From: Escherichia coli | GTDB taxonomy: Bacteria > Pseudomonadota > Gammaproteobacteria > Enterobacterales > Enterobacteriaceae | Reading direction: 5' to 3' (one strand) | Assembly (NCBI RefSeq): GCF_013315695.1 | Contig: NZ_CP054353.1 | Length of the DNA: 64,000 bases | Shown: piece by piece, positions 1 to 64,000 of the stretch | How the letters are laid out: each line of letters begins with the position of its first letter | Position numbering within the stretch: position 1 is the first letter of the stretch | Made by a program: the position numbers and the translations under genes | Notes under the pieces: model-generated | What the model was told of the DNA's origin: nothing | Seen by the model: only the letters and a program-made list of their open reading frames with translations | Databases searched by the model: none

Positions 1-289
1 ACGTCGTTGACCACGCTGATGGTGATTACGCCGATGAACCGATGATCTACCAGGCGTTTCAACCTCTGCCGCGGTTTGGCGATAGCTACACACTCATCGG
101 TAGCTGGATTGTCGATGATGAAGCGTGCGGAATGGGGATCCGTGAAGATAACACACTGATCACCAAAGACACCTCACGTTTCGTTCCGCATTACATTGCT
201 GGATAAGAATGTTTTAGCAATCTCTTTCTGTCATGAATCCATGGCAGTGACCATACTAATGGTGACTGCCATTGATGGAGGGAGACACA

Positions 290-1915
290 GTGCACTGGCA
301 AACTCACACCGTTTTTAATCAACCTATACCATTAAATAACAGCAACTTATACCTGTCTGATGGCGCGCTCTGCGAAGCGGTAACGCGTGAAGGTGCTGGC
401 TGGGATAGCGATTTTCTAGCCAGTATTGGTCAGCAGTTAGGAACGGCTGAATCCCTTGAACTGGGGCGGCTGGCGAATGTGAATCCGCCTGAATTATTGC
501 GCTACGATGCGCAAGGACGCCGTCTGGACGATGTGCGTTTTCACCCCGCCTGGCACCTGCTGATGCAGGCGCTATGTACCAATCGGGTGCACAATCTTGC
601 CTGGGAAGAAGACGCTCGCTCCGGCGCATTTGTGGCGCGCGCGGCGCGTTTTATGTTACATGCGCAGGTTGAGGCAGGGTCGTTATGTCCGATAACCATG
701 ACCTTTGCCGCCACGCCATTGTTGTTACAGATGTTACCCGCGCCGTTTCAGGACTGGACCACGCCGCTATTGAGCGATCGCTACGATTCTCACTTATTGC
801 CAGGTGGGCAAAAACGCGGTTTGTTGATTGGCATGGGAATGACGGAAAAGCAGGGCGGTTCCGATGTTATGAGCAACACCACCCGTGCAGAGCGTCTGGA
901 AGATGGCTCTTATCGGCTGGTGGGGCATAAATGGTTTTTCTCGGTTCCGCAAAGCGATGCGCATCTGGTGCTGGCGCAGACCGCGGGTGGTCTGTCCTGC
1001 TTTTTTGTGCCGCGCTTTTTGCCTGACGGGCAACGCAACGCGATTCGCCTCGAGCGGCTGAAAGATAAGCTGGGTAATCGCTCTAACGCCAGTTGCGAAG
1101 TGGAGTTTCAGGATGCCATTGGTTGGTTGTTGGGGCAGGAAGGGGAAGGAATTCGTCTGATCCTGAAAATGGGTGGGATGACGCGTTTTGATTGCGCCCT
1201 GGGTAGCCATGCCATGATGCGCCGTGCATTTTCGCTGGCGATTTATCATGCACATCAACGCCATGTTTTTGGTAATCCATTGATCCAACAGCCCCTTATG
1301 CGTCATGTCTTAAGTCGCATGGCACTTCAGCTTGAAGGGCAAACGGCGTTGCTGTTTCGTCTTGCGCGAGCGTGGGACCGGCGTGCCGATGCCAAAGAAG
1401 CCCTGTGGGCGCGTTTATTTACGCCTGCGGCAAAATTTGTGATCTGCAAAAGAGGTATGCCGTTTGTGGCCGAAGCGATGGAGGTGCTGGGCGGCATTGG
1501 TTATTGCGAGGAGAGCGAGCTGCCGCGGCTTTACCGGGAGATGCCGGTAAACAGTATTTGGGAAGGTTCCGGCAATATTATGTGCCTGGATGTGTTGCGC
1601 GTTCTCAATAAGCAAGCGGGCGTATACGACTTATTGTCGGAAGCATTTGTGGAAGTGAAAGGGCAGGATCGCTATTTTGATCGCGCGGTTCGTCGTTTAC
1701 AGCAGCAGCTGCGTAAGCCAGCTGAAGAACTGGGGCGAGAGATTACTCATCAGCTATTCCTGCTGGGCTGCGGTGCGCAAATGTTGAAATATGCTTCTCC
1801 GCCAATGGCGCAGGCGTGGTGTCAGGTGATGTTAGATACGCGCGGCGGCGTACGGTTGTCAGAGCAGATCCAGAATGATTTATTGCTGCGGGCGACGGGG
1901 GGAGTGTGTGTGTAA
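290..1915 (+). CDS. aidB: AidB, isovaleryl-CoA dehydrogenase-like adaptive-response protein
   Basis: 541-codon frame from GTG at 290 (VHWQTHTVFNQ...); translation matches recalled E. coli AidB along its length; ORF track shows a 6-codon upstream extension from TTG. Confidence 0.9.
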   Translation: MHWQTHTVFNQPIPLNNSNLYLSDGALCEAVTREGAGWDSDFLASIGQQLGTAESLELGRLANVNPPELLRYDAQGRRLDDVRFHPAWHLLMQALCTNRVHNLAWEEDARSGAFVARAARFMLHAQVEAGSLCPITMTFAATPLLLQMLPAPFQDWTTPLLSDRYDSHLLPGGQKRGLLIGMGMTEKQGGSDVMSNTTRAERLEDGSYRLVGHKWFFSVPQSDAHLVLAQTAGGLSCFFVPRFLPDGQRNAIRLERLKDKLGNRSNASCEVEFQDAIGWLLGQEGEGIRLILKMGGMTRFDCALGSHAMMRRAFSLAIYHAHQRHVFGNPLIQQPLMRHVLSRMALQLEGQTALLFRLARAWDRRADAKEALWARLFTPAAKFVICKRGMPFVAEAMEVLGGIGYCEESELPRLYREMPVNSIWEGSGNIMCLDVLRVLNKQAGVYDLLSEAFVEVKGQDRYFDRAVRRLQQQLRKPAEELGREITHQLFLLGCGAQMLKYASPPMAQAWCQVMLDTRGGVRLSEQIQNDLLLRATGGVCV

Positions 1916-1924
1916 GCGTATACG

Positions 1925-2008
1925 ACTGATGCGACGCTGGTTTCGATTAACTAAATGAAATATGTGAAAATTGTAGGCCGGACAAGGCGCTCGCGCCGCA
2001 TCCGGCAT
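1925..2008. repeat. REP-type extragenic palindromic repeat
   Basis: gtaggccgga...gcgccgcatccggca motif directly visible after aidB. Confidence 0.6.
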
Positions 2009-2031
2009 TGTTCATTTGCTGTAGATGACAC

Positions 2032-2307
2032 TCATGCATACAGTATCGCCTGTACGCGCCAGTTATCAGGCTGCTGGTCTTCGTACATGGTAATAATGCG
2101 GTACCATGACGCACCTTGTTCATCGGCCTTTAACGCCACGATACGTTCCACGTCCTGCGGATCCCCTGAAATATTGCTAACTGAGATCTGACCTATTTCA
2201 TTCAGGCCCGTCACGCAGTCAGCACTGGCGAATTCTGCAGACTGTGCCGTGGCGCTCGCAGGATAAGTCACTAATTGCAGCGAGGGTGAGGCAAGTAATT
2301 GTTTCAT
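2032..2307 (-). CDS. yjfN: YjfN, DUF1471 small periplasmic protein
   Basis: translation MKQLLASPSLQLVTYPASATAQ...; about 91 aa with signal peptide; start placed at the internal Met of the track ORF. Confidence 0.8.
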   Translation of the reverse strand: MKQLLASPSLQLVTYPASATAQSAEFASADCVTGLNEIGQISVSNISGDPQDVERIVALKADEQGASWYRIITMYEDQQPDNWRVQAILYA

Positions 2308-2455
2308 CGTCAGCTCCATTTTTCGTTTCCCCACATGTTGCAGGGCATTCCATCGCGGTAATAAACGCCCAGGCTTCCAGCCGGTAATTTATTGTGCACA
2401 GGTAAACGCATAGGGACGCAAAGCAATGTAAAGCTGACTATGTAAGTTGTCTGAT

Positions 2456-2785
2456 TTATTTACGGTACAAAATGGCTTGTGAATACCACTGTCCTGTCAC
2501 GATGGTTTCGTCCACCATGACGACAACGTAATAATCAGCTTTTGCAGCGACAGCTTTCGCTCTGATTTCTGCTAATGCGTCATCCGGAGAACCCCGAACC
2601 ATCGTGCTTACGCTACCTATTCGCTGTAACCCTTGCGTCTGGTCGCGGCGAATCTCTTGCGGATGGTCCGTTACTGGCGGTGCTGGCTGTGGCGTACCTT
2701 GCAGTGCGCTACAGGCACTTAACATCAACACCAATAATAAACTGGCAAACCGGTAAATAACGCTATTACGTTTCCTGCTAACCAT
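2456..2785 (-). CDS. bsmA: BsmA (YjfO) biofilm stress and motility lipoprotein
   Basis: translation MVSRKRNSVIYRFASLLLVLMLSACS... with lipobox; ATG at 2785. Confidence 0.8.
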   Translation of the reverse strand: MVSRKRNSVIYRFASLLLVLMLSACSALQGTPQPAPPVTDHPQEIRRDQTQGLQRIGSVSTMVRGSPDDALAEIRAKAVAAKADYYVVVMVDETIVTGQWYSQAILYRK

Positions 2786-2966
2786 AGTGTAGTGCCTTAT
2801 TAATTTAACTTTGGGGGAATGTTCCCGAATTGTTACCTGGTACGCGATTTTCGAATGAAAACGTGACGAAAGCGTAACCCACATCTCAACATTATGAACT
2901 AATACCGCCAGCAGAAACTTGTGCTAAGGATTTCTTCATGTCATACCAGACAAAAAGGAGAGACAG

Positions 2967-3716
2967 ATGATTGAAATAGAATCACGCGAGCTGGCAGATA
3001 TTCCCGTTCTTCATGCTTATCCTGTCGGACAAAAAGATACCCCATTACCGTGCGTGATTTTTTATCACGGCTTTACTTCATCCAGTCTGGTGTATAGCTA
3101 TTTTGCCGTTGCGCTGGCGCAGGCTGGTTTGCGGGTGATCATGCCGGATGCGCCCGATCACGGTAGCCGTTTTAGTGGTGACGCAGCGCGGCGGTTAAAT
3201 CAATTCTGGCAAATCTTGCTACAAAGTATGCAGGAATTCACTACTTTACGTGCGGCAATAGCCGAAGAAAACTGGCTGCTTGATGACCGTCTGGCAGTCG
3301 GTGGCGCGTCGATGGGCGCGATGACGGCACTGGGAATTACCGCTCGCCACCCCACGGTGAAATGTACCGCCAGCATGATGGGATCGGGCTATTTTACATC
3401 GCTCGCCCGTTCACTGTTTCCACCGCTGATACCTGAAACGGCAGCACAGCAGAATGAATTCAATAACATTGTCGCGCCGCTGGCAGAGTGGGAAGCGACA
3501 AACCACCTGGAACAACTTGGGGACAGACCTCTACTGCTGTGGCATGGCCTCGACGATGACGTTGTGCCTGCCGATGAATCACTACGTTTGCAGCAGGCCT
3601 TAAGCGAGACGGGACGGGATAAACTGCTAACCTGTTCATGGCAGCCAGGCGTGCGTCACCGCATTACGCCTGAGGCGTTAGATGCTGCCGTGACATTTTT
3701 CCGCCAGCATCTTTAA
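2967..3716 (+). CDS. yjfP: YjfP esterase, alpha/beta hydrolase
   Basis: 249 aa; GGASMG nucleophile-elbow motif; position between bsmA and ulaR as in K-12. Confidence 0.85.
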
Positions 3717-4468
3717 ACACGCAGAATGCTGACCCCTTGCGCTTCCAGTTGTTGCAGGATTTCCGGGTTAGCATTTTTGCCGGTGATAAGCATATCGATT
3801 TGATCGGCACGGCTAAAAAGCATTCCCGCGCGTTCGCCAATCTTACTGCTATCAACCAGTACCACCAGTTTCCCTACCACGCTCAGCATCTTCTGCTCTG
3901 CCATTGCTGTCAGCATATCGGTTTTATACAACCCTTCTGCGGTCAGCCCTTTTCCGCTGGTAAACATCCAGTGCCCGGCATAGAGACTGTTTTCGCTGCC
4001 CTGCGGGCTTAAAGTGATGGACTGACTTTTGTTGTACTGTCCACCCATAATGATCACGCTGTCATGTTCTTGATCGATCAGGTAATTTGCCAGCGGTAGA
4101 TAATTAGTGATGATTTGCACTGGCTTGCCACACATTTCCCGCCCAAGCAGAAACGCGGTGGAGCCGCAGTTGATGACTACGCTTTCGCCCGGATTAACCA
4201 GCTGCGAGGCCGCTTTAGCAATACGTACTTTTTCATCGTGATTCTGCGCCTGATGCAGATTCATCGGCGTCCAGCGCGGGCGCTGCTGGGTAATAGCTTC
4301 TGCGCCATTGCGCACTTTTTTCAGTTTTCCGCTTTCGTCAAGTTTATTGATATCGCGTCGCGCAGTAGCAGGCGAAATTCCCAGACGCTCAACGACTTTC
4401 TCAACGGTCACAAAGCCCAATTGTGCGAGCATTTCCAGGAGGATTTGATGTCTTTGTGCTTCAGTCAT
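3713..4468 (-). CDS. ulaR: UlaR, DeoR-family repressor of the ula regulon
   Basis: 251 aa, [43 protein letters not shown] (HTH) plus sugar-phosphate-binding C-terminal domain. Confidence 0.9.
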
Positions 4469-4575
4469 GAGCTATTCCGATAAAATTTGATTTTTTTAGA
4501 TGATATTTGAAATAGCCAGGAAATACTACGCCGGATAGCGCGAACTTCTCCACGCTATCCGGTATAAACGATAGA

Positions 4576-5640
4576 TTACAGGAATGACTTGAATGGCAGA
4601 TCCGGTTCAATAGTGAAGCAATCATCGAAACCGCGCGGATAGTGGTACTCGAAGTTGTCTTTATCCAGCGGCCAGGTAAATTTGCCGCCCACCTGCCAGA
4701 TAAACGGCTTGAAGCCATACTTCAGACGATCTTTTTTCATCTCCCACAGCACGCGGATCTCTTGCGGATCGGCCTGGAAGTTTGACCAGATATCGTGGTG
4801 GAACGGGATAACCACTTTCGCATTCAGCGCTTCACCCATACGCAGCATATCGGCGCTGGTCATTTTGTCGGTAATACCGCGCGGGTTTTCGCCGTATGAA
4901 CCTAAAGCCACGTCGATCTGATGTTCGTTACCGTGCTTCGCATAATAGTTAGAGTAGTGGGAGTCGCCGCTGTGATACAGGGAGCCGCCAGGCGTTTTGA
5001 ACAGGTAGTTCACCGCGCGATCGTCCATGCCATCTGGCAGTACGCCAGCCGCTTTTTGATCGGCAGGCAGGGTGATCAGTGCAGTACGGTCGAAAGCATC
5101 AAACGCATGAATTTCAATGTCTTTCACTTTTACTACATCGCCCGGTTTGACCACGATGCAACGCTCTTTCGGTACGCCCCAGCCAATCCACAAATCCACA
5201 CAGGTTTTCGGTCCAATGAACGGTACGTCATCAGCACCGTTCTGCATCACAGCAGCAGCGACGTTGACGTCGATATGATCGTTGTGATCGTGAGTCGCCA
5301 GTACCGCGTCGACCTGGCGAATCGCAAACGGATCAAGAACAAACGGGGTGGTGCGCAGGTTTGGCTGCAGTTTTTTCACGCCAGCCATGCGCTGCATCTG
5401 GTGACCCTGTTTCATTAACGGGTTACCGTGACTTTGTTTGCCAGTGCCGCACCAGAAATCAACGCAAACGTTGGTGCCACCTTCCGATTTTAACCAGATC
5501 CCGGTGCAGCCAAGCCACCACATCGCAAATGTGCCAGGTGCGACCTGTTCTTGTTCAATTTCTTCATTCAACCAGCTACCCCACTCCGGGAAAGTGCTCA
5601 GGATCTAGGATTCACGGGTGATACTTTTCACTTTACTCAT
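4576..5640 (-). pseudogene. ulaG: ulaG (L-ascorbate-6-phosphate lactonase) with an in-frame TAG at codon 12
   Basis: Minus strand from ATG at 5638-5640 reads [34 protein letters not shown]...; the rest of the frame down to 4576 is intact and matches UlaG. The track ORF 4576..5571 is the TTG-initiated remainder. Confidence 0.75.
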
Positions 5641-7392
<1,752 letters not shown>

Positions 7393-7407
7393 TAAGGAGT
7401 TTTGATT

Positions 7408-7713
7408 ATGACCGTACGTATTCTGGCTGTCTGTGGCAACGGACAAGGCAGTTCCATGATCATGAAGATGAAAGTGGACCAGTTTTTAACCCAATCAAAC
7501 ATTGACCACACGGTAAACAGCTGCGCGGTTGGCGAATACAAAAGCGAGTTGAGCGGCGCGGATATCATCATCGCTTCTACGCACATTGCGGGCGAAATCA
7601 CCGTGACCGGCAACAAATACGTGGTTGGTGTGCGCAACATGCTCTCTCCTGCCGACTTTGGCCCGAAACTGCTGGAAGTGATCAAAGAGCATTTCCTGCA
7701 GGATGTGAAGTAA
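7408..7713 (+). CDS. ulaB: UlaB, ascorbate PTS EIIB
   Basis: 101 aa, [16 protein letters not shown] with active-site Cys. Confidence 0.9.
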
Positions 7714-7722
7714 GGACGCGCC

Positions 7723-8160
7723 ATGAAATTACGTGATTCGCTGGCGGAAGCTGAGACATGGCAGGACGCAGTGAAAATCGGCGTGGACCTGCTGGTAGCG
7801 GCAGATGTGGTAGAGCCGCGTTACTACCAGGCGATTCTGGATGGCGTTGAACAGTTTGGTCCTTATTTCGTTATCGCTCCGGGGCTGGCAATGCCGCACG
7901 GGCGTCCGGAAGAGGGCGTTAAGAAAACCGGTTTCTCTCTGGTAACGCTGAAAAAGCAGCTGGAATTTAACCACGACGACAACGATCCGGTGGATATCCT
8001 CATCACCATGGCGGCGGTTGATGCCAACACTCACCAGGAAGTAGGCATCATGCAGATCGTCAACCTGTTTGAAGATGAAGAGAATTTCGACCGTTTACGC
8101 GCCTGCCGTACCGAGCAGGAAGTACTGGATCTCATTGACCGCACCAACGCGGCAGCTTAA
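7723..8160 (+). CDS. ulaC: UlaC, ascorbate PTS EIIA; about 9 codons shorter than the K-12 protein as recalled
   Basis: 145 aa, [24 protein letters not shown]...; recalled K-12 UlaC is 154 aa with [23 protein letters not shown]. Confidence 0.8.
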
Positions 8161-8173
8161 GAAGGAATTGAAC

Positions 8174-8824
8174 ATGTCATTACCGATGTTGCAAGTCGCG
8201 CTGGACAACCAGACTATGGATAGCGCCTACGAAACCACTCGCCTGATTGCCGAAGAAGTCGACATTATCGAAGTGGGTACCATTCTGTGCGTGGGCGAAG
8301 GCGTGCGTGCGGTTCGCGATCTGAAAGCGCTCTACCCGCACAAAATCGTGCTGGCAGACGCCAAAATTGCCGATGCGGGCAAAACTCTTTCTCGTATGTG
8401 CTTCGAAGCCAACGCTGACTGGGTGACCGTAATTTGTTGTGCGGATATCAACACCGCCAAAGGTGCGCTGGACGTGGCAAAAGAGTTTAACGGCGACGTG
8501 CAGATCGAACTGACCGGTTACTGGACCTGGGAACAGGCGCAACAGTGGCGCGACGCAGGTATTCAGCAGGTGGTTTATCACCGCAGCCGTGACGCGCAGG
8601 CCGCTGGCGTGGCGTGGGGTGAAGCCGATATCACTGCGATCAAACGTCTTTCCGATATGGGCTTCAAAGTCACCGTCACCGGTGGCCTGGCGCTGGAAGA
8701 TCTGCCGCTGTTCAAAGGCATTCCAATTCATGTGTTTATCGCCGGTCGCAGCATCCGTGATGCCGCTTCTCCGGTTGAAGCCGCGCGTCAGTTCAAACGT
8801 TCCATCGCCGAACTGTGGGGCTAA
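8174..8824 (+). CDS. ulaD: UlaD, 3-keto-L-gulonate-6-phosphate decarboxylase
   Basis: 216 aa from ATG 8174, [36 protein letters not shown]... Confidence 0.9.
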
Positions 8825-8833
8825 GGAGCGGAT

Positions 8834-9688
8834 ATGTTGTCCAAACAAATCCCGCTTGGCATCTATGAAAAAGCGCTCCCCGCCGGGGAGTGCTGGCTGG
8901 AACGCCTGCGACTGGCAAAAACGTTGGGCTTCGATTTTGTCGAGATGTCGGTAGATGAAACGGACGAGCGCCTGTCGCGCCTCGACTGGAGCCGCGAGCA
9001 GCGTCTGGCGCTGGTGAATGCGATTGTTGAAACCGGCGTGCGTGTGCCGTCCATGTGCCTTTCTGCCCATCGTCGTTTCCCGTTGGGCAGCGAAGATGAC
9101 GCGGTGCGGGCGCAGGGGCTGGAGATTATGCGTAAAGCCATCCAGTTCGCCCAGGACGTTGGCATTCGCGTGATCCAGCTGGCGGGCTATGACGTTTACT
9201 ATCAGGAAGCCAATAACGAAACGCGTCGTCGTTTCCGTGACGGCCTGAAAGAGAGCGTTGAGATGGCGAGCCGCGCGCAGGTGACGCTGGCGATGGAGAT
9301 CATGGATTACCCATTGATGAACTCCATCAGCAAGGCGCTGGGCTACGCGCACTATCTCAACAACCCGTGGTTCCAGCTCTACCCGGATATCGGCAACCTG
9401 TCGGCGTGGGACAACGATGTGCAGATGGAATTGCAGGCCGGAATAGGGCATATCGTCGCGGTGCATGTGAAAGACACCAAACCTGGCGTCTTCAAAAACG
9501 TGCCATTTGGCGAAGGCGTGGTGGATTTCGAACGTTGCTTTGAAACGCTCAAACAGAGTGGCTATTGCGGGCCGTACCTGATTGAGATGTGGAGCGAAAC
9601 GGCGGAAGACCCGGCGGCAGAAGTGGCGAAAGCGCGTGATTGGGTGAAAGCGCGCATGGCCAAAGCAGGCATGGTGGAGGCTGCATAA
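8834..9688 (+). CDS. ulaE: UlaE, L-ribulose-5-phosphate 3-epimerase
   Basis: 284 aa, [25 protein letters not shown]..., TIM-barrel sugar-phosphate epimerase. Confidence 0.9.
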
Positions 9689-10323
9689 TGCAAAAGCTAA
9701 AACAGCAGGTGTTTGAAGCCAACATGGATCTGCCGCGCTATGGGCTGGTGGTGATCAAGCCCAGCGGCGTCGCCTACGAAACCATGAAAGCAGACGATAT
9801 GGTGGTGGTTGATATGAGCGGCAGGGTGGTGGAAGGGGAGTATCGCCCATCTTCCGACACCGCGACGCATCTCGAACTCTACCGTCGTTACCCGTCGCTT
9901 GGCGGCATTGTCCATACCCACTCCACTCATGCCACCGCATGGGCGCAGGCGGGGCTGGCGATCCTGGCGTTAGGCACCACGCACGCTAACTACTTCTTTG
10001 GTGATATCCCGTGTACGCGTGGATTAAGCGAAGAAGAGGTGCAGGGTGAGTATGAACTGAACACTGGCAAAGTGATTATCGAAACGCTGGGTGACGCCGA
10101 GCCGCTGCATACGCCGGGAATTGTGGTGTATCAGCACGGGCCGTTCGCCTGGGGGAAAAATGCCCACGATGCGGTGCATAACGCGGTGGTGATGGAGGAA
10201 GTGGCAAAAATGGCGTGGATTGCGCGCAGTATTAACCCACAACTGAATCACATCGACAGCTTCCTCATGAATAAACACTTCATGCGTAAGCACGGTCCTA
10301 ACGCCTATTACGGGCAGAAGTAA
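9688..10323 (+). CDS. ulaF: UlaF, L-ribulose-5-phosphate 4-epimerase (class II aldolase family); carries an in-frame 17-codon deletion
   Basis: ATG at 9688 overlaps the ulaE stop; 211 aa, [30 protein letters not shown]...; the AraD/SgbE/UlaF family has ...[25 protein letters not shown] here. Confidence 0.8.
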
Positions 10324-10330
10324 GCAGTGC

Positions 10331-10380
10331 GCCCCGGAATTATTACCTCCTGCGGGATGTAATTGGTCTGATTCCGGGGC
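10331..10380. other. Perfect 10-bp inverted repeat with 30-nt spacer, downstream of ulaF
   Basis: gccccggaat (10331-10340) and attccggggc (10371-10380); no flanking T-run. Confidence 0.5.
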
Positions 10381-10419
10381 CGCTTCAGTTAAAAAATCAT
10401 ATAAACAACAGGTGTTTTT

Positions 10420-10971
10420 ATGGCTATCAATGGATTGTTTGTCAGAACGGATCCGCAGCGTCGCCGCTATGGCGTTGCGTTACTTGTGGGTGTGCTTTCA
10501 GGAATTATTTCAGCATTTGTTAAATGGGGAGCGGAAGTCCCCTTGCCACCGCGCACATTTTCCGGTGGTCGCGATGAATTTAACCCGCCGTATATCTTTC
10601 TACGAGATTATTTAGGTATCGACCCAACCCAAACTGTGTATACCTTCTCGGAACATATTATCAACCCGGTGATGGTGACGCATATCATCTTCTCCCTGGT
10701 TTTTGCGATAGGGTATTGTGTTGTCGCGGAAATTTTCCCGAAAGTGAAATTATGGCAGGGGATATTAGCAGGGCTTATTGTGACAGTGGCAGTCCACGGT
10801 ATATTTTGCCCGGCGCTGAATTTAACGCCGCCGCTCACTCAATTGCCTTTTGACGAATATGCGTCTGAAATCTTGGGGCATATTTTCTGGTTCTGGATAA
10901 TAGAGATTATGCGCCGCGACTTACGTAATCGCATTACTCATGAGCCGGATCCGGAAGTCGCAATTCGGTGA
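10420..10971 (+). CDS. Small inner-membrane protein, DUF1440/YagU-like
   Basis: 183 aa, ATG with AGGTG RBS 5 nt upstream; four hydrophobic segments; motifs [69 protein letters not shown] resemble YagU-type proteins (from memory). Confidence 0.65.
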
Positions 10972-10980
10972 ATAACCGTA

Positions 10981-11006
10981 TAAAAAAGCCCCCTGCGAAG
11001 GGGGCA
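10981..11006 (-). terminator. Rho-independent terminator for yjfY
   Basis: gccccctgcgaagggggc hairpin; the T-run follows on the minus strand. Confidence 0.6.
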
Positions 11007-11045
11007 AAGCAAACTATGGCAATGTTTCGTTGGTTATACCTGGTG

Positions 11046-11321
11046 CTAGCGATAAATATCCGCGCTGGCGTGCATATTGCCGTTACTCCCCGGTTCCCGC
11101 ATTAGAATTACGTGGTAGTACGTTGCGCCCTGCGCATCTGTCTCTTCATTTAATGCCTGACGTGCTTCGCTTTCAGTGGCGAAATTATGATTGATATAAA
11201 TCACGCCTAAGCTCTGTACGTCGTCCATATTTCTGGACTGGTGGTTATTAATTTCAATGGCTGCCCATGTATTTGCACTTAGCAAAAGCACAGCCAGAAG
11301 GGCTAAAACACGACTGAACAT
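11046..11321 (-). CDS. yjfY: YjfY, DUF1471 small secreted protein
   Basis: 91 aa, MFSRVLALLAVLLLSANTWAAIEINN..., signal peptide. Confidence 0.8.
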   Translation of the reverse strand: MFSRVLALLAVLLLSANTWAAIEINNHQSRNMDDVQSLGVIYINHNFATESEARQALNEETDAQGATYYHVILMREPGSNGNMHASADIYR

Positions 11322-11629
11322 AGATACCTCCTCGACGGCTGACTTTGTGTGCTCTCCTCTGTGATGATCTTCTGATTTAATTTTAATCAATGATAAAGAA
11401 GTTGATGGTGACCATTTCTGATGCAGTTGTTCGAAAAAACACTGTGACGGAATGTGATGAACTTCAAATCAGGGAGTTAGTTCTTTTGAGCGAAAGATGA
11501 GATTTATTTGTCGGCTGGCCTTGAGTTTAGCGGGGCATACAAGTACTATAACGCGTCATTTTTCAGCCGACCTTTAACACGTTCCTTGCCTCCCCGGGAT
11601 TCGGCTGACCCAGACAGGAGGCTGAATAA

Positions 11630-12043
<414 letters not shown>

Positions 12044-12049
12044 TTTCTG

Positions 12050-12596
<547 letters not shown>

Positions 12597-12625
12597 TCGG
12601 TCACGGTCCATTAATACGACTTTGA

Positions 12626-13087
<462 letters not shown>

Positions 13088-13107
13088 TTCGTTATTCAAC
13101 GAGACGT

Positions 13108-13140
13108 AAAAACGCCGACCATTGGTCGGCGTTTTGCTTT
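13108..13140 (+). terminator. Rho-independent terminator of the rpsF-priB-rpsR-rplI operon
   Basis: aaaacgccgaccattggtcggcgtttt hairpin followed by T-run. Confidence 0.8.
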
Positions 13141-13157
13141 CTATTTTTCGTCAGGTA

Positions 13158-13952
13158 TTAGTTTCGCAAGTAGATCCATTCACCATTCTCTTGTGTCCAT
13201 AAGTCAGGATGGTTTGCTGGCGTTAGATGCATACGATCACTCCTTATGTCTCGGTCCTGCGGCACTCGCTCGAAACCTAAACCCGAGTAGATTGCTGCTG
13301 AATTTGATAAGGAACGTAGACCAATTTTCAAATCATGGGGTAAATCAGAATACGCGTTTAGCAATGCAGCAATGATGAATCCGAGGGCATTAGAAACGCC
13401 TGTAACAGTGCGAAGTTGGTCGATATAAAGATCGATTGTTGGTAGTTCAGATGACCAGCAATTAGGCATTTGGGCAGGAAGGGTTACAACGTATCCTATC
13501 GTTTGGCCGGTATAGTCTGGAGTACCATAACCAGGTCCCAAAACCACTTCGTGTATTGTGTATTTACTGTTGGGTTCGAAGGATTCGACATCTTGCAATA
13601 AATATTTCAGTTCTGCGGTTAACCTCGCACCCGCGTAAGCTTTATTGTATTTCTGGGCGTGAATATTATCTAATGTAGCTTCATGGTTCCATCCAAAAGA
13701 ATTATCACCATTCATTGTTACTCCATCGTAAGCATTACACTTCGTTGCTAACTTATTGAATGCTTGCCAGTCAGAGAGATCTAGTTTGTGGATCTCAACA
13801 GTACGTCTGCCATCGCAATTATGATCTCTTCCACGATTTGGCAGTAATGTAGCACGTGCATATTGATGAAATTTTAATTTTACTGGTTTGTCGGTGGACG
13901 AAAAATAGGGTGAATATGCAGGAAATGAATAAATAGTCGTTGGTAATGTCAT
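13158..13952 (-). CDS. yjfZ: YjfZ, uncharacterized protein
   Basis: 264-aa ORF, AT-rich relative to neighbours; no motif I can assign. Confidence 0.7.
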   Translation of the reverse strand: MTLPTTIYSFPAYSPYFSSTDKPVKLKFHQYARATLLPNRGRDHNCDGRRTVEIHKLDLSDWQAFNKLATKCNAYDGVTMNGDNSFGWNHEATLDNIHAQKYNKAYAGARLTAELKYLLQDVESFEPNSKYTIHEVVLGPGYGTPDYTGQTIGYVVTLPAQMPNCWSSELPTIDLYIDQLRTVTGVSNALGFIIAALLNAYSDLPHDLKIGLRSLSNSAAIYSGLGFERVPQDRDIRSDRMHLTPANHPDLWTQENGEWIYLRN

Positions 13953-14172
13953 TGTAATGTTACCTGTTTAATGTTTTTATAAATATCGCAGCTGATGTTC
14001 ACAGAAAAAGAATCGATATTAATAAAAATAAGTTTGTTTTCTGAAGTAGTGAAAATAGCGGATGGTGAAAGATATTAATATCAAAAATCGCTCATTATGG
14101 ATATAACGATGCCCCCGGGGAGAAAATGACTTCCACGCCTTCTACCATACATTCTTGTTGTGCGGTATGTAA

Positions 14173-14520
14173 TTATTCTACGCTGTTGGTATCGGTGCGT
14201 TTGTTAATCATCTGGTTAACCAGCCACAAAAAGCCATTGAGAAAGTTATTGATTCTACATGGAATTATTATATTTCTAATCCCTGGTTTTTAAAAGTTGT
14301 GCATAGTGAAAATCAAAGTAAAGGTGTGCATTATGCAAAATCACAGCGTCTCTTAGAAATTAACCATACGCACTTGCAGTTAATGGAATCCTTATTGGAT
14401 GAAGGGAAGAAACACAATATTTTTAAGCCAGATAGCGACCCATTGCAGGTGAATATTAATATTGCTGCGCTTGGGGGATATTATTTGATCAACCAGCATA
14501 CGCTTGGCCTGGTTTATCTG
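14173..14520 (+). pseudogene. ytfA: ytfA remnant: C-terminal fragment of a TetR-family regulator, no HTH domain, 3' end abutted by the IS
   Basis: Frame opens after TAA at 14170-14172 and reads ...[22 protein letters not shown]...[24 protein letters not shown] (ligand-domain-like), then runs into the IS left end. Track ORF 14299..14790 is a chimera of this frame and IS sequence. Confidence 0.5.
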
Positions 14521-14574
14521 GTGCGCCGTAAAACCCCGTCCTTCAGGGCGGGGATATACGGCGCGGTTTTCCAC

Positions 14575-15006
14575 CTAACCAGGTGTTTGCTGTTGTTCAA
14601 TGTATTGACGGATGGCGGATATTGGCGCACCTCCGCAGCTACTGGCAAAATAGCCAGGACTCCACAAAACGCCTTTGTAGTAATACCTGACTGCAATATC
14701 TGGTCGATCTCGTCGCAGTCACCTACCCGATACGCCTTTGAGGCTGTTTACCAGACTGGATATCGCCAGTTTGGGAGGATAGTTAATTAACAAATGGACG
14801 TGATCTGGTTCGCCATCCATTTCAACCAGTTCAGCTTCAAAATCAGCACATACATTTGAAAAGTAAGTGCGTAGTTTTTCTGTCGCGTCATAGTCAAAAA
14901 TCTGACGTCGGTATCTGGTGACAAAGACCAGGTGAACATGCATCAGGAAAACACAATGCCTTCCCCGTCGGATATCGGTTTCTTTATTCACAGACCAAAG
15001 TATCAT
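14575..15006 (-). pseudogene. tnpA: IS200-type TnpA (HUH/Y1 transposase) inactivated by an in-frame TGA
   Basis: ATG 15006: MILWSVNKETDIRRGRHCVFLMHVHLVFVTRYRRQ...[31 protein letters not shown](14719-14721)[50 protein letters not shown]. HxH motif is upstream of the stop; the conserved SPGYFA...GGAP C-terminus lies after it. Confidence 0.8.
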
Positions 15007-15013
15007 TTGGCCT

Positions 15014-16222
15014 GTGAAACGACTACAGGCATTTAAATTCCAGTTAAGACCCGGTGGTCAACAGGAGCGTGAAATGAGGCGCTTCGCAGGCGCATGCCGT
15101 TTCGTTTTCAATCGTGCTCTGGCGCTTCAGAATGAGAATCATGAGGCCGGTAATAAATACATCCCTTACGGGAAAATGGCTTCCTGGCTGGTTGAGTGGA
15201 AAAACGCCACTGAAATGCAATGGCTTAAAGATTCGCCCTCACAGCCATTGCAACAGTCACTGAAAGACCTTGAGCGGGCTTACAAAAACTTCTTCCAGAA
15301 GCGGGCTGCTTTTCCCCGATTCAAAAAGCGGGGACAGAATGATGCATTCCGCTACCCGCAGGGCGTTAAGCTCGATCAGGAAAACAGCCGTATTTTTCTG
15401 CCGAAACTTGGCTGGATGCGCTACCGGAACAGCCGTCAGGTCACGGGTGTTGTGAAAAATGTCACTGTCAGCCAGTCCTGCGGTAAGTGGTACATCAGTA
15501 TTCAGACAGAAAGTGAAGTATCCACTCCGGTTCACCCTTCAGCATCAATGGTCGGGCTGGATGCTGGCGTGGCTAAACTCGCCACGCTGTCAGATGGCAC
15601 AGTCTTTGAGCCTGTAAACAGTTTTCAGAAAAACCAGAAGACGCTGGCGAGACTTCAGCGACAGTTAAGCCGCAAGGTCGAATTCAGCAATAACTGGCAG
15701 AAGCAGAAACGCAAAATACAGCGACTGCATTCCCGTATCGCAAATATCCGCAGGGACTACCTTCACAAAGTCACAACGACCGTCAGCAAAAACCACGCAA
15801 TGATAGTCATTGAGGATTTGAAGGTCAGCAACATGTCAAAGTCAGCAGCGGGTACGGTCAGCCAGCCGGGGCGCAATGTCCGGGCAAAATCAGGTTTAAA
15901 CCGTTCGATACTGGATCAGGGCTGGTATGAAATGCGCCGCCAGCTTGAGTACAAGCAGCTCTGGCGTGGCGGTCAGGTGCTTGCTGTTCCGCCAGCGTAC
16001 ACAAGCCAGCGTTGCGCGTGCTGTGGTCATACAGCGAAAGAAAATCGCCTGTCACAAAGTAAATTCAGATGCCAGGCATGTGGATATACAGCGAACGCTG
16101 ATGTAAATGGCGCTCGTAACATTTTAGCGGCGGGGCACGCCGTTCTTGCCTGTGGAGAGATGGTGCAGTCAGGCCGCTCGTTGAAGCAGGAACCCACCGA
16201 AATGATTCAGGCGACAGCCTGA
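15014..16222 (+). CDS. tnpB: TnpB (IS605 OrfB family; RuvC-like RNA-guided nuclease family), apparently intact
   Basis: 402 aa from GTG 15014; N-terminal [12 protein letters not shown]...RFVFNRAL; RuvC-I GLDAGV, RuvC-II VIEDL, zinc finger CACCGH...CQACGY, Ruv[13 protein letters not shown]. Confidence 0.85.
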
Positions 16223-16290
16223 ACGAAGCAGGGATCCACGTCCTTCAGGGCGTGGAGGATGTCAACATATCAGTATGGTTTCCCCCCAGG
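16080..16290 (+). ncRNA. Candidate TnpB right-end guide RNA (omega/reRNA) spanning the tnpB 3' end and right-end hairpin
   Basis: Inferred from family architecture only; right-end hairpin at 16238-16257 is visible; no promoter or processing site identified. Confidence 0.3.
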
Positions 16291-16356
16291 CACTGGAAGC
16301 CAGACGTAAGGTCATCAAAGAGACGCTCCTTAGCTGGCTTTTGGTTGATCCTTCAT

Positions 16357-16995
16357 CTACCGCGCACGAATAAAACTGCCATCCGGCTGGCGGGTAAACA
16401 GGACCTGTTGATTATTCCCCGTATCAATGGTTAAGCCCGTCACCACGCCGCTGGCGTTCTGGCGGATTTTCACCATCTGCCCATTTTGCAAATTACTCAG
16501 CGGCTTACCCGCGCCTTCTACCTGCGCCATTGCATAGACATCGGTAGCGGGCAGTCCGTGGTCGCGGAACAGCTGCGCCATCGTTTTACCGGGTTCGACA
16601 CGGTAAGAGCGCCATTGATTATCAATTCCGCTATCTGGCTGGAATGGTTGCGTTTGGGTAGTTTGCGGCTGTTCTTCTGGCTGGCCTTCCTGTATAGGTT
16701 CTGGAGCGACCGGAGCCACCTGATCAGGATCATTTTGTGGTGTGACTAATTGCGCCCGCAGCTGTTCTTCTGTCGGCGGTTGTGATTGCGACTGAATATC
16801 TAACTGCGCTTCACGCGTCACCACCGGCGCGTTGGGCGTATCATCAGATGGAAGCAGAAATCCGACCACCAATACAATGGCGGCAATAATGATCCCCCGA
16901 CGATGCATCGGCGGCAGCGGGTCCATGAAGCGAAAATTGTCCGGCGCGTGCCAGACTTTCTCCAGGGTTGGTTTTAGTTCAAAGCGCCCGGGCAT
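16357..16995 (-). CDS. ytfB: YtfB, OapA/LysM-domain cell-division protein
   Basis: 212 aa from internal Met ([46 protein letters not shown]...), single TM, Pro/Gln-rich linker. Confidence 0.85.
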
Positions 16996-17213
16996 GGTTT
17001 CCTCCTGCTCCGCGTCTTGTTCCTCAATCATAGCCTATGAATAAGCTAACGCTATGATGTCCGTGGTAAACCCGCCTTTATTATATTCATACGGGATATT
17101 GCTATTGTTTCTTTTTCCCCGGGATTTGTCATCATTCCTGCGACAAAGTTTTACCCAAAGAAGTGTGGCTGATATGCTGCCCGCTACTTTTATATCCTAA
17201 GAAAGGAAATACG

Positions 17214-17834
17214 ATGACCACCCCAACTTTTGACACCATCGAAGCGCAAGCAAGCTACGGCATTGGTTTGCAGGTAGGGCAACAACTGAGTGAATCTGGC
17301 CTGGAAGGGCTGCTGCCAGAAGCACTGGTTGCAGGTATTGCCGATGCGCTGGAAGGCAAACATCCGGCTGTTCCGGTTGATGTGGTGCATCGCGCGCTGC
17401 GTGAAATCCACGAACGCGCCGATGCCGTTCGTCGTCAGCGTTTCCAGGCGATGGCTGCTGAAGGTGTGAAATACCTGGAAGAAAACGCCAAAAAAGAAGG
17501 TGTGAATAGCACCGAATCTGGCCTGCAATTCCGCGTGATCAACCAGGGTGAAGGCGCAATTCCGGCACGTACCGACCGCGTTCGTGTTCATTACACCGGT
17601 AAACTGATCGACGGCACCGTGTTTGACAGCTCCGTTGCTCGTGGTGAACCCGCTGAATTCCCGGTTAATGGCGTGATCCCTGGCTGGATTGAAGCACTGA
17701 CTCTGATGCCGGTAGGTTCTAAATGGGAACTGACTATCCCGCAGGAACTGGCATATGGCGAGCGCGGCGCAGGCGCATCCATCCCTCCGTTCAGTACCCT
17801 GGTGTTTGAAGTCGAACTGCTGGAAATTCTCTAA
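17214..17834 (+). CDS. fklB: FklB, FKBP-type peptidyl-prolyl cis-trans isomerase
   Basis: 206 aa, [25 protein letters not shown]..., FKBP C-terminal domain. Confidence 0.9.
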
Positions 17835-17842
17835 GCAGCGCA

Positions 17843-17866
17843 TTCTGTTCCCCTCGAACCAGAGGG
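17843..17866 (+). terminator. Hairpin terminator after fklB
   Basis: cccctcgaaccagagggg stem-loop just after the stop; weak T-run. Confidence 0.45.
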
Positions 17867-18141
17867 GAGCAGGCATTCAGCAATAAACCCTTCAGTTTGC
17901 CAAAAGGCGCTATTTTGTGTTGCAAAGACCCCGTAAGCGTGTATTTTTGTGAGCTGTTTCGCGTTATCACCGTGATATGACACTCATTTTAAACATAAAA
18001 TTAACATTAGATCTAAATCTTAGTATTCATCCCGCGTATTGTTACCTAATATCGATGAGTCCCGATACAGATTCGTCGTATCATAGACTGACTAAAGGCC
18101 GTAGAGCCTGAACAACACAGACAGGTACAGGAAGAAAAAAC

Positions 18142-19554
18142 ATGGTAGATCAGGTAAAAGTCGTTGCCGATGATCAGGCTCCGGCTGAACAGTCGCTACG
18201 GCGCAATCTCACAAACCGACATATTCAGCTTATTGCCATTGGCGGTGCCATTGGTACAGGGCTGTTTATGGGGTCCGGCAAAACGATTAGCCTTGCCGGG
18301 CCGTCGATCATTTTTGTTTATATGATCATTGGTTTTATGCTCTTTTTCGTGATGCGGGCAATGGGGGAATTGCTGCTTTCGAATCTGGAATACAAATCTT
18401 TTAGTGACTTCGCTTCCGATTTACTCGGGCCGTGGGCGGGATATTTCACCGGCTGGACTTACTGGTTCTGCTGGGTTGTAACCGGTATGGCAGACGTGGT
18501 GGCGATCACGGCTTATGCTCAGTTCTGGTTCCCCGATCTCTCCGACTGGGTCGCCTCGCTGGCGGTGATAGTGCTGCTGCTGACGCTCAACCTCGCCACC
18601 GTGAAAATGTTCGGTGAGATGGAGTTCTGGTTTGCGATGATCAAAATCGTCGCCATTGTGTCGCTGATTGTCGTCGGCCTGGTCATGGTGGCGATGCACT
18701 TTCAGTCACCGACCGGTGTGGAAGCGTCATTCGCGCATTTGTGGAATGATGGCGGCTGGTTCCCGAAAGGTTTAAGTGGCTTCTTTGCCGGATTCCAGAT
18801 AGCGGTTTTCGCTTTCGTAGGGATTGAGCTGGTAGGTACCACCGCTGCGGAAACCAAAGATCCAGAGAAATCACTGCCACGCGCGATTAACTCCATTCCG
18901 ATCCGTATCATTATGTTCTACGTCTTCGCGCTGATTGTGATTATGTCCGTGACGCCGTGGAGTTCGGTAGTCCCGGAGAAAAGCCCGTTTGTTGAACTGT
19001 TCGTGTTGGTGGGGCTGCCTGCTGCCGCCAGCGTGATTAACTTTGTGGTGCTGACCTCTGCCGCTTCTTCCGCTAACAGCGGCGTCTTCTCTACCAGTCG
19101 TATGCTGTTTGGTCTGGCGCAGGAAGGTGTGGCACCGAAAGCGTTCGCTAAACTCTCTAAGCGCGCCGTACCCGCGAAAGGGCTGACCTTCTCCTGCATC
19201 TGCCTGCTCGGCGGCGTGGTGATGCTGTATGTGAATCCCAGCGTGATTGGTGCGTTCACGATGATCACGACCGTTTCCGCGATTCTGTTTATGTTCGTCT
19301 GGACGATTATCCTTTGCTCGTACCTGGTGTATCGCAAACAGCGTCCGCACTTGCATGAGAAATCAATCTACAAGATGCCGCTCGGCAAGCTGATGTGCTG
19401 GGTATGTATGGCATTCTTTGTGTTCGTGGTCGTGCTGCTGACACTGGAAGATGATACCCGCCAGGCGCTGCTGGTTACCCCGCTGTGGTTTATCGCTCTG
19501 GGGCTGGGCTGGTTGTTTATTGGTAAGAAGCGGGCTGCTGAACTGCGGAAATAA
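18142..19554 (+). CDS. cycA: CycA, D-serine/D-alanine/glycine transporter (APC family)
   Basis: 470 aa, 12-TM amino-acid permease, MVDQVKVVADDQAPAEQSLRRNLTNRHIQLIAIGGAIGTGLFMG. Confidence 0.9.
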   Translation: MVDQVKVVADDQAPAEQSLRRNLTNRHIQLIAIGGAIGTGLFMGSGKTISLAGPSIIFVYMIIGFMLFFVMRAMGELLLSNLEYKSFSDFASDLLGPWAGYFTGWTYWFCWVVTGMADVVAITAYAQFWFPDLSDWVASLAVIVLLLTLNLATVKMFGEMEFWFAMIKIVAIVSLIVVGLVMVAMHFQSPTGVEASFAHLWNDGGWFPKGLSGFFAGFQIAVFAFVGIELVGTTAAETKDPEKSLPRAINSIPIRIIMFYVFALIVIMSVTPWSSVVPEKSPFVELFVLVGLPAAASVINFVVLTSAASSANSGVFSTSRMLFGLAQEGVAPKAFAKLSKRAVPAKGLTFSCICLLGGVVMLYVNPSVIGAFTMITTVSAILFMFVWTIILCSYLVYRKQRPHLHEKSIYKMPLGKLMCWVCMAFFVFVVVLLTLEDDTRQALLVTPLWFIALGLGWLFIGKKRAAELRK

Positions 19555-19566
19555 CCGCATTATCAT

Positions 19567-19595
19567 GCTGGATGGCGCAATGCCATCCAGCTTTT
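19567..19595. terminator. Bidirectional terminator between convergent cycA and ytfE
   Basis: gctggatggcgcaatgccatccagc hairpin followed by tttt. Confidence 0.7.
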
Positions 19596-19598
19596 AGA

Positions 19599-20261
19599 TC
19601 ACTCACCCGCCAGTGCGCGCGGGAACAGCACATTATTTTCCAGGCTGATGTGCTCCATCAGGTCATCAATCAGTTCATTAATGCCGTTATACATCGCTTT
19701 CCAGGTGGTGCAGGCTTCCGGCGGCGGTGTGACGTTATTGGTAGTGTGTTTGATTACTTCCAGCAGTTCACCCGCTTCATCGTGCTCGCTTTCCATTACG
19801 CTGATTGGCCCCATTGCCTGGCTGCCCATGCCTTGTTTGATCATCGGGAAGAGGATCTGCTCTTCTTTCATCATGTGGCTGGAAAGCTCTTCATGCAGCA
19901 TAGTCAGGTATTTTGTCAGCCCTTTTGGAACGCTCGGTTTGTCGGCGTGAACGCGTTCGACTTTAGTCGCTTGCAGGATCAGCTCCGGCAGTTGCTCGCG
20001 GTGACGATCGTGGTAGCGCACGATGATATGGTCGATGATTTCTGCCAGCGGGGCGCTACGCCAGTCTTTCTCAATCGGTTGTTCAGCGAGCTTTGCCAGC
20101 TCAGCTTCAATGACCTCAACATCCAGCTCTTTACGTGCCGCCGCACGCGCCAGCGTTTGCTTACCGCCGCAGCAGTAATCCATATCATATTTACGAAACA
20201 GAGCCGAAGCGCGAGGAATAGAGAGCGCCAGTTCACCTAAAGGTTGGTCGCGATAAGCCAT
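19599..20261 (-). CDS. ytfE: YtfE (RIC), di-iron iron-sulfur cluster repair protein
   Basis: 220 aa, [33 protein letters not shown]..., hemerythrin-like domain. Confidence 0.9.
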
Positions 20262-20287
20262 AGCTGATACCTCATTCTTAATAATAT

Positions 20288-20310
20288 AAGATGTATTTTA
20301 AATGCATCTT
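20288..20310. promoter_or_regulatory. NsrR operator in the ytfE promoter
   Basis: Perfect inverted repeat aagatgtatttt-aaatgcatctt, 30-50 bp upstream of the ytfE start. Confidence 0.8.
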
Positions 20311-20368
20311 TAAGGTGAATGCTATAACCCTTACGTAGCAGAGGCTTATTTAACTCACCGCTAGCATG

Positions 20369-21343
20369 TCAACTTTTTGAGACAGATTCAGTTAAAGGTT
20401 TTTCCGGTTTTGCTCTGACTGCAATGACCACGCCAACCACTAACAGCGCGATACCGCTCAGCGTCATCAGCGGCGGCATTTGCTGGCGGAGTAAAAAGGT
20501 GTACAGCAAACCTGCCAGCGTTTCGAAAACAATCAGCGGCCCGAGAATCACGGTCGGTAATCGCTGGCTGGCGACGTTCCAGCAGAGTGCACCGACCCAT
20601 GAGCAAAGCACGGCTATCGCAATCATCAGACTAATAAATACCAGCGGACGGGGGCCAAAGGGTAGGGAGAAGTCCGGCGTTTGCGTATTCAGCCAGTAAC
20701 AGGCGACGAGATAGCCAATGAGAGAAACCGGCAGCGTGACCAGCGCCTGCGCCGTTGCCCACATCATCGGATGTTTGTCGGGATTTTCCCGCAGCCAGCG
20801 GGCGTTGCGCAGGGCATACCACGCCCAGCAGACCACGGAAACTAACGCCAGCACGATGCCTGAGGTATAACGTGCCCAGTCAAAATCGGGGAGTCCGTGG
20901 TTTAACTCAGCAATATTCACGCACGCCAGGCCGATGCCAATACAAATCAGTGCCGGGGCGAGTTTTCCCCACGCGAGTTTACCGTCACGCTGGCTATAAA
21001 GCAGATTGGCGAGGACAGGAATCACCACCGGCAGGGTACCGATAATCATCGTGGAAACAGGCGCGCCAGTACGTTGAATGGCACTGGCAAGGCAGAAGTA
21101 ATAGATGAGGTTGCCCATCATAGTGAGCATCAAGGCGGTAAGCCAGTCGCGACGCGCCAACTGACGCAGACGCACGCGTCCCAGCCAGGCAATGGGCAGC
21201 GCAATTAACCCTAACGCCAGATAACGCCCCATCGACTGCAACATCGCCGGGTATTCCGGCACGATCAACGGCCCGACAAAAATAAGCCCCCACATCAACC
21301 CTGCTAACAGGGCGTACAGCACGCCGCTAATCATTACTGGCAT
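20369..21343 (-). CDS. ytfF: YtfF, EamA/DMT-family inner membrane transporter
   Basis: 10-TM DMT-type protein; true start probably the Met at 21334 (MISGVLYALLAGLMWG...), track starts three codons earlier. Confidence 0.8.
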   Translation of the reverse strand: MPVMISGVLYALLAGLMWGLIFVGPLIVPEYPAMLQSMGRYLALGLIALPIAWLGRVRLRQLARRDWLTALMLTMMGNLIYYFCLASAIQRTGAPVSTMIIGTLPVVIPVLANLLYSQRDGKLAWGKLAPALICIGIGLACVNIAELNHGLPDFDWARYTSGIVLALVSVVCWAWYALRNARWLRENPDKHPMMWATAQALVTLPVSLIGYLVACYWLNTQTPDFSLPFGPRPLVFISLMIAIAVLCSWVGALCWNVASQRLPTVILGPLIVFETLAGLLYTFLLRQQMPPLMTLSGIALLVVGVVIAVRAKPEKPLTESVSKS

Positions 21344-21441
21344 CCATTGATCTGTCAGAAGAAAGTTCAGGAAGCAGACATGATTGCTCCCCGCATCCCG
21401 TCATTATCAGAGAGGATACGGGAGGATGCCACTTTAATTAA

Positions 21442-22303
21442 CTACTTATTAACATTAAAAAGATTGCTTACGCTTTCGGCTAACGTTGTCGTTGGGCGGC
21501 CAATCAATTTGCTCAGCGTTTTGCTGTCATCAAACAGACCGCCTTTCGATGCGCCAACGTCAGAATCCGCCAGCATATCCGCCAGTCCGTCAGGCAGTCC
21601 GACGCTTTTCAGTGCCGCGGCGAAATCAGCCTCACTCAGATTTTGATAGGTAACCTGTTTGCCGCTCTGTTTGGTCAGCTCTGCCGCTAACTGTGTCAAC
21701 GTCCAGGCACTATCGCCCGCCAGTTCGTAAACCTTGCCTTCGTGACCGGCTTCGCTAATCACGCGTGCCGCAGCTGCCGCATAATCTGCCCGCGTTGCTG
21801 AGGCGATTTTGCCATCGCCCGCCGCACCGATAAATACGCCGTGTTCCAGTGCTGCCGGGGCGCTGGCGAGGTAGTTTTCGCTGTACCAGCCGTTGCGCAG
21901 CAGGGTGTAAACGATGCCAGAATCAGCCAGCATTTTCTCCGTCTCGATGTGCTCATCGGCGAGGCCGAGCGGAGATTTATCCGCGTGAAGCAGACTGGTA
22001 TAAGCGATAAATTTCACACCAGCCGCCTTTGCGGCATTAATAACATTACGATGCTGCGGGGCACGTTGACCCACTTCGCTGGAAGAGATCAGCAGTAGTT
22101 TTTCCACTCCCTGAAGTGCAGATGTCAGTGCGGCTTCATCGCCGTAGTCAGCCTGACGCACGGTAATGCCTTGTGCTGTCAGTGCCTGGGCTTTTGCCGG
22201 ATTACGAACGATAGCCACTATTTGGCTGGCAGGAACCGTTTTCATCAAAGGATTCAATAACATAGTGTCCAAGTTGGCCAGTGGCACCAGTAATTGCGAT
22301 CAT
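21442..22303 (-). pseudogene. qorB: qorB (ytfG) NAD(P)H:quinone oxidoreductase with a +1 frameshift near the 5' end
   Basis: ATG 22303 reads MIAITGATGQLGHYVIESFDENGSCQPNSGYRS-stop; the rest (MKTVPASQIVAIVRNPAKAQ...VNK) is in another frame. ATG-to-stop span is 862 nt, one more than a multiple of three; shift lies in the T-run at + strand 22246-22251. Confidence 0.7.
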
Positions 22304-22391
22304 AGGAAGTCTCCATCGTTTTGTCTTGTGTTTAAATACGCTAACACCTAAACTTACTTTTAGTAAGTACGTACAAAAAGGTAAGTATGAG

Positions 22392-22772
22392 ATGAGTCAG
22401 GTTAGCCTGTCGCAACAACTGAAAGAGGGAAATCTCTTCGCTGAACAGTGTCCGTCGCGCGAGGTGTTGAAACACGTCACCAGCCGTTGGGGGGTGTTGA
22501 TTCTGGTGGCGCTACGCGAAGGTACTCATCGCTTTAGCGACCTGCGGCGCAAAATCGGTGGGGTGAGTGAAAAGATGCTTGCGCAGTCGTTACAGGCGTT
22601 AGAACAGGATGGTTTTCTTAACCGTATCGCGTATCCGGTGGTGCCGCCGCATGTGGAATATAGCCTCACGCCGCTGGGCGAGCAGGTGAGCGAAAAGGTT
22701 GCTGCACTGGCGGACTGGATTGAGTTGAATTTGCCCGAGGTGTTAGCGGTGCGGGATGAACGTGCGGCATAA
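22392..22772 (+). CDS. ytfH: YtfH, HxlR-family transcriptional regulator
   Basis: 126 aa from ATG 22392, MSQVSLSQQLKEGNLFAEQCPSREVLKHVTSRWGVLILVAL..., divergent from qorB. Confidence 0.85.
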   Translation: MSQVSLSQQLKEGNLFAEQCPSREVLKHVTSRWGVLILVALREGTHRFSDLRRKIGGVSEKMLAQSLQALEQDGFLNRIAYPVVPPHVEYSLTPLGEQVSEKVAALADWIELNLPEVLAVRDERAA

Positions 22773-22773
22773 C

Positions 22774-22888
22774 TGCCGGATGCGCTGAGCTTATCTGGTC
22801 TACGGTGCATGGCTTGTAGGGCGGATAAGATGCGCCAGCATCGCATCCGCCAATAAATGCCGGATGCGGTTGATGATTTGCAGGCCGA
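22774..22888. repeat. REP/BIME-type palindromic repeats
   Basis: gccggatgcg...cgcatccg units between ytfH and cpdB. Confidence 0.6.
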
Positions 22889-22900
22889 AAAAGAAGTGTA

Positions 22901-24844
22901 TTACTTACTCAAATCCACCTGATAAATCGCAAACCCGATATCATCGGTCGCGACTTTATTCATCGGATATTGCCCTTTCTCTTTAATAAACGCCGCGGCT
23001 TTATCTGATGGAGAGGTTTCGAAACGGATATCCAGTTTCTTATCGCCAGCAATCGGTGCTAAACGCCAGTTGTTATCTGCCGCCGGGTGAATTTCCCCCG
23101 CACGTTTCGACTCATCAGCAATCCACGCTGCCAGCACCGAGCGGTTCTCATCCGGTGAAGCAAAAGCGATATGGCTGTCGCCCGTACCGGCAAATTTGCC
23201 GCCGTAAGCGCGATAGTTATTGGTGGCAACGAGGAACATGGCGTTCGGATCAATCGGTTTGCCATTAAAGGTCAGGTTCTTAATCCTTTCCGCATTGGCA
23301 TTAATCATCTGGCACTCGCCGTCATAACGGGCGGGCTGGGTAACATCAATCTGATAATTCACACCATCAATCACATCAAAGTTATAGGTGCGGAAACCAT
23401 CCCAGTTGATGAGTGACTGTGGTTTCGTGCTGTTAGGATCAATCTGGTTAAACTGTCCGGCGGAGCACTCCAGCCACTCTTTCACCTCTTTACCGCTGGC
23501 TTTCACCACAATCAGCGTATTGGGATAGAGATAAAGATCGGCGGCATTACGGAAAGTCAGCTGACCTTTTTCCACCTCCACATAGCTTGCCGGGTCATTT
23601 TTGCGACCACCAACTTTAAACGGTGCGGCAGCTGAAAGCACCGGCAGTTTTGCCAGATCCGGATCGCCCTGAATGTAATGCTCGACATACGCTTTTTGCG
23701 CGTTGTTCACCACCTGCACGGTCGGATCGTCCTGCACCAGCGCCAGATAGCTATACATATTGTCGGCAGATTTACCGATTGGCTTGCTGACGAACTGGCG
23801 TGTGGCATCGTGATCGGCTTTGAGTGTTTCTACCAGCTTGCTGTCTTCCGCCGCGAGGGATTTTTTATTAGCGATGTCGTAAATCGGTCTTGCTTCCGCT
23901 TTCGCCTGCGTCACCTGCCATTTACCGCTGTCATTACTGAGTTGTAAGTCGACCACACCAAGATGATCGCCCCACATGCCCGGCATTACCGCCGGAACAC
24001 CATTCAGCGTGCCTTTGGCGATATCAGCCCCTTCGATATTAGCAAAATCTTTACCCGGGAAAACGGCGTGAGCATGACCAAACATAATGGCGTTAACACC
24101 CGGAATTTCACTGAGGTAATAAACTGAGTTTTCCGCCATCACTTTATACGGATCGGCAGACAGACCAGAATGCGCCAGAACGACAACGACATCGGCACCT
24201 TTCTCGCGCATTTCAGGCACGTATTTGCGCACGGTTTCGGTAATATCATTCACCGTCACTTTCCCGGATAAATTAGCTTTATCCCAGCCCATGATTTGTG
24301 GCGGGACGACGCCAATATAGCCAATCTTCAGCGTCTGTTTTTTTCCGTCTTTATCGACCACTTCGGTGTCTTTAATTAAATACGGTGTAAACATTGGCTG
24401 TTTGGTTCTGGCGTCAATGACGTTGGCATTTACATAAGGGAATTTCGCTCCCGCCAGCGCATTTTTCAGATAATCCAGACCGTAGTTAAACTCGTGGTTG
24501 CCAAGCGTGCCGACGGTATAGTCCAGCGTATTTAATGCCTTATAGACCGGGTGAATATCACCTGCTTTTAATCCTTTCGCCGACATGTAATCTGCCAGCG
24601 GACTCCCCTGAATCAAATCGCCGCTATCGACCAGTACGCTGTTTTTCACTTCATTGCGGGCATCGTTAATCAGGCTTGCCGTACGTACCAGTCCGAATTT
24701 TTCCGTGGCGGTGTCTTTGTAATAATCGAAATCCATCATGTTGCTATGCAGATCAGTGGTTTCCATGATACGCAGATCGACCGTCGCTGCATTCACACTG
24801 GCGGCAATCAGCGTGGCCAGGAGCGTTGCGCTAAACTTAATCAT
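22901..24844 (-). CDS. cpdB: CpdB, periplasmic 2',3'-cyclic-nucleotide 2'-phosphodiesterase/3'-nucleotidase
   Basis: 647 aa from [19 protein letters not shown] (signal peptide), calcineurin-like phosphoesterase and 5'-nucleotidase C-terminal domains. Confidence 0.9.
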
Positions 24845-25033
24845 CAGGGACATCCTTTTATCATCGGGAATACGAAAGAAAAGGGAGAATAAACGTCTTA
24901 CTTATAGAACAGTGAAGAATGCCACAATTTTACGCTTTGAAAATGATGACACTATCACAGTTGGCGCATTCATTAACGATAGGGTATAAGTAAAACAATA
25001 AGTTAACACCGCTCACAGAGACGAGGTGGAGAA

Positions 25034-25774
25034 ATGTTAGATCAAGTATGCCAGCTTGCACGGAATGCAGGCGATGCCATTATGCAGGTCTACGACGGGA
25101 CGAAACCGATGGACGTCGTCAGCAAAGCGGACAATTCTCCGGTAACGGCAGCGGATATTGCCGCTCACACCGTTATCATGGACGGTTTACGTACGCTGAC
25201 ACCGGATATTCCGGTCCTTTCTGAAGAAGATCCTCCCGGTTGGGAAGTCCGTCAGCACTGGCAGCGTTACTGGCTGGTAGACCCGCTGGATGGTACTAAA
25301 GAGTTTATTAAACGTAATGGCGAATTCACCGTTAACATTGCGCTCATCGACCACGGCAAACCGAGTTTAGGTGTGGTGTATGCGCCGGTAATGAACGTAA
25401 TGTACAGCGCGGCAGAAGGCAAAGCCTGGAAAGAAGAGTGCGGTGTGCGCAAGCAGATTCAGGTCCGCGATGCGCGCCCGCCGCTGGTGGTGATCAGCCG
25501 TTCCCATGCAGATGCGGAGCTGAAAGAGTATCTGCAACAGCTTGGCGAACATCAGACCACGTCCATCGGCTCTTCGCTGAAATTCTGCCTGGTGGCGGAA
25601 GGGCAGGCGCAGCTGTACCCGCGCTTCGGACCAACGAATATTTGGGATACCGCCGCTGGTCATGCTGTGGCTGCAGCTGCCGGAGCGCACGTTCACGACT
25701 GGCAGGGTAAACCGCTGGATTACACTCCGCGCGAGTCGTTCCTGAATCCGGGATTCAGAGTGTCTATTTACTAA
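25034..25774 (+). CDS. cysQ: CysQ, 3'(2'),5'-bisphosphate nucleotidase
   Basis: 246 aa, [22 protein letters not shown]..., inositol-monophosphatase-family motifs WLVDPLDGT and WDTAAG. Confidence 0.9.
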
Positions 25775-25985
25775 ATTCAGATGGCAGAAACAGTGTATTT
25801 CCTGATTCTGCCATCCTGATTTCTCCCAACCTAAAAAGTTATAAATAAAAAGAGATTGTATTTAAAGTGCAAAAATTCAATTGCTAATAAGTTACATTTT
25901 AATAATGAGCGTTTTTTGATAGTTTACTTCTATAGTGAGGTATTTAATGGCGACATAAAGTAACCAAATAAAATAAGGTTGTCAT

Positions 25986-26897
25986 ATGTTACCCAGGATC
26001 AGACACAATAATTTTATTGGTGCAGTGGAGTTATTTGTAAAGTCTTCGTATACAAAAACACATTCAAACAATTTTTTTAACAATATCCAGCATGCATTTA
26101 AGAAAAAAGATTGGATTTCGAATTATGATAGCCTGTTAACTTTGCGGGAGTTCTTTCGTTGCGCAACTCAGATTGGTAAAAGTAGTTATCAGGTGCTTTC
26201 ATCAAAAAATGAAACTGTTCACGCCATGGATAATTTTCTTATCAGTTTCAGCCTTAAAGATAACGGTGCCGAATATACAATGACATTGCGAGGTAGTGGA
26301 TTTGAATACGAAGAAATTCCCATAACAATAAATGAGTATAACTCATTCATGGATTTCAAAAACCGCGAGTTTCCGTTAGAACAAAACAGAAGATTGTATG
26401 CCTGTGATATTTTGCAGAAAAAACAGTCTGACATACCAAAAAGGATTAAAGGTTATATTCGCCAGGCGATTGGTGACGTGTCTTTAGGTTATGCCTTATT
26501 GGAGGATATAGTAAGCAAATTAAAACGGGGTAAATTTGAACTCCAAATACCAGGCGGTGGAATTAAAGAATGCGATGGATGGTATATTTACGAAAAAATA
26601 ATTGATGATAATTTTGCCATAGTCATAGAATCTTTGGGCTTTGCGCTTAAAATCTATGGAGGGGATGAACGTTTTCGTAATGGTTCCTCTGTTGTTTTGG
26701 AGGATGAAGATTACTCTCTTATTTATAATTTTCTGGTTAATGCAGGTTGCCAACAAGTCGAATTAGCCGAACAAGTGGATGCGATAGTAAGTGCGAATCT
26801 GGCCGTAGATAGTGATATTACCGAAGAGGAGATTTGCGAGAAATATAAATCAACCATTGAGGCGTTTAAAAAAGAGCAACTAGCGTTACCAGTATGA
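25986..26897 (+). CDS. ytfI: YtfI, uncharacterized AT-rich ORFan
   Basis: 303-aa ORF, markedly AT-rich, no recognisable domain. Confidence 0.6.
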   Translation: MLPRIRHNNFIGAVELFVKSSYTKTHSNNFFNNIQHAFKKKDWISNYDSLLTLREFFRCATQIGKSSYQVLSSKNETVHAMDNFLISFSLKDNGAEYTMTLRGSGFEYEEIPITINEYNSFMDFKNREFPLEQNRRLYACDILQKKQSDIPKRIKGYIRQAIGDVSLGYALLEDIVSKLKRGKFELQIPGGGIKECDGWYIYEKIIDDNFAIVIESLGFALKIYGGDERFRNGSSVVLEDEDYSLIYNFLVNAGCQQVELAEQVDAIVSANLAVDSDITEEEICEKYKSTIEAFKKEQLALPV

Positions 26898-26986
26898 GTT
26901 AGGTGTAAGAGCTCAGAGACTTAATTCCCCTATCCCATAGATAACGATAGGGGAAAATTATTTTTGCAGAATTTATGTTATTGCCA

Positions 26987-27541
26987 TTATTTGAGCAACT
27001 TTTGCAGCAGGTCCATCACTTGCTGCACCTCTTCCTGTGTGAGCGCCCCGTCTTTGGCCCATTGCACGCGACCATCCTTATCCAGCACCACTACAGCGGA
27101 ACTTTCTTCATCCAGCTGCCAGGCACCGCGCGCGACGCCATTGCTATCGACAATAAACTGCGACCAGGGATAAAGCTTTTTATTACTCTCCAGACTGCTG
27201 CGCACAAACATCCCTGAACCCGGAATCGCGTCGTCGGTGTTAACAATAGTGGTGGTCTGGTAACGATCGTGCGGTAACTTCGCTGATTTAATCGCTTCAA
27301 TCAGCGTTGCGTTTTTCTCTTTTGCAGAGGTGCGACCAGCAATATGTTGCAGTACTCGCACTTTTCCCACTAACTGCGCGCTGTTCCAGGTTTTGTAGCT
27401 AAACTGATCTTTATCAAGCACCAACTCGCCCCGATCGGTAATGCCAATCGGCGGCACTCGCTGACCGGTTTCGAACTGATGTGCGGAAGCCATCATCGGC
27501 AACAGCAGGCAGGTGAGTGCCAGAATCTTGCGTAGGGTCAT
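26987..27541 (-). CDS. ytfJ: YtfJ, periplasmic protein (thioredoxin-like)
   Basis: 184 aa, MTLRKILALTCLLLPMMASAHQFETGQRV..., signal peptide. Confidence 0.8.
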   Translation of the reverse strand: MTLRKILALTCLLLPMMASAHQFETGQRVPPIGITDRGELVLDKDQFSYKTWNSAQLVGKVRVLQHIAGRTSAKEKNATLIEAIKSAKLPHDRYQTTTIVNTDDAIPGSGMFVRSSLESNKKLYPWSQFIVDSNGVARGAWQLDEESSAVVVLDKDGRVQWAKDGALTQEEVQQVMDLLQKLLK

Positions 27542-27865
27542 GGTGTTTCCTTCTTATGATATGCAGGTGATCCGACCACTTGGGTCTGAGTTTTAATCAT
27601 ATGTGCTATTTATCGAATTTCCCGCAAGTGTGATGCTAGTTTGCGGTCAAGCGCACAAATCATATGAAAAATGAATGCTTATACTGAAGACCGCGCTTCG
27701 GTAAAAAGATAATTCTGAATAATTGTAACCTTTAGGTAAAAAAAGTTATACGCGGTGGAAACATTGCCCGGATAGTCTATAGTCACTAAGCATTAAAATT
27801 TGCGCCTCATAATAGTTGGGCCGATTGTGGCACCGCACAGGCGTAATACTCAGCAGGAGATAACA

Positions 27866-28072
27866 ATGAAAATTTTCCAACGGTACAACCCGCTTCAGGT
27901 GGCGAAGTACGTAAAGATCCTGTTCCGTGGACGGTTATACATCAAGGACGTTGGCGCTTTTGAATTTGATAAGGGTAAGATTCTTATCCCAAAAGTGAAG
28001 GATAAGCTGCATTTGTCAGTGATGTCCGAAGTTAACCGTCAGGTTATGCGTCTGCAAACAGAGATGGCTTAA
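27866..28072 (+). CDS. ytfK: YtfK, small DUF1107 protein
   Basis: 68 aa from internal Met, [38 protein letters not shown]... Confidence 0.8.
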
Positions 28073-28133
28073 CCAAAGTGCTATGCAGTATTAAGACGGC
28101 TCCTGATTCAGGAGCCGTTGATGTTTCAGGGGG

Positions 28134-29477
28134 TTACGCGACGCTTTCTTCTTTATCTTTAGCGTCAGGCAGTTTTGGCGAAAGGGCTGTGGCCTTGCTG
28201 TCGATCCGGGTCACCAGCAGCTGGTCGATGCGGTAGTTATCGATATCCACCACTTCAAATTTGTAGCCGGCGAATTTCACCGAATCGGTGCGTTTCGGGA
28301 TCTTACGCAGCATAAACATCATAAAGCCGCCGATGGTTTCGTAGTTGCCCGACTGCGGGAACTCGTCAATATCCAGCACGCGCATGACGTCGTCAATCGG
28401 AGTGCCGCCGTCAATCAGCCATGAGTTCTCATCACGGGCGACAATCTGCTCTTCCAGCCCCTGGCCGACCAGATCGCCCATCAGCGTGGTCATCACGTCG
28501 TTGAGGGTGATGATCCCCACTACCAGCGCGTACTCGTTCATGATCACCGCGAAGTCTTCACCTGCGGTTTTAAAACTTTCCAACGCCTCTGAAAGGGTTA
28601 ACGTATCCGGCACAATCAGCGTGTTGCGAATTTGTACGCCGCTGTTCAGTGCCAGGCTTTGGTTAGCCAGCACGCGGTTCAGCAGGTCTTTAGAATCGAC
28701 ATAGCCGATGATGTGGTCAATATCTTCATTACAGACGAGGAACTTAGAGTGCGGATGTTCCGCCACCTTATTCTTCAGACTTTGCTCATCTTCGTGGAGA
28801 TCAAACCAAATCACGTTTTCACGCGGTGTCATTGAAGACGGAACGGTACGGGATTCTAGTTCAAAGACGTTTTCAATCAGCTCGTGTTCCTGTTTACGTA
28901 ACACGCCCGCCAGCGCACCGGCTTCCACTACCGCGTAGATGTCATCAGAAGTGATGTCATCTTTACGTACCATTGGCAGTTTGAAAATACGGAAGATCAT
29001 GTTCGCCAGGCCGTTGAAGAACCACACCAGCGGGGTGCAAACGTACAGGCAGAAGCGCATCGGGTTGATGATACGCAAAGCCACAGCTTCTGGCGCAATC
29101 ATACCGATGCGTTTCGGGGTTAAATCCGCAAACAGGATAAACATGCCAGTCACTAACGAGAAAGAGAGAATAAAGCTCAGTTGCTCAGAGAGTTCTGCCG
29201 ACATATAGCGGGAGAACAGGCTGTGAAAAGCTGGAGAAAATGCCGCATCACCGACGATACCGCCGAGAATCGCCACTGCGTTCAGACCGATTTGGACCAC
29301 GGTAAAGAACATGCCGGGATTTTCCTGCATATTCAGAACGCGTTGGGCATTTATATTGCCTTCATCAGCCAGCAGTTTAAGTTTGATTTTGCGTGAGGCG
29401 GCAAGCGAGATCTCGGACATCGAGAAGAACGCACTTACAGCGATCAAACAGAGTATGACTAAAATACTGTTTAACAT
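28134..29477 (-). CDS. ytfL: YtfL (PaeA), UPF0053/CorC-HlyC-family membrane protein with CBS domains
   Basis: 447 aa, MLNSILVILCLIAVSAFFSMSEISLAASRKIKLKLLADEG..., DUF21 + CBS pair + CorC-HlyC C-terminal architecture. Confidence 0.85.
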   Translation of the reverse strand: MLNSILVILCLIAVSAFFSMSEISLAASRKIKLKLLADEGNINAQRVLNMQENPGMFFTVVQIGLNAVAILGGIVGDAAFSPAFHSLFSRYMSAELSEQLSFILSFSLVTGMFILFADLTPKRIGMIAPEAVALRIINPMRFCLYVCTPLVWFFNGLANMIFRIFKLPMVRKDDITSDDIYAVVEAGALAGVLRKQEHELIENVFELESRTVPSSMTPRENVIWFDLHEDEQSLKNKVAEHPHSKFLVCNEDIDHIIGYVDSKDLLNRVLANQSLALNSGVQIRNTLIVPDTLTLSEALESFKTAGEDFAVIMNEYALVVGIITLNDVMTTLMGDLVGQGLEEQIVARDENSWLIDGGTPIDDVMRVLDIDEFPQSGNYETIGGFMMFMLRKIPKRTDSVKFAGYKFEVVDIDNYRIDQLLVTRIDSKATALSPKLPDAKDKEESVA

Positions 29478-29654
29478 ATCTTATCCGACCTTTCAGGCCA
29501 GATCCTCGGAAGGGGAAGTTGATTAATTTGTGTGAAATACACATTGAAAGCCGATTCGAAGAAAGTGAACCGGCATTTTCAGTGGCTAGTATAGCGTAAG
29601 GTACTGTAAAGCCGCCAGAGGGTTAAAATTCAGACTGCTGATAAATGCAAAACT

Positions 29655-29755
29655 GCCTGATGCGCTATGCCGATCAGGCCTACGCACTCGTTGCAATATA
29701 TTGAATTTGGACGATTTTGTAGGCCTGGTAAGGCGTTTACGTCGCATCCGGCATA
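29655..29755. repeat. REP/BIME repeats
   Basis: gcctgatgcgc...gatcaggcctac and aggcgtttacgtcgcatccggca units between ytfL and msrA. Confidence 0.6.
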
Positions 29756-29799
29756 AACAAAACGCACTTTATCAACAATCTACATTTGTACCCTTAACG

Positions 29800-30438
29800 C
29801 TATGCTTCCGGCGGCAGACAGACGCCAATTCCGCCAATTCCACAGTAACCATACGGGTTTTTATGCAGATATTGCTGGTGGTCATCTTCGGCATAATAAA
29901 ACGGTGTGGCGTTCGCGATTTCCGTGGTGATGCGACGATCGTCATCGGCGGCAAGCATCGCCGCCTGAAAACGTTCCAGACTGGCGCGAGCTGCGGCATC
30001 CTGTTCTGGGGTCAGCGGATAAATCGCTGAACGATACTGCGTGCCGTGGTCATTGCCCTGACGCATTCCCTGGGCGGGATCGTGATTCTCCCAAAATACC
30101 TGTAGCAACTGCTCATAGCTGATGACGGAAGGATCGTAAACAATGCGTACCGCTTCGGCATGACCAGTATCACCGGAACACACTTCCCGATAAGTCGGAT
30201 TTGGCGTATAGCCGCCGGTATAGCCTGCGGCGGTGCTGTAAACGCCGGGTAACTGCCAGAACAGTCGCTCCACACCCCAGAAACAACCCATCGCAAAAAT
30301 GGCAATCTCCATTCCGTCAGGTACATTGGTCATTGAGTGACCGTTGACCGCATGCAGCGTGGCTACGGGCATCGGGGTGTTACGTCCAGGCAGGGCATCG
30401 GCGGGGGAAACCAGATGCTTTTTATCAAATAAACTCAT
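29800..30438 (-). CDS. msrA: MsrA, peptide methionine-S-sulfoxide reductase
   Basis: 212 aa from [19 protein letters not shown]...; GCFWG active-site motif. Confidence 0.9.
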
Positions 30439-30601
30439 GGTGTCGCTCTCCCGAAAATCGGTCATTGGGGTTAAGGTTGTAACAAGAGGCGTATTTGCAC
30501 ACAATAACCGCTGTGAATAGGTCTAAAGTAAAACATAAGAAATATTTGGGGTTTAGTCTGCTTTTTAATCCATATTACTGGATTTTTGTTAAGCCGTTTA
30601 A

Positions 30602-36153
<5,552 letters not shown>

Positions 36154-36155
36154 CA

Positions 36156-36497
36156 ATGCGAATATTTGTCTACGGCAGTTTACGCCACAAACAAGGCAAC
36201 AGTCACTGGATGACCAATGCCCAGTTACTGGGCGATTTCAGTATCGATAACTACCAGTTGTATAGCCTGGGCCACTATCCAGGCGCAGTTCCGGGGAACG
36301 GAACGGTACACGGTGAAGTTTATCGTATTGACAACGCCACGCTGGCCGAACTTGATGCCTTGCGCACCAGGGGCGGTGAATACGCGCGCCAGTTGATTCA
36401 GACGCCGTACGGGAGTGCATGGATGTACGTTTATCAACGACCCGTCGATGGATTAAAGCTAATTGAAAGCGGCGACTGGTTAGACAGGGATAAGTAA
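36156..36497 (+). CDS. ytfP: YtfP, gamma-glutamylcyclotransferase-family protein
   Basis: 113 aa, MRIFVYGSLRHKQGNSHWM..., AIG2-like fold motif YGSL. Confidence 0.85.
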   Translation: MRIFVYGSLRHKQGNSHWMTNAQLLGDFSIDNYQLYSLGHYPGAVPGNGTVHGEVYRIDNATLAELDALRTRGGEYARQLIQTPYGSAWMYVYQRPVDGLKLIESGDWLDRDK

Positions 36498-36504
36498 TAA
36501 TAAA

Positions 36505-36534
36505 AGCACGCCACCTTCGGGTGGCGTTGTTTTA
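36505..36534 (+). terminator. Rho-independent terminator of tamAB-ytfP
   Basis: acgccaccttcgggtggcgt hairpin followed by tgtttta. Confidence 0.75.
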
Positions 36535-36876
36535 TGCGATGTATCTCGCGATTTTTTTTTGTAACTTTTCCATCTTTTGCTTTTCTCTCCGAGCCGCTTT
36601 CCATATCTGCAATCGCATAAAAAACTCTGCTGGCGTTCACAAATGTGCAGGGGTAAAACGGGGGCACGCTTTGAACGGTGAGTATGAGTGAGGTCGGCTA
36701 ACTTCCAGCAAGTGGCTATGAACAGCAAAATGGTGGTCGGGTTTGCTTGTTCTTACCGTTCAAGCCTTGCAACCGCTGAGAATAATGATGGTGGAATAGA
36801 GAGTTTATTTATCGCGGGCATAAAAAAACCCTTACTAACCGAAGCCCGGCGTTCAGGGTTATTGCGCTAGAAGAAC

Positions 36877-37407
36877 TTATTTATTCTTTGCGCGCTCGAA
36901 GGAAGCAACGATTTCAGCTTTAGCGGCTTCTGCGTTTTCCCAACCTTCAACTTTCACCCACTTGCCTTTTTCGAGGTCTTTGTAGTGCTCGAAGAAGTGA
37001 GCGATTTGCGCTTTCAGCAGTTCAGGCAGATCGTTTACGTCTTTAATGTGATCGTATTCTTTGCTCAGCTTGCTGTGCGGAACCGCAACCAGTTTCGCAT
37101 CTTCACCGGCTTCGTCGGTCATTTTCAGAACGCCAACCGGACGGCAACGGATCACAGAACCAGGCTGCAGCGGGTACGGAGTCGGGACCAGTACGTCAAC
37201 CGGGTCACCGTCCAGAGACAGGGTGTGGTTGATGTAACCGTAGTTGCACGGATAGAACATCGCGGTGGACATGAAGCGGTCAACGAACAGTGCGCCGCTC
37301 TCTTTGTCGATTTCGTATTTGATCGGATCTGCGTTAGCCGGGATCTCAATAACAACGTAGATGTCTTCCGGCAGATCTTTACCCGCAGGGACGTTGAGTA
37401 AGCTCAT
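36877..37407 (-). CDS. ppa: Inorganic pyrophosphatase
   Basis: 176 aa, [45 protein letters not shown]... Confidence 0.95.
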
Positions 37408-37716
37408 GTCTGTTTCCTTTAAAAATATGTGGCAAACAAGTGCCGAGTATTATAGCCAACTCGCGCCGAATGTCTTTGCTTGTTTTCGTCTTCATTTTCC
37501 TTTTTCGCCAGTTTTAAGACGGTATACAGAGCAGGAAAATCCATAACCGTAGCCGCATTTTTCATAGTGAGATGAAAGCGATTACAAACTTGTGATTAAC
37601 GTTTTATTTACTTTTTTGAAGTGTGATGTAACGCAATCCGTTACATAACGAATTGTCTATAGTTTTTTCGCGAACATCTTTTCACCAATAATAATTACCC
37701 CGACGAGGACAACCCT

Positions 37717-38673
37717 ATGTGGAAACGCTTACTTGTAGTCTCTGCAGTCTCGGCAGCCATGTCGTCTATGGCGTTGGCCGCTCCATTAACCGTAGGATTT
37801 TCGCAGGTCGGATCGGAATCCGGCTGGCGCGCCGCAGAAACCAATGTGGCGAAAAGTGAGGCCGAAAAACGCGGAATTACGTTGAAAATTGCCGATGGTC
37901 AGCAAAAGCAGGAAAACCAGATTAAAGCGGTACGTTCCTTCGTTGCACAAGGGGTGGATGCGATCTTTATCGCTCCAGTGGTTGCGACGGGTTGGGAACC
38001 GGTATTAAAAGAGGCGAAAGATGCCGAAATCCCGGTCTTCTTGCTCGACCGTTCCATCGATGTGAAAGACAAATCTCTCTATATGACCACCGTTACTGCC
38101 GACAACATCCTCGAAGGTAAGTTGATCGGTGACTGGCTGGTAAAAGAAGTGAATGGCAAACCATGCAACGTGGTGGAGCTGCAGGGCACCGTTGGGGCCA
38201 GCGTCGCCATTGACCGTAAGAAAGGCTTTGCCGAAGCCATTAAGAATGCGCCAAATATCAAAATTATCCGCTCGCAGTCAGGTGACTTCACCCGCAGTAA
38301 AGGCAAAGAAGTCATGGAGAGCTTTATCAAAGCGGAAAACAACGGCAAAAACATCTGCATGGTTTACGCCCATAACGACGACATGGTGATTGGTGCAATT
38401 CAGGCAATTAAAGAAGCGGGCCTGAAACCGGGCAAAGATATCCTCACGGGTTCCATTGACGGTGTACCGGACATCTACAAAGCGATGATGGATGGCGAAG
38501 CGAACGCCAGTGTTGAACTGACGCCGAACATGGCGGGACCCGCTTTCGATGCGCTGGAGAAATACAAAAAAGACGGCACCATGCCTGAAAAGCTGACGTT
38601 AACCAAATCCACCCTTTACCTGCCTGATACCGCAAAAGAAGAGTTAGAGAAGAAGAAAAATATGGGGTATTGA
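37717..38673 (+). CDS. ytfQ: YtfQ, periplasmic galactofuranose-binding protein of an ABC transporter
   Basis: 318 aa, signal peptide, periplasmic sugar-binding fold. Confidence 0.9.
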   Translation: MWKRLLVVSAVSAAMSSMALAAPLTVGFSQVGSESGWRAAETNVAKSEAEKRGITLKIADGQQKQENQIKAVRSFVAQGVDAIFIAPVVATGWEPVLKEAKDAEIPVFLLDRSIDVKDKSLYMTTVTADNILEGKLIGDWLVKEVNGKPCNVVELQGTVGASVAIDRKKGFAEAIKNAPNIKIIRSQSGDFTRSKGKEVMESFIKAENNGKNICMVYAHNDDMVIGAIQAIKEAGLKPGKDILTGSIDGVPDIYKAMMDGEANASVELTPNMAGPAFDALEKYKKDGTMPEKLTLTKSTLYLPDTAKEELEKKKNMGY

Positions 38674-38682
38674 GGGTTGCTA

Positions 38683-38785
38683 TGCCTGATGCCGATTCGT
38701 AGGCCGGATAAGGCGCTCGCGCCGCATCCGGCGATGGTGCACTGAAGCCTGATTCGACGCTTACCGCGTCTTATCATGCCTACTG
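38683..38785. repeat. REP/BIME repeats
   Basis: gcctgatgccgattcgtaggccggataaggcgctcgcgccgcatccggc between ytfQ and ytfR. Confidence 0.6.
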
Positions 38786-38812
38786 GGAGCACGCTTTACA
38801 CCGGGGGAAACC

Positions 38813-40315
38813 ATGACGACCGACCAACACCAGGAGATCCTCCGCACCGAAGGATTAAGTAAATTTTTCCCCGGCGTCAAAGCGTTAGACAACGTTGATT
38901 TCAGCCTGCGCCGTGGCGAAATCATGGCGCTGCTTGGTGAAAACGGGGCGGGAAAATCAACGCTAATCAAAGCATTAACTGGTGTATACCACGCCGATCG
39001 CGGCACCATCTGGCTGGAAGGCCAGGCTATCTCACCGAAAAATACCGCCCATGCACAACAACTCGGTATCGGCACCGTCTATCAGGAAGTCAACCTGCTA
39101 CCCAATATGTCGGTTGCTGATAATCTATTCATAGGTCGCGAACCCAAACGTTTCGGCCTTCTACGCCGTAAAGAGATGGAAAAGCGCGCCACCGAACTGA
39201 TGGCATCTTACGGTTTCTCCCTCGACGTGCGCGAACCGCTTAACCGTTTTTCGGTGGCGATGCAGCAAATCGTCGCCATTTGCCGGGCTATCGATCTCTC
39301 CGCCAAAGTGCTGATCCTCGATGAACCCACCGCCAGCCTCGACACCCAGGAAGTGGAGCTATTATTTGGCCTGATGCGTCAGTTGCGCGATCGCGGCGTC
39401 AGCCTGATCTTTGTCACTCACTTTCTCGATCAGGTCTATCAGGTCAGCGATCGGATCACCGTCTTACGCAACGGCAGTTTCGTAGGCTGTCGGGAAACGC
39501 GCGAGCTACCGCAGATCGAACTGGTAAAAATGATGCTGGGGCGCGAGCTGGATACCCACGCGCTACAGCGTGCCGGGCGAACATTGTTGAGCGACAAACC
39601 CGTTGCCGCGTTCAAAAATTACGGCAAAAAAGGAACGATAGCACCGTTTGATCTCGAAGTGCGCCCCGGCGAGATCGTCGGTCTGGCTGGCTTGCTGGGA
39701 TCCGGACGTACCGAAACCGCCGAAGTGATCTTCGGTATCAAACCTGCTGACAGCGGCACGGCGTTGATCAAAGGCAAACCGCAAACCCTGCGATCGCCAC
39801 ATCAGGCTTCAGTACTGGGCATCGGATTCTGCCCGGAAGACAGGAAAACCGATGGCATCATCGCCGCTGCCTCGGTGCGGGAAAATATCATCCTCGCTCT
39901 CCAGGCCCAGCGCGGCTGGCTACGACCCATTTCCCGCAAAGAGCAGCAAGAGATTGCCGAACGCTTTATCCGCCAGCTTGGCATTCGCACACCTTCAACT
40001 GAACAACCGATTGAATTTCTCTCCGGTGGCAATCAGCAAAAAGTGCTGCTTTCACGTTGGCTACTGACCCGACCGCAATTTCTGATCCTTGATGAGCCAA
40101 CCCGTGGCATTGATGTTGGTGCCCACGCCGAGATCATCCGCCTGATTGAAACGCTGTGTGCTGACGGTCTGGCGCTGCTGGTGATCTCCTCCGAACTGGA
40201 AGAGCTGGTGGGCTATGCCGACCGGGTGATCATCATGCGCGATCGCAAACAGGTGGCGGAGATCCCGCTGGCACAGCTTTCCGTTCCGGCGATCATGAAC
40301 GCCATTGCGGCGTAA
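38813..40315 (+). CDS. ytfR: YtfR, ABC transporter ATPase (duplicated ATP-binding cassette)
   Basis: 500 aa, two Walker A motifs (GENGAGKST and GLLGSGRTE) and LSGGNQQK signature. Confidence 0.9.
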   Translation: MTTDQHQEILRTEGLSKFFPGVKALDNVDFSLRRGEIMALLGENGAGKSTLIKALTGVYHADRGTIWLEGQAISPKNTAHAQQLGIGTVYQEVNLLPNMSVADNLFIGREPKRFGLLRRKEMEKRATELMASYGFSLDVREPLNRFSVAMQQIVAICRAIDLSAKVLILDEPTASLDTQEVELLFGLMRQLRDRGVSLIFVTHFLDQVYQVSDRITVLRNGSFVGCRETRELPQIELVKMMLGRELDTHALQRAGRTLLSDKPVAAFKNYGKKGTIAPFDLEVRPGEIVGLAGLLGSGRTETAEVIFGIKPADSGTALIKGKPQTLRSPHQASVLGIGFCPEDRKTDGIIAAASVRENIILALQAQRGWLRPISRKEQQEIAERFIRQLGIRTPSTEQPIEFLSGGNQQKVLLSRWLLTRPQFLILDEPTRGIDVGAHAEIIRLIETLCADGLALLVISSELEELVGYADRVIIMRDRKQVAEIPLAQLSVPAIMNAIAA

Positions 40316-40328
40316 GGAGAACAGTGTG

Positions 40329-41351
40329 ATGCCTCAATCTCTCCCTGACACTACGCCGCCAAAAAGGCGTTTTCACTGGCCGACGGGGATGCCGCAGCTG
40401 GCGGCACTGTTGCTGGTGCTGCTGGTCGATAGCCTGGTAGCCCCGCATTTCTGGCAGGTGGTGCTTCAGGATGGGCGTTTGTTCGGTAGCCCTATCGACA
40501 TTCTTAACCGTGCAGCTCCCGTTGCGTTACTGGCGATTGGTATGACGCTGGTGATCGCCACCGGTGGTATCGATCTCTCTGTGGGGGCGGTGATGGCTAT
40601 CGCCGGAGCCACAACGGCTGCGATGACGGTCGCGGGATTCAGCCTGCCGATTGTTTTGTTAAGCGCCCTGGGCACCGGCATCCTGGCGGGATTGTGGAAC
40701 GGCATACTGGTAGCGATCCTCAAAATTCAGCCGTTTGTCGCCACCCTGATCCTGATGGTCGCCGGGCGCGGCGTGGCGCAACTGATCACCGCCGGGCAGA
40801 TCGTCACGTTTAACTCGCCGGATCTCTCATGGTTTGGCAGCGGATCGCTGTTGTTCCTGCCAACGCCGGTCATTATCGCGGTGCTGACGCTTCTCCTGTT
40901 CTGGCTGTTGACCCGCAAAACGGCGCTGGGGATGTTTATCGAAGCCGTTGGTATCAACATTCGGGCGGCAAAAAATGCCGGGGTAAACACGCGAATCATC
41001 GTCATGCTCACCTACGTGTTGAGCGGGCTATGTGCGGCGATTGCGGGCATTATCGTGGCGGCGGATATTCGCGGTGCCGATGCCAACAACGCCGGATTAT
41101 GGCTGGAGCTGGACGCCATTCTCGCGGTGGTGATTGGCGGCGGATCGCTGATGGGCGGGCGCTTTAACCTGCTGCTCTCGGTAGTGGGGGCGCTGATTAT
41201 TCAGGGGATGAACACCGGAATTTTGCTTTCGGGCTTTCCGCCGGAGATGAACCAGGTGGTGAAAGCGGTGGTGGTGCTTTGTGTGCTGATTGTTCAGTCG
41301 CAACGCTTTATCAGTCTGATTAAAGGAGTACGTAGCCATGATAAAACGTAA
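40329..41351 (+). CDS. ytfT: YtfT, ABC transporter permease
   Basis: 341 aa from ATG 40329 (MPQSLPDTTPPKRRFHWPTG...), RBS aaggaga 8 nt upstream; track start is a TTG inside the ytfR 3' end. Confidence 0.85.
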   Translation: MPQSLPDTTPPKRRFHWPTGMPQLAALLLVLLVDSLVAPHFWQVVLQDGRLFGSPIDILNRAAPVALLAIGMTLVIATGGIDLSVGAVMAIAGATTAAMTVAGFSLPIVLLSALGTGILAGLWNGILVAILKIQPFVATLILMVAGRGVAQLITAGQIVTFNSPDLSWFGSGSLLFLPTPVIIAVLTLLLFWLLTRKTALGMFIEAVGINIRAAKNAGVNTRIIVMLTYVLSGLCAAIAGIIVAADIRGADANNAGLWLELDAILAVVIGGGSLMGGRFNLLLSVVGALIIQGMNTGILLSGFPPEMNQVVKAVVVLCVLIVQSQRFISLIKGVRSHDKT

Positions 41352-42333
41352 CTTGCCGCTGATGATCACCATCGGCGTCTTTGTGCTGGGCTATCTCTAC
41401 TGCCTGACCCAGTTTCCCGGTTTTGCTTCCACAAGGGTGATCTGCAATATCCTGACCGATAACGCCTTTCTTGGGATAATCGCCGTTGGCATGACCTTTG
41501 TGATCCTATCTGGCGGTATCGATCTCTCCGTCGGTTCGGTGATCGCCTTTACTGGCGTGTTTCTGGCAAAAGTGGTTGGCGATTTCGGCCTCTCGCCGCT
41601 GCTGGCGTTTCCGCTAGTGCTGGTGATGGGCTGTGCCTTCGGCGCATTTATGGGGCTTCTGATCGACGCCCTGAAGATCCCGGCATTTATCATTACGCTT
41701 GCGGGGATGTTCTTTTTGCGCGGCGTCAGCTATCTCGTTTCGGAAGAGTCGATTCCGATAAACCATCCCATTTATGACACGCTCTCAAGCCTTGCGTGGA
41801 AAATCCCTGGCGGCGGTCGCTTAAGTGCGATGGGACTGCTGATGTTGGCGGTGGTGGTTATCGGCATATTCCTCGCGCATCGTACCCGTTTTGGTAATCA
41901 GGTATACGCCATTGGCGGCAACGCAACGTCGGCGAATCTGATGGGGATTTCCACTCGCAGCACCACTATTCGCATTTATATGCTCTCCACCGGACTGGCA
42001 ACGCTGGCGGGGATTGTCTTCTCGATTTATACCCAGGCCGGATATGCGCTGGCGGGCGTAGGTGTGGAACTGGATGCTATCGCCTCAGTGGTAATTGGCG
42101 GTACGCTTTTGAGCGGTGGCGTTGGAACGGTATTAGGGACGCTTTTTGGCGTGGCGATTCAGGGACTGATTCAGACTTACATAAACTTTGATGGCACGCT
42201 GAGTTCCTGGTGGACGAAAATCGCCATCGGTATTTTGTTGTTTATTTTTATAGCATTACAGCGTGGATTAACGGTGCTGTGGGAGAATCGTCAGAGTTCG
42301 CCAGTGACAAGAGTCAACATTGCGCAGCAATAA
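41338..42333 (+). CDS. yjfF: YjfF, ABC transporter permease
   Basis: 331 aa, MIKRNLPLMITIGVFVLGYLYC..., paralogous to ytfT, overlaps ytfT 3' end. Confidence 0.85.
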   Translation: MIKRNLPLMITIGVFVLGYLYCLTQFPGFASTRVICNILTDNAFLGIIAVGMTFVILSGGIDLSVGSVIAFTGVFLAKVVGDFGLSPLLAFPLVLVMGCAFGAFMGLLIDALKIPAFIITLAGMFFLRGVSYLVSEESIPINHPIYDTLSSLAWKIPGGGRLSAMGLLMLAVVVIGIFLAHRTRFGNQVYAIGGNATSANLMGISTRSTTIRIYMLSTGLATLAGIVFSIYTQAGYALAGVGVELDAIASVVIGGTLLSGGVGTVLGTLFGVAIQGLIQTYINFDGTLSSWWTKIAIGILLFIFIALQRGLTVLWENRQSSPVTRVNIAQQ

Positions 42334-42365
42334 AAACGCCTCTCCGTGTGGAGAGGCGCAGGAGA

Positions 42366-43364
42366 TTACGCGTCCGGGAACTCACGGATAAAGCGTTCGA
42401 CATCTTCAACCATATGGTCGTTGCCGACAAAGAACGAACGGCGCTGGTGCAGGGTTTCCGGGATAATATCCAGAATACGCTCTTTGCCATCGCTCGCTTT
42501 ACCGCCCGCTTGTTCCGCCAGGAATGCCATCGGGTTGCACTCATACAGTAAACGCAGTTTACCGTCCGGGTGGCTGGCGGTGCTTGGGTAGAGATAAATA
42601 CCGCCTTTCAGCAGGTTACGGTGGAAATCCGCAACCAGTGAACCGATATAACGTGAGGTATACGGGCGGTTGGTGGATTTATCTTCTTCCTGGCAGAATT
42701 TAATGTACTTCTTCACCCCGTTCGGAAACTTAATGTAGTTTCCTTCGTTGATGGAGTAGGTTTTGCCTTTCTCCGGGAAGCGCATCCGTTCCTGGCACAG
42801 GCAGAAAACGCCCAGCGAAGGATCGTAAGTAAAGGCGTGAACACCGCATCCGGTGGTGTAAACCAGCATGGTAGAGGAGCCGTATACCACGTAACCTGCC
42901 GCAACCTGTTTGTTACCAGGCTGGAGGAAATCTTCTTCCGTTACCGGCGTGCCAACAGGCGTAACGCGGCGGTAGATGGAGAAAATGGTACCGACAGAGA
43001 CGTTAACATCGATGTTGGACGAGCCATCCAGGGGGTCCATCAGCACCACGTATTTTGCGTGTTCACAGCCTTCAAAGACGACAATCTCATCTTCTTCTTC
43101 AGAGGCAATCCCCGCAACGATATCGCGTGCTTTCAGTGCGGCTTTCAGTTTTTCATTAGCGAACAAGTCGAGTTTCTGCTGAACCTCGCCCTGCACGTTC
43201 TCAGCACCGCTGGCACCCAGGATATCAACCAGTCCTGCTTTGTTGATATCGCGATGGATAATCTTGGCGCCCAGTTTTATTGCCGACAGCAAAGCAGTGA
43301 GCTCACCGGTAGCATGAGAAAACTCGTGCTGCTTTTCGACAATAAATTCACCTAACGTTTTCAT
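42366..43364 (-). CDS. fbp: Fructose-1,6-bisphosphatase class I
   Basis: 332 aa from [45 protein letters not shown]... Confidence 0.95.
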
Positions 43365-43539
43365 AAAACTTTCCCTGCAATGTTTATGGAGTAAAGCGAC
43401 CGCAACAATCTTAACAAATAATCTCAATGTTGCGCTCAGGTGAATCGCGCCAGCAAATTGCGGATTATCCTGAAATGCGTTTCTCACTTGCCCGACATAT
43501 GCGTAAAATGAGCGGCAGATTAAAAAAGGATAGTGACGT

Positions 43540-44913
43540 ATGCGCATTCATATTTTAGGAATTTGTGGCACGTTTATGGGCGGTCTGGCGATGCTGGCGC
43601 GCCAGTTAGGCCATGAAGTAACGGGTTCGGACGCCAATGTGTATCCGCCGATGAGCACCTTACTTGAGAAGCAAGGCATTGAACTGATTCAGGGTTACGA
43701 TGCCAGCCAGCTCGAGCCGCAGCCGGATCTGGTGATTATTGGCAACGCCATGACCCGTGGAAATCCGTGTGTGGAAGCGGTACTGGAAAAAAACATCCCT
43801 TATATGTCAGGTCCACAGTGGCTGCACGATTTTGTGCTGCGCGACCGCTGGGTGCTGGCCGTTGCCGGTACACACGGCAAAACCACCACCGCGGGAATGG
43901 CGACCTGGATTCTGGAACAGTGTGGTTACAAACCGGGATTTGTGATCGGCGGTGTGCCGGGGAACTTTGAGGTTTCGGCGCGTCTGGGCGAAAGCGACTT
44001 CTTTGTTATCGAAGCGGATGAGTACGACTGCGCCTTCTTCGACAAACGCTCTAAATTTGTCCATTACTGCCCGCGTACGCTGATCCTCAACAACCTTGAG
44101 TTCGATCACGCCGATATCTTTGACGACCTGAAAGCGATCCAGAAACAGTTCCACCATCTGGTGCGTATCGTTCCGGGGCAGGGCCGTATTATCTGGCCGG
44201 AAAATGACATCAACCTGAAACAGACCATGGCGATGGGCTGCTGGAGCGAGCAGGAGCTGGTGGGTGAGCAGGGTCACTGGCAGGCGAAAAAGCTGACCAC
44301 CGATGCTTCCGAATGGGAAGTTTTGCTGGATGGCGAAAAAGTGGGCGAAGTGAAATGGTCGCTGGTAGGCGAACATAATATGCACAATGGCCTGATGGCG
44401 ATTGCAGCGGCTCGCCATGTTGGTGTAGCGCCGGCAGATGCCGCTAACGCGCTGGGTTCGTTTATTAATGCTCGTCGCCGTCTGGAGTTGCGTGGTGAAG
44501 CGAATGGCGTCACGGTATATGACGATTTTGCCCATCACCCGACGGCGATTCTGGCAACGCTGGCGGCGCTGCGTGGCAAAGTTGGTGGTACGGCGCGCAT
44601 TATTGCTGTGCTGGAACCGCGCTCGAATACCATGAAAATGGGGATCTGCAAAGACGATTTGGCACCTTCATTAGGTCGTGCCGATGAAGTCTTCCTGCTG
44701 CAACCGGCGCATATTCCGTGGCAGGTGGCAGAAGTGGCAGAAGCCTGCGTTCAGCCTGCACACTGGAGTGGCGATGTGGATACGCTGGCAGATATGGTGG
44801 TGAAAACCGCTCAGCCTGGCGACCATATTCTGGTGATGAGCAACGGCGGTTTTGGTGGGATCCATCAGAAACTGCTGGATGGTCTGGCGAAGAAGGCGGA
44901 AGCTGCGCAGTAA
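43540..44913 (+). CDS. mpl: Mpl, UDP-N-acetylmuramate:L-alanyl-gamma-D-glutamyl-meso-DAP ligase
   Basis: 457 aa, [31 protein letters not shown]..., Mur ligase motifs GTHGKTTT. Confidence 0.9.
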
Positions 44914-44915
44914 TT

Positions 44916-45045
44916 CGGCTTCAGCCTGATATAGCATTGCCGGATAAGGCGTTTACGCCGCATCCGGCATTTGAGCATAGTGCCTGATGCGACGCTTGAT
45001 GCGTCTTATCAGGCCTACAGGTGCACCGCATCCGGCAAACCATAC
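44916..45045. repeat. REP/BIME repeats
   Basis: several gccggataaggcgtttacgccgcatccggca / gcctgatgcgacgct units between mpl and yjgA. Confidence 0.65.
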
Positions 45046-45063
45046 TCACATCAACAACGAAAA

Positions 45064-45615
45064 TTACCCTTCGTTTTCCGCTAATTCGCGCAAATACTGG
45101 AAAATCTGGCGTGCGGATTTCGGCGGCTTATTCCCTTCTTTCTCTTTCTTCGCATTGCGGATCAGAGTACGCAGCTGCTGACGATCGGCATCGGGCCACA
45201 GATTCAATACTTCAGCGATAGCGTCATCTCCCTGGTCGATCAGACGATCGCGCAGGTTTTCCAGTTTATGGAACAGCACCACCTGCTGGTTATGACGGTT
45301 TTTCAGCTTATCCAGCGCCTGACGGATCGGTTCTACATCGCGCTGGCGCAGCATCTTACCGATGAGCTGCAACTGGCGGCGGCGACCTTCCATCTTAATA
45401 CGCTGGGCGAGCTCAATAGCCGCGCGCAGATCCGCATCTAACGGGATCTTATCCAGCGCGTTTTTCCCCAGATCAACAATTTCCGCGCCAAGGCGTTTTA
45501 GCTCCTCGGCATCACGTTTAATTTCACTTTTACTGACCCAGATAATTTCATCGTCTTCGTCTTCGATGTCATCACCGGGAACGTCGTCGAGCCAGTCTTC
45601 GGGCTGCTTAGTCAT
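45064..45615 (-). CDS. yjgA: YjgA (DarP), ribosome-associated DUF615 protein
   Basis: 183 aa, [43 protein letters not shown]... Confidence 0.85.
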
Positions 45616-45708
45616 CTCAGGCTCCTTAAAAAAAGAGGCTAATGTTACCAGTTAAGATGCGCACTGAAAAACGGTTCTCTGTTAGACTTCAGAGAAACTC
45701 TCTACATT

Positions 45709-47061
45709 ATGGCACTTGCAATGAAAGTAATCTCTCAAGTTGAAGCGCAGCGCAAGATTCTGGAAGAAGCAGTTTCCACTGCGCTGGAGTTGGCCTCAGG
45801 CAAATCGGACGGTGCGGAAGTTGCCGTCAGCAAGACCACCGGCATTAGCGTAAGCACGCGTTATGGTGAAGTGGAGAATGTTGAATTCAATAGCGATGGC
45901 GCGCTGGGGATCACTGTTTATCACCAGAACCGCAAAGGTAGCGCATCATCCACCGATTTAAGCCCGCAGGCCATTGCCCGTACTGTACAGGCGGCGCTGG
46001 ATATTGCCCGTTATACCTCGCCAGATCCCTGTGCCGGCGTGGCAGACAAAGAGCTGCTGGCCTTTGACGCACCAGATCTCGACTTGTTCCACCCTGCGGA
46101 AGTTTCCCCGGATGAAGCCATTGAACTGGCGGCCCGCGCAGAACAGGCGGCATTGCAGGCGGACAAACGCATCACCAATACCGAAGGTGGCAGCTTTAAC
46201 AGCCACTACGGTGTCAAAGTTTTTGGCAACAGCCACGGCATGTTGCAGGGTTACTGCTCAACGCGTCATTCGCTCTCCAGCTGTGTAATTGCCGAAGAAA
46301 ATGGCGATATGGAGCGTGATTACGCCTACACCATTGGCCGCGCGATGAGCGATCTGCAAACGCCAGAGTGGGTCGGGGCCGACTGTGCTCGCCGTACTTT
46401 ATCGCGCCTGTCACCGCGTAAACTCTCCACCATGAAAGCGCCGGTCATTTTTGCCAATGAAGTGGCAACCGGGCTTTTTGGCCATCTGGTGGGGGCGATA
46501 GCGGGTGGCTCGGTTTACCGTAAATCTACCTTTCTGCTGGATTCGCTGGGTAAACAAATTCTGCCGGACTGGCTGACCATTGAAGAGCATCCGCATCTGC
46601 TGAAAGGGCTGGCGTCGACGCCATTCGACAGCGAAGGTGTGCGCACCGAGCGTCGCGATATTATTAAAGATGGCATCCTGACTCAGTGGCTGCTGACCAG
46701 CTACTCGGCGCGGAAACTGGGGCTGAAAAGCACCGGACATGCGGGCGGTATTCACAACTGGCGGATTGCCGGACAAGGGCTAAGCTTCGAACAAATGCTC
46801 AAAGAGATGGGCACCGGGCTGGTGGTGACGGAGCTGATGGGCCAGGGCGTGAGTGCCATTACCGGTGATTATTCCCGTGGTGCAGCGGGCTTCTGGGTAG
46901 AGAATGGCGAAATTCAGTATCCCGTTAGTGAAATCACCATCGCAGGTAATTTAAAAGATATGTGGCGCAATATTGTCACCGTCGGTAACGATATTGAAAC
47001 ACGCAGTAATATACAGTGTGGTTCTGTGCTGTTGCCGGAGATGAAAATCGCCGGGCAGTAA
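45709..47061 (+). CDS. pmbA: PmbA (TldE), metalloprotease subunit
   Basis: 450 aa, PmbA/TldD family. Confidence 0.9.
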
Positions 47062-47240
47062 AAAACTGGCGCGACCTGCCGCGCTATAAACTAAAAAATT
47101 ACACAAAATCATTCGCACTGCATCGAGACGGAAAGTGAATGAGGGCCGGGGAGCGTACTCGCAGTACGTGACCCGGGCGAATGAGCGTAGCCGTCGATGA
47201 GGCAGTGTGAAGGATGAAGTGTAAATAAAAAAGGAAGTGA

Positions 47241-47630
<390 letters not shown>

Positions 47631-47640
47631 TTCCTCATTT

Positions 47641-47668
47641 CCCTGTTGCCTGCACTCAGGTAACAGGG
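47641..47668. terminator. Hairpin terminator between convergent cybC and nrdG
   Basis: ccctgttgcctgcactcaggtaacaggg inverted repeat. Confidence 0.55.
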
Positions 47669-47674
47669 AACTTA

Positions 47675-48139
47675 TCATCGCAAATGATGCACCACCTGAT
47701 TGCTGCTGCCGCGCCAGATCAGGGAAGGGTCTTTTAAATCCTGCACAAATTTGCCGTCGACCAGCACGTTAATCAAATCAACAACCTGCATTTGCGCAGC
47801 GTTGAGTTCGTCGAGTTTATAGCCTGTCCACACCCAGATGTCTTTACCCGGACACTCGGCGCGGATGCGTTTTACCAGTTTCAGAATATCCGGCACGTTT
47901 TGCGGATGCAGCGGATCGCCGCCGGAGAGGGAAATCCCCTGGCGTTTGATACGAGTGTCATTCAGATCTTTAATGATCTTGTCTTCCATTGCTTTGGTAA
48001 ATGGCTGACCAGAATTTACCCGCCATGTGCTTTTGTTATAGCAACCGGGGCATTCATGAACACACCCGGAGACAAACAGGGTGCAGCGAGTGCCGGGGCC
48101 GTTGACGATGTCGACAGGATAGTACTGATGATAATTCAT
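47675..48139 (-). CDS. nrdG: NrdG, anaerobic ribonucleotide reductase activating protein (radical SAM)
   Basis: 154 aa, MNYHQYYPVDIVNGPGTRCTLFVSGCVHECPGCYNKSTW... Confidence 0.9.
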   Translation of the reverse strand: MNYHQYYPVDIVNGPGTRCTLFVSGCVHECPGCYNKSTWRVNSGQPFTKAMEDKIIKDLNDTRIKRQGISLSGGDPLHPQNVPDILKLVKRIRAECPGKDIWVWTGYKLDELNAAQMQVVDLINVLVDGKFVQDLKDPSLIWRGSSNQVVHHLR

Positions 48140-48164
48140 TATTTCGCCTGGCTTATCAGTCCGC

Positions 48165-48290
<126 letters not shown>

Positions 48291-48296
48291 TGAAGA

Positions 48297-50435
48297 TTAA
48301 CCTATCTGCCCATTCCCCAAATGTTTAACGCGGCGCTTAACTTCTTCCTGCTTACCAGCGTTAAACGGACGTGCATCCGGGCTACCTAAATATCCGCACA
48401 CGCGGCGAGTTACCGACACACGGGAGGCGTCATGGTTACCACATTTCGGGCAAGTGAAGCCTTTGCTGGTGCACTCGAACTCACCGGTAAAGCCACACTC
48501 GTAGCACTCATCAATCGGTGTATTGGTGCCGTAATACGGTACATGCTGATAGCTGTAATCCCAGACATCTTCCAGCGCTTTCAGGTTGTGCTGAATGTTT
48601 GGATACTCGCCGTAGCAAATGAAACCACCGTTCGCCAGCGGCGGGTAAGGCGCTTCAAAGTCGATCTTGTCGTACGGGTTCACCTTCTTCTCCACATCAA
48701 GGTGGAAACTGTTGGTGTAGTAACCTTTATCGGTCACGCCCGGCACCACGCCAAACTCAGCAGTATCGAGACGGCAGAAGCGGTCGCACAGGTTTTCACT
48801 CGGCGTGCTGTAGAGACTGAAACCATAACCCGTTTCTTCTTTCCACTGATCCACTGCCTGACGCAGACGTTCAACAATGGCGATACCTTTCGCGCGAAGC
48901 TGCTCGTTGTCGTAAACATGCTCGCCGCCGAACAGCGCGTTAATGGTTTCGTGGATGCCGATGTAACCCAGCGAAATAGACGCACGACCGTTTTTGAAGA
49001 TTTCAGAAACATCATCGTCAGCATTCAGACGTACGCCACAAGCACCTTCCATATAGAGGATCGGGGCGACGCGCGCTTTCACGCCTTCGAGACGAGCGAT
49101 ACGGGTCATCAGTGCCTTACGTGCCAGCACCAGACGTTCATCCAGCAGCTTCCAGAAGGTGGCTTCATCGCCTTTTGCTTCCAGAGCAATACGCGGCAGG
49201 TTCAGGCTGATCACGCCGAGGTTGTTACGACCATCGTGGATCTGCTCGCCGTTTTCATTTTCCCACACGCCGAGGAAGCTGCGGCAGCCCATCGGGGTTT
49301 TAAACGAACCGGTGACTTTCACTACCTGATCGTAGTTCAGGATATCCGGATACATGCGCTTGCTTGCGCACTCCAGCGCCAGCTGTTTGATGTCGTAGTT
49401 CGGATCGCCTTTTTTATGGTTCAGGCCATCGCGAATCGCAAACACCAGTTTCGGGAACACCGCAGTTTTACGGTTTTTACCGAGGCCTGCGATACGGTTA
49501 CGCAGGATCGATTCCTGAATCAGGCGCGATTCCCAGCTGGTGCCCAGACCAAAACCAAAGGTTACAAACGGCGTCTGACCGTTGGCGGTGTGCAGGGTGT
49601 TTACTTCGTACTCCAGCGACTGGAAGGCATCGTAGCACTCTTTGATGGTACGAGAGTTAGCGTAGCCTTCGGCGTCCGGGATGTTCCACTCTTCTGCGGT
49701 CTTGCGATGTTTGTTGTAGCTGGCGGTAACAAACGGCGCCAGCACTTCATCGATACGGTTAATGGTGGTGCCGCCATAAATATGGCTGGCGACCTGAGCA
49801 ATAATCTGCGCAGTTACCGCGGTTGCCGTAGAGATCGACTTCGGCGGTTCAATCTCGGCGTTCCCCATTTTAAAGCCCTGGGTCAGCATGCCTTTCAGGT
49901 CGATCAACATGCAGTTGAACATCGGGAAGAACGGCGAGTAATCGAGATCGTGATAGTGAATATCGCCACGCTCATGTGCCTGCACCACGTCACGCGGCAG
50001 CAGGTGCTGGCGTGCATAGTGTTTAGCCACGATCCCGGCCAGCAGGTCGCGCTGGGTTGGAATCACCTTGCTGTCTTTGTTGGCGTTTTCGTTGAGTAAC
50101 GAGGCGTTGGTCTGCTCGACCAGACCACGGATCTCCTGGTTCAGGCGACCGCGTTTTTCACGTTCAATGTCGCGATCGTGACGGTACTCGATGTAAGCAC
50201 GAGCCAGTTGTTTGTATGGACCCGACATCAGCTGGTTTTCAACTGCGGTCTGGATCTCGTTGATATCCACCTGGTTGCGGCCCTGCATCTGCTCGCTGAC
50301 AACCGCGGCAACAGTGGCGCAATAATCGGCATCATCGACTTCCGCTGCTTTAGCTGCACGCAGAATCGCTTCTTTGATGCGCTCTGATTTAAACGGCACT
50401 TTGCAGCCGTCTCGTTTCATCACATGCGGTGTCAT
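48297..50435 (-). CDS. nrdD: NrdD, anaerobic ribonucleoside-triphosphate reductase (class III)
   Basis: 712 aa, N-terminal ATP-cone, C-terminal glycyl-radical region and zinc-ribbon cysteines. Confidence 0.95.
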   Translation of the reverse strand: MTPHVMKRDGCKVPFKSERIKEAILRAAKAAEVDDADYCATVAAVVSEQMQGRNQVDINEIQTAVENQLMSGPYKQLARAYIEYRHDRDIEREKRGRLNQEIRGLVEQTNASLLNENANKDSKVIPTQRDLLAGIVAKHYARQHLLPRDVVQAHERGDIHYHDLDYSPFFPMFNCMLIDLKGMLTQGFKMGNAEIEPPKSISTATAVTAQIIAQVASHIYGGTTINRIDEVLAPFVTASYNKHRKTAEEWNIPDAEGYANSRTIKECYDAFQSLEYEVNTLHTANGQTPFVTFGFGLGTSWESRLIQESILRNRIAGLGKNRKTAVFPKLVFAIRDGLNHKKGDPNYDIKQLALECASKRMYPDILNYDQVVKVTGSFKTPMGCRSFLGVWENENGEQIHDGRNNLGVISLNLPRIALEAKGDEATFWKLLDERLVLARKALMTRIARLEGVKARVAPILYMEGACGVRLNADDDVSEIFKNGRASISLGYIGIHETINALFGGEHVYDNEQLRAKGIAIVERLRQAVDQWKEETGYGFSLYSTPSENLCDRFCRLDTAEFGVVPGVTDKGYYTNSFHLDVEKKVNPYDKIDFEAPYPPLANGGFICYGEYPNIQHNLKALEDVWDYSYQHVPYYGTNTPIDECYECGFTGEFECTSKGFTCPKCGNHDASRVSVTRRVCGYLGSPDARPFNAGKQEEVKRRVKHLGNGQIG

Positions 50436-50596
50436 GATCGCTCCATATTTTTAAGAACAGGTTATCCACAGAAATTGGGAAAGGCGTTTTCCGGTTTTTT
50501 CGTTTCGTTTTCCGGTGCTTTCCGCAATCGCCATCCGCTTATCCACAACGCCGCACCTTTTTCGTGGGGAGCTGTAGTAGCAATTATAGTCGATTA

Positions 50597-50643
50597 ATAC
50601 AACATATTGGGTTGGGACGCATTTTAAAGTCTATATATAGTGC
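50597..50643. promoter_or_regulatory. Two candidate NrdR boxes in the nrdDG promoter
   Basis: gtctatatatagtgc (50629-50643) fits the NrdR-box palindrome well; a weaker atacaacatattgg at 50597-50610, about 32 bp away. Confidence 0.45.
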
Positions 50644-50670
50644 TTTGCATCAAGGATGTTTTAACTTTTT

Positions 50671-50684
50671 TTGATGTAGCTCAA
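50671..50684. promoter_or_regulatory. FNR binding site upstream of nrdDG
   Basis: TTGATgtagCTCAA matches TTGAT-N4-ATCAA at 9 of 10 positions. Confidence 0.55.
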
Positions 50685-50787
50685 AGTAAAAAGCAGAGCG
50701 TACGGATGACGGGCGCTACAGCGTTATGTAAATTTTTTAATGAATTTGCTGGTTGAAAAATCAACAAAAACAACATGCTGACAGACA

Positions 50788-50816
50788 AAACCCCGGAATG
50801 ACCGGCATTACCGGGG
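50788..50816 (-). terminator. Rho-independent terminator of treBC
   Basis: ccccggtaatgccggtcattccgggg hairpin followed by tttt on the minus strand. Confidence 0.7.
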
Positions 50817-50828
50817 CTTAGGGAAGAT

Positions 50829-52484
50829 TTACTTCTGTAACCACCAGACAGCCTCAAAAGGCCGTAAATTCATGGCACAGGGTTGTGGTGAGGCTTCTTC
50901 GTAGTTATGCATCACAAGCTGCCAGTTGCCGCGCATTTGCCCTGGCTGCCAGGGTTGGATCTCACGGCTAAGGTTGGCAATGACCAGCAAGGTTTGCCCC
51001 TTCCATTCACGGCGATAGCACCACAATACAGGGCTGTTTGGCAGCAGATCCTGGTAATTGCCCCATGTCAGGATGGCTTCTTGCTTACGCAGTGCGATTA
51101 ACTTTTGGTAGGTGTAAAACACCGAGGAGTCATCGGCCAGCGCGGCTTCTACGTTGATTTGTTGATAGTTATCGCCCAGGCCAATCCACGGTTCGCCAGC
51201 CGTAAACCCGGCATTATCGCCGTTGCTCCATTGCATGGGCGTGCGACTGTTGTCACGGGATTTACTGGCGAGGATTGCCAATAACTCGTCGGCATCACGC
51301 CCATCGTTGCGCAGCTCGGCAAACATATTGAGGCTCTCCACGTCGCGATAGTCAGTAATGCGCGTGAAATGCGGGTTGGTCATGCCAATCTCTTCGCCCT
51401 GGTAGATATACGGCGTTCCCTGCATGCCATGCAGCACCATCGCCAGCATTTTTGCCGCAGGCACGCGGTATTCACCTTCATCACCAAAGCGAGAAACAAT
51501 GCGCGGCTGATCGTGGTTACACCAGAACAAGGCATTCCATGCTACGTTGTGCATTCCTTGTTGCCAGTGGCGGAACAATGTTTTCAACGCCACAAAGTCA
51601 GGTTTAGCCAGCGTCCATTTTTCACCACCGGGATAATCGACCTTCAGGTGATGAAAATTAAAGGTCATCGATAATTCACTGCCTGTCAGTGCCGCGTATC
51701 GCTGGCAATGCTCAAGGCTGGTGGAGGACATTTCACCTACGGTCATTAACCCGCGTGGCGTAAACACATCGCGGTTCATCTCGTGCAAAAACTCGTGTGC
51801 TCGTGGCCCGTCGGTGTAGAAGCGACGCCCGTCGCCGTCCAGGTCTTCAGGGAAACGCGGGTCTTTGGAGATCAGATTCACCACATCCAGGCGCAACCCG
51901 TCGACCCCACGATCGGCCCAGAACTCACAGACTTTTTTCAGCTCTGCGCGTACCGCTGGATTCTCCCAGTTGAGATCCGCCTGTTCTGGTGCAAAGAGAT
52001 GCAAATAGTACTGTTCGCTTTCCGCATGCCAGCGCCACGCACTACCGCCAAATTTTGAACGCCAGTTGTTCGGTGGCGTTTCTGGTTCGCCATCGCGCCA
52101 GATATAAAACTGGCGGTAAGGGCTTTCTTTGTTCAGCGCCTCGCGAAACCAGGCATGTTGGGTAGAGGTATGGTTAAACACCATATCGAGAATGATACGA
52201 ATCCCGCGCGATTTTGCCTGCGTCACCAGTTCGTCAAAATCGTCCAGCGTGCCGTAGGTGGGATCAATCGCCGTATAGTTCGCTACATCGTAACCGTTAT
52301 CGACCTGCGGAGAGACATAAAAGGGGGTTAGCCAGATGGCATCAACGCCCAGTTTATGCAGATAGTCCAGGCGTTGGATAACGCCACGTAAATCGCCGGT
52401 GCCGCTACCCGTGGTGTCCTGAAAACTCTTTGGATAAATCTGGTAGATAACGCCGTTTTGCCACCAGTGGGGAAGATTAGTCAT
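50829..52484 (-). CDS. treC: TreC, trehalose-6-phosphate hydrolase
   Basis: 551 aa from MTNLPHWWQNGVIYQIYPKSFQDTTGSGTGDLRGV... (GH13); track extends 49 codons upstream. Confidence 0.9.
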   Translation of the reverse strand: MTNLPHWWQNGVIYQIYPKSFQDTTGSGTGDLRGVIQRLDYLHKLGVDAIWLTPFYVSPQVDNGYDVANYTAIDPTYGTLDDFDELVTQAKSRGIRIILDMVFNHTSTQHAWFREALNKESPYRQFYIWRDGEPETPPNNWRSKFGGSAWRWHAESEQYYLHLFAPEQADLNWENPAVRAELKKVCEFWADRGVDGLRLDVVNLISKDPRFPEDLDGDGRRFYTDGPRAHEFLHEMNRDVFTPRGLMTVGEMSSTSLEHCQRYAALTGSELSMTFNFHHLKVDYPGGEKWTLAKPDFVALKTLFRHWQQGMHNVAWNALFWCNHDQPRIVSRFGDEGEYRVPAAKMLAMVLHGMQGTPYIYQGEEIGMTNPHFTRITDYRDVESLNMFAELRNDGRDADELLAILASKSRDNSRTPMQWSNGDNAGFTAGEPWIGLGDNYQQINVEAALADDSSVFYTYQKLIALRKQEAILTWGNYQDLLPNSPVLWCYRREWKGQTLLVIANLSREIQPWQPGQMRGNWQLVMHNYEEASPQPCAMNLRPFEAVWWLQK

Positions 52485-52533
52485 TACGTTATTCCTGCAA
52501 ATGCGAGGGGGCGCAATTGCGCCCCGAAGAAAA

Positions 52534-53955
52534 TTAAACAATGTCCAGCGTGCCCAGGCGGTATTTCCGCTGATAGATAAACGAGGTGAGTACAATCGGG
52601 ATGATGATGGCGATAGCCATTGCCAGCGCAAACACCTGCCAGTAGCTCGGTTGAATCGAGAGAATTCCCGGCAGGCCGCCTACGCCGATGCCATTCGCCA
52701 TAACGCCGTTCAGGCCACATAGCAATCCTGCCAGACCAGAACCAATCATCGCGCACAGCATCGGGAAGCGATATTTCAGGTTGATGCCGTACATTGCAGG
52801 CTCAGTGACCCCAAGCCAGGCGGAGATAGCGGCAGGAACGGAGATCTCGCGTTCATTGTGCTTGCGGCTGGAAATGATAATGCCTATCACGGCGGAGCCC
52901 TGAGCGATATTCGACAGCGCAATCAGCGGCCACACTGGCGTACCACCCATGCTTTGAATCATCTGCAAATCAATAGCAAGCGTGGTCTGGTGTACCCCGG
53001 TGATCACCAGCGGGGCGTACAGGAAGCCAAACAATGCCGCGCCAATCGGAGCAAAGCTGCCGGTCATCAGGTGACGTACCGCAAAGGCAACGCCATCGCC
53101 AATCATGCGACCAAACGGACCAATCAGCGCATGGGCGAGGAACACCGCGAGGATCAGCGAACAGACGGGCACCACCACCAGATAGAGGTAATCTGGCACG
53201 ATGCGTTTAAGGCGAGTTTCAATAACGCCCAGCGCCAGCCCGGCTAACAGTGCCGGGATCACCTGCGCCTGATAGCCCACTTTGGCGATGCTGAACATGC
53301 CAAAGTCCCACACTTCCGGCAGCTGCTGCCCGAGCAGATAAGCGTTCATCAGCTGGGGGGAAACCAGTGTCACGCCAAGTACGATACCAAGGATCGGCGT
53401 GCCGCCCATTTTTTTCACCGCCGACCAGCAAATCCCGACCGGCAGGTAGAAGAAGATCGCTTCACCGATCAACCACAGAAAATCGTAGATCGTTTGCAGG
53501 GAAGGGTACATTTGCGCCAGCGTTTGACCGTTGCTCATGGGCAAATCGCCGATCACATTGCGAAAACCGAGGATCAAACCGCCGCTAATCAACGCGGGCA
53601 GCAACGGGAAGAAGATCTCCGCGAAATGAGAGATCAACTGCTCATGCCATTTCATATTCTGCCGGGCGGCTTTTTTTACCTGCTCTTTATCAACCTGCGC
53701 CTGTCCGGTTGACGCTATCAGTGCTTGATAGTAATCACCCACGTTGGTGCCAATCACCACCTGAAATTGCCCGGCATTGGTGAAACAGCCTTTCACCATG
53801 GGGAGTTGCTCAATTTCTTTCGGTCTGGCATTGGCCGGTTGGTTGAGGACAAAGCGCAGGCGAGTAATACAGTAGCTCACCGTCGCAATATTGCCGCGCC
53901 CGCCGACCAGTTCAATCAACCGATCGATATCCGTTTGGTTTATTTTGCTCATCAT
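52534..53955 (-). CDS. treB: TreB, trehalose PTS EIIBC
   Basis: 473 aa, N-terminal EIIB (ITRLRFVL cysteine region) and EIIC membrane domain. Confidence 0.9.
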   Translation of the reverse strand: MMSKINQTDIDRLIELVGGRGNIATVSYCITRLRFVLNQPANARPKEIEQLPMVKGCFTNAGQFQVVIGTNVGDYYQALIASTGQAQVDKEQVKKAARQNMKWHEQLISHFAEIFFPLLPALISGGLILGFRNVIGDLPMSNGQTLAQMYPSLQTIYDFLWLIGEAIFFYLPVGICWSAVKKMGGTPILGIVLGVTLVSPQLMNAYLLGQQLPEVWDFGMFSIAKVGYQAQVIPALLAGLALGVIETRLKRIVPDYLYLVVVPVCSLILAVFLAHALIGPFGRMIGDGVAFAVRHLMTGSFAPIGAALFGFLYAPLVITGVHQTTLAIDLQMIQSMGGTPVWPLIALSNIAQGSAVIGIIISSRKHNEREISVPAAISAWLGVTEPAMYGINLKYRFPMLCAMIGSGLAGLLCGLNGVMANGIGVGGLPGILSIQPSYWQVFALAMAIAIIIPIVLTSFIYQRKYRLGTLDIV

Positions 53956-54073
53956 AAAGCCCCATGGCAGATGACATTTTTGGTTGGCTGCAGAATATAT
54001 TGCGCGGAAAAATTTAAAAACGGGAACGTTCCCGAAACGCAGCGAAGATCACAATTTATCGTTCAGGAAACGA

Positions 54074-55021
54074 TCAGGACAGGGTGGCGGGGATGATGAT
54101 TTGTTGCGGTTCGCTGCGTCCGGTTACCTGCGCGATCAACTGGTAGGCCGCCTGGCGTCCAGCTTCGGCGTAACCAGGATCTACGGTGACGATCTCCGGA
54201 TGAAGGAATTTCATTAATGGCGTATTACCGACGCTCGCCAGTTGCAAGGTGTCGATGCGTTGCTCTTGCAGGTATTTACTTGCGCCAAGTGCCAGCGTGT
54301 CGGTTGCGCACAGTAAGGCGGTAGTTTCAGGCGTAATCACTTTTACTACGTTCTCATAGCCTTGCTTCATAGCAAGGCCTGGCAGGGCGGCAACGGGATG
54401 CAGTTTATGCGCTTTGCAGAACGCCAGGTAGGCTTCGTGACGTCGCTTCCCGGTCGTCACGTCACTATGCGGCACGCCGAGATAACTGATATTGCGATGC
54501 CCCTGGTCATACAGCCGTTGCATCAGGATCTTGATTGCCCCTTCGTCGTCATAACAGACCGAAGCAAAGCCTTTTGCGTCACGCGCCAGCAGAACCAGCG
54601 ATGACTGCCAGTGGGCTAACATTTCTTCTGTTATGCCGGTAAAACCGAACAGCACTACGCCGTCGATATTACGCCGTTTCAGCACCCCCAAATGTTCGGC
54701 AACTAATTGCGGGGAAAACTGACTTTCCATCATGATTGGATCGTAACCTTGTTCATAGAACGCTGGCAGCATGGTTTGAACGGCGAGATTTTCTGACAAC
54801 GAATCCAGACGGGTGACAATGATGGCGACCACTTTATCGCTTTGCCCACGCATAGCGCGTGCAGAACGGGAAGGGGAAAATCCATGCTGATTCATCACTG
54901 CTTCAACACGCTCGCGCGTGCGCTGGCTCACGCCGCTTTCGTTATTCAGCACCCGGGAAACCGTAGATTTCCCCACGCCGCTTAAGCGCGCGATGTCTTT
55001 GATGGTCAGCCGATTTTGCAT
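54074..55021 (-). CDS. treR: TreR, LacI-family trehalose repressor
   Basis: 315 aa, MQNRLTIKDIARLSGVGKSTVSRVLNNES... HTH. Confidence 0.9.
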   Translation of the reverse strand: MQNRLTIKDIARLSGVGKSTVSRVLNNESGVSQRTRERVEAVMNQHGFSPSRSARAMRGQSDKVVAIIVTRLDSLSENLAVQTMLPAFYEQGYDPIMMESQFSPQLVAEHLGVLKRRNIDGVVLFGFTGITEEMLAHWQSSLVLLARDAKGFASVCYDDEGAIKILMQRLYDQGHRNISYLGVPHSDVTTGKRRHEAYLAFCKAHKLHPVAALPGLAMKQGYENVVKVITPETTALLCATDTLALGASKYLQEQRIDTLQLASVGNTPLMKFLHPEIVTVDPGYAEAGRQAAYQLIAQVTGRSEPQQIIIPATLS

Positions 55022-55095
55022 CCTGTTGTCCCGTAACGTGTTGTTTAATTATTTGAGGCTAACTTTACCCGTGCATTCAGCAATGGGTAAAGTCT

Positions 55096-55112
55096 GGTTT
55101 ATCGTTGGTTTA
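55096..55112 (+). promoter_or_regulatory. PhoP box of the mgtA promoter
   Basis: Direct repeat GGTTTA-tcgtt-GGTTTA upstream of the mgtL leader. Confidence 0.75.
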
Positions 55113-55205
55113 GTTGCCAGCAGGTATTATATCGCCATAAATGCTACGAATATTATTGGATTCTCCTTATTATTTGCGGCGCTTTTTTCACTTACCGGAG
55201 GTTAT

Positions 55206-55259
55206 ATGGAACCTGATCCCACGCCTCTCCCTCGACGGAGATTAAAACTTTTCCGGTAA
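55206..55259 (+). CDS. mgtL: MgtL, proline-rich leader peptide of the mgtA leader
   Basis: 17 aa [17 protein letters not shown] inside the long mgtA 5' leader (55113-55399). Confidence 0.8.
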
Positions 55260-55399
55260 GCCCGTCTTTTCACGGCGTTACCGGATGCGTAAGGCCGTGA
55301 CGTTTTAACGTCCCTGCTCAGCTTTATTACCTTCAGGTAAGGCTTCGCCACGCCTGAAGACATTTCTGTACTGTTTCAGACAGTGCGGAGGGACTCCTT

Positions 55400-58096
55400 A
55401 TGTTTAAAGAAATTTTTACCCGGCTCACTCGCCATTTACCTTCCCGTCTGGTTCATCGTGATCCATTGCCTGGCGTGCAGCAGACAGTGAATACGGTGGT
55501 CCCGCCGTCCTTAAGTGCGCAATGCCTGAAAATGGCGGTGATGCCCGAAGAAGAATTGTGGAAAACGTTCGACACCCATCCGGAAGGGTTACATCAGGCG
55601 GAAGTGGAATCTGCCCGCGAACAACATGGTGAAAATAAATTACCCGCACAACAACCGTCGCCGTGGTGGGTACATTTATGGGTCTGCTATCGCAACCCCT
55701 TTAATATTTTACTCACCATTCTCGGCGCTATTTCTTACGCCACGGAAGATTTATTTGCCGCGGGCGTTATCGCGCTAATGGTCGCTATTTCAACGTTGCT
55801 GAACTTTATTCAGGAAGCACGTTCCACTAAAGCGGCAGATGCCCTGAAAGCGATGGTCAGCAATACCGCGACGGTGCTGCGCGTAATTAACGACAAAGGC
55901 GAAAATGGCTGGCTGGAGATCCCGATCGACCAGCTGGTGCCCGGCGATATTATAAAACTGGCGGCGGGAGATATGATCCCGGCAGATTTACGTATCTTGC
56001 AGGCGCGGGATCTGTTCGTCGCTCAGGCGTCGTTAACCGGTGAGTCTCTGCCCGTGGAAAAAGCCGCTACCACTCGCCAGCCGGAGCACAGCAATCCGCT
56101 GGAGTGCGACACGCTGTGTTTTATGGGCACCACCGTGGTGAGCGGCACGGCACAAGCAATGGTGATTGCTACAGGTGCCAATACCTGGTTTGGTCAACTG
56201 GCGGGGCGTGTTAGTGAGCAGGAAAGCGAGCCGAATGCCTTTCAGCAAGGGATCAGCCGCGTCAGTATGCTGCTGATTCGCTTTATGCTGGTGATGGCAC
56301 CGGTGGTGCTGTTAATCAATGGCTACACCAAAGGCGACTGGTGGGAAGCGGCGCTGTTTGCGCTTTCGGTCGCGGTAGGCCTAACGCCGGAAATGTTGCC
56401 GATGATTGTTACCTCGACGCTGGCGCGCGGCGCAGTAAAGCTGTCGAAACAGAAAGTGATCGTCAAACATCTGGATGCTATTCAGAACTTTGGCGCAATG
56501 GATATTCTGTGCACTGATAAAACCGGCACCCTGACACAGGATAAAATTGTGCTGGAGAATCATACCGATATCTCCGGTAAAACCAGCGAACGCGTGCTGC
56601 ATAGCGCGTGGTTGAACAGTCATTACCAGACCGGGCTTAAAAACCTGCTCGATACAGCGGTGCTCGAAGGTACGGATGAAGAGTCAGCGCGCTCGCTGGC
56701 CAGTCGTTGGCAAAAAATCGATGAGATTCCGTTTGATTTCGAGCGTCGCCGGATGTCGGTGGTAGTGGCAGAAAATACCGAGCACCATCAGCTGGTTTGC
56801 AAAGGTGCATTGCAGGAAATCCTCAATGTGTGTTCGCAGGTGCGTCACAATGGCGAGATTGTGCCGCTCGATGACATCATGCTGCGTAAGATTAAGCGGG
56901 TTACTGATACGCTGAATCGTCAGGGGCTGCGCGTGGTTGCGGTGGCGACGAAATACCTGCCAGCGCGTGAAGGAGATTACCAGCGGGCGGATGAATCCGA
57001 CCTGATCCTCGAAGGATATATTGCTTTCCTTGATCCGCCAAAAGAGACAACCGCTCCGGCACTGAAGGCATTAAAAGCGAGTGGAATTACCGTAAAAATC
57101 CTTACTGGCGACAGTGAGTTAGTTGCAGCGAAAGTGTGCCATGAAGTGGGGCTGGACGCGGGAGAGGTGGTCATTGGTAGTGATATTGAAACGCTATCTG
57201 ACGACGAACTGGCAAATCTTGCACAGCGCACCACGCTGTTTGCCCGCCTGACGCCGATGCATAAAGAACGCATTGTGACCTTACTGAAGCGCGAAGGGCA
57301 TGTGGTTGGCTTTATGGGCGATGGTATTAATGATGCGCCCGCCTTACGCGCTGCGGATATCGGCATTTCTGTGGACGGCGCGGTAGATATTGCCCGTGAA
57401 GCGGCTGATATCATCCTGCTGGAAAAAAGCCTGATGGTGCTGGAAGAGGGGGTTATTGAGGGACGTCGCACTTTCGCCAACATGCTGAAATACATCAAAA
57501 TGACGGCGAGTTCTAACTTCGGTAATGTGTTCAGCGTGCTGGTGGCGAGTGCTTTCTTGCCCTTCCTGCCGATGTTGCCGTTACATTTGCTTATTCAGAA
57601 CCTGCTGTACGATGTGTCACAGGTGGCGATCCCGTTTGATAACGTCGACGACGAGCAAATTCAAAAGCCGCAGCGTTGGAATCCGGCGGATCTGGGGCGC
57701 TTTATGATCTTCTTCGGACCGATCAGCTCGATCTTCGATATTCTGACGTTTTGCCTGATGTGGTGGGTATTCCATGCCAACACGCCGGAAACACAAACGC
57801 TGTTCCAGTCGGGATGGTTTGTGGTGGGCTTACTGTCGCAAACGCTGATTGTGCATATGATCCGCACCCGCCGTGTGCCGTTTATTCAGAGCTGTGCATC
57901 GTGGCCGTTAATGATCATGACCGTGATCGTGATGATTGTCGGGATCGCATTGCCGTTTTCACCGCTGGCCAGTTATCTGCAATTACAGGCGCTGCCGTTA
58001 AGCTATTTCCCGTGGCTGGTTGCGATTCTGGCAGGGTATATGACATTAACCCAGTTGGTGAAAGGGTTCTATAGCCGTCGTTACGGCTGGCAGTAA
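55400..58096 (+). CDS. mgtA: MgtA, Mg2+-importing P-type ATPase
   Basis: 898 aa, DKTGTLT phosphorylation motif, GDGINDAPAL hinge. Confidence 0.95.
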   Translation: MFKEIFTRLTRHLPSRLVHRDPLPGVQQTVNTVVPPSLSAQCLKMAVMPEEELWKTFDTHPEGLHQAEVESAREQHGENKLPAQQPSPWWVHLWVCYRNPFNILLTILGAISYATEDLFAAGVIALMVAISTLLNFIQEARSTKAADALKAMVSNTATVLRVINDKGENGWLEIPIDQLVPGDIIKLAAGDMIPADLRILQARDLFVAQASLTGESLPVEKAATTRQPEHSNPLECDTLCFMGTTVVSGTAQAMVIATGANTWFGQLAGRVSEQESEPNAFQQGISRVSMLLIRFMLVMAPVVLLINGYTKGDWWEAALFALSVAVGLTPEMLPMIVTSTLARGAVKLSKQKVIVKHLDAIQNFGAMDILCTDKTGTLTQDKIVLENHTDISGKTSERVLHSAWLNSHYQTGLKNLLDTAVLEGTDEESARSLASRWQKIDEIPFDFERRRMSVVVAENTEHHQLVCKGALQEILNVCSQVRHNGEIVPLDDIMLRKIKRVTDTLNRQGLRVVAVATKYLPAREGDYQRADESDLILEGYIAFLDPPKETTAPALKALKASGITVKILTGDSELVAAKVCHEVGLDAGEVVIGSDIETLSDDELANLAQRTTLFARLTPMHKERIVTLLKREGHVVGFMGDGINDAPALRAADIGISVDGAVDIAREAADIILLEKSLMVLEEGVIEGRRTFANMLKYIKMTASSNFGNVFSVLVASAFLPFLPMLPLHLLIQNLLYDVSQVAIPFDNVDDEQIQKPQRWNPADLGRFMIFFGPISSIFDILTFCLMWWVFHANTPETQTLFQSGWFVVGLLSQTLIVHMIRTRRVPFIQSCASWPLMIMTVIVMIVGIALPFSPLASYLQLQALPLSYFPWLVAILAGYMTLTQLVKGFYSRRYGWQ

Positions 58097-58154
58097 AGAA
58101 TAAACTGGGCATGGTGGCCCGGATTCAGATTGCAGACAAAGTGAGTTTTGTTCA

Positions 58155-58250
58155 TGCCGGATGCGGCGTAAACGCCTAATCCGGTCTACAAATTCAATAA
58201 ATTGCAGGAATCACGTAGGCCTGATAAGCGTAGCGCATCAGGCGATTTTG
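58155..58250. repeat. REP-type repeats
   Basis: gccggatgcggcgtaaacgcctaatccgg and aggcctgataagcgtagcgcatcaggc after mgtA. Confidence 0.6.
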
Positions 58251-58301
58251 CGTTTGTCATCAGACTTAATCCGGGCATGATAGCCCGGATTTCCATCAAG
58301 A

Positions 58302-58688
58302 TTAGCGACGAACAGCGATCGCTTCGATCTCAATCTTCACGTCTTTCGGCAGACGGGCAACTTCAACGCAAGAACGTGCCGGGAAGGTGGCGTTGTGTTC
58401 GGTGAAGAAGGCTTCGTAGGTAGCATTAACGGTTGCGAAGTCGTTCAGATCTTTTACAAACACGGTAGTTTTAACGATGTCGCCCACTTTCAGACCAGCG
58501 GCTTCGACGATCGCTTTTACGTTATCCAGCGACTGACGTGCCTGTGCAGCGACGTCTGCCGGTACTTCGCCCGTTTTCGGATTTACCGGGATCTGACCGG
58601 AGGTGATGATCATATTGCCCAGATCAACGCCCTGTACGTAAGGGCCGATAGCTGCCGGTGCATTTTCCGTCGCGATAGTTTTGCTCAT
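58302..58688 (-). CDS. ridA: RidA (YjgF), enamine/imine deaminase
   Basis: 128 aa from ATG 58688, MSKTIATENAPAAIGPYVQGVDLGNMIITSGQIP... Confidence 0.95.
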   Translation of the reverse strand: MSKTIATENAPAAIGPYVQGVDLGNMIITSGQIPVNPKTGEVPADVAAQARQSLDNVKAIVEAAGLKVGDIVKTTVFVKDLNDFATVNATYEAFFTEHNATFPARSCVEVARLPKDVKIEIEAIAVRR

Positions 58689-58760
58689 GATTTCTCCTTT
58701 ATTACAGCGGTAAAAAGTCTGGCTCATTATAGGGAGCCAGACTTTTATTACCAACCGCAA

Positions 58761-59222
58761 TTAATTGGCCAGCACCACATTATGAGAAAACTCTTTTTCA
58801 CAGTATTTGCATTTGAGCGCGATGTCATTGGCGCGTTTTCGCACGGCAAAGCTGGAAGAAACCGGTTCGGCATGGCTGATACAGTTGCTGTTCGGGCAGA
58901 CCAGCACATTGTCGATGCGCTCCGGCAGACTTGGGCGCGATTTACCCACCACTTCATAGTTGTCGATACGGTTAACCGTGGCTTGCGGCGCATACAATGC
59001 CAGTTGATCTACTTGATCTTCACTCAAAAAGGTATTTTCGATTTTGATCAGATCTTTGCGGCCCATCTCGCCAGAAGGCAGGTTCAGACCGATGGTGATG
59101 CGCTGATCCGTTTCGGTCAGCTTGAACAGACTCAACAGCTTAAAACCGATCTGGGCGGGGATATGGTCAATTACCGTGCCGCGTTTAATAGCTTCAACCT
59201 GCAATTTATTATCGTGTGTCAT
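58761..59222 (-). CDS. pyrI: Aspartate carbamoyltransferase regulatory chain
   Basis: 153 aa, [24 protein letters not shown]..., C-terminal zinc cysteines CPNSNC...CKYC. Confidence 0.95.
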
Positions 59223-59234
59223 CTCTATTTCCCC

Positions 59235-60170
59235 TTACAGTACCAGATCGCGATTCAGAACCAGTGCCAGTAACGCCTGGCGAGCGAAAATCCCGTTGCC
59301 TGCCTGCTGGAAGTACCAGGCGTGTGGCGTTTTATCAACATCCGTCGCAATCTCATCAACACGCGGCAGCGGATGCAGCACTTTCATATTGGCTTTGGCG
59401 TTGTGGAGATCGCTGGCGCGAAGAACAAACTGCGCTTTCACGTTGGCGTACTCGGACGGGTCCAGACGCTCTTTTTGCACGCGGGTCATGTACAGGATGT
59501 CAACTTCCGCCATCACTTCTTCAATAGAGCTGTGCAGACTCCATGCGATCCCTTTTTCATCGAGCATATCCAGAATGTATTGCGGCATTGCCAGCGCGTC
59601 CGGCGCGATGAAGTAAAAACGGTTGCCGTCGAACTTCGCTAACGCCTGAGTCAGGGAGTGAACGGTGCGGCCATATTTCAGGTCACCAACCATTGCGACG
59701 TGGAGATTGTCCAGACGCCCCTGGGTTTCCTGAATAGTGAATAAGTCCAGCAAGGTTTGCGTCGGATGTTGGTTGGAGCCATCACCGGCATTCAGTACCG
59801 GTACATTGCCGGAAAACTCGGTGGCCAGGCGCGCCGCACCTTCCTGCGGATGACGCATCACTATCGCATCGACGTAAGTGCTGATAACCGAAATGGTATC
59901 GGCCAGCGTTTCGCCCTTTTTACCCAGTGATGTATTGGCGCTGTCGGAAAAGCCCACCACGCTGGCACCCAGGCGGTGCATGGAAGTTTCGAAAGAGAGG
60001 CGGGTACGGGTAGAGGCTTCGAAGAAACAGCTGGCAATGACTTTGTGCTTCAACAGCTCTGGTTGCGGGTTTGCTTTCAGTTTCGCCGCTGTCGCCAGCA
60101 CCAGATTAAGGTCATCGCGACTAAGGTCGTTTATGGAAATGATATGTTTCTGATATAGCGGATTAGCCAT
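59235..60170 (-). CDS. pyrB: Aspartate carbamoyltransferase catalytic chain
   Basis: 311 aa, [21 protein letters not shown]..., STRTR and HPTQ motifs. Confidence 0.95.
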
Positions 60171-60173
60171 CTT

Positions 60174-60308
60174 TTATCTCCTGACGCCTGGGCAAAAAAA
60201 AGCCCCTCGATTGAGGGGCTGGGAATGGGTGATCAACGGGAAGAAAAACGGCAGGCCAGCGTCTTTTTTCAGACGCGGTAAGACAAAATGTCGAACACAC
60301 TGAACCAT
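60174..60308 (-). CDS. pyrL: pyrBI leader peptide
   Basis: 44 aa MVQCVRHFVLPRLKKDAGLPFFFPLITHSQPLNRGAFFCPGVRR just upstream of pyrB. Confidence 0.85.
   Translation of the reverse strand: MVQCVRHFVLPRLKKDAGLPFFFPLITHSQPLNRGAFFCPGVRR
60193..60222 (-). terminator. pyrBI attenuator
   Basis: On the minus strand agcccctcaatcgaggggct hairpin followed by tttttttt, inside the pyrL 3' end. Confidence 0.85.
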
Positions 60309-60588
60309 ACTTCCTCCCGGCAAATTGTCCGGCATTATACTCATCGTCAGAAGCGGTGCAAGCATTTGATGCGATATTTTGTCAGCGCAAACGGTTTATT
60401 TGAATTTAAAGTCAAAATATATGCATTTTTATTTACTGTGATTCTGGAGGGGAACTGTCGTTCGGTATCAATAATTGCAGACATTTCCTGCTTTTTTCTT
60501 TTTCACTTTCACGCAATCAGATATGCATTTTATTCCATTCATCCGACTTATAGGGCGGAGTGTGAAAACGAACGGCTAACACTATTGC

Positions 60589-60984
60589 TTACAGCTCAGG
60601 GATGCGCGCTATCACTTTAATTTCAAAATCAAAGCCTGCCAGCCATATAACGCCCACCGCCGTCCAGGTTGGATAAGGTGGCGCGCTAAATATTTCATTT
60701 TTCACCGTCATGATGTCTTCAAATTGTTTTTCTGGATCGGTATGAAAGCTCGTAACATCAATGATATCGTCAAAAGTGCATCCCGCAGCTGCCAGGGTCG
60801 CATGCAAATTATCAAATGCCAGTCTGACTTGTTGCTGAAAATCGGGTTCTGGTGTTCCGTCCTCTCGACTTCCTACTTGCCCGGAAACAAACAGCAAAGC
60901 GCCGGAACGAATAGCCGCAGAATAACGATGTTCAGCATACAGTGAATGTCGGCCAGCAGGGAAAACAGCGGTTCTTTCTACCAT
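60589..60984 (-). CDS. yjgH: YjgH, RidA/YjgF-family protein
   Basis: 131 aa, MVERTAVFPAGRHSLYAEHRYSAAIRSGALLFVSGQVG... Confidence 0.85.
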   Translation of the reverse strand: MVERTAVFPAGRHSLYAEHRYSAAIRSGALLFVSGQVGSREDGTPEPDFQQQVRLAFDNLHATLAAAGCTFDDIIDVTSFHTDPEKQFEDIMTVKNEIFSAPPYPTWTAVGVIWLAGFDFEIKVIARIPEL

Positions 60985-61114
60985 TTGGTTATCCTCAAGA
61001 TTTACGACATGAACAGAAGATTTATATTTACCAGGAGCCGCTTTTAGCGGACGACGTGAGTAAACAAAACCCAGACATCATGGGAAATGGCTGGGCTTAA
61101 TTGAGCGTAGTCGG

Positions 61115-61828
61115 TTATGCGCCAAACGCGCCATCAATGGTATGCATCGCGCCGGTAACAAAACTGGCTTCTGGCCCTGCTAACCATGCGACCATACCAG
61201 CGACCTCTTCCGGTTGCCCATGTCTTTTGATAGCCATAAAACTATGCAACATATCGCGCATTGGCCCTTTGGCGGGATTAGCGTCGGTATCAATTGGCCC
61301 TGGCTGGACGACGTTGATGGTGATCCCACGCGGTCCAAAATCACGGGCCAGCCCGCGCGCCATGCCTTGCAGGGCAGATTTACTGGCGGCATAAGCAGCC
61401 ATGCCTGCAACAGGCATACGATCGCCATTCACGGAGCCGATGATTAAGATGCGCCCGCCTTCGGGCATCTGCCGGGCGGCTTCAACAGAGGCATGATAAG
61501 GAGCATGAATATTGATTTTGAAAAGGCGATCAATATCGTCGGCATTCAATTCCAGGGCATCGCCAAAGACGCCAATACCTGCATTTACCACCAGGATATC
61601 CAATGCGCCGCTCTTACGAACGACATCAATGACAGCGTCTCTGTCAGCACTATCTGTGAATACTGCTGTCGCTCCAGTCTCTTGTGCCAGGCGTTCAGCG
61701 GCATCTTTCGACCCCGCATAGGTGAATCGTACATTGGCCCCATCGGTGACGAAACGACGTACGATAGCGGCACCGATTCCACGGCTACCACCGAGGATGA
61801 GAACTGTCTTACCTGTAAAAGCGCCCAT
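61115..61828 (-). CDS. bdcA: BdcA (YjgI), short-chain dehydrogenase/reductase
   Basis: 237 aa from ATG 61828, MGAFTGKTVLILGGSRGIGAAIVRRF (TGxxxGxG), divergent from bdcR. Confidence 0.85.
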   Translation of the reverse strand: MGAFTGKTVLILGGSRGIGAAIVRRFVTDGANVRFTYAGSKDAAERLAQETGATAVFTDSADRDAVIDVVRKSGALDILVVNAGIGVFGDALELNADDIDRLFKINIHAPYHASVEAARQMPEGGRILIIGSVNGDRMPVAGMAAYAASKSALQGMARGLARDFGPRGITINVVQPGPIDTDANPAKGPMRDMLHSFMAIKRHGQPEEVAGMVAWLAGPEASFVTGAMHTIDGAFGA

Positions 61829-61898
61829 AAGGACTCCTTGATTTATTATGTAACATGCATTACAAAACTGTTTTAACTTTCTGTCAACAAGTTTTGTA

Positions 61899-64000: not shown

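Follow-up and report, generated by a model that had tools for sequence, protein, structure and literature searches.

The ula region and the short ulaC allele

The window, the whole 64,000-nucleotide stretch of Escherichia coli DNA analyzed here, carries the ascorbate regulon in the gene order of K-12 (ulaR, ulaG / ulaA, B, C, D, E, F). The gene for the EIIA component of the ascorbate phosphotransferase system (PTS), ulaC, is located between ulaB (7408-7713) and ulaD (8174-8824), in a ulaB-ulaC-ulaD arrangement divergent from ulaG and ulaR, which is the position of a UlaC orthologue. The features relevant to this analysis are as follows.

4576..5640, minus strand: ulaG, with Trp12 changed to an amber codon (TGG to TAG) at window positions 5605-5607 (codon comparison)
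7723..8160, plus strand: ulaC (PTS ascorbate EIIA), 145-aa deletion allele (open reading frame; RefSeq annotation in KL53, EcPF7 and others; Pfam PF00359)
7743..7749, plus strand: ulaC deletion junction, the single kept GGCGGAA of an imperfect direct repeat (comparison with un-deleted alleles)
7957..7959, plus strand: codon 79 of ulaC, CAG (Gln), equivalent to K-12 P88 (Enterobacterales/Streptococcus alignment)
9688..10323, plus strand: ulaF, shortened from 228 to 211 aa by an in-frame loss of 51 bp that takes out GLVTFTWGNVSAIDRER (comparison with un-deleted alleles)
9741..9750, plus strand: ulaF deletion junction, the kept copy of the repeat CGGGCTGGTG (comparison with K-12 and strain 503025)

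The initial annotation had proposed that UlaC of the window is 145 aa long and, with K-12 UlaC taken to be 154 aa, that the difference reflects a 27-bp in-frame deletion near the N terminus. The open reading frame at 7723..8160 (plus strand) confirmed the 145-aa length, and its product is identical to RefSeq protein WP_000776496.1. The K-12 protein it cited was also right in both length and N-terminal sequence: ulaC of MG1655 (NC_000913.3, 4421708-4422172) comprises 465 nt and encodes 154 aa. The 27-bp in-frame deletion, which removes K-12 residues 10-18 (NKSIRLQAE), was borne out when the gene was aligned with its K-12 counterpart and six further E. coli alleles; excising 27 nt at offsets 24-27 of the K-12 gene gives the window sequence. 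The junction (codon 9, GAA, 7747-7749) falls within the interval first reported, 7741-7760.

The reading frame of ulaC is preserved, as are its start codon and the first nine residues of the product. Outside the deletion, the protein differs from K-12 UlaC at two residues only, E24D and P88Q (K-12 numbering). The latter position is proline in the 23 closest homologues, namely all 21 aligned Enterobacterales UlaC proteins and both Streptococcus homologues, and P88Q is fixed across the clade of genomes that carry the short allele. No further ulaC changes were found inside the clade. Rare in-frame deletions of ulaC are not unique to this lineage, because two other variants (P0022 and P0082), each found on a single contig, have different internal in-frame deletions, giving proteins of 146 aa without AILDGVEQ and 144 aa without 10 residues. 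Elsewhere in the operon, ulaE of the unrelated strain 2015C-3905 (locus L016, 6695-7531) is annotated as 837 nt rather than 855 nt, an in-frame difference of 18 bp.

Deletion junctions and the carrier lineage

Spontaneous deletions in E. coli classically arise between short direct repeats, by replication slippage or a microhomology-mediated route. K-12 ulaC contains GGCGGAA and GGCTGAA, 27 bp apart and alike at six of seven bases, and strain 503025 has GGCTGAA and GGCCGAA at the same spacing. The deletion can be placed equivalently at gene offsets 24-27 relative to K-12 and 20-27 relative to strain 503025. The closest un-deleted 5' alleles, those of LAU-OXA and SC418, carry GGCGGAG and GGCTGAA. 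We also re-inserted the 27 bp of K-12 into the window ulaC and searched this hypothetical ancestor against all complete genomes. The best matches (LAU-OXA, SC418 and others) were 97.6% identical over 164 bp, with 18 differences across the whole gene, and no un-deleted allele with a perfect repeat was found in this search. Because the best matches differ at 18 positions and do not have a perfect repeat, the immediate un-deleted ancestor is absent from the complete genomes. All un-deleted alleles examined have only a short, imperfect version of the repeat.

The repeat context of the ulaF deletion is clearer. In K-12 and strain 503025, CGGGCTGGTG occurs as a perfect 10-bp direct repeat with copies 51 bp apart, and one copy remains at the junction in the window. 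That ulaF of the same genomes lost DNA between perfect repeats, so that one class of event would have occurred twice in the operon, strengthens the likely explanation for ulaC, in which 27 bp would have been lost by slipped-strand or microhomology-mediated deletion between in-phase GGCNGAA copies encoding Ala-Glu. The repeats of both genes encode the same residues in phase (Ala-Glu in ulaC, Gly-Leu-Val in ulaF), so selection need not be invoked to account for two in-frame deletions.

Of 5,426 complete E. coli genomes searched, 5,422 yielded ulaC. The short allele is present in 10 of these and absent from the other approximately 5,410. The carriers, KL53, CFSAN051542, FAM21845, 873.10, EcPF7, HH107, A30, LZHX12, NCTC 13148 and F467, match the window exactly across ulaB-ulaC (100% identity); for all non-carrier genomes among the matches listed, the alignment starts at query base 18, 3' of the junction. 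The ulaF deletion occurs in exactly the same ten complete genomes. Identity of the flanking DNA to the window over 8 kb is 99.7-99.8% for the ten carriers and at most 99.0% for all others. EcPF7 matches the window base for base in gene coordinates, with private variants common to both. Carriers originate from unrelated sources (urine, cheese, beef, horse and biosolids), and one of them, FAM21845, belongs to phylogroup A, ST1434, O68:H14 (PMC5514686).

The segment missing from the window protein is present in all Enterobacterales orthologues examined, and its ENxSIRL motif occurs in the solved structures of Streptococcus homologues (3BJV and 2OQT). This conservation indicates that the 154-aa form is ancestral and the short form a derived deletion. 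The nine-codon loss is therefore a real, derived and lineage-specific natural allele. The initial annotation had named 145-aa reference proteins as grounds for rejecting its reading. Such a reference exists (WP_000776496.1), but the match is only formal, as the short form is confined to one lineage, with 10 of the 5,422 complete genomes. In a large protein collection, exactly this 145-aa protein occurs on 566 contigs; the allele is already catalogued in public databases and is in this sense an ordinary finding. Literature searches on ulaC, sgaTBA and the carrier strains turned up neither an account of this allele nor a reported ascorbate phenotype for these strains.

Other differences were seen downstream of the operon. 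An insertion of 592 bp relative to K-12 (10387-10978) places a YagU-family gene (10420-10971) between ulaF and yjfY. A link between this insertion and the ulaF deletion was considered and rejected, as strain C11 has the insertion beside a full-length ulaF. The gene yjfZ (DUF2686; 13158-13952) is intact in the window and EcPF7 and shortened in KL53, HH107, NCTC 13148 and F467, with IS1 adjacent in at least two of these. An IS200/IS605 element at about 14224-16373, containing tnpA (14575-15006) and a tnpB/InsQ RNA-guided endonuclease gene (15014-16222), interrupts a TetR/AcrR-family regulator gene, for which the EcPF7 annotation gives two pseudogene fragments.

UlaC function and the state of the regulon

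In the ascorbate PTS, phosphate passes from EI to HPr, then to His68 of UlaC, to UlaB and finally to ascorbate (PMC6048161). The phosphorylated histidine is kept in the window protein (His59, with the AMPHG motif intact), and both Pro58 and His59 fall in invariant alignment columns. The PTS_EIIA_2 domain (PF00359) as a whole is incomplete. It scores 107.8 bits over profile positions 13-142 (cut-off 27 bits), as compared with 117.6 bits over positions 4-142 for full-length K-12 UlaC, a loss of about 10 bits and of positions 4-12 that includes the N-terminal beta-strand. Homologues of known structure are still recognized by the short protein (3BJV, 2OQT, 3OXP, 2OQ3 and 1A3A; E = 1e-33 to 8e-11).

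AlphaFold2 modeling located the deletion within the fold. With a 27-sequence alignment, K-12 UlaC was modeled at a pLDDT of 94.0, residues 3-10 forming a helix and residues 13-17 a strand; the deletion takes the end of this N-terminal helix and the whole of strand beta-1 of the EIIA fold. Modeled likewise, the window protein reached a pLDDT of 81.0, AlphaFold confidence not being a measurement of stability. Strand beta-1 was not rebuilt, residues 1-5 fell below 50, and confidence was lower through the C-terminal helices as well; the rest of the domain was modeled with an unchanged order of secondary structure. In a set of 27 homologues reaching down to 33% identity, two hydrophobic residues of the lost segment (Ile13 and Leu15) show conservation of at least 90%. 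Because of the shrinkage of the Pfam match, the conservation of the lost segment and the drop in AlphaFold confidence, we consider loss of UlaC function likely. The truncated protein would most probably be misfolded or unstable, and phosphate would then not be passed from HPr to UlaB.

The ulaC deletion is one of at least three ula lesions in the clade, along with the 51-bp deletion in ulaF and the amber codon in ulaG. The ulaF deletion shortens the Pfam Aldolase_II match from positions 1-182 (182.8 bits) to 31-182 (147.8 bits), with the first 30 positions gone. The lost segment, GLVTFTWGNVSAIDRER, which includes TWGNVS, is almost identical in the AraD structure 1JDI and includes the equivalent of the phosphate-binding residue Asn28 of AraD. 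The ulaG amber codon is present in the window and nine of the ten carriers. A30 retains TGG, which makes the ulaC and ulaF deletions older than the ulaG stop. RefSeq re-starts the gene at the ATC codon directly after the stop and calls an intact lactonase of 342 aa.

Upstream of ulaG, in the divergent ula promoter region between ulaG and ulaA, the length of a homopolymer run differs by single bases at 5699-5708. The clade as a whole is 1 bp shorter here than other E. coli, and an extra T at 5708 is confined to the window and EcPF7.

The same Trp12 amber codon occurs in enterotoxigenic E. coli (ETEC) H10407 (NC_017633.1; 5804-6545 of locus L018), along with a 287-bp internal ulaG deletion, and there RefSeq annotates ulaG as a pseudogene. 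Common ancestry of the two amber codons was rejected, since the sequences around them belong to different haplotypes (13 differences within 493 bp of the same bin); parallel mutation, as judged from these haplotypes, is more likely. Divergence of the ula region from six outgroup genomes, in 500-bp bins, ranges unevenly from 1 to 4%, as is usual for E. coli mosaicism. No close match to the region was found among these six genomes. With respect to the idea that the region is a recently imported divergent patch, this result speaks neither for nor against old recombination.

Substitution patterns suggest relaxed constraint on the damaged genes. Polymorphisms within the clade are exclusively nonsynonymous in ulaG (6:0, nonsynonymous to synonymous) and ulaF (3:0), with the amber codon counted as one of the nine. 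A 9:0 ratio is consistent with neutrality (p = 0.075) and inconsistent with strong purifying selection (p of about 2e-6). As a rule, dN/dS is inflated among recent polymorphisms. Fixed clade-unique substitutions were judged against the six outgroup genomes after exclusion of two junction artifacts. Their ratio was 4:6 for ulaG, ulaC and ulaF together and 2:28 for ulaR, ulaA, ulaB, ulaD and ulaE, a contrast between damaged and other ula genes with a Fisher p of 0.026 on small counts. Clade-specific changes in ulaA (0:16) and ulaE (0:8) are purely synonymous and show no excess, which means either that the lesions are recent relative to the divergence of the alleles or that constraint or selection on the transporter persists. 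A nonsense codon in ulaG, deletion of core segments in ulaC and ulaF, and relaxed constraint, the last on small counts, are features of a decaying operon. Collectively, we judge it probable that a repeat-mediated deletion arose in a decaying ascorbate regulon and that the truncated UlaC is unable to relay phosphate. The clade appears to be losing anaerobic ascorbate utilization while annotation calls every gene intact.

It is mainly the lack of excess in ulaA and ulaE that keeps alive a reading of the ulaC allele as tolerated polymorphism, in which loss of the nine residues is neutral or close to neutral, UlaC remains functional, and the allele simply marks the lineage. Consistent with this reading, the deletion is in frame and spares the active-site histidine and the remaining domain, the Pfam score is far above threshold (107.8 versus 27 bits), ulaC is invariant in the clade, and RefSeq annotates the gene as intact. 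However, the deletion takes out a core element of secondary structure in which two hydrophobic residues are nearly invariant. The segment is conserved from Enterobacterales to Streptococcus, and its removal lowers AlphaFold confidence by 13 points. Moreover, the same genomes have lost the TWGNVS segment of ulaF and mostly carry the ulaG nonsense codon as well, and this co-occurrence makes it unlikely that the ula pathway as a whole is under selection. We therefore regard a functional short UlaC as unlikely.

Alternatively, inactivation of ascorbate uptake or catabolism might have been advantageous, with in-frame lesions sparing the genes downstream from polar effects. The regulon carries three independent lesions, two of them in-frame deletions, and these would fit such selection, as would the parallel Trp12 amber codon and 287-bp deletion on the other haplotype of H10407. 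Nonetheless, in-phase repeats yield in-frame deletions without selection, and neutral decay would itself be expected to leave multiple hits once a pathway is dead. Presence in 10 of 5,422 complete genomes gives no sign of a sweep, and the carriers come from unrelated sources. Selected loss thus seems very unlikely. Less probable still are readings in which the lesions go beyond simple decay, with UlaC keeping phosphotransfer or an altered regulatory EIIA-like role, or with loss recurring under positive selection in E. coli, as the identical amber codon in H10407 might suggest. A sequencing or assembly error, or origin of the 154-aa form by a 27-bp insertion or duplication, for which the position of the junction in a short repeat was the sole supporting point found, is refuted by the rarity search, by ten identical complete genomes sequenced independently in different laboratories and countries, by the protein on 566 contigs, and by conservation of the nine extra residues in every orthologue and in Gram-positive solved structures. 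The 27 bp do not repeat adjoining sequence in tandem either.

Decay of the regulon, the reading we prefer, has practical consequences of modest value, amounting to an annotation caveat and a lineage marker and opening no new biological question. As RefSeq calls ulaG, ulaC and ulaF of the clade intact, metabolic predictions would credit these strains with anaerobic ascorbate utilization that has probably been lost. Both deletions, of 27 and 51 bp, can serve as clean markers of a lineage that includes isolates of dairy, bovine, equine, environmental and urinary origin. The case also illustrates how short in-phase repeats give rise to in-frame deletions that escape pseudogene calling.

Comparison with known systems

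The closest reference for the window protein is K-12 UlaC (SgaA, b4195, NP_418616.1), which occupies the same position in ulaABCDEF, is 99% identical over the 145 shared residues and has the same AMPHG motif. It differs in possessing residues 10-18 (NKSIRLQAE), Glu24 and Pro88, whereas the window protein lacks the segment and carries E24D and P88Q. More distant relatives are PtxA/RmpA of S. mutans (3BJV), named as a UlaC homologue in earlier work (PMC6048161), and SPy0176 of S. pyogenes (2OQT). Both share the PTS_EIIA_2 fold and are 44% identical to K-12 UlaC. Unlike the window protein, which aligns from their residue 19 onward, both have the ENxSIRL strand.

At the level of the pathway, ETEC H10407 resembles the window in its ulaG Trp12 amber codon and is a second case in E. 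coli of an ascorbate pathway that is broken. It is distinguished by the 287-bp ulaG deletion, by full-length ulaC and ulaF, and by a haplotype that is 1-4% diverged. With respect to mechanism, both deletions resemble classic direct-repeat deletion, in which one repeat copy and the intervening DNA are lost. For ulaF the fit is perfect (10-bp repeat, 51-bp spacing). For ulaC it is approximate, with six of seven bases alike at 27-bp spacing and an imperfect repeat in all un-deleted alleles examined.

Follow-up and report, generated by a model that had tools for sequence, protein, structure and literature searches.

The divergent ula regulon occupies positions 3713-10323 of the window, by which we mean the whole 64,000-nucleotide stretch of Escherichia coli DNA analysed here. 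Its repressor and lactonase genes, ulaR and ulaG, lie on the minus strand and ulaABCDEF lies on the plus strand. The features relevant to this analysis are as follows:

3713..4468, minus strand: ulaR, repressor; intact, protein identical to K-12
4576..5640, minus strand: ulaG, L-ascorbate-6-phosphate lactonase; collinear with K-12, with TGG changed to TAG (amber) at codon 12 (window 5605-5607)
5995..7713, plus strand: ulaA and ulaB, PTS EIIC and EIIB; full length, one amino-acid change each
7723..8160, plus strand: ulaC, PTS ascorbate EIIA; 145 aa (intact, 154), 27-bp in-frame deletion with its junction at about 7747-7749
8174..9688, plus strand: ulaD and ulaE; full length
9688..10323, plus strand: ulaF, L-ribulose-5-phosphate 4-epimerase allele; open reading frame and translation of 211 aa (intact, 228)
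9742..9750, plus strand: ulaF deletion junction; single retained copy of GGGCTGGTG, 51 bp (17 codons) lost
9964..9966, plus strand: Leu codon CTG at UlaF position 110 (P110L); private to the window/EcPF7 sub-branch
9988..9990, plus strand: Asn codon AAC at UlaF position 118 (residue 101 of the window protein); replaces Asp, the equivalent of AraD Asp120

The ATG of ulaF at 9688 overlaps the stop codon of ulaE (ATAATG), and both homology and operon position, directly after ulaE in ulaABCDEF, identify the gene product as a UlaF. An earlier note on this DNA had described this UlaF as a protein of 211 aa from which 17 codons, including the conserved TWGNVS motif, were absent. The open reading frame and its translation give the same length, and the alignment with intact alleles recovers the same loss. 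When ulaF was aligned with K-12 MG1655 and with strain 90-3040, the 51 bp missing at window position 9742 proved to be the sole indel in the gene, and an alignment of 10.8 kb to the intact allele of 90-3040 likewise placed one gap, of 51 bp, in ulaF. The reading frame is kept. The lost peptide comprises 17 residues, T22-V38 or equivalently G19-R35, with TWGNVS inside it.

The end-points of this gap fall on a direct repeat, from which we infer a slipped-strand or short-homology deletion. In both K-12 and 90-3040, GGGCTGGTG (Gly-Leu-Val) occurs twice in ulaF at a spacing of 51 bp, the two copies encoding Gly19-Leu20-Val21 and Gly36-Leu37-Val38 of intact UlaF, and the window has one copy. The repeat is perfect over 9 bp in the intact alleles and extends to 10 bp in K-12. 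K-12 ulaF holds no other direct repeat of at least 9 bp within 100 bp, and there are only a handful across the whole regulon; for a 51-bp deletion placed at random, the probability of a 9-bp match between its ends is about 4e-6. With an ancestral repeat at both ends, one copy kept and a deleted length equal to the repeat spacing, the 51-bp loss is a classic slipped-strand deletion. The earlier suggestion of slippage at a possible repeat within 9739-9756 can be sharpened accordingly, as the repeat is a true one at the DNA level and lies at 9742-9750, inside that interval.

The distribution of the allele was assessed in a set of complete E. coli genomes numbering 5,426; the region is present in 5,424 of them. 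The window junction was matched in one piece, at an identity of at least 99.7%, in exactly 10 of the 5,426 (EcPF7, KL53, CFSAN051542, FAM21845, HH107, LZHX12, NCTC 13148, F467, A30 and 873.10). The isolates behind these genomes were collected on four continents, from human urine, cheese, biosolids, beef/cattle, a horse and a surface swab. In another 24-kb part of the window, the nine best matches (99.9-100% identity) all belong to the ten, and the next genome reaches at most 99.6%; on this basis the nine form one tight clone. A30 falls outside the best 30 matches over the same 24 kb, and is either a more distant relative or a recipient of the allele by recombination. EcPF7 is the complete genome closest to the window, and FAM21845 has been typed as O68:H14, phylogroup A, ST1434 (PMC5514686). 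The E. coli lineage that the window represents is related to ST1434. On public contigs, exact 211-aa UlaF proteins occur 415 times in a Pro110 form and 154 times in the Leu110 form, which is that of the window. The earlier note had named collinearity of the window protein with functional UlaF orthologues of its lineage as decisive against its reading; no such collinearity was seen, as all lineage relatives carry the deletion, and more than 5,400 other E. coli are full length.

The deletion is accompanied by amino-acid changes. K63R and D118N are lineage-specific relative to both intact references, and beyond these two and P110L there are five further UlaF substitutions relative to K-12. Three more private amino-acid changes have arisen in ulaF within the lineage, against no synonymous one. 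D118N stems from an adjacent double change, GCC GAC to GCT AAC at 9986-9990, and is fixed in all ten deletion genomes. A 46-mer across codon 118 was found in the same 10 genomes only, and a megablast search with this 46-mer, in which the 28-base word would miss an allele differing at the adjacent synonymous site, returned no full-length allele with Asn118. No intermediates that would order the ulaF deletion, D118N and the ulaC deletion were found.

Conservation was evaluated in a set of 46 diverse full-length homologues, 42-59% identical to UlaF. Not one of them has a gap in UlaF residues 21-37. Gly26 and Ser29 are invariant in the set and Asn27 is present in 41 of 46, while position 118 is Asp in 45, Glu in 1 and Asn in none. 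Position 110 is less constrained, with Pro in 36 of the 46. K-12 UlaF aligns end to end with its paralogue AraD (PDB 1JDI; E = 3e-93), and in the alignment to the PDB sequence UlaF Asn27 corresponds to AraD Asn28 and UlaF Asp118 to AraD Asp120. AraD Asn28 reportedly lies in the phosphate pocket, and D120N is said to cut the kcat of AraD by about three orders of magnitude. The earlier claim that the missing stretch holds the phosphate-pocket Asn thus agrees with where Asn27 maps. In PDB 1K0W position 120 is Asn, the same residue as at position 118 of window UlaF, and Asp120 and Tyr229 have been described as the catalytic residues of AraD (PMC5434028, a secondary source). The equivalent residue of FucA, Asn29, has also been a mutagenesis target (PDB 1E4B and 1E49).

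To place the deletion in three dimensions, we used AlphaFold models of the intact and shortened proteins. The intact UlaF model (pLDDT 97.9) superposes on 1JDI at 1.0 A rmsd with a TM-score of 0.94-0.96; in it, residues 2-17 form helix alpha1, residues 27-32 strand beta1 and residues 37-40 strand beta2. Mapped onto this model, the deletion takes out the alpha1-beta1 loop, the whole of strand beta1 and the turn of the beta1-beta2 hairpin. In the model of the 211-aa protein the mean pLDDT is 94.6 and the remaining fold is confident, although AlphaFold does not predict stability; over residues 11-30 the pLDDT drops to 77-85, and the neighbouring strand is gone. These changes near the deletion are suggestive, and may hint at structural damage.

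Much of the active site is retained. All four Zn ligands, D74, H93, H95 and H167 (AraD Asp76, His95, His97 and His171), are kept in window UlaF, as are Lys41, Ser43/Gly44, Ser72/Ser73 and the C-terminal Tyr (AYYGQK). The protein scores 436.9 bits against NCBIfam NF009003 (cut-off 331), with window residues 19-211 on profile positions 36-228, and matches Pfam Aldolase_II at E = 6e-43, with residues 20-176 on positions 31-182 of the 183 in the model. The annotation pipeline passes the short UlaF because these HMMs still recognise it, from profile position 36 or 31 onward. Two features are lacking, namely a full N-terminal domain with beta1 and the G-N-x-S motif that carries the phosphate-site Asn, and the catalytic Asp. 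Judged by residue conservation and by studies of its paralogue AraD, the UlaF deletion allele is almost certainly a loss-of-function allele. As two defining features of an active L-ribulose-5-phosphate 4-epimerase are missing, ulaF in this window is better catalogued as a probable pseudogene or defective allele than as an enzyme.

Damage in the regulon extends beyond ulaF. The ulaC deletion removes nine residues near the N-terminus (the NKSIRLQAE region), its junction showing microhomology of only 3 bp (GAA), and NF007694 aligns UlaC residues 8-145 to profile positions 17-154. It occurs in the same 10 complete genomes as the ulaF deletion, and the exact shortened UlaC protein was found on 566 public contigs, in agreement with the 569 contigs that carry an exact shortened UlaF. 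The ulaG nonsense mutation (W12*) is present in nine of the ten deletion genomes, ulaG of strain A30 being intact. A third deletion had been considered as the source of the difference between 342 and 354 aa in ulaG, and was rejected, the difference being due to the nonsense codon and a re-called start. Several disabling lesions that the lineage has inherited sit in one pathway, in 10 genomes for ulaF (deletion and D118N), 10 for ulaC and nine for ulaG. The reading of this locus as a defect of a single gene stands as far as the ulaF deletion is concerned, but was incomplete in overlooking D118N, the 27-bp deletion in ulaC and the ulaG amber codon. Once these are added, what looked like one odd gene becomes a decaying pathway.

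Outside ula, damage in the 64-kb window is limited to a frameshift in qorB and an early stop in ytfI, listed here with one additional gene that lies close to the regulon:

10420-10971, plus strand: YagU-family gene between ulaF and yjfY; absent in K-12, present in 90-3040 and the lineage
21442-22303, minus strand: qorB; 1-bp insertion (CCTTG to CCTTTG) at nucleotide 55, frameshift at codon 19 relative to K-12
25986-26924, plus strand: ytfI; stop nine codons before the K-12 stop (L303*), 11 amino-acid differences

From its sequence, qorB is a probable pseudogene. The annotation of relatives gives the shorter, 912-nt ytfI as a normal gene. Across the window we compared 56 K-12 genes, eight of them ula: damage was found in 3 of the 8 ula genes and in 1-2 of the 48 others (Fisher p = 0.008-0.017, depending on whether ytfI is counted).

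Some further differences in gene content were seen in the window. At about 14200-16350, an IS200/IS605 tnpA and TnpB (InsQ) lie inside a TetR/AcrR (ytfA-like) gene, the fragments of which are flagged by PGAP in EcPF7. Over 15 kb the window and EcPF7 show 14 differences, 12 of them within the TnpB gene (15430-15905). At about 36500-36870 the window lacks the chpS-chpB toxin-antitoxin pair, which K-12 has between ytfP and ppa.

Relative to K-12, the ula genes have a pS of 0.15-0.19 and a pN/pS of 0.006-0.09. As the divergence is overwhelmingly synonymous, ula seems to have been under purifying selection for most of its history, and the damage seems recent. Accelerated evolution of ula was considered as a source of the high divergence from K-12 and rejected, given the low pN/pS and the equal divergence of cycA, ytfE and yjgA; the divergence looks like ordinary allelic mosaicism. 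Measured against two outgroups, fixed lineage-specific changes number 53 synonymous to 6 nonsynonymous, a ratio uninformative on timing. Within the lineage the ula SNPs are 13 nonsynonymous to 4 synonymous, and in ulaF and ulaG together 9 to 0. Among five strains, nonsynonymous density is 1.15/kb in ula against 0.38/kb in 21 kb of control genes (binomial p = 0.03, on small counts), with equal synonymous density in the two sets, while the direct contrast of nonsynonymous to synonymous changes between ula and control is not significant with so few SNPs (Fisher p = 0.40). The SNP pattern fits relaxed selection on ula, on few sites, with the caveat that young clonal lineages have an excess of nonsynonymous polymorphism throughout their genomes. 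Within the control set, treB and treR (52534-55021) hold five of the eight nonsynonymous SNPs of the 21 kb in the five lineage strains, and treR is flagged as partial by PGAP in FAM21845 and 873.10; treB/treR may be a second locus under relaxed selection.

We consider it likely, with a probability of roughly 0.85, that these observations reflect lineage-specific decay of the L-ascorbate regulon, in which slippage inactivated UlaF, further hits followed and the loss was tolerated. In an ancestor of the lineage, replication slippage or short-homology recombination between the two GGGCTGGTG copies removed one copy and the intervening DNA. The resulting UlaF would have been catalytically dead and was probably misfolded. 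D118N, the ulaC deletion and, later, the ulaG amber codon would then represent further hits in a regulon no longer needed, presumably leaving uptake, the first enzymatic step and the final step of the pathway all blocked, with the ula genes now probably drifting under relaxed selection. Tolerance of the loss would mean that ascorbate fermentation is dispensable in the niches of this lineage. The paralogues AraD and SgbE, commonly present in E. coli, may exist in this lineage too. The in-frame nature of the deletions, together with intact ulaA, ulaB, ulaD, ulaE and ulaR, could point either to very recent decay or to some residual function. Published phenotype data on L-ascorbate for strains of the lineage were not found, and the paper on FAM21845 does not mention ascorbate.

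Other explanations have to be weighed against neutral loss of the pathway. The ulaF deletion is almost certainly neither an error of sequencing or assembly nor a mutation confined to a single isolate: the identical junction recurs in 10 complete genomes from differing laboratories, hosts and continents, and the exact shortened proteins stand on hundreds of contigs. Independent sequencing of the ten genomes, with those contigs, rules out an artefact altogether. A second possibility is that the short UlaF is still a working epimerase, or has taken on a new role, with the beta1 hairpin dispensable and the frame kept by selection. The preserved reading frame, the retention of the Zn ligands, Lys41, Ser43/Gly44, Ser72/Ser73 and the C-terminal Tyr, a score that remains above the NCBIfam subfamily cut-off and the persistence of the allele across some 570 assemblies, which span many hosts and many countries, would all be in keeping with this. 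We nevertheless regard it as very improbable, since two invariant residues and the phosphate-site Asn are lost from a segment in which the 46 homologues have no gap, the catalytic Asp is replaced as well, three more private changes without a synonymous one have accumulated in ulaF within the lineage, and two further genes of the pathway are damaged. The preserved frame is itself weak evidence, arising by chance in 1 in 3 cases for one deletion and in 1 in 9 for two.

A selected, ordered shutdown of the pathway deserves more thought, even though we judge it unlikely. Here a dead UlaF would cause a toxic build-up of L-ribulose-5-phosphate, favouring blocks further upstream, in ulaC and later in ulaG. 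In this unlikely scheme, the ulaC deletion would halt uptake and phosphorylation, and the ulaG nonsense mutation the first enzymatic step. L-ribulose-5-phosphate is toxic to araD mutants given arabinose. Its accumulation is documented as toxic in E. coli for the ara pathway, where it shapes fitness (PMC7269641). The lesions beyond UlaF also all lie in steps that feed the pathway (ulaC and ulaG), with ulaD and ulaE untouched, and the ulaF lesion predates the ulaG stop, as A30 combines an intact ulaG with both deletions. On the other hand, the intact ulaG of A30 could be recombinant, with three outgroup-state sites clustered within 500 bp, and no intermediate was found that would order the ulaC and ulaF lesions. 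L-ribulose-5-phosphate could be cleared by AraD or SgbE, should these be present and expressed. Three hits in 6 kb would also be expected from neutral decay after one gene dies, and neutral decay fits the data equally well. An ordered shutdown, if it did take place, would mirror in nature the classic araD-suppressor experiment.

Whichever route led to it, the damage is concealed by current annotation. PGAP calls none of ulaF, ulaC and ulaG a pseudogene in the lineage genomes, all three appearing as ordinary CDSs. In nine genomes ulaG is given as a 342-aa CDS that begins at an ATC codon directly after the amber stop, and the short ulaF receives a generic product name without the UlaF suffix of intact alleles. 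Because RefSeq/PGAP labels the damaged genes as normal, genome-scale models would be wrong in predicting ascorbate fermentation for some 570 assemblies from a lineage that includes heat-resistant dairy and urinary isolates. The practical value of these findings therefore lies in annotation and metabolic modelling, and no new biological question is opened. The ulaF locus also cleanly illustrates an in-frame deletion between repeats as it occurs in nature, and D118N is a naturally occurring change at a position whose AraD equivalent has been identified as catalytic.

Our search of the literature for ulaF pseudogenes, this allele or loss of ula in E. coli returned nothing relevant, and comparison is best made with known proteins and known cases of decay. 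One such protein is K-12 UlaF (b4198), the orthologue in the same place after ulaE, with the same ATAATG overlap and about 95% nucleotide identity outside the gap; the window protein differs in being without residues 19-35 (equivalently 22-38) and in its substitutions, including D118N, K63R and P110L. AraD (1JDI) shares the fold, with 61% identity over the residues aligned to the intact UlaF model, and 15 of the 17 residues in the deleted UlaF segment are identical to it. AraD is active and of full length, whereas in the window protein the catalytic Asp is changed and the whole of beta1 is lost. Small in-frame deletions in ulaF do appear to occur sporadically elsewhere in E. coli, judging from EFM1675501.1, a 224-aa UlaF on one contig from another E. 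coli, outside the window, that is without HNAV near residue 180.

Deletions between short direct repeats (slipped-strand deletions) are a source of pseudogenes, for example in the decay of metabolic genes in Shigella and host-restricted Salmonella. The window resembles these cases: one repeat copy is kept, the deleted length matches the repeat spacing, and a single dispensable catabolic pathway has taken several hits. Unlike host-restricted Salmonella and Shigella, the window lineage is not known as host-restricted, and its decay is local. A parallel for ulaG itself comes from Shigella dysenteriae Sd197, whose UlaG is without the N-terminal helices (the hexamerisation motif) and is an exception among 180 orthologues (PMC3219644). 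The amber at codon 12 of the window ulaG would likewise remove the N-terminus, although both the lesion and the lineage are different, the change here being a nonsense codon masked by an annotated ATC start. Both the mechanism of origin and the multi-hit pattern in a dispensable catabolic pathway are textbook.

Follow-up and report, generated by a model that had tools for sequence, protein, structure and literature searches.

The genes ulaF and yjfY are neighbours in Escherichia coli K-12, separated by a short spacer, but in the E. coli DNA studied here, a stretch of 64,000 nucleotides (the window), the same interval holds a complete gene related to yagU. Was this gene added to the interval, or did K-12 lose it? 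A first-pass annotation, made from the sequence and an open reading frame list, had described the gene as a small accessory insertion into core synteny. Our analysis favours the opposite direction. The best overall explanation, to which we attach a probability of roughly 0.75, is that a YagU-like gene is ancestral at this position and was deleted in K-12, with the proposed role and the proposed read-through transcription from the ula operon that are discussed below. The features on which the argument turns are collected in Table 1; the coordinates given earlier, 10324-11006, span the entire ulaF-yjfY spacer and not the gene alone. The chromosome of E. coli strain KL53 matches window positions 10200-11450 with 100% identity; papers on KL53 gave no phylogroup for it.

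Table 1. Features of the ulaF-yjfY interval, in window coordinates
Feature	Position	Strand	Basis and remarks
ulaF, final enzyme gene of the L-ascorbate (ula) operon	9688..10323	+	211 aa; 51-bp in-frame deletion
Post-ulaF hairpin	10326..10384	+	Outer stem holds the 10-bp inverted repeat; folding and covariation
TAAAAAA direct repeat, left copy	10390..10396		7 bp; read from the sequence; within an imperfect 17-nt repeat
Shine-Dalgarno AGGTG	10410..10414	+	5 nt before the ATG; kept in occupied alleles
DUF1440/YagU-family CDS	10420..10971	+	183 aa; ORF list, Pfam, RefSeq, AlphaFold2, dN/dS
TAAAAAA direct repeat, right copy	10981..10987		591 bp from the left copy; doubles as minus-strand T-run of the yjfY terminator
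yjfY intrinsic terminator	10988..11005	-	GCCCCCTTCGCAGGGGGC then TTTTTT; common to occupied and empty alleles
yjfY (DUF1471 family), convergent neighbour	11046..11321	-	ORF list, annotation

The identity of the gene was established by its product. The reading frame begins at the earliest available start codon, and both its length of 183 codons and the good ribosome-binding site claimed for it were borne out. The protein matched Pfam family PF07274 (DUF1440) over the complete profile (positions 1-135 of 135), scoring 153.7 bits where the cut-off is 34.7 (E 3.9e-45), in agreement with the earlier assignment to DUF1440/YagU. No family was returned by an NCBIfam scan of the protein at E <= 0.01, that library apparently having no DUF1440 model. 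Aligned over residues 5-182 with YagU of K-12 (b0287), the type member of PF07274, the protein showed 57% identity, with 71% positives (E 1e-81). It is all but certain that the ulaF-yjfY gene is a member of the YagU/DUF1440 family. Hundreds of genomes already have this gene annotated, and its family is known; in KL53 the same CDS appears in RefSeq between ulaF and yjfY as WP_000996728.1, "YagU family protein".

The likeness to YagU extends to the full length of the Pfam family, the four-helix plan, the conserved motifs, the low G+C content and the RefSeq name. The two genes differ in position, yagU lying at the paoA-ykgJ locus and the window gene in the ulaF-yjfY slot. They also differ in structure, in that YagU has a Cys-containing periplasmic loop of ~18 residues that the window protein lacks. 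Finally, yagU was matched in ~4,300 further genomes, whereas the window gene is accessory in E. coli.

Prediction of the protein's architecture gave a result close to the four transmembrane segments first proposed. An AlphaFold2 model (pLDDT 74.9) contained four long helices, at residues 17-39, 83-105, 111-132 and 144-173, whereas by hydropathy three segments were strong and the fourth was weaker and amphipathic. Lysine and arginine were concentrated in three places, the N-terminus, the loop at 106-110 and the C-terminus, following the positive-inside pattern. The predictions fit a small, stand-alone inner-membrane protein of four helices that would have both its N- and C-termini inside. In an alignment of 34 distant full-length members, with identities down to 26%, residues G118, H126, P131 and E150 (window-protein numbering) were invariant, and G28, K35, P43, P44, P57, H88, Y99 and G114 were near-invariant. 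The polar conserved residues (K35, H88, H126 and E150, together with the PPR loop) would lie, on the model, in the half of the bundle nearer the periplasm. An exhaustive profile search among 1.84 billion representatives identified 356 clusters at 50% identity, all of them stand-alone proteins, mostly full-length at ~150-240 aa with some shorter fragments, and no domain fusion hinting at function was present among them. Searches of solved structures found no relative with the family profile and no convincing relative by fold comparison.

A gene that is dispensable in most E. coli, and that adjoins a damaged ulaF, might be suspected of being a decaying or non-functional remnant. The damage to ulaF in KL53 is a 51-bp in-frame deletion (junction near 9741) between two copies of the 9-bp direct repeat GGGCTGGTG. 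The encoded UlaF has 211 aa, compared with 228 aa (a 687-bp gene) in all other loci examined; the 17 residues removed include the WGNVS stretch, and UlaF may be inactive in this strain. The YagU-like gene itself bears no such marks. Its 552-bp frame was intact in every allele examined, the ribosome-binding site was conserved, and the window protein carried every family-invariant residue. Values of dN/dS were 0.01-0.05, both among E. coli alleles and in comparison with E. whittamii, with dS reaching 0.17 within E. coli. These low ratios indicate that the gene is under purifying selection, and the suggestion that it is a remnant can be practically dismissed.

To place the gene within the species, the ulaF-yjfY interval was compared across E. 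coli. The gene and its junctions were found in 603 of 5,426 complete genomes (11%). All but one of the 606 gene copies in E. coli were chromosomal, and at every carrier locus examined the gene occupied the ulaF-yjfY slot. Alleles were 95.7-100% identical to that of the window; among the carriers was SE11, a phylogroup B1 strain. The earlier statement that K-12 has no annotated gene in this interval proved correct. K-12-type strains, including EV36 and XL10-gold, showed a ulaF-yjfY spacer of 128-129 nt without the gene and, like BL21, O157:H7, LF82 and APEC O78 strains, contained the distant yagU paralogue only. A single junction, GCCGTTTTTCAAAAAAAGCCCCC (...GCAGCCGTTTTTCAAAAAAAGCCCCC...), was common to all 11 empty E. 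coli loci read. In the occupied allele, the two copies of TAAAAAA bracket the segment that is missing from the empty ones. A shared junction and bracketing repeats together fit one old deletion.

These observations could also describe the reverse event, a recent horizontal insertion of an accessory gene into the spacer, with the inverted repeat left as a scar. Of the complete E. coli genomes, 89% lack the gene, K-12 types included, its G+C content of 47.5% is below the 55-58% of the ula genes, and the 7-bp direct repeat at both ends is readable as a target duplication. Orthologues in other Enterobacterales, moreover, are found in varied contexts. Accessory islets and mobile cargo do show such features: presence that varies among strains at one core position, and short direct repeats at both ends. 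The segment departs from such elements in having no mobility genes: the DUF1440 CDS is its sole gene, no transposase, integrase or recombinase was found in it or beside it, and the nearest IS1 is ~2.7 kb away, past rplI. Terminal inverted repeats flanking the segment were likewise not found, the only strong inverted repeat being wholly upstream of the gene. The low G+C content is common to all family members (every orthologue, and yagU too, falls at 45-50%), and the direct repeat also fits a deletion by slippage between A-runs. Differences of up to 4.3% between alleles within E. coli further argue against a recent arrival.

The inverted repeat was central to the original proposal, which had the gene bracketed by a perfect 10-bp inverted repeat on the ulaF side and by the yjfY terminator on the other. 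Both elements exist, but the former does not mark an edge of the segment. Its two arms, 10331-10340 and 10371-10380, are both upstream of the gene and belong to a hairpin that begins directly after ulaF ends and has a folding energy of -32.3 kcal/mol (z = -4.1). The hairpin was also present in empty E. coli alleles, in occupied and empty Salmonella alleles and in Pseudocitrobacter, with stems that differed in sequence and stayed complementary. When seven variants were aligned (occupied and empty alleles of E. coli and Salmonella, and Pseudocitrobacter), 8 of 17 hairpin pairs were seen to be maintained by two-sided changes. Since the hairpin occurs in empty sites and is conserved across three genera through compensatory changes, it was rejected as an insertion boundary. 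An Rfam search of positions 9500-12000 at a permissive threshold gave no match at the hairpin. The same family collection placed an RpsF leader (110 bits) at 11566-11650 (+), ahead of rpsF where one is expected, and a sub-threshold match to the Salmonella sRNA STnc280 at 10976-11049 (-), over the yjfY 3' end and terminator, with 28 bits against a gathering threshold of 80.

Evidence from other genera bears on which way the change went. A scan for orthologues in one genome per GTDB species produced 53 loci. The order ulaE-ulaF-gene-yjfY-rpsF was found in E. whittamii and in Pseudocitrobacter faecalis. The protein's 90%-identity cluster also included Salmonella enterica proteins, and contigs of that species showed the arrangement ulaABCDEF-gene-yjfY-rpsF-priB-rpsR-rplI. 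The slot is thus filled in Salmonella and Pseudocitrobacter as well as in Escherichia, contrary to what would be expected of an accessory insertion. Nucleotide identities between the window and E. whittamii were 93.1% for the gene, 93.5% for ulaF, 94.1% for ulaDE and 95.9% for yjfY; those with Salmonella enterica were 79.5% for the gene, 82.2% for ulaF, 85.7% for ulaE and 81.9% for yjfY. In both comparisons, the divergence of the gene tracked that of its flanks. Adjacency to ulaF was observed further afield, the gene being directly 3' of ulaF in Budvicia and 26 nt after it in Hafnia alvei and H. paralvei, with the ribosome-binding site alone in between. The Escherichia-group genera (Escherichia, Salmonella and Pseudocitrobacter), Hafnia and Budvicia represent three families. 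A neighbour-joining tree of the proteins followed taxonomy, and the ula-linked members formed three separate clades.

The Pseudocitrobacter locus showed an additional feature. Between P. faecalis and window positions 6900-10323, the ula genes were 91-95% identical in nucleotide sequence, while the DUF1440 gene was 75% and yjfY 69-72% identical. This disparity suggests that the two genera have exchanged the ula operon.

Occupation of the same slot across genera, co-divergence with the flanks, a tree in accord with taxonomy, the family-wide G+C content and the low dN/dS together argue that the ulaF-yjfY slot is ancestral and that K-12 has the deleted state, a conclusion we consider likely on these sequence comparisons. 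The description of the gene as an insertion is therefore not upheld, and a recent horizontal insertion appears very improbable. The slot would be ancestral in the Escherichia-Salmonella-Pseudocitrobacter lineage, with the linkage to ulaF reaching Hafnia and Budvicia. The empty allele of ~89% of complete E. coli would have arisen by one deletion of ~591 bp between the two TAAAAAA repeats, joining the post-ulaF hairpin to the yjfY terminator. We infer the polarity of this event, both states being present in E. coli and in Salmonella. The species-representative scan returned no Escherichia other than E. whittamii and no S. enterica representative, so that an ancestral gene requires several losses.

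The situation in Salmonella enterica raises a further alternative. Both states occur at the slot, the empty spacer being 128 nt; a non-random sample contained ~360 empty places and ~79 that were occupied. Presence and absence might then be a long-lived polymorphism held by balancing selection in E. coli and Salmonella, and not the product of one-way loss. The occupied state is the minority allele in both species. In E. coli, the occupied and empty versions of the hairpin next to the indel (~65 nt, window 10324-10390) differed by 31%, a distance like that separating Escherichia from Salmonella; for the adjacent ulaF and yjfY the figure was only 2-5%. In Salmonella, identity between the two alleles was high in ulaF (98.5%) and much lower in yjfY (73%) and in the hairpin (65%). 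Hairpin divergence is thus 31-35% within each species, next to 1.5-5% in the adjacent ulaF, and in E. coli the flanking genes do not separate occupied from empty strains. Such a contrast between hairpin and flanks implies that the alleles are very old, unless one of them came in from a diverged lineage. The second possibility accounts for the pattern without balancing selection, as a deletion allele imported and spread by homologous recombination would leave the same traces, and rapid evolution of the hairpin by compensatory change may be explanation enough. Hairpins of E. coli and Salmonella, empty or occupied, were 56-70% identical in all pairs, and like the junctions they do not discriminate between one deletion shared by the two species and two deletions. 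Considering also the non-random Salmonella sample, we regard balancing selection as unlikely, and loss of an ancestral gene remains the preferred reading.

The short spacer that separates the gene from ulaF bears on its expression. The gene is on the same strand as ulaABCDEF, the operon for anaerobic L-ascorbate utilisation, and directly downstream of its last gene. Downstream of the hairpin, the empty alleles have UUUUU and Pseudocitrobacter has U8, which turns the hairpin into a terminator there. Occupied E. coli alleles and E. whittamii have GCUUCAGUU at this point, with no U-run. A consensus scan, which is weak evidence, found no sigma-70-like promoter in the 96-nt spacer (10324-10419); its sole good -10 hexamer, TATAAA at 10400-10405, would leave the ribosome-binding site no room. 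As this allele has neither a U-run nor a predicted promoter in the spacer, the YagU-like gene would probably be transcribed by read-through from ulaABCDEF, that is, during L-ascorbate fermentation. We put co-transcription with ula at even odds; termination or processing of the transcript at the hairpin is still conceivable. The ula operon as defined in K-12 does not include the gene, K-12 being without it, and nothing evident points to its product acting as an enzyme or transporter in the ula pathway.

For the function of the protein, the paralogue offers the nearest guide. Expression of yagU is strongly induced by acid, and its deletion cuts survival at pH 2 ~3-fold (PMC1626474). It responds to external and not to cytoplasmic pH (PMC2270276), and it is a direct target of CpxR (PMC7657598). 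Acid induction, CpxR binding and an acid-resistance phenotype are properties known for yagU only. By analogy, the window protein would probably act as YagU does, protecting the envelope when the cell meets external acid or envelope stress; we hold such a role to be plausible, though at somewhat less than even odds.

The gene could be an independent stress gene under yagU-like control, responding to external acid and CpxR, with its position beside ula a historical accident. Only 6 of the 53 species-level loci were ula-linked; the other 47 had varied neighbours, and the neighbourhood analysis of all 53 revealed no common partner besides ula. With 47 of 53 orthologues away from ula, the linkage to ulaF may be historical and not functional. 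In Pseudocitrobacter, a full terminator (hairpin and U8) and a spacer of ~80 nt split ulaF from the gene, and yagU itself is monocistronic. Against independent control stand the spacer of the occupied E. coli alleles, with neither a promoter-like site nor a U-run, the 26-nt arrangement in Hafnia, and the retention of the ulaF linkage in Escherichia, Salmonella, Pseudocitrobacter, Hafnia and Budvicia. We therefore consider an independent stress gene possible but not the favoured account. A more elaborate proposal would make the gene a conditionally useful seventh ula cistron, whose conserved periplasm-side His, Glu and Lys residues bind a proton, metal or cofactor during ascorbate fermentation, and whose presence or absence has been maintained since ancient times as a balanced polymorphism in both E. 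coli and Salmonella enterica. This combination seems highly speculative and has little probability.

Several variations were observed in the wider neighbourhood. The distal ula genes (window 8100-10323) were unusually diverse and mosaic within E. coli, differing by 2-7% in nucleotide sequence between strains, and the neighbouring rpsF-rplI genes differed by <0.5%. In KL53, ulaC is annotated as 438 bp, compared with 465 bp in other strains, which may be a real difference or a choice of start codon. The region past rplI was strain-variable, containing yjfZ, a TRAP transporter (DctP/DctM) or an HTH and HipA-like toxin-antitoxin module. In KL53 (~13158-14328) it contains a truncated yjfZ (DUF2686) pseudogene, an adjoining IS1B and then a truncated metallophosphoesterase gene.

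With the gene annotated and its family known, little here is new; what is mildly interesting is the reversed polarity, the linkage to ulaF and the polymorphism in Salmonella. Reversing the direction of the event makes K-12 the likely derived, deleted state, which bears on the use of K-12 as a reference for 'core synteny'. The parallel presence and absence in E. coli and Salmonella, with very diverged linked sequence, is a small curiosity of population genetics. For the YagU family, the recurrent position after ulaF in several genera offers a concrete condition under which function may be probed, namely anaerobic growth on L-ascorbate.

Follow-up and report, generated by a model that had tools for sequence, protein, structure and literature searches.

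The AT-rich stretch at 13158-14520 of the window (the whole 64,000-nt stretch of Escherichia coli DNA that was analysed) is very probably the result of three mutually independent events at the variable site that separates rplI from ytfB, and not of a single cassette. The three parts concerned, yjfZ, a remnant of the regulator gene ytfA, and IS609, are ordinary, and all have already been annotated. An earlier note had read them together as one decayed, horizontally acquired unit, but they do not share one distribution: across 5426 complete E. coli genomes, yjfZ is found in 2524, the operon with the intact TetR gene from which ytfA derives in 3122, and IS609 at an identical junction in 1744. The hallmarks of a mobile cassette are likewise lacking. 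No tRNA gene occurs in 9000-19000, the neighbouring ORFs and annotation contain no mobility genes besides those of IS609, searches of phages gave no match to yjfZ, and the deletion junctions at the site show microhomologies of 6-8 nt only.

The composition of the stretch is nonetheless atypical and not native-like. Its GC content is 39.2% against a mean of 51.1% for the window, and only 0.8% of equal-length windows reach a value as low; the core at 13701-14500 (35.9%) is the third-lowest 800-bp stretch of the window. The coding sequence of yjfZ has 41.6% GC (GC3 34%) and the spacer upstream of it (13953-14116) 29.9%, in agreement with the earlier description of this gene and its upstream region as distinctly AT-rich. 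That spacer is probably the promoter region of yjfZ, and the AT-richness of gene and promoter region is a property of these sequences themselves. The ytfA fragment is also low in GC (36.5%), but this it has inherited from the intact regulator gene, which is AT-rich in whichever host it occurs. Decay as the source of its AT-richness was considered and rejected, with the same codons having 35.6% GC in the intact gene of strain B and 36.3% here. Positions 14117-14219 do not belong to the upstream region of ytfA, as they derive, in antisense orientation, from a short-chain reductase gene that was deleted.

The left border of the variable region falls just past a hairpin terminator (13109-13135; 12 pairs followed by a T-run in a terminator scan) that is common to the convergent genes rplI and yjfZ, and identity with strain B and E. 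whittamii stops at about 13140-13143. Both E. coli and Escherichia sp. E1V33 have the spacer at 13953-14116, and no counterpart turned up in the other four loci covering the flank (E. whittamii, L010, Klebsiella spallanzanii, and Entomohabitans); the available E. albertii locus ends before this flank and so falls outside the spacer comparison. An Rfam scan of 11000-17500 gave no match above threshold inside the studied stretch, and matches in a promoter-pattern scan were no more numerous than in shuffled sequence. In K-12, an H-NS site together with divergent constitutive sigma-70 promoters has been reported in this spacer, in the table row 'yjfZ < HNS > ytfA' (PMC3946193).

The gene yjfZ (13158-13952, minus strand) is an intact ORF of 264 aa that matches Pfam DUF2686 (PF10887; YjfZ/YjiC family) over residues 5-264 with E=4.5e-150 and 498.8 bits (cut-off 25), making it a full-length member. 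The family was found in Escherichia and Shigella only. When 1.84 billion representatives were searched exhaustively with HMMER, the matches consisted solely of Escherichia-type fragments, paralogues of the YjiC type, and, within three long proteins, short stretches that were partial or repetitive; NCBIfam, PADLOC, and PHROGs gave no match. In plasmid collections, the only tblastn matches were to records 0.37-4.9 Mb long, which are all classified as non-mobilizable and resemble mislabelled chromosome pieces. With no phage match and only these chromosome-like plasmid records, a mobile reservoir of yjfZ was therefore rejected. The ORF is intact in seven of seven alleles at dS up to 0.10, with a dN/dS of approximately 0.3, and IS1 insertions, frameshifts, and truncated forms also occur. 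The gene is genuine and under weak constraint, and its family is confined to Escherichia. It also bears marks of acquired DNA: its composition is atypical, it is polymorphic in presence, and its promoter region is bound by H-NS in K-12, because of which it may be silenced.

The ancestral state of the rplI-ytfB site was a six-gene operon with a divergent gene for a 215-aa TetR regulator. The operon encodes an MFS transporter, a fumarate-reductase-like flavoprotein, a family-I CoA-transferase, an enoyl-CoA hydratase, a xylose-isomerase-like TIM-barrel protein, and an SDR reductase. The regulator features a TetR_N domain at residues 19-61 and TetR_C_29 at 83-201. The intact ytfA-like regulator that the earlier note had proposed to look for at this locus was indeed found, both in the 3122 E. 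coli genomes that keep it with the operon and in four other species. In E. albertii, E. whittamii, K. spallanzanii, and Entomohabitans, the operon and TetR gene are syntenic at rplI-ytfB, and none of these carries yjfZ. Across five hosts, the TetR gene has 39-43% GC and the operon 51-56%. By analogy with other TetR regulators in such a divergent arrangement, the intact protein would keep the operon repressed until its C-terminal domain is occupied by a ligand from the pathway; this role, and the substrate of the operon, are predicted from gene arrangement and family membership.

The operon and its promoter region were lost, along with TetR codons 1-82, through two deletions. The larger, of approximately 7.3 kb, has CAGGGA as its junction microhomology, and the other, of 545 bp, has TCCGCCAC. 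What they left is a 103-bp scar of the reductase gene, joined to codons 83-215 of TetR, and the TetR remnant so produced is what is called 'ytfA'. The scar (14117-14219, minus strand) lies between the two junctions and corresponds to approximately codons 30-63 of a deleted 3-ketoacyl-ACP-reductase (SDR) gene. It is 80-84% identical to the intact reductase genes of five lineages. Descent from a diverged functional reductase was considered and rejected, as the differences are spread over all codon positions rather than concentrated at third positions and an in-frame stop is common to the window, K-12, and E1V33.

The left fragment of ytfA (14224-14518, plus strand) comprises TetR codons 83 to approximately 180 and is 97.3% identical to positions 11721-12016 of the strain B TetR gene. 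It consists solely of C-terminal ligand-binding and dimerisation domain. The frame at 14299-14520 matches TetR_C_29 alone (profile positions 27-98 of 119; E=1.8e-14), TetR_N has no match in it, and the remnant aligns from codon 83 of an orthologue whose HTH occupies residues 19-61. The earlier identification of ytfA as a TetR C-terminal part without HTH is therefore correct, and the window contains no full-length, HTH-bearing ytfA frame that would contradict it. That reading had placed an IS next to ytfA; an IS is present, but it lies inside the gene, with the right fragment beyond it (16266-16373, plus strand; the last 35 codons and the stop). This fragment aligns colinearly with both K-12 and intact TetR genes, shares 17 nt with the 3' end of the convergent ytfB, and is labelled in RefSeq as a partial TetR pseudogene. 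A TetR C-terminal domain is thus recognisable in the window, but IS609 splits it, and it is not one polypeptide here. The dN/dS of the remnant is 0.68-0.78 against close intact alleles, compared with 0.03-0.07 between intact alleles, and in strain 405 ytfA is frameshifted. The remnant is incapable of binding DNA, its regulatory target is gone, and its evolution is nearly neutral.

IS609, of the IS200/IS605 family, occupies 14519-16265 inside ytfA (boundaries from the K-12 alignment, name from RefSeq). Its ends are uncertain by 1 nt owing to a shared C, and there is no target duplication beyond that one ambiguous C when compared with the empty site of K-12. The ends are those of the IS200/IS605 type, with direct subterminal hairpins, no terminal inverted repeats, and no target-site duplication. 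The left-end hairpin (inverted repeat I1) spans 14523-14564 with its core at 14534-14554, and the right-end hairpin core (direct-repeat family D3) at 16236-16256 is 90% identical to the left core, both on the plus strand. The tnpA gene for a Y1 transposase (14575-15006, minus strand) has a TGA at codon 96 of 143 (14719-14721); the resulting 95-aa ORF matches Y1_Tnp with E=8.4e-26, and a single C/A difference at 14720 separates it from the 143-aa gene of strain EcPF7. The transposase gene is thus present and probably inactive here, and because of the nonsense codon this copy probably cannot move on its own. The tnpB (insQ) gene (15014-16222, plus strand; RefSeq annotation of the near-identical EcPF7 locus) is an intact ORF of 402 aa with matches to OrfB_IS605 (5e-34), Cas12f1-like TNB (1.1e-24), and HTH_OrfB_IS605 (3.9e-14). 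The identical junction recurs in 1744 genomes, IS609 was found in none of the intact TetR genes, and the copies in other lineages are 1.6-2.5% different, often with stops or frameshifts. IS609 inserted after the deletions, at codon 180/181 of the remnant, and the majority of genomes with the deletion allele inherited it. The insertion is old and fixed, and it is decaying in place.

The forms of the locus can be arranged accordingly. Strain B has the order rplI-operon-TetR-ytfB, VTB96775v has the strain B form with yjfZ in addition, K-12 has yjfZ and the remnant, and the window has the K-12 form with IS609 added. The deletion allele with yjfZ occurs in 2225 of the 5426 genomes, so that the deletion and operon alleles account for roughly 41% and 58% of E. 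coli genomes, respectively, and most E. coli that have the operon are without yjfZ. In Escherichia sp. E1V33, the scar recurs together with its derived changes, and the 849-bp segment with yjfZ (13146-13994; alignment and BLAST) is missing. Because the scar and its changes are shared, the deletion allele is old, an age that across species rests on this single non-coli genome. As for yjfZ, the junction sequences would fit either acquisition by E. coli or loss from E1V33. Approximately 1.08 kb of AT-rich DNA with yjfZ and its promoter region appears to have replaced, in the E. coli lineage, a 42-bp spacer beside the rplI terminator, a step that is in part reconstructed. The ytfA remnant is 1-3% from intact alleles in related E. 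coli, while the scar 3 bp away is 16-20% different; recombination that homogenises the shared ytfA/ytfB flank could produce such low divergence in ytfA beside a diverged scar.

It is scarcely credible, given these observations, that one acquired cassette, decaying as a unit, left behind yjfZ, ytfA, and the IS. The stretch is AT-rich throughout, a transposable element adjoins it, the presence of yjfZ varies between genomes, and the spacer is bound by H-NS in K-12, all of which speaks for such a cassette. However, the three parts differ in age as well as in distribution, the parent operon of ytfA is native-like in GC (50%) and syntenic in other genera, and microhomology deletions, not the IS, truncated ytfA. 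K-12-type alleles lack IS609, as do all intact TetR genes, and neither a nearby tRNA gene nor mobility genes other than those of IS609 accompany the stretch. Three separate events thus remain the preferred account. It is also very improbable that the ytfA remnant is functional, as an HTH-less ligand-binding or dimerisation protein that serves as a decoy or as a dominant-negative partner of other TetR proteins. The K-12 form retains a complete C-terminal domain in an ORF of 108 aa downstream of a constitutive promoter (PMC3946193), and in a bioRxiv screen CRISPRi of ytfA altered the expression of dapE and bssS (10.64898/2025.12.20.695731). That effect, however, could be polar on the overlapping convergent ytfB or on yjfZ, and a functional remnant sits poorly with its elevated dN/dS, with the frameshift in strain 405, and with the splitting of the gene by IS609 in 1744 of the 2225 genomes that have the deletion allele.

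A further possibility, which we consider unlikely, is that yjfZ is a dispensable ORF heading for loss and that its resemblance to GNAT proteins is an artefact of a poor model. The gene is missing from 53% of complete genomes, has no known function, sits behind an H-NS-bound promoter region, and is sometimes interrupted or truncated; the structural model has a mean pLDDT of 43, and a GNAT signal is absent at the sequence level. Against dispensability, yjfZ stays intact in every allele compared while the neighbouring tnpA, tnpB, and ytfA gather stops, and its paralogue yjiC persists in E. albertii as well as in 4882 of 5426 genomes, and 64 columns of the YjfZ/YjiC alignment are invariant. Against an artefact, two independent structure-comparison methods return GNAT folds only. 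The remote homology search suggested by the earlier note produced no significant sequence match to an acetyltransferase, and a low-confidence model matches GNAT folds and no others.

The details of this model are as follows. Its N-terminal region is of low confidence (pLDDT below 50 over residues 1-50 and 61-131), and AlphaFold run on the single YjfZ sequence gave a pLDDT of 34. By sequence, YjfZ matches no GNAT family in Pfam (DUF2686 only) or NCBIfam, and the single sequence had no match among PDB sequences; the best acetyltransferase match of the family profile against the PDB was at E=0.75. As the family profile gave no significant hhalign match to RimI or SpeG, sequence-level GNAT homology is not claimed. 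Judging by the low-confidence model, YjfZ probably has a GNAT-type acyl-CoA transferase fold. It may be speculated that YjfZ and YjiC are highly diverged GNAT-fold acyltransferases and, separately, that the operon is an ancient polymorphism under balancing selection, two ideas that we regard as tentative and rather unlikely. Under the former, the family would comprise chromosomal, Escherichia-only predicted acyltransferases with a substrate that is perhaps host-related. Under the latter, the presence or absence of the 8-kb carboxylate-catabolism operon would be older than E. coli, with recombination moving alleles between backgrounds.

The significance of the region lies mostly in clean-up. 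A gene that still appears in lists of regulators and in CRISPRi screens, ytfA, is the HTH-less tail of a predicted repressor, and the operon of this parent regulator is absent from K-12 and present in most E. coli. Strains such as B, C, and ATCC 11775 keep the intact TetR system and are suited to work on ytfA. Present in only 47% of complete genomes, yjfZ is therefore a poor species marker, and a published 'YjfZ' assay appears to target yjiC instead. The GNAT-like prediction provides a first testable idea for DUF2686. AT-richness alone did not mark out a single acquired unit here.

Comparison with known systems places each part in context. YjiC, the DUF2686 paralogue encoded between iraD and uxuR, is approximately 40% identical to YjfZ and of similar length, and like yjfZ its gene is AT-rich, single, restricted to Escherichia, and preceded by a very AT-rich upstream region. 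The two differ in locus and in distribution, with yjiC being far more widespread, and they have no flank homology; a duplication that took in the promoter was sought through such homology, and none was found. With the GNAT superfamily (e.g., SpeG and AAC(6')), YjfZ has no significant sequence similarity, and the CoA-binding motif A, Q/R-x-x-G-x-G/A, is not evident in YjfZ, which reads N-A-L-G-F-I. The TetR/AcrR regulator of E. coli B (WP_001318432.1) is the orthologue of ytfA at the same rplI-ytfB position, with codons 83-215 being 97% identical to the remnant in the window; unlike the remnant, it has a TetR_N HTH, its own promoter region, and a 7.5-kb operon, all of which are deleted here. 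K-12 ytfA (b4205, annotated as a TetR/AcrR-family pseudogene) features the same start at codon 83, the same reductase scar, and yjfZ as its neighbour, whereas the copy in the window is split by IS609 at codon 180/181; the two sequences diverge by 3% in ytfA and by about 9-10% in the scar. Finally, IS609, whose relatives include IS608 and ISDra2, has in the window the same arrangement of a Y1 transposase gene divergent from tnpB, and it is set apart by the nonsense codon in tnpA.

The stretch at 13158-14520 is a patchwork of three parts, namely a gene module confined to Escherichia, the remnant left by a deletion, and an IS609 insertion of long standing; the source locus of the remnant is common to other Escherichia species and two further enterobacterial genera. 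These separate histories replace the single decayed, horizontally acquired cassette proposed in the earlier note. In the window, E. coli rpsF-priB-rpsR-rplI (11648-13087) is followed by yjfZ, ytfA, the IS element, ytfB and fklB. Strain EcPF7 is 100% identical over 13100-14560, and its RefSeq annotation lists yjfZ (DUF2686), a partial TetR/AcrR pseudogene, an IS200/IS605 tnpA, a TnpB gene, a second partial TetR pseudogene and ytfB. The AT-richness claimed for the stretch is borne out by the composition profile, with a GC content of 39.2% against 51.1% for the window; 0.8% of same-length windows are as low. By part, GC is 41.6% in yjfZ (GC3 34%), 29.9% in the spacer at 13953-14116 and 36.5% in the ytfA fragment.

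Elsewhere in the window, two 800-bp stretches are more AT-rich (25751-26550 and 63151-63950, GC 33.3% and 33.6%). An RpsF leader (Rfam RF02893, 110 bits) lies where expected upstream of rpsF at 11566-11650 (+), and a 596-bp insertion relative to K-12 between ulaF and yjfY (10386-10981) contains a YagU-family gene (10420-10971, plus strand). Annotated ulaF is 636 nt in the window vs. 687 nt, and the ula region is 90.8% identical to K-12.

The site differs in form among complete E. coli genomes. In strain B, the rplI-ytfB interval holds six opposite-strand genes, encoding an MFS transporter, a 690-aa FAD_binding_2 flavoprotein, a 513-aa CoA-transferase, an enoyl-CoA hydratase, a xylose-isomerase-like TIM-barrel protein and an SDR reductase, and a divergent 215-aa TetR gene, the intact ytfA-like regulator for which a search had been suggested. 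Strain VTB96775v has the strain B arrangement plus yjfZ. The closest solved relatives of the flavoprotein are those of fumarate reductase, succinate dehydrogenase and L-aspartate oxidase. The intact TetR protein features TetR_N (19-61) and TetR_C_29 (83-201) domains, while the ytfA frame matches TetR_C_29 only (positions 27-98 of 119) and not TetR_N, as expected from the earlier description of a regulator lacking its HTH. When the intact protein was scanned against 100,044 species genomes, followed by tblastn, the operon and TetR gene were again located between rplI and ytfB in E. whittamii, E. albertii, Klebsiella spallanzanii and Entomohabitans teleogrylli, and likewise in a divergent E. coli-labelled strain; none of them carries yjfZ. 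Remoter TetR relatives (~38% identity) occur in Alphaproteobacteria, where one has homologues of the reductase, the TIM-barrel protein and the CoA-transferase as neighbours.

In five hosts, the intact TetR gene has 39-43% GC vs. 51-56% for its operon, and the codons retained in ytfA have 35.6% in strain B and 36.3% in the window. The AT-richness of ytfA goes back to the intact gene and did not arise through decay. The TetR gene with its promoter region is at 37-45% GC in every host (11476-12123 of L005, a locus with an intact TetR gene; orthologues in L008, L009, L011 and L013), a stable compositional contrast with the facing operon inside one syntenic locus. The transporter end of the operon is variable between hosts: three TRAP-type transporter-like ORFs replace the MFS gene in the divergent E. 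coli-labelled strain (L010, 866-3709), and K. spallanzanii and Entomohabitans (L011, 1342-2262; L013, 407-1351) have an additional multi-pass membrane gene between rplI and the MFS gene, judged by eye to be EamA/DMT-like.

BLAST of the window against the strain B and VTB96775v loci gave three colinear blocks: 13000-14119 matches VTB96775v, and this match ends 102 bp before the MFS stop; 14117-14219 matches the interior of the reductase gene (80-84%); and 14223-14518 matches TetR (97.3%). The form found in K-12 and the window therefore carries two deletions. The first removed ~7.3 kb with a crossover in CAGGGA. The second, of 545 bp with a crossover in TCCGCCAC, cost the reductase gene its 5' end and TetR its codons 1-82, along with the 212-bp promoter region; ytfA begins at codon 83. 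Among 5426 complete E. coli genomes, yjfZ is present in 2524, the operon in 3122 and the deletion allele with yjfZ in 2225; by subtraction, yjfZ and the operon would occur together in ~300 genomes and the operon without yjfZ in ~2800.

The deletion allele is also found in Escherichia sp. E1V33, which lacks yjfZ but shares the reductase scar and the AT-rich spacer, and in which TetR starts at codon 84. The scars of the window, K-12 and E1V33 have derived changes in common, including an in-frame stop. Scars differ from intact reductase genes at 15-21 of 103 positions, spread over all three codon positions, whereas intact genes differ from each other mainly at third positions. This pattern fits neutral drift after a single old deletion. 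The adjacent ytfA remnant and the intact alleles of related E. coli are only 1-3% apart, and substitutions in the remnant look neutral (dN/dS 0.68-0.78 vs. 0.03-0.07 between intact genes). Recombination may keep the common ytfA/ytfB flank uniform, while the allele-specific scar would be beyond conversion.

Relative to strain B and E. whittamii, 1076 bp comprising yjfZ and its AT-rich upstream region stand in place of a 42-bp spacer. E1V33 is missing an 849-bp segment (13146-13994 in the window); since it has the K-12-type left junction (CTATT), loss of yjfZ there appears to be the simpler reading. An intact 264-aa ORF, yjfZ matches Pfam DUF2686 (E=4.5e-150). A word-indexed search through 5.8 billion proteins placed all its homologues in Escherichia/Shigella, and an exhaustive search of 1.84 billion representatives returned the same family plus, in three long proteins, short matches that were partial or repetitive. 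YjiC (~40% identity, with an E. albertii member) is the sole other lineage found. Phages gave no match, and plasmid matches were only to large records resembling chromosome pieces. The ORF is intact in 7/7 sampled alleles (dS up to 0.10; dN/dS 0.19-0.52), and copies that are IS1-disrupted, frameshifted or truncated also exist; by these sequence measures, yjfZ is a real gene under weak constraint. An AlphaFold model built on 16 aligned family sequences reached pLDDT 43 and pTM 0.39; a GNAT-like fold is likely for YjfZ, and sequence methods gave no confirmation of this.

A published list has ytfA among TetR-family regulators, carried by some E. coli and by all E. albertii and E. fergusonii strains examined (PMC6790063), a CRISPRi screen terms it a pseudogene (bioRxiv 10.64898/2025.12.20.695731), and the K-12 yjfZ-ytfA spacer is reported to have an H-NS site and constitutive promoters in both directions (PMC3946193). 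Another paper names yjfZ an "E. coli-specific conserved signature protein" (PMC11057252). The "YjfZ" qPCR/Sanger primers and probe published there have 0-2 mismatches to yjiC (3001-3831 of L086, the yjiC locus) vs. 7-13 to yjfZ (13158-13952), and yjiC is present in 4882/5426 complete genomes; because of this fit and these counts, the published assay appears to target yjiC. Within the available text of the few papers in the searched library naming yjfZ, ytfA or DUF2686, there was no account of the deleted operon, the scar or any DUF2686 fold. All of the elements are annotated already and the mechanisms are ordinary, namely deletion at microhomologies, IS insertion and the spread of alleles by recombination; modestly new are the reconstruction of the deletions, the age that the allele appears to have and the prediction of a GNAT-like fold for DUF2686.

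The IS element, named IS609 in RefSeq, is present, though within ytfA and not beside it as the earlier note had it, with the last 35 ytfA codons at 16266-16373. It spans 14519-16265, ends +/-1 nt owing to a C common to the K-12 empty site, and comparison with that site revealed no target duplication beyond this C. A junction at exactly this ytfA site occurs in 1744/5426 genomes, and a chimeric query joining the intact TetR 5' half to the IS609 end found 0/5426; entry into the remnant thus postdates the deletion. IS609 is carried by ~78% of deletion-allele genomes. Copies at the same site in five other lineages are 1.6-2.5% different, with frequent stops or frameshifts in tnpA or tnpB. The element is an old insertion undergoing decay at this site. 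Codon 96 of tnpA, Leu in EcPF7, is TGA in the window. Of 12 differences from EcPF7 over 9.4 kb, 11 fall within 476 bp of tnpB (15430-15905), a clustering suggestive of gene conversion from another IS609 copy. An HgcC-family RNA match below the Rfam threshold (16155-16278 (+), 24.7 bits, E=0.014) spans the tnpB 3' end and the right end of IS609, the expected place of a TnpB guide (omega) RNA. The hairpin cores (14534-14554 and 16236-16256) repeat each other in direct orientation, in keeping with the IS200/IS605 family.

Follow-up and report, generated by a model that had tools for sequence, protein, structure and literature searches.

What remains of an insertion sequence when its transposase gene is interrupted by a stop codon and its nuclease gene is not? 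The question is raised by a locus in the 64,000-nucleotide stretch of Escherichia coli DNA analysed here (the window), where an initial annotation had described an IS200/IS605-family element, with a full-length tnpB and a tnpA broken by TGA, inserted in a remnant of ytfA. We consider it highly probable that this is a copy of IS609 carrying a common allele with TGA at tnpA codon 96 (TGA96), likely acquired through gene conversion, and that its tnpA is dead while its tnpB is intact, with donor-joint targeting as the predicted activity. Public E. coli genomes, the K-12 reference among them, already carry annotations of the element, its position and this specific stop.

Identity, ends and insertion site of the element

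The reference for identity was the curated feature ‘insertion sequence:IS609’ of E. coli K-12 MG1655, and an element was called IS609 if it was at least 95% identical to this feature at the DNA level, full length, and bounded by the same ends. The window element is 97.6% identical to the reference, colinear over 1748/1748 bp and identical at both ends. It reads as an ordinary IS609 copy; IS609 belongs to the IS200/IS605 family and is a single-strand transposon of the ‘peel-and-paste’ type. The copy occupies 14518..16265 (plus strand; 1748 bp, without target duplication). The hallmarks of the family are present: similar subterminal imperfect hairpins at both ends without terminal inverted repeats, insertion 3′ of a fixed tetranucleotide without target-site duplication, and a Y1 HUH transposase gene, here in the form of a pseudogene. 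The family assignment made initially is therefore supported by the NF033573 profile, the hairpins, the TTAT target and the IS609 match.

Alignment to genomes with an empty ytfA site, proposed in the initial annotation as a check, fixed both the ends and the target. Empty ytfA sites in K-12 and ATCC 25922 read GGTTTAT directly followed by CACATCAG, and yajI in K-12 offers a second empty site, from which it can be seen that the first base of the element is the C after TTAT. Junctions at the empty sites of ytfA (K-12, ATCC 25922) and yajI (K-12) are scarless, with no duplication. Because that C is the first base of the IS, the element runs to the limits given above and not from 14520 to 16290; the earlier suggestion that the hairpins mark the boundaries holds, but the limits attached to it do not. 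The target motif TTAT lies at 14514..14517 (plus strand), 5′ of the left end, and 7/7 independent insertion sites end in TTAT before C. We infer that TTAT is the transposon-adjacent motif (TAM) for both TnpA and TnpB. The exact delimitation of IS609 and its TTAT target from empty sites is a by-product of this analysis.

The left-end subterminal imperfect hairpin is an inverted repeat at 14523..14564 (plus strand) with the core CCCCGTCC-TTCA-GGGCGGGG at 14534-14553, and the right-end hairpin at 16236..16255 (plus strand) reads CCACGTCC-TTCA-GGGCGTGG, with the element closing at ...GATGTCAA (16265). The two belong to a 21-nt direct repeat (14534-14554 and 16236-16256) that is 90% identical between copies, each copy forming a hairpin with a TTCA loop, and folding as single-stranded DNA gave z = -3.9 on the left and z = -2.35 on the right. 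Matching imperfect hairpins had been noted at both ends, and this description stands.

The insertion point lies 3′ of TTAT within an N-terminally truncated TetR-family gene, ytfA. The intact gene (ATCC 25922) is a 648-nt TetR/AcrR gene, of which the N-terminal 245 nt are absent in the window, as in K-12. What is left comprises a 5′ fragment at 14223..14517 (plus strand; nt 246-540 of the intact gene, from blastn against ATCC 25922 and the PGAP annotation of close relatives) and a 3′ fragment at 16266..16373 (plus strand; nt 541-648, from blastn against ATCC 25922), the end of which overlaps the 3′ end of ytfB (16357-16995, minus strand). These matches bear out the placement of the insertion in a ytfA remnant. 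An identical IS609-ytfA junction is found in 1744/5426 complete E. coli genomes; the insertion is old and vertically inherited in about a third of E. coli. The element-free ytfA junction, or donor joint, is TTAT followed by CATATCAG, or, with a longer left flank, GGTTTAT followed by CATATCAGTATGG.

K-12 indeed has no IS between ytfA and ytfB, as the initial annotation stated, yet its ydcL-ydcO interval contains this element, TGA included. This MG1655 copy (1503161-1504908; the yncK/insP pseudogene plus insQ) shares with the window element its 1748 bp, ends and TTAT target, a divergent tnpA/tnpB pair with 7 nt between start codons, the TGA at tnpA codon 96, and an intact 402-aa TnpB. It differs in its locus and by 42 bases. 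As read from the K-12-like genome PG20180172, the K-12 copy has also lost the terminal stop of tnpA, and its TnpB differs from that of the window at 12 residues, none of them catalytic or a zinc ligand. The IS609 copies at ytfA in other E. coli (O157:H7, CFSAN051542, EcPF7) have the same insertion point and flanks and are 98-99.4% identical to the window element. Most of those examined have TTA and an intact tnpA (WP_000604959.1, WP_000604943.1), whereas the window has TGA, and the window also differs from them in a central segment of tnpB. A more distant comparison is with IS608 of Helicobacter pylori, which likewise has an HUH/Y1 TnpA (the homolog in the window matches 2A6M with E = 1e-18) and subterminal hairpins. 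IS608 inserts 3′ of TTAC, where the window element has TTAT, and its right end closes in TCAA, as in the window. Unlike the window element, IS608 has co-directional tnpA and tnpB, and the sequences are only distantly related.

The tnpA pseudogene and the spread of its stop codon

The tnpA pseudogene (HUH/Y1 transposase) lies at 14575..15006 on the minus strand, as established by translation, alignment to solved IS200/IS605 TnpA structures and NCBIfam NF033573. Read on the minus strand from 15006 to 14575, its 143 codons are interrupted once in frame, by TGA at codon 96 (14719..14721, minus strand); the nearest relatives have TTA (Leu) here, and plus-strand position 14720 is C instead of A. The window TnpA aligns with solved TnpAs with E = 1e-17 to 3e-20. 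Its HUH motif (H69-V70-H71) is kept upstream of the stop, and its catalytic Tyr119, which aligns with the catalytic-Tyr motif of the solved proteins, falls downstream. Against NF033573 (transpos_IS200; cutoff 55 bits) the truncated TnpA scores 101 bits and the repaired TnpA 144.5 bits, the truncated form spanning only profile positions 2-84 of 126. A 143-codon gene deprived of its C-terminal part is what the initial annotation had described, and the part removed can now be said to include Tyr119.

Because TGA at codon 96 removes Tyr119, autonomous transposition of this IS609 would have been lost. The 95-residue product would contain the HUH motif but lack the helix with the catalytic Tyr, and should be capable of neither self excision nor insertion, in line with the earlier proposal that the element cannot mobilise itself. 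Judged from its sequence, the window IS609 is a non-autonomous member of its family unless TnpA is supplied in trans; the TnpA of another IS609 copy in the same genome could mobilise it. The 64-kb window itself contains no second IS609 or tnpA copy that could act as a conversion donor or as a source of TnpA in trans.

Where the initial annotation needs revision is in its implication that the stop is a private nonsense event. The TGA allele was counted at 3368 places across 2726 genomes and the intact TTA allele at 4481, so that ~43% of IS609 copies have TGA; they occupy no fewer than five distinct loci. The MG1655 pseudogene yncK bears the identical TGA, which is also present in yedK, yajI, ydcO and yfeD copies and in two other ytfA copies. 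Alleles at the ytfA site were read directly in eight copies only, of which three (the window included) have TGA and five TTA; strains WP4-W18-ESBL-09 and MSB1_6C have a window-like TGA at ytfA. On these comparisons the supposed nonsense mutation is a widespread IS609 allele, not one confined to this copy, and is very unlikely to be an artefact of sequencing. Past codon 96, one private amino-acid change apiece is present in three TGA copies (V106F; P117A, which adjoins the catalytic Tyr; and Y135S), and no private synonymous change was seen among the TGA copies examined, a pattern expected for a pseudogene. TGA-bearing copies other than those at yajI show no further disruption.

Origin and possible function of the stop

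Of the 16-18 differences that separate the window from its two closest genomes over 16 kb, 12 are within the IS (binomial P about 3e-9 to 3e-8). Such clustering makes gene conversion among IS609 copies the likely origin of the stop. Eleven of the 12 in-element differences fall in a mosaic segment of tnpB at 15430..15905 (plus strand), probably an inter-copy gene-conversion tract. In comparison with CFSAN051542, the window has the allele of the yajI-site copies at 8/11 of these positions, and the other three are private to CFSAN051542. The stop is the only tnpA difference from the nearest relatives. As those relatives have TTA and the adjacent tnpB shows a conversion tract, the TGA of the window copy was most likely donated, through gene conversion, by a further IS609 elsewhere in this genome.

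A fresh T-to-G nonsense mutation, private to this lineage and not imported from another IS609 copy, would produce the same codon, and we regard it as unlikely while granting it some weight. The change is of a single base with no linked marker, and ytfA-lineage alleles persist at the variable sites on either side, 14615 and 14892, as an independent mutation would predict; such a mutation would, however, have had to reproduce the common allele exactly, in codon, base and substitution alike, in a copy where gene conversion is demonstrably active. A possible donor of a tract of ≤288 bp is L010, a yfeD-type copy that shows no difference from the window over 14604-14891. That the TGA is an error of sequencing or assembly, in a strain whose tnpA is really intact with TTA, is very unlikely because the identical base sits in thousands of other copies: the wrong base would have to recreate exactly the allele of those 3368 places, which K-12 and two other ytfA-site copies share. 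Such an error had been named in the initial annotation as a finding that would overturn its reading of tnpA, and the suspicion is fed by the A at 14720 in the two closest genomes, the sole tnpA difference from them, and by the lack of a perfect match to 14380-14760 in any complete genome. Against it, the adjacent tnpB has 11 more real-looking differences, eight of which match alleles of other IS609 copies in the CFSAN051542 comparison.

A further reading, to which we give a slim chance, is that TGA96 has a regulatory role and is more than a pseudogene allele, with readthrough at UGA-C giving a trickle of full-length TnpA, or with the 95-residue HUH-only fragment inhibiting TnpA dimers. The active sites of TnpA are assembled in trans within the dimer. 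Among stop contexts in E. coli, UGA-C is the most prone to readthrough, and a little full-length TnpA(L96W) could conceivably be made. C does come directly after the stop, and a 9-bp hairpin has the stop at its base; the G makes this hairpin more stable (-12.2 against -7.4 kcal/mol). The spread of TGA copies over at least five loci, undisrupted save at yajI, would also fit. If true, regulation would explain why one allele is so common at these loci, and a trans-dominant HUH-only fragment would stabilise all IS609 copies in the cell. Most TGA places, however, are accounted for by the ydcO copy being passed on vertically, and by trans-mobilisation or gene conversion, and the V106F, P117A and Y135S changes past the stop come with no private synonymous change. 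In addition, tnpA overall looks neutral (14 nonsynonymous vs 4 synonymous variable codons among 14-15 non-independent IS609 copies), and the hairpin at the stop is not significant (z = -1.69) and does not look like a SECIS element. We also considered and rejected a selenocysteine reading of the TGA: this same local hairpin has no SECIS-like apical loop, and the codon is Leu in TTA copies and aligns with Leu in two solved TnpA homologs. We favour import of the common allele by gene conversion, and a second by-product of the work is the recognition of the stop as a shared IS609 allele that probably moves between copies in this way.

The tnpB nuclease and its predicted guide

The tnpB gene (15014..16222, plus strand) is an uninterrupted 402-codon ORF for an insQ-type RNA-guided endonuclease. 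Aligned to the ISDra2 TnpB structures 8EXA/8H1J (E = 6e-54, residues 3-376), the RuvC residues D183, E267 and D363 correspond to D191, E278 and D361 of ISDra2, and the zinc finger C334/C337/C353/C356 (CxxC...CxxC) to C331/C334/C351/C354. Pfam matches are OrfB_IS605, Cas12f1-like TNB (PF07282, E = 2.7e-24) and HTH_OrfB_IS605, and NCBIfam NF040570 (guided_TnpB) scores 391.8 bits against a cutoff of 100. The protein has the catalytic triad D-E-D and the target-nucleic-acid-binding-domain zinc finger by which a TnpB endonuclease is recognised. The full-length gene with RuvC motifs and zinc finger described initially is confirmed, and the substituted catalytic residue that would have spoken against it does not occur in the ISDra2 alignment. 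An exact-sequence look-up returned no record of the window's TnpB, and its mosaic tnpB is unique. Among the copies examined, 13/15 have the full 1209-nt ORF, the exceptions being L014, which ends 4 codons short, and L015, from which 11 bp are deleted. The pooled pN/pS for tnpB is 0.32 across 14-15 non-independent copies, a small comparative signal which suggests that the intact gene evolves under purifying selection while tnpA drifts.

A putative ωRNA scaffold, made up of the tnpB 3′ end and the right end of the element, is placed at 16095..16265 (plus strand), with an uncertain 5′ limit. An Rfam scan (E up to 1) gave no family at gathering score, and only three sub-threshold matches at 16095-16278: sot0042 (17.4 bits), HgcC (24.7 bits) and RAGATH-18 (29.5 bits), all of which are families tied to tnpB 3′ ends in the literature. 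The putative ωRNA fold (z = -1.64) is not significantly more stable than shuffled sequences. The element does contain a UUCA-loop hairpin like that described for sotRNAs, and a sense overlapping transcript of tnpB has been reported for E. coli K-12. A scan for promoters and terminators gave counts equal to the shuffled expectation, with no usable promoter for tnpA, tnpB or the ωRNA. Under the ISDra2/ISGst model, the 16-nt guide would be the flanking ytfA sequence CATATCAGTATGGTTT (16266..16281, plus strand), which occurs once only in the window.

If the IS609 protein behaves like its ISDra2 and ISGst counterparts, it would associate with an ωRNA produced from the 3′ end of tnpB together with the right end, the flanking ytfA sequence serving as guide. 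Following the donor-joint targeting model of Meers et al., the complex would then cut the TTAT-flanked empty site and so force recombinational restoration of the element. As tnpA is dead, this activity would be of consequence in two situations only: excision in trans by the TnpA of a different IS609 copy, or arrival of an empty allele in the cell. The nuclease activity, the limits of the ωRNA and the role of TTAT as the TnpB TAM are predictions drawn from the ISDra2 and ISGst TnpBs, RNA-guided nucleases that retain their transposon; the window element shares their D/E/D residues and zinc finger, and an ωRNA would be expected from its tnpB 3′ end plus right end. The TAM of ISDra2 is TTGAT, against the predicted TTAT, and activity of the window TnpB is predicted by analogy. 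In the portions of the literature available to us, the activity of IS609/insQ TnpB appears in survey mentions and in one study that purified IS609 TnpB, where no result is reported.

It might be asked whether the TnpB at ytfA no longer serves the transposon and instead works for the host, for instance after domestication into a TldR-like RNA-guided repressor. An old insertion common to 1744 genomes, with tnpB under purifying selection while tnpA decays, is compatible with this, but we find it scarcely credible. TldR proteins have lost the RuvC catalytic residues and the zinc finger, and here all three residues and the finger are intact, as are both transposon ends. The predicted guide is the element's own flank, with no other match in the window, and some ytfA copies have lost tnpB (the 11-bp deletion of L015).

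Retention of a nuclease that serves its transposon is the reading we prefer. The conservation of tnpB while tnpA drifts fits the published view of TnpB persisting in non-autonomous IS200/IS605 elements, and a predicted TAM and guide are now given for a native E. coli TnpB at ytfA.

IS609 at the ytfA remnant

The insertion in the ytfA remnant corresponds to the curated MG1655 feature 'insertion sequence:IS609' (1503161-1504908, 1748 bp), with which it is colinear (97.6%) and shares identical terminal sequences. The empty ytfA site of K-12 MG1655 and ATCC 25922 reads GGTTTATCACATCAG and the filled site reads GGTTTAT-C(T)GGTG...GATGTCAA-CATATCAG, a comparison that by itself leaves the left/right limit ambiguous by one base. 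The ambiguity was settled with six more insertion loci (yedK, yajI, ydcO, yeaQ, yfeD and yidH), both ends being read in five. TTAT followed by C was found at the left flank in all five, the base after ...GTCAA was variable, and the empty yajI site of K-12 shows that the C is the element's own base. The element therefore spans 14518-16265 (1748 bp), lying 3′ of TTAT with no duplication. Hairpins were seen near both ends, in agreement with the initial annotation: two 21-nt repeats that are 90% identical (14534-14554 and 16236-16256) each form a hairpin by themselves, with TTCA loops and single-stranded DNA fold z-scores of −3.9 and −2.35, respectively.

When 14400-16400 was compared by megablast with 5426 complete E. 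coli genomes, IS609-type elements proved near-ubiquitous, the matched genomes being annotated with an IS200/IS605 or IS609 tnpA adjoining an 'RNA-guided endonuclease InsQ/TnpB'. The left junction (14380-14760) was covered to at least 80% in 1744 of the 5426, and thus the ytfA insertion is common and vertically inherited; IS609 at ytfA is already annotated in hundreds of genomes.

Only nt 246-648 of ytfA are present in the window (the first 245 nt are missing; 14117-14223), compared to the intact 648-nt TetR gene of ATCC 25922, and IS609 splits this remnant after nt 540. The same N-terminal truncation is found in K-12 without the IS, and the loss is an older deletion or replacement, independent of the IS. 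Upstream of ytfA, ATCC 25922 carries genes for a 3-ketoacyl-ACP reductase, a sugar phosphate isomerase and an enoyl-CoA hydratase, in place of which the window has yjfZ.

Coding capacity of tnpA and tnpB

Translation bears out the earlier description of tnpA (15006..14575, minus strand) as a 143-codon HUH transposase gene interrupted once in frame, by a TGA at codon 96 (plus-strand 14719-14721). The repaired TnpA matches NF033573 transpos_IS200 across the entire profile (144.5 bits), whereas the actual 95-residue product reaches only position 84 of the 126 in the profile. In alignment with solved TnpAs, the HUH motif is H69-V70-H71 and the catalytic tyrosine motif LW..SYF is W115-Y119, beyond the stop; the truncated TnpA therefore lacks its nucleophile, and so this IS609 copy is non-autonomous. 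All IS200/IS605-family features testable here were found, save autonomy. An RNA hairpin of 9 bp (14685-14721, minus strand) has the TGA in its 5′ arm, where the G of the stop makes a G-C pair missing in the TTA (Leu) allele (−12.2 vs −7.4 kcal/mol); the hairpin was not significant against shuffled sequences (z = −1.69).

As the initial annotation also held, tnpB (15014-16222, plus strand) is full length, an uninterrupted ORF of 402 codons, and its catalytic site and zinc finger are preserved. The product scores 391.8 bits on guided_TnpB (cutoff 100), has the Pfam domains HTH_OrfB_IS605, OrfB_IS605 and Cas12f1-like TNB, and aligns over residues 3-376 with ISDra2 TnpB (8EXA/8H1J; E = 6e-54). D183, E267 and D363 fall opposite ISDra2 D191, E278 and D361, and C334/C337/C353/C356 opposite the four zinc ligands; a substituted catalytic residue was looked for in this alignment and none was found. 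The tnpA ATG (15006, minus) and tnpB GTG (15014) are divergent with merely 7 nt between them, so each promoter must lie within the other gene. Both start codons are covered by a 13-nt palindrome, TTCACAGACCAAA / TTTGGCCTGTGAA (14987-15018), which could block either start site in RNA; the non-ytfA copies have a mismatch in it at 15010.

The tnpB ORF keeps its full 1209 nt in 13 of 15 copies read, the exceptions being those of M7424 (stop at codon 399, 4 codons early) and 22AR0434 (11-bp deletion, frameshift). Among 14-15 related copies, a sample that makes selection figures indicative only, tnpB gave a pooled pN/pS of 0.32, tnpA was disrupted three times independently (by TGA96 and two frameshifts), and its variable codons upstream of codon 96 comprised 14 nonsynonymous vs 4 synonymous. 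Three TGA copies each carry one private amino-acid change past the stop (V106F, P117A and Y135S). The terminal tnpA stop is gone in several copies (TAG to CAG at 14577; loci L007, L010, L016 and L017).

Origin of the codon 96 stop

The same TGA occurs in IS609 copies at yedK, yajI, ydcO and yfeD, in two other ytfA-site copies (WP4-W18-ESBL-09 and MSB1_6C), and in MG1655, where tnpA is the pseudogene yncK. Using 41-nt queries, each able to seed on one allele only, the TGA allele was located 3368 times, in 2726 genomes, and the TTA allele 4481 times, in 2532 genomes. Judged by these sequence comparisons, the stop is a shared IS609 allele and not a private accident. Its recurrence at thousands of places makes a sequencing error, the caveat attached to the initial reading, very unlikely. 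The one novel reading left is a regulatory role for this very common allele, with either leaky readthrough of UGA-C or trans dominance of the HUH-only fragment as the mechanism; we consider it highly improbable.

The nearest genomes, CFSAN051542 and EcPF7, have TTA at codon 96, their sole tnpA difference from the window. The TGA may be an independent mutation in this copy, but import by gene conversion, as in the tnpB segment described next, is most likely. A yfeD-type copy matches the window exactly across 14604-14891; no donor IS609 copy is present in the 64-kb window. Across 16 kb there are 16 differences between the window and EcPF7 and 18 between the window and CFSAN051542, with 12 of those differences inside the 1.75-kb IS (binomial P = 3e-9 and 3e-8, respectively) and 11 of them in tnpB 15430-15905. 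In that segment these otherwise near-identical genomes have three different versions; compared to CFSAN051542, the window carries the yajI-type allele at 8/11 positions, the other 3 being private to CFSAN051542. On sequence evidence this mosaic is the mark of gene conversion between copies of IS609, and the segment looks like a hot spot for it.

Putative guide RNA and relation to known elements

The anatomy of IS609 is like that of IS608/ISDra2-type elements. TnpA of this family binds the subterminal hairpins on one strand and, after cutting, carries the element as a circle of single-stranded DNA. The predicted IS609 TnpA cleavage sites lie 3′ of TTAT (left end) and 3′ of TCAA (right end). The ends of this copy are intact, and a TTA copy at another genomic site could work on them. 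For TnpB, the predicted partner is an ωRNA beginning within the 3′ portion of tnpB and extending across the right end into flanking sequence. At 16095-16278 there are below-threshold hits to three Rfam families: sot0042, the sense overlapping transcript of IS1341-type tnpB; HgcC, which has the UUCA-loop motif as well; and RAGATH-18, shown to be a guide for IS607 TnpBs. A sense overlapping transcript of this kind has been reported for E. coli K-12. That TnpB is an active nuclease, where the ωRNA begins and ends, and that TTAT serves as the TnpB TAM are inferences. A stretch within tnpA (14686-14701) is 88% complementary over 16 nt to 16158-16173 in the putative ωRNA region; the RNAs as transcribed would be similar and not complementary, and the match is probably due to chance.

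The predicted guide, CATATCAGTATGGTTT, corresponds to 16266-16281. Its target would be TTAT plus this sequence, as found at the donor joint or in an empty allele, with no other occurrence in the window. At the third guide base (16268) the window and its closest relatives have T, against C in K-12, ATCC 25922 and O157:H7; pairing of the guide with an empty allele of the K-12 type would thus include a mismatch in the TAM-proximal seed. In the model of Meers et al., donor-joint cleavage forces restoration of the element by recombination. With a dead tnpA, such cutting would be relevant only after trans-excision or on meeting an empty allele.

Overall, the initial reading is supported and the case is an ordinary, already known one. 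The closest known system is the same element, the K-12 IS609, which shares the tnpA stop and has insQ intact; the stop, the element and the ytfA position are all known already from public E. coli genomes.

Follow-up and report, generated by a model that had tools for sequence, protein, structure and literature searches.

We propose that the junction between the divergent genes tnpA and tnpB of an IS609 element in Escherichia coli is probably a compact, pseudo-symmetric bidirectional sigma-70 core promoter, from which both genes would be transcribed into leaderless mRNAs. The element lies in a window of 64,000 nucleotides, the whole stretch of DNA analyzed (RefSeq assembly GCF_013315695.1, contig NZ_CP054353.1), and is in itself ordinary and already annotated. 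Cas12 descends from TnpB elements, which are in use as genome editors; to our knowledge, little has been written on how the expression of tnpA, tnpB, and omega-RNA is controlled in the natural elements, and our full-text literature searches returned no description of a leaderless tnpB or of a shared bidirectional tnpA/tnpB promoter in bacteria. The element comprises the following features:

14518–16265, plus strand: IS609 (IS200/IS605 family), 1748 bp, from identity to K-12 IS609 and the ytfA empty site
14534–14553, plus strand: left-end subterminal hairpin CCCCGTCC-TTCA-GGGCGGGG, from the window sequence
14575–14991, minus strand: tnpA (Y1 HUH transposase), pseudogene, from Pfam Y1_Tnp and the homologous start GTG 14991–14989
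15014–16222, plus strand: tnpB (insQ-type RNA-guided endonuclease), 402 aa, intact, GTG start, from Pfam and the ISDra2 alignment
16095–16265, plus strand: probable omega-RNA scaffold including the right-end hairpin, from sub-threshold Rfam matches
16235–16256, plus strand: right-end hairpin TCCACGTCC-TTCA-GGGCGTGGA, from the window sequence

The assignment to IS609 follows from comparison with the K-12 feature annotated as "insertion sequence:IS609", to which the element is 97.65% identical over 1746 bp. The insertion interrupts ytfA, a TetR-family gene, immediately 3' of TTTAT (14513–14517) and without target duplication: K-12 ytfA represents the empty site, its sequence passing from window 14518 straight on to 16266, and comparison with it reveals a clean 1748-bp insertion in the window. 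The K-12 copy of IS609 likewise lies directly 3' of TTTAT. The hairpins of both ends share the core CGTCCTTCAGGGCG, the element terminates in TCAA, and tnpB-only relatives retain the left-end hairpin. Membership in the IS200/IS605 family is borne out by the subterminal hairpins and the missing target duplication, by the Y1 HUH transposase (Y1_Tnp, E 8.4e-26, residues 18–95), and by a TnpB that combines the OrfB_IS605 RuvC domain (PF01385, 5e-34) with a zinc-ribbon/TNB domain (Cas12f1-like_TNB, PF07282, 1e-24), next to HTH_OrfB_IS605 (PF12323, 4e-14). At the 3' end of tnpB, Rfam gave HgcC (24.7 bits), RAGATH-18 (29.5), and sot0042 (17.4), all under their gathering scores; nothing in this search matched at the tnpA/tnpB junction. 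The window and K-12 copies agree in gene order, annotated starts, the hexamer TATCAT, the GTG of tnpB, and a TGA at tnpA codon 96, a nonsense mutation (TTA>TGA, 14719–14721) which places an in-frame stop in the transposase gene; position 14720 is the sole difference between the window tnpA and the intact FAM21845 copy. The two copies differ in their location (ydcL–ydcO interval in K-12, ytfA in the window) and at 42 substituted positions, of which one lies in the 7-nt stretch that separates the -10 box from the GTG of tnpB.

From 15000 onward, the given strand reads gtat, CAT, ttggcct, and GTG. As the preliminary description had pointed out, the annotated start codons are indeed back-to-back: CAT at 15004–15006 is the minus-strand ATG of tnpA with its first base at 15006, the GTG of tnpB occupies 15014–15016, and 7 bases (15007–15013) separate them. 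Each of these starts is the earliest possible start codon past an in-frame stop, so that neither reading frame can be extended further upstream, and RefSeq/PGAP places the identical two starts with the identical 7-bp gap in E. coli FAM21845 and in K-12 (yncK and insQ inside IS609). The gap is, however, probably an effect of annotation, as it depends on ATG 15006 being the start of tnpA. We compared 76 loci of many Proteobacteria in which tnpA and tnpB diverge and TnpA is 62–85% identical to the query. In 71 of these 76 loci, tnpA starts with ATG where the annotated E. coli ORF has codon 6 (GTG 14991), and most homologues are proteins of 138 aa that begin with MKNETDIRR. If GTG 14991 is taken as the start, the spacer amounts to 22 bp (14992–15013), and measured between homologous starts it is 19–23 bp long in 70 of the 76 loci and 21–23 bp in 20 of 27 new junctions from an independent set of viral contigs. 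The tight spacing is thus not a product of chance, and it appears to be a conserved design and no anomaly.

The same comparison suggests that the tnpA start has probably been mis-set at 15006 and belongs at 14991. A coding extension "MILWS" was considered and rejected: The spacers of relatives differ in length by steps not divisible by 3, and Ser and Pro alternate before the conserved Met, both of which mark the extension as non-coding; moreover, the upstream start is absent from most homologues. Salmonella TnpA proteins read MILWSMTKETD and have a Met at both candidate positions. The annotated "ATG" itself comes from ATGATA, the reverse complement of TATCAT, and it is present only in those junctions in which the hexamer ahead of tnpB reads TATCAT (7 of 67). 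Taken literally, the annotation would have tnpA start at ATG 15006 and the promoters lie deep inside the opposite genes, resulting in long, mutually antisense 5' UTRs that possibly cross-regulate each other. The longest ORF opens with ATG 15006, the start that PGAP annotates, E. coli has GTG instead of ATG at codon 6, so that the upstream ATG might have taken over, a minimal AGG stands 4 nt ahead of it, and a -35-like TTGACC (reverse complement of 15057–15062) is found on the minus strand inside tnpB, with an A/T-rich stretch 18–19 nt downstream. We nevertheless consider this arrangement very unlikely, for besides the non-coding character of the extension there is no -10-like hexamer 6–7 nt ahead of ATG 15006 (TTCACA and TTTCAC have neither A2 nor T6), an SD-like motif occurs in 0 of 67 junctions, and the tnpB transcript of K-12 begins 1 nt before the GTG and not within tnpA. 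If the architecture proposed here holds, the 143-aa TnpA annotation of E. coli and Salmonella probably includes five codons too many.

The evidence for a shared promoter comes from the sequence elements at and around this spacer:

14987–15018, no strand: 13-bp inverted repeat TTCACAGACCAAA (14987–14999) and TTTGGCCTGTGAA (15006–15018), spanning both starts
14992–14998, no strand: heptamer AGACCAA (TTGGTCT on the tnpA strand), near-invariant, adjoining the tnpA start
14999–15004, minus strand: inferred tnpA -10 hexamer GATACT, 7 nt ahead of GTG 14991, from TANNNT conservation
15001–15006, plus strand: tnpB -10 hexamer TATCAT, from TANNNT conservation and the K-12 transcription start 7 nt downstream
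15013, plus strand: putative start of tnpB transcription, 1 nt ahead of the GTG, predicted from the homologous K-12 insQ start
15063–15076, plus strand: SD-like AGGAG (15063–15067), 6 nt, then ATG of Met21 (15074–15076), from the window sequence

A TANNNT hexamer precedes the tnpB start by 6–7 nt in 66 of 67 distinct junctions (TATAAT in 29, TATACT in 12, TATGAT in 9, and TATCAT in 7), whereby related loci share ancestry and the counts do not correspond to independent events. On the opposite strand, TANNNT is found 5–7 nt ahead of the tnpA start in 65 of the 67 junctions and in 25 of the 27 in the viral-contig set, a signal that is in part automatic since TATAAT itself is near-palindromic. At other offsets the motif is nearly absent from the 67 junctions. 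Both strands hence carry the A at position 2 and the T at position 6 of a bidirectional sigma-70 promoter in 65–66 of 67 junctions. TATCAT and GATACT share 4 bp in the window, the overlap being 2 or 4 bp throughout the clade; TACTTT (14997–15002), 5 nt ahead of GTG 14991, offers a second register for tnpA. In tnpB-only relatives the upstream DNA is unrelated, and TANNNT stands exactly 6 nt ahead of the ATG in all six examined. SD-like 4-mers in the functional window are found in 0 of 67 junctions, for tnpA and tnpB alike. Across the distinct junctions, a pyrimidine at -1 and a purine at +1 are present on the tnpA and tnpB sides. Start sites of sigma-70 favor precisely a pyrimidine at -1 and a purine at +1.

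With respect to -35 elements, matches of at least 4/6 at 16–18 bp spacing are enriched ahead of tnpB (39 of 66 vs. a background of 13%) and of tnpA (24 of 65 vs. 11.5%). Where tnpB codon 5 encodes Gln, it is CAA in 60 of 63 cases and thereby reads TTG on the tnpA strand. The -35 matches of E. coli IS609 reach only 2–3/6 (2/6 for tnpB), and the tnpA -10 hexamer 4/6. A simple consensus -35/-10 scan reported no promoter at the junction, and we discarded a pair of conventional -35/-10 promoters: -35 matches are enriched in the clade but poor in E. coli. The poor matches in the E. coli lineage imply a weak promoter that rests on the -10 element alone.

The heptamer next to the tnpA start is proposed, on the strength of its conservation, as a putative discriminator of the tnpA promoter: In the 67 distinct junctions, G-5, G-4, and C-2 are found 67 times each, T-6 66 times, and T-7 64 times. 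Such near-invariance of TTGGYCT beside a start exceeds the usual conservation of discriminators and counts against the proposed promoter. Pairing of TTGGYCT with the 3' tail of 16S rRNA, examined by hand, was dismissed, as the motif abuts the start codon and thus lies where an SD could not function.

Direct support for one of the two start sites is provided by SMRT-Cappable-seq, which captures 5'-triphosphate ends (PMC6131387). In K-12, the transcription start of insQ (operon b1432) maps to 1503656 on the forward strand of NC_000913.3, while the GTG of insQ begins at 1503657 (PMC6131387, Suppl. Data 2); the start is located exactly 7 nt past TATCAT. This start was measured in another strain and in another IS609 copy than that of the window. 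The 7-nt discriminators of the two copies differ in a single base (15010, G in the window vs. A in K-12). By homology, tnpB transcription in the window's strain is predicted to begin at 15013. With a start 1 nt from the initiation codon and no SD, insQ yields a leaderless mRNA; for tnpA the same would follow from the geometry of the hexamer. For the minus strand, no tnpA start was found in the searchable supplements on transcription starts; K-12 tnpA is a pseudogene, and the SMRT-Cappable-seq table is restricted to transcripts covering annotated genes.

The same table contains a ydcL–insQ (b1431|b1432) read-through transcript from 1502347 in K-12 (PMC6131387), and the earlier suggestion that tnpB might be driven from elsewhere therefore also applies. 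It could be argued that tnpB lacks an effective promoter of its own and is transcribed mainly by host read-through (from the ytfA promoter here, from that of ydcL in K-12), which would cross the left end and run antisense to tnpA. Apart from the K-12 transcript itself, the truncated 5' part of ytfA, which is on the same strand as tnpB in the window, and the 2/6 match of the E. coli tnpB -35 agree with this; yet the separate primary start at -1 of the insQ GTG stems from the same dataset, the -10 box is found in 66 of 67 junctions and in six of six tnpB-only elements regardless of the flanking gene, a terminator-like hairpin follows the left end (14572–14585), and the read-through RNA would have no SD before the GTG and could fold this start codon into either of the two hairpins described below. 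As the principal source of tnpB mRNA, read-through appears quite unlikely to us; it may supply omega-RNA precursor and coexist with the two-way promoter without replacing it.

In the proposed two-way promoter, two -10 hexamers, one per strand, are centered in the 22-bp spacer 14992–15013 and overlap by 2–4 bp: TATCAT would serve tnpB and GATACT would serve tnpA. Each hexamer precedes the start codon of its gene by 6–7 nt; in whichever orientation it binds, polymerase would therefore initiate on the start codon of that side or 1 nt upstream, and the two orientations would presumably be mutually exclusive. Any -35 contacts would fall inside the opposite gene, within ~10 codons of its start, and ATG 15006, upstream of the presumed tnpA transcription start, is probably unused. 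Leaderless mRNAs require neither a 5' UTR nor an SD, which allows the genes to adjoin back-to-back. The preliminary description had concluded that the junction leaves no intergenic space for promoters: This is correct insofar as two conventional divergent promoters with 5' UTRs do not fit, but the short spacer is itself the putative promoter. Similarly, its suggestion that each promoter lies inside the other gene holds for the tnpB -10 box, which falls within the first two codons of the annotated "tnpA", and for -35 contacts in the opposite gene, whereas leaderless transcripts such as that of K-12 insQ need no intergenic space in the first place. TnpB generates its guide RNA out of the mRNA that encodes it (PMC10278001), and omega-RNA production would consequently be supplied from this same tnpB start as well.

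For leaderless translation, E. coli shows a strong preference for AUG at the very 5' end of the mRNA. The wider clade starts with ATG (tnpB in 62 and tnpA in 65 of 67 junctions), whereas both starts are GTG in the window and in K-12, for which reason weak translation is predicted; efficient leaderless translation of the window's IS609 copy is doubtful, the protein output from leaderless GTG transcripts is uncertain, and IS609 would represent a weakly translated variant. In favor of translation of TnpB from the internal Met21 (ATG 15074) are the poor initiation by GTG on leaderless transcripts in E. coli, the AGGAG at the ideal spacing of 6 nt upstream, and older database entries that list an InsQ of 382 aa; 15007–15073 would then be an ordinary 5' UTR and intergenic region. 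The preliminary description had named such an internal start as the finding that would overturn its reading, but the protein argues against it. Codons 2–20 are under purifying selection at the protein level with abundant synonymous change (Arg3 in 60 of 67 as CGA, CGC, or CGT; Leu11 in 66 of 67 with 7 codons; Pro13 in 65 of 67 with 4 codons), positions 1–47 of the HTH_OrfB_IS605 profile match TnpB residues 1–48, and residues 3–372 align with the solved ISDra2 TnpB (8bf8/8exa) at E 6e-54, residue 3 to residue 3. Met21 is kept in 61 of 67 loci, just 13 of which have an SD-like motif ahead of it, and the present K-12 annotation is 402 aa. We thus rejected Met21 as the true start of TnpB, a reading that we regard as highly improbable: AGGAG is real in this lineage but unconserved. 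From its sequence context, Met21 is a possible secondary initiation site for an N-truncated 382-aa product, which may arise as a side product in the E. coli IS609 lineage.

The proposed promoter resembles known bidirectional sigma-70 promoters, in which a near-symmetric -10 element gives rise to divergent pairs of transcription starts with common separations of 18, 10, and 23 bp (PMC12825309, PMC10268837). In both cases, the -10 elements of opposite strands overlap within ~20 bp and A-11/T-7 (TANNNT) are present on both strands. The predicted start-to-start distances (21–24 bp) would fall within the reported range of 7–25 bp and near the 23-bp class (PMC12825309, PMC10268837); in the window, the start-codon A/G bases of tnpA and tnpB are 23 bp apart. 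Unlike the reciprocal 18-bp arrangement, the IS609 hexamers are offset by 2–4 bp, one of the two transcription starts is documented, and the promoter would yield two leaderless mRNAs for linked genes of a mobile element. With the leaderless mRNAs of lambda cI (from PRM) and Tn1721 tetR it shares a -10 element 6–7 nt before the start codon, the lack of an SD, and transcription starts at -1/+1, but the IS609 lineage has GTG on both genes.

If this architecture holds, it accounts for the compactness of divergent IS605-type elements, and the junction becomes a simple test system for competition between polymerase orientations at two functionally linked genes. In the window, intact tnpB is predicted to be weakly transcribed from its own -10 box and poorly translated, which bears on the earlier question of whether this gene is expressed at all. 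A further-reaching interpretation, which we deem unlikely, is that the 20–23-bp module (AGRCCAA, linker, ANTATAAT, 6–7 nt) acts as a built-in switch that admits one polymerase orientation at a time and sets the ratio of TnpA to TnpB/omega-RNA across the clade, with TTGGYCT as an operator or start-fixing element that biases the choice. Were this true, it would cover the whole clade of proteobacterial IS605-type elements, and E. coli IS609 would be naturally attenuated by GTG at both starts and by degenerate -35 and -10 boxes.

Finally, transcripts that enter the junction from outside could fold over the start codons. The minus-strand RNA of the inverted repeat forms a 13-bp stem (z = -2.4), and the repeat could mask the start codons of read-through RNAs. 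This long repeat occurs only in E. coli IS609, with none of the other 65 junctions containing it, on which grounds we rejected it as a family-wide regulatory hairpin. Similar to the fold-back inhibition that protects IS200, IS10, and IS50 against outside transcription, the IS609 stems would hold both start codons only in transcripts from beyond the element's own transcription starts; in IS200, by contrast, the hairpin hides an SD, whereas IS609 has none and its long repeat occurs in E. coli alone. At the tnpB start, a predicted 7-bp hairpin (15010–15030) reaches -10 kcal/mol with z = -3.9. By inspection, K-12 keeps the 13-bp stem through a C–G to U–G change on the tnpA-sense RNA.

The preliminary description placed the start codons of tnpA and tnpB 7 bp apart on opposite strands. 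This distance is real as it stood there, since the junction (...ttcacagaccaaagtatCATttggcctGTGaaacga...) holds CAT and GTG at the corresponding positions, and the 95-aa minus-strand ORF from 15006 and the 402-aa plus-strand ORF from 15014 each begin at the first possible start after an in-frame stop; the same pair is annotated by RefSeq in E. coli FAM21845 and K-12. The features of the element are:

14224-14517 and 16266-16373: the two pieces of the TetR-family gene ytfA
14518-16265: IS609
14572-14585, plus strand: terminator-like hairpin CACCTAACCAGGTG, then a T-rich run
14719-14721, minus strand: codon 96 of tnpA, TTA>TGA at 14720
14987-14999 and 15006-15018: arms of a 13-bp inverted repeat
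14991, minus strand: GTG at codon 6 of tnpA
14992-14998: heptamer AGRCCAA (TTGGYCT on the tnpA strand)
15004-15006, minus strand: annotated tnpA start (CAT)
15010-15030: 7-bp hairpin
15014-15016, plus strand: tnpB start (GTG)
15063-15076, plus strand: AGGAG and Met21 of TnpB
16095-16278: sub-threshold Rfam matches

An internal methionine as the true tnpB start, the alternative raised in the preliminary description, is not borne out: Residues 1-48 of TnpB match positions 1-47 of the HTH_OrfB_IS605 profile, the alignment with ISDra2 TnpB starts at residue 3 of both proteins, and in the set of 67 distinct related junctions the amino acids of codons 2-20 are conserved while the codons vary (Arg3 is CGA, CGC or CGT, Leu11 uses seven codons and Pro13 four); GTG 15014 is therefore the homologous start. 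A canonical AGGAG lies 6 nt upstream of Met21 in the E. coli lineage, where a 382-aa N-truncated product may possibly be made; an SD-like motif at this place is found in only 13 of 61 related loci. Close TnpA homologues are mostly 138 aa long with the N-terminus MKNETDIRR, and Salmonella versions begin MILWSMTKETD; the position homologous to E. coli tnpA codon 6 is ATG in 71 of 76 loci and GTG in E. coli IS609. The upstream ATG at 15006 owes its existence solely to the local sequence TATCAT. Most likely, the 7-bp figure arises because tnpA is annotated too far upstream; the spacer that is conserved measures 22 bp.

From species-representative genomes we retrieved 80 loci with a TnpA alignment, 76 of them with a divergent tnpB; the 67 distinct junctions among these served for the motif counts which, because related loci share common ancestry, measure conservation and not independent origin. 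The homologous start-to-start spacer is 22 bp long in 30 of the 76 loci, 21 in 19, 23 in 12 and 20 in 8, and on the tnpB strand follows the pattern AGRCCAA, 0-3 nt, A-N-TATAAT (or TATACT, TATGAT, TATCAT), 6-7 nt, ATG. A TANNNT hexamer is located 6 or 7 nt ahead of the tnpB start in 66/67 junctions and, on the opposite strand, 5-7 nt ahead of the tnpA start in 65/67; it is nearly absent at other offsets, and the distance of each hexamer to the start it serves does not change with spacer length. The hexamers of the two strands overlap by 4 bp in 37 junctions and by 2 bp in 28, and both sides carry a pyrimidine at -1 and a purine at +1. GGAG, GAGG, AGGA or AAGG occurs in the SD window of either gene in 0/67 junctions. 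An independent second retrieval from viral contigs reproduced the pattern in 27 new junctions (spacer of 21-23 bp in 20, tnpB -10 in 23, tnpA -10 in 25).

The heptamer, which abuts the tnpA start and is near-invariant in the 67 junctions, is non-coding; the equivalent bases ahead of tnpB are free to vary. Our best guess is that TTGGYCT acts as a discriminator fixing the tnpA transcription start site (TSS). In the viral locus L104 the module adjoins tnpB, the tnpA start being ~33 nt further off. In L100, from a viral contig, the two starts are 618 bp apart and the module still adjoins tnpA, followed by the first tnpB codons (ATGCAACGACTTCAAG...) and then unrelated sequence, which looks like an insertion into the tnpB 5' end. 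Locus L011 (Streptomyces mutabilis JCM 4400, 2057-bp contig) encodes TnpA and TnpB that share 83-85% identity with their E. coli counterparts, and its junction almost matches that of Providencia; the element likely stems from contamination of the assembly, not from Streptomyces.

We propose that tnpA and tnpB share the spacer as a pseudo-symmetric bidirectional core promoter, whose near-symmetric -10 would allow RNA polymerase to bind in either orientation, and that each gene would give a leaderless mRNA, making intergenic space unnecessary. In its near-symmetric -10 element the junction resembles the bidirectional promoters of the Grainger laboratory, whose divergent TSSs show a typical separation of 18 bp, with 10 and 23 bp also common (PMC12825309; PMC10268837); the first bases of the two IS609 start codons are separated by 23 bp. 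Across the clade, hexamers resembling a -35 with a spacing of 16-18 bp exceed the background of ~12% (39/66 for tnpB and 24/65 for tnpA) and sit within the first codons of the opposite gene; at tnpB codon 5, CAA accounts for 60 of 63 Gln codons, giving TTG on the tnpA strand. For tnpB the start is mapped in K-12, where two junction positions, 15010 and 14986, are not as in the window: SMRT-Cappable-seq, a method selective for 5'-triphosphate ends, lists "b1432, 1503656, forward" in Supplementary Data 2, with NC_000913.3 as the reference (PMC6131387). This TSS is a T exactly 7 nt after TATCAT and directly precedes the insQ GTG at 1503657, so that the leader of the K-12 tnpB mRNA is 1 nt long. 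In the same table, read-through is represented by b1431|b1432, a transcript that starts at 1502347, the TSS of ydcL (PMC6131387). The short gap is confirmed, and the lack of room for divergent promoters deduced from it in the preliminary description is not a real obstacle, as the spacer itself carries a -10-like hexamer on both strands and the K-12 tnpB TSS lies at -1; for tnpA, the two-way -10 with a leaderless transcript would resolve it likewise. The promoter arrangement adds a new case to two known kinds, the bidirectional promoter and the leaderless mRNA, and is conserved in a clade of IS605-type elements from Proteobacteria.

Six plasmid tnpB-only relatives have unrelated upstream DNA, their homology to the window starting at the start codon, and carry TANNNT exactly 6 nt ahead of the ATG in 6/6 cases. 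Such relatives are found on >1000 plasmids, mostly of Klebsiella (e.g. loci L004, L005, L135, L136 and L138); in many matches the similarity sets in precisely with the tnpB start codon (position 456 of the query), with a left-end hairpin ~45 nt upstream and TAAAAT 6 nt ahead of the ATG.

In E. coli IS609 the -35 matches 2-3 of 6 positions, the tnpA -10 is GATACT, and both starts are GTG. Leaderless translation needs a 5'-terminal AUG, which these starts lack, and for this reason the window copy should be weakly translated. Both start codons lie within the span of the 13-bp inverted repeat, and the 7-bp hairpin contains the tnpB GTG; in transcripts begun upstream of the element's own TSSs, these structures would bury the start codons, resembling the protection of IS10, IS50 and IS200 against outside transcription. 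In tnpA-sense RNA the K-12 variant retains the stem pairing via a C-G to U-G change. Because the long repeat is limited to E. coli IS609 and absent from the other 65 junctions, its protective role is unproven.

The element itself is the known IS609: It is 97.7% identical to the K-12 copy annotated "insertion sequence:IS609", which contains yncK (a tnpA pseudogene) and insQ, and the region is matched in 5423/5426 complete E. coli genomes at a median of 3 places per genome. The ORF on its minus strand belongs to a Y1 HUH transposase; the intact plus-strand ORF has all three TnpB Pfam domains and aligns with the solved ISDra2 TnpB (E 6e-54). By comparison with the empty site in K-12 ytfA, insertion occurred 3' of TTTAT, where ytfA is split, with the element end TCAA and no target duplication; K-12 ytfA is uninterrupted by IS609, yet itself annotated as a pseudogene. 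The TGA at tnpA codon 96 is common to the window copy and the K-12 copy (yncK, L006) at the ydcL-ydcO site, while FAM21845, with IS609 at the same ytfA site as the window, has TTA, a distribution that points to gene conversion among IS609 copies or to a defective copy that spread through mobilisation in trans. A defective tnpA makes the zero transpositions of K-12 IS609 in mutation-accumulation lines (PMC5009759) expected. Read-through from ytfA might be limited by the terminator-like hairpin, which sits at the stop codon of tnpA close inside the left end; some ydcL-insQ read-through occurs in the K-12 data nonetheless. At the right end, the Rfam matches (HgcC, RAGATH-18 and sot0042) overlap the tnpB 3' end and the right-end hairpin, and on this basis the region is a probable omega-RNA scaffold, whose guide would begin at 16266.

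Follow-up and report, generated by a model that had tools for sequence, protein, structure and literature searches.

The window examined here, a 64-kb stretch of the Escherichia coli chromosome (64,000 nucleotides), carries rplI, yjfZ, a TetR-family gene, ytfB, fklB and cycA, as read from the list of its open reading frames and from the RefSeq annotation of near-identical loci. The TetR/AcrR-family gene (ytfA-like), which adjoins ytfB, is split by a mobile element that lies between its two halves and that RefSeq labels 'IS200/IS605-like element IS609' (Table 1). RefSeq annotates the same insertion in a sister locus of strain CFSAN051542 (L005) and an intact gene in strain PMV-1 (L001), and a near-full-length IS609 copy is present in 4,836 of 5,426 E. 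coli genomes. In PMV-1, the empty site runs GGTTTAT|CACATCAGTATGG (TTAT|CACATC), whereas in the window GGTTTAT is followed by the element, from CTGGTGCGCC to GGAGGATGTCAA, and then by CATATCAGTATGG. Set against each other, the empty (TTAT|CACATC) and occupied (TTAT-IS-CATATC) alleles reveal no target duplication. The same empty-site comparison, together with 36 relatives, identifies A16265 as the last base of the element. In these 36 relatives, which come from other species, the base following GGATGTCAA may be A, C, G or T, and GGAGGATGTCAA is unchanged in all 41 aligned sequences. A pentanucleotide model of the boundaries (TTATC/TCAAC), drawn from the first four copies, was dropped, as the 36 right-end junctions show all four bases after TCAA.

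At the other end, TTAT precedes the element not only here but also in five independent insertions (L010, L012, L015, L038 and L044). The subterminal hairpins of the two ends are direct repeats on the same strand with 90% identity, and terminal inverted repeats are absent; the right-end hairpin consists of a 9-bp stem with one G-T pair and a TTCA loop. Since the hairpin pair, the TTAT target and the TCAA end all recur in independent insertions, they exceed what chance would produce. With a Y1 TnpA gene, subterminal hairpins and insertion 3' of a tetranucleotide without duplication, the element is a member of the IS200/IS605 family. The initial annotation of this DNA had located the right-end hairpin at 16238-16257, about 100 bp before the ytfB stop codon. 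The hairpin is real and the distance correct (100 bp from 16257 to 16357, or 91 bp from the true end of the element), and the hairpin coordinates were amended to 16235-16256.

Of the two genes of the element, tnpB is intact. TnpB is matched at 6e-54 by the structures of ISDra2 TnpB from Deinococcus radiodurans (cryo-EM structures 8H1J, 8EXA and 8BF8). Its RuvC residues D183, E267 and D363 coincide in the alignment with the catalytic ones of the ISDra2 protein, and both CxxC motifs (CACC and CQAC) are present. The active site is thus intact. A full-length tnpB with an intact catalytic triad is found in many further copies too. By contrast with its intact counterpart in L005, tnpA is interrupted by a premature TGA at codon 96 (14719-14721), where L005 has TTA, as established from the translation and from comparison with L005 and L004. 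The gene is also a pseudogene in several other E. coli IS609 copies. Because tnpA is inactivated, self-excision is impossible for this copy, and TnpA supplied by another copy would be needed. L005 occupies the same site and is 99.3% identical to the window copy; none of the 12 differences between the two falls in the scaffold or the guide described below.

Table 1. Features of the IS609 locus in the window; RNA features (scaffold, helices, guide) and the TAM are predictions, and positions count from the first base of the window
Feature	Position	Strand	Basis
TTAT, TnpA target site and predicted TAM for TnpB	14514-14517	+	Empty-site comparison; other insertions
IS609 copy (IS200/IS605 family), 1,748 bp	14518-16265	+	Occupied-versus-empty comparison; RefSeq annotation
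Left-end subterminal hairpin (CCCCGTCCTTCAGGGCGGGG)	14534-14553	+	Direct repeat of the right-end hairpin
tnpA (Y1/HUH transposase), pseudogene	14575-15006	-	Pfam Y1_Tnp, 8.4e-26, profile positions 1-78 of 121
tnpB (InsQ/TnpB RNA-guided endonuclease), 402 aa, intact	15014-16222	+	Pfam OrfB_IS605, Cas12f1-like_TNB, HTH_OrfB_IS605
Stop codon of tnpB (TGA)	16220-16222	+	
Guide-RNA (omega RNA/reRNA) scaffold core	16116-16265	+	Model R1; homology to published scaffolds; covariation; synonymous constraint
Helix A	16127-16132 with 16138-16143 (span 16127-16143)	+	Compensatory change at 3 of 6 pairs
Helix B	16149-16153 with 16186-16190	+	Invariant or one-side variation only
Helix C	16157-16164 with 16173-16179	+	Compensatory change at 4 of 6 pairs
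Helix D, containing the tnpB stop codon	16202-16212 with 16217-16226	+	Compensatory change at 3 of 10 pairs
Helix E, right-end subterminal hairpin	16235-16256 (16235-16243 with 16248-16256)	+	Compensatory change at 5 of 9 pairs
TCAA, last four bases of the element, transposon-encoded cleavage motif	16262-16265	+	Conserved end, variable next base
Predicted 16-nt guide (CATATCAGTATGGTTT)	16266-16281	+	Flank DNA; position by analogy with ISDra2 omega RNA
3' remnant of the disrupted TetR/AcrR (ytfA-like) gene	16266-16373	+	ORF list; RefSeq (same insertion in L005, intact gene in L001)
ytfB	16357-17031	-	End overlapped by the ytfA-like gene remnant

TnpB guide-RNA systems have been described since 2021. 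The segment covering the last part of tnpB and the right end of IS609 probably encodes the guide-RNA scaffold of such a system, and the ~16 nt that follow the element would serve as guide. Because the system is known, the insertion sequence is named and an earlier publication made use of the scaffold, the feature is known biology, namely the guide-RNA module of a widespread insertion sequence. An 'IS609 omega-RNA scaffold' appears in Table S3 of a 2026 paper (PMC12781874) together with three scaffolds of ISAba30, and the TAM predicted there for IS609 is TTAT; the text of that paper does not state the activity of an IS609-type TnpB. The last 206 nt of the window copy are homologous to, and colinear with, these IS609 and ISAba30 scaffolds (16060-16265) and have the same GGAUGUCAA end. 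The published 206-nt IS609 scaffold matches 150-190 nt of the Pantoea copy aligned here (L023). Family, organisation, TTAT target and GGATGTCAA end are shared with the published element, whereas the window copy lies at another chromosomal site, has its own guide and carries an inactivated tnpA. Where the window copy departs from the published scaffold, it does so mostly at paired positions and in the form of compensatory changes.

This assignment was examined with the right ends of relatives. With one genome scanned per species, 58 loci were obtained that encode relatives with 30-96% identity. On the mixed alignment, RNAalifold mis-paired the middle region, in which the 'class B' right ends of Photorhabdus and Klebsiella are unalignable. 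As class B right ends could not be aligned there, covariation was redone on class A only, that is, on 33 alignable right ends from about 15 genera (among them Escherichia, Citrobacter, Erwinia, Morganella, Serratia, Xenorhabdus, Klebsiella, Yersinia, Pantoea, Budvicia, Photorhabdus, Arsenophonus and the Acinetobacter-type ISAba30) with a structure defined by hand. The structure that was scored comprises five stems and one candidate long-range helix, 43 pairs in all. Across the 33 sequences, 94.6% of the cells are paired, against 40-50% when the partners are slid along the alignment. Changes on both sides occur at 15 of the 43 pairs, compared with 5.8 ± 1.5 in shuffles, of which 0 in 500 reached 15. 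Such compensatory changes are found in helices A, C, D and E, thus in four of the five stems. In helix A, G-C in 16 sequences is replaced by A-U in 15, and two synonymous third-codon positions are involved. A right end lacking the scaffold structure, the outcome that the initial annotation had named as speaking against its proposal, is therefore not what is observed: the secondary structure is conserved, with compensatory changes.

A second line of evidence comes from the coding sequence in which most of the scaffold is embedded. In a codon-level test on 18 intact tnpB genes (354 windows of codons), synonymous differences averaged 0.40 over codons 1-353; for the last 49 codons the value is 0.24, below that of every other of the 354 windows, and it drops to 0.07 over 16154-16198. 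Amino-acid differences peak in these same last 49 codons. Low synonymous variation combined with high amino-acid variation is the signature of a function at the nucleotide level superimposed on a weakly constrained protein tail. By this test, the constraint on the RNA begins near 16124. The core of the scaffold starts near 16116-16127, and the published IS609 design reaches further 5', to the equivalent of ~16060. On the 3' side, the block conserved on the tnpB strand stops at 16265, beyond the tnpB stop codon.

In the same vein, two reduced elements keep the right-end region. A mini element of about 215 bp in Arsenophonus (L063) consists of a left end and the right-end region without tnpB, and it retains helix A through a compensatory change, as CCGC/GCGG. 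A deletion copy in Photorhabdus (L052) retains the left end and the last 395 bp. Finally, a covariance model built from 25 non-Escherichia sequences (R1) yields one match of full length across the 64 kb of the window, on the + strand at 16116-16265 (163.8 bits, E about 5e-48), which likewise ends on the last base of IS609. Its sole other match in the window is partial and weak (12.6 bits) and corresponds to the left-end hairpin. The initial annotation had suggested that a TnpB guide RNA lies within 16080-16290, where it would overlap the right-end hairpin and the 3' end of tnpB; the scaffold homology, the compensatory structure and the synonymous constraint support this proposal.

The single-sequence fold energy of 16100-16282 is not distinguishable from that of shuffles (z = -1.41) and is uninformative either way. 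On the negative side, scans of the region and its surroundings detected neither a sigma-70-like promoter nor a terminator, with no promoter-like site on the + strand inside tnpB and no terminator at the right end. A dedicated promoter for the guide RNA is thus not supported. The guide RNAs of TnpB and Cas12 are defined by a pseudoknot in which the bases immediately 5' of the guide pair with a segment further upstream. The sole candidate for such a helix in IS609 joins 16119-16124 (ACAUUU) to 16257-16262. It is paired in 94% of the cells and shows zero both-side changes; it yields no covariation signal because its 3' strand is invariant and its 5' strand encodes a conserved protein motif (ARNILAAG). 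Two other partners were considered for UGUCA. The GACA in the loop of helix D pairs with it in this copy but is not conserved and was rejected, and GGAAC at 16189-16193, the analogue of GGAAU in ISDra2, offers no complementary pairing.

In the ISDra2 omega RNA, four stems and a pseudoknot (positions -6 to -2 paired with the stem 1 loop) make up a scaffold of 116 nt, which precedes a guide of 16 nt (PMC10097598). As predicted for IS609, this RNA overlaps the 3' end of tnpB and stops at the right end of the element, where the guide begins (in IS609, a predicted one of 16 nt). The last stem is in both cases the right-end hairpin with a U-rich tetraloop, and helix E corresponds to stem 4 (UUUA loop in ISDra2). 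The similarity is recognisable over the segment AUG-stem-CGAAG-N-GA(A/G)AUC-hairpin-GAGG(A)U(G)UCAA. In the 3' half, helix D corresponds to stem 3, the linker GCAGGGAUC to GUGAGAAUC, and GGAGGAUGUCAA to GAGGUUCAA. The two systems differ in the TAM, which is TTGAT for ISDra2 and TTAT for IS609, and in the 5' half, where IS609 has an extra hairpin (helix A) and a RAGATH-18-like unit formed by helices B and C. The position of the IS609 candidate pseudoknot is also unlike that of ISDra2, whose 5' strand lies in the loop of stem 1.

A covariance-model search, a check that the initial annotation had proposed with TnpB guide-RNA families, was run with Rfam and returned no family in the region at gathering thresholds. 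Below these thresholds (E ≤ 10), three matches were obtained, all on the same strand and colinear, and they are to be read as leads and not as membership: RF03064 RAGATH-18 at 16149-16192 on the + strand (29.5 bits, E 0.0068, gathering 44.9 bits), RF00062 HgcC at 16155-16278 on the + strand (24.7 bits, gathering 50 bits) and RF02656 sot0042 at 16095-16256 on the + strand (17.4 bits, gathering 88 bits). HgcC and sot0042 ('sense overlapping transcripts') come from the 3' ends of tnpB genes in archaea. For RAGATH-18 RNAs, a role as guides with IS607 TnpBs is documented (PMC11061315). Helices B and C of IS609 fit the RAGATH-18 consensus, internal loop (CCUGUGGAG...CGUUGAAGCAGGAA) included, over the whole model, whereas the inner hairpin is 27 nt shorter in IS609 and the associated transposase differs, being a serine recombinase in IS607 and a Y1 TnpA in IS609 (IS200/IS605). 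RF02998 and RF03065, the TnpB guide-RNA models named by Meers et al., gave no match at E ≤ 10.

The predicted guide consists of the 16 nt with which the 3' remnant of the TetR-family gene begins, and no other close match to it exists in the window. The initial annotation had expected a guide from the ytfB-proximal flank. The flank does differ at each insertion, the 20 nt after TCAA being unrelated across 36 loci, as expected for a guide derived from flanking DNA; the stretch in question is, however, part of the TetR/AcrR gene remnant and not ytfB proper or simply a spacer next to it. The predicted TAM coincides with the TnpA target beside the left end, and TAM plus guide match the empty site. 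A perfect target, TTAT followed by CATATCAGTATGGTTT, is found in the natural empty alleles L065, L066 and L068 (TTAT|CATATCAGTATGGTTTCCCCCC). The empty alleles L001 and L064 read CACATC instead, with a mismatch at guide position 3, and an occupied copy in an O157:H7 strain carries the CACATC guide. The guide therefore tracks the local ytfA haplotype, CATATC or CACATC, the two found among the sampled E. coli empty alleles. Among 5,426 complete E. coli genomes, 3,249 have an uninterrupted (empty) site and 1,745 have the right-end junction described here.

A mechanism can be proposed by homology with ISDra2, from Karvelis-type work as summarised in PMC10097598, and with the IS605-family elements of Geobacillus stearothermophilus (Meers et al., bioRxiv 10.1101/2023.03.14.532601). 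TnpB would bind, and probably trim, a transcript that covers the 3' end of tnpB and continues beyond the right end. Since no separate promoter or terminator was detected, this RNA would most likely be processed from the tnpB mRNA. The scaffold would fold into at least five stems, the right-end hairpin being the last. The complex would then search for TTAT followed by CATATCAGTATGGTTT, which is the joint left by scarless excision and, equally, the natural empty ytfA-like allele. Cutting of this TTAT-flanked site, and recombination with an occupied copy, would restore the element. The predicted logic is that of TnpB/omega-RNA homing in Geobacillus, where TnpA and TnpB read one motif, the guide is the right-end flank and the target is the scarless donor joint or the empty site. 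The systems differ in that the partner TnpA is a pseudogene in the window copy.

How far such a function persists in this strain has to be weighed against the possibility of a relic, that is, a genuine IS609 guide-RNA region by descent that is functionless in this lineage, any RNA made from it being without consequence; on this view the element is immobile and TnpB may be inactive or not expressed. We regard this as unlikely. The nonsense codon in tnpA, and the pseudogenes found in several other E. coli copies, are in line with it. The same holds for the count of 0 IS609 insertions in E. coli K-12 mutation-accumulation lines, for the inactivity of the TnpB of Helicobacter pylori IS608 in interference assays (Meers et al., bioRxiv 10.1101/2023.03.14.532601) and for an A-A mismatch in helix D of the window copy (A16226, a site occupied by T in most copies). 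These points also weigh against the guide-RNA assignment as a whole. Against decay stand a tnpB that is full length and retains its catalytic triad, here and in many copies, and differences from the sister copy L005 that all spare the scaffold and the guide. Synonymous constraint and compensatory changes add the mark of long-term selection on the RNA across genera, which speaks for a function of the family and not necessarily for one in this strain.

Much less credible is the view that the right end contains only single-stranded DNA signals for TnpA, used for hairpin binding and selection of the cleavage site, and plays no part as RNA. Helices A, C and D carry compensatory changes, and these and the suppressed synonymous variation continue to ~140 nt upstream of the element's end. 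If TnpA acts as in IS608, it uses the subterminal hairpin and a few adjacent bases, a far shorter stretch. The right-end hairpin and TCAA are, to be sure, the classical TnpA signals, mirrored at the left end, and the covariation of helix E alone cannot tell a DNA role from an RNA role. In relatives, however, the same region is an experimentally used guide-RNA scaffold (PMC12781874). Helix E is both, serving as a DNA signal for TnpA and as the final stem of the scaffold. A structure that stabilises or terminates the tnpB mRNA at its 3' end, a role that the position at the end of the gene and the G+C-rich stems would suit, is the least probable explanation, for there is no T-run after the hairpin, the terminator scan is empty there, the region is homologous to known guide scaffolds, and such a role needs no conserved multi-stem architecture of 150 nt ending exactly at the transposon boundary.

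Taken as a guide-RNA module, the region has little significance beyond its correct annotation. A stretch at the 3' end of a gene, left unmarked by annotation pipelines, has the look of a functional non-coding RNA module belonging to a known mobile element, and exact coordinates can now be given for this module (scaffold 16116-16265, guide 16266-16281, TAM 14514-14517). Among the papers searched, none mentions insQ together with an sRNA, and IS609 is named almost entirely in genome surveys. The assignment leads to the prediction that the endogenous TnpB of most E. coli strains should cleave TTAT followed by CATATCAGTATGGTTT, the empty allele in ~60% of sequenced E. coli. If active, IS609 TnpB could affect the outcome of recombination at the ytfA-like locus, and it would be a background nuclease to consider when TnpB assays are hosted in E. 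coli. A bolder hypothesis, which we consider improbable, is that the IS609 at the ytfA-like site, with its dead tnpA, no longer behaves as a transposon and that its intact tnpB and fixed guide act as an allele-specific drive or guard. Such a drive would cut the empty ytfA allele on its entry by recombination or transfer and would bias inheritance towards the occupied allele where the two coexist (1,745 versus 3,249 genomes), which would give the TnpB/guide-RNA pair a chromosomal role independent of transposition. The allele polymorphism at this site in E. coli offers a handle for a direct test.

The window copy of IS609 is non-autonomous because codon 96 of its tnpA is a premature TGA, in place of the TTA carried by the sister copy at the same insertion site (L005), and the truncated product lacks its C-terminal third; tnpB is still intact. 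Three further chromosomal copies are found in E. coli, at the ydcL-ydcO locus (L002), at yedK (L003) and at yeaR-yeaQ (L004), each with its own guide derived from the flanking DNA (e.g. TATCGGTTTCTGTCAG at ydcO). While tnpA is a pseudogene in the ydcO and yedK copies, it is intact in the yeaR-yeaQ copy, and TnpA could be supplied in trans from an intact IS609 copy in the same strain.

The insertion cuts in two a gene for a TetR/AcrR-family regulator (ytfA-like), which is uninterrupted and 648 bp long in empty-site strains and whose 3' end overlaps that of ytfB by 17 bp. Occupancy of this site is polymorphic in E. coli, the element being present in 1,745 and the site empty in 3,249 of 5,426 complete genomes. 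Both flank haplotypes, CATATC and CACATC, occur with occupied as well as with empty alleles (loci L001 and L064-L068).

Reduced elements are found in Arsenophonus nasoniae (L063:1425-1639) and Photorhabdus heterorhabditis (L052:1378-1885), where the left end is fused to the guide-RNA region and both the transposase and the nuclease genes are missing. These deletion derivatives may be non-autonomous elements that require TnpA and TnpB in trans. Besides, a second class of right ends is found in Photorhabdus and Klebsiella pneumoniae (L026-L031, L040, L041 and L056), which shares the 5' scaffold (helices A-C) and the GGAGGATGTCAA end with the IS609 class but differs in its middle segment and in its right-end hairpin, which is longer. 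Five loci of this class are full-length (L026-L030), with a TnpB identity of ∼61-64%; the value is higher for those that are partial or degraded.

Within IS609, an inverted repeat of 13 nt, with arms 92% complementary and 6 nt apart, covers the divergent start codons of tnpA and tnpB and may be a shared regulatory element; a terminator-like stem is also found there. A second dip in synonymous variation is seen mid-tnpB (0.19-0.22 versus ∼0.40), and a promoter-like site lies at its edge. Elsewhere in the window, Rfam matches correspond to several other RNAs.

Features of the window (Rfam matches all above gathering score)
Feature	Position	Strand or remark
ytfA-like gene, two parts	14224-14517, 16266-16373	
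tnpA codon 96	14719-14721	minus
Inverted repeat	14987-15018	
tnpA start codon	15006	
tnpB start codon	15014	
Terminator-like stem	15010-15030	
Synonymous-variation dip	15749-15810	tnpB codons 246-265
Promoter-like site	15828 to 15800	minus
RpsF leader	11566-11650	Rfam
ES239 sRNA	24845-24967	Rfam
STnc450	29539-29596	Rfam
ES036	29676-29717	Rfam
naRNA4 (REP-derived), two copies	38702-38780, 44938-45015	Rfam
Magnesium riboswitch	55191-55306	Rfam
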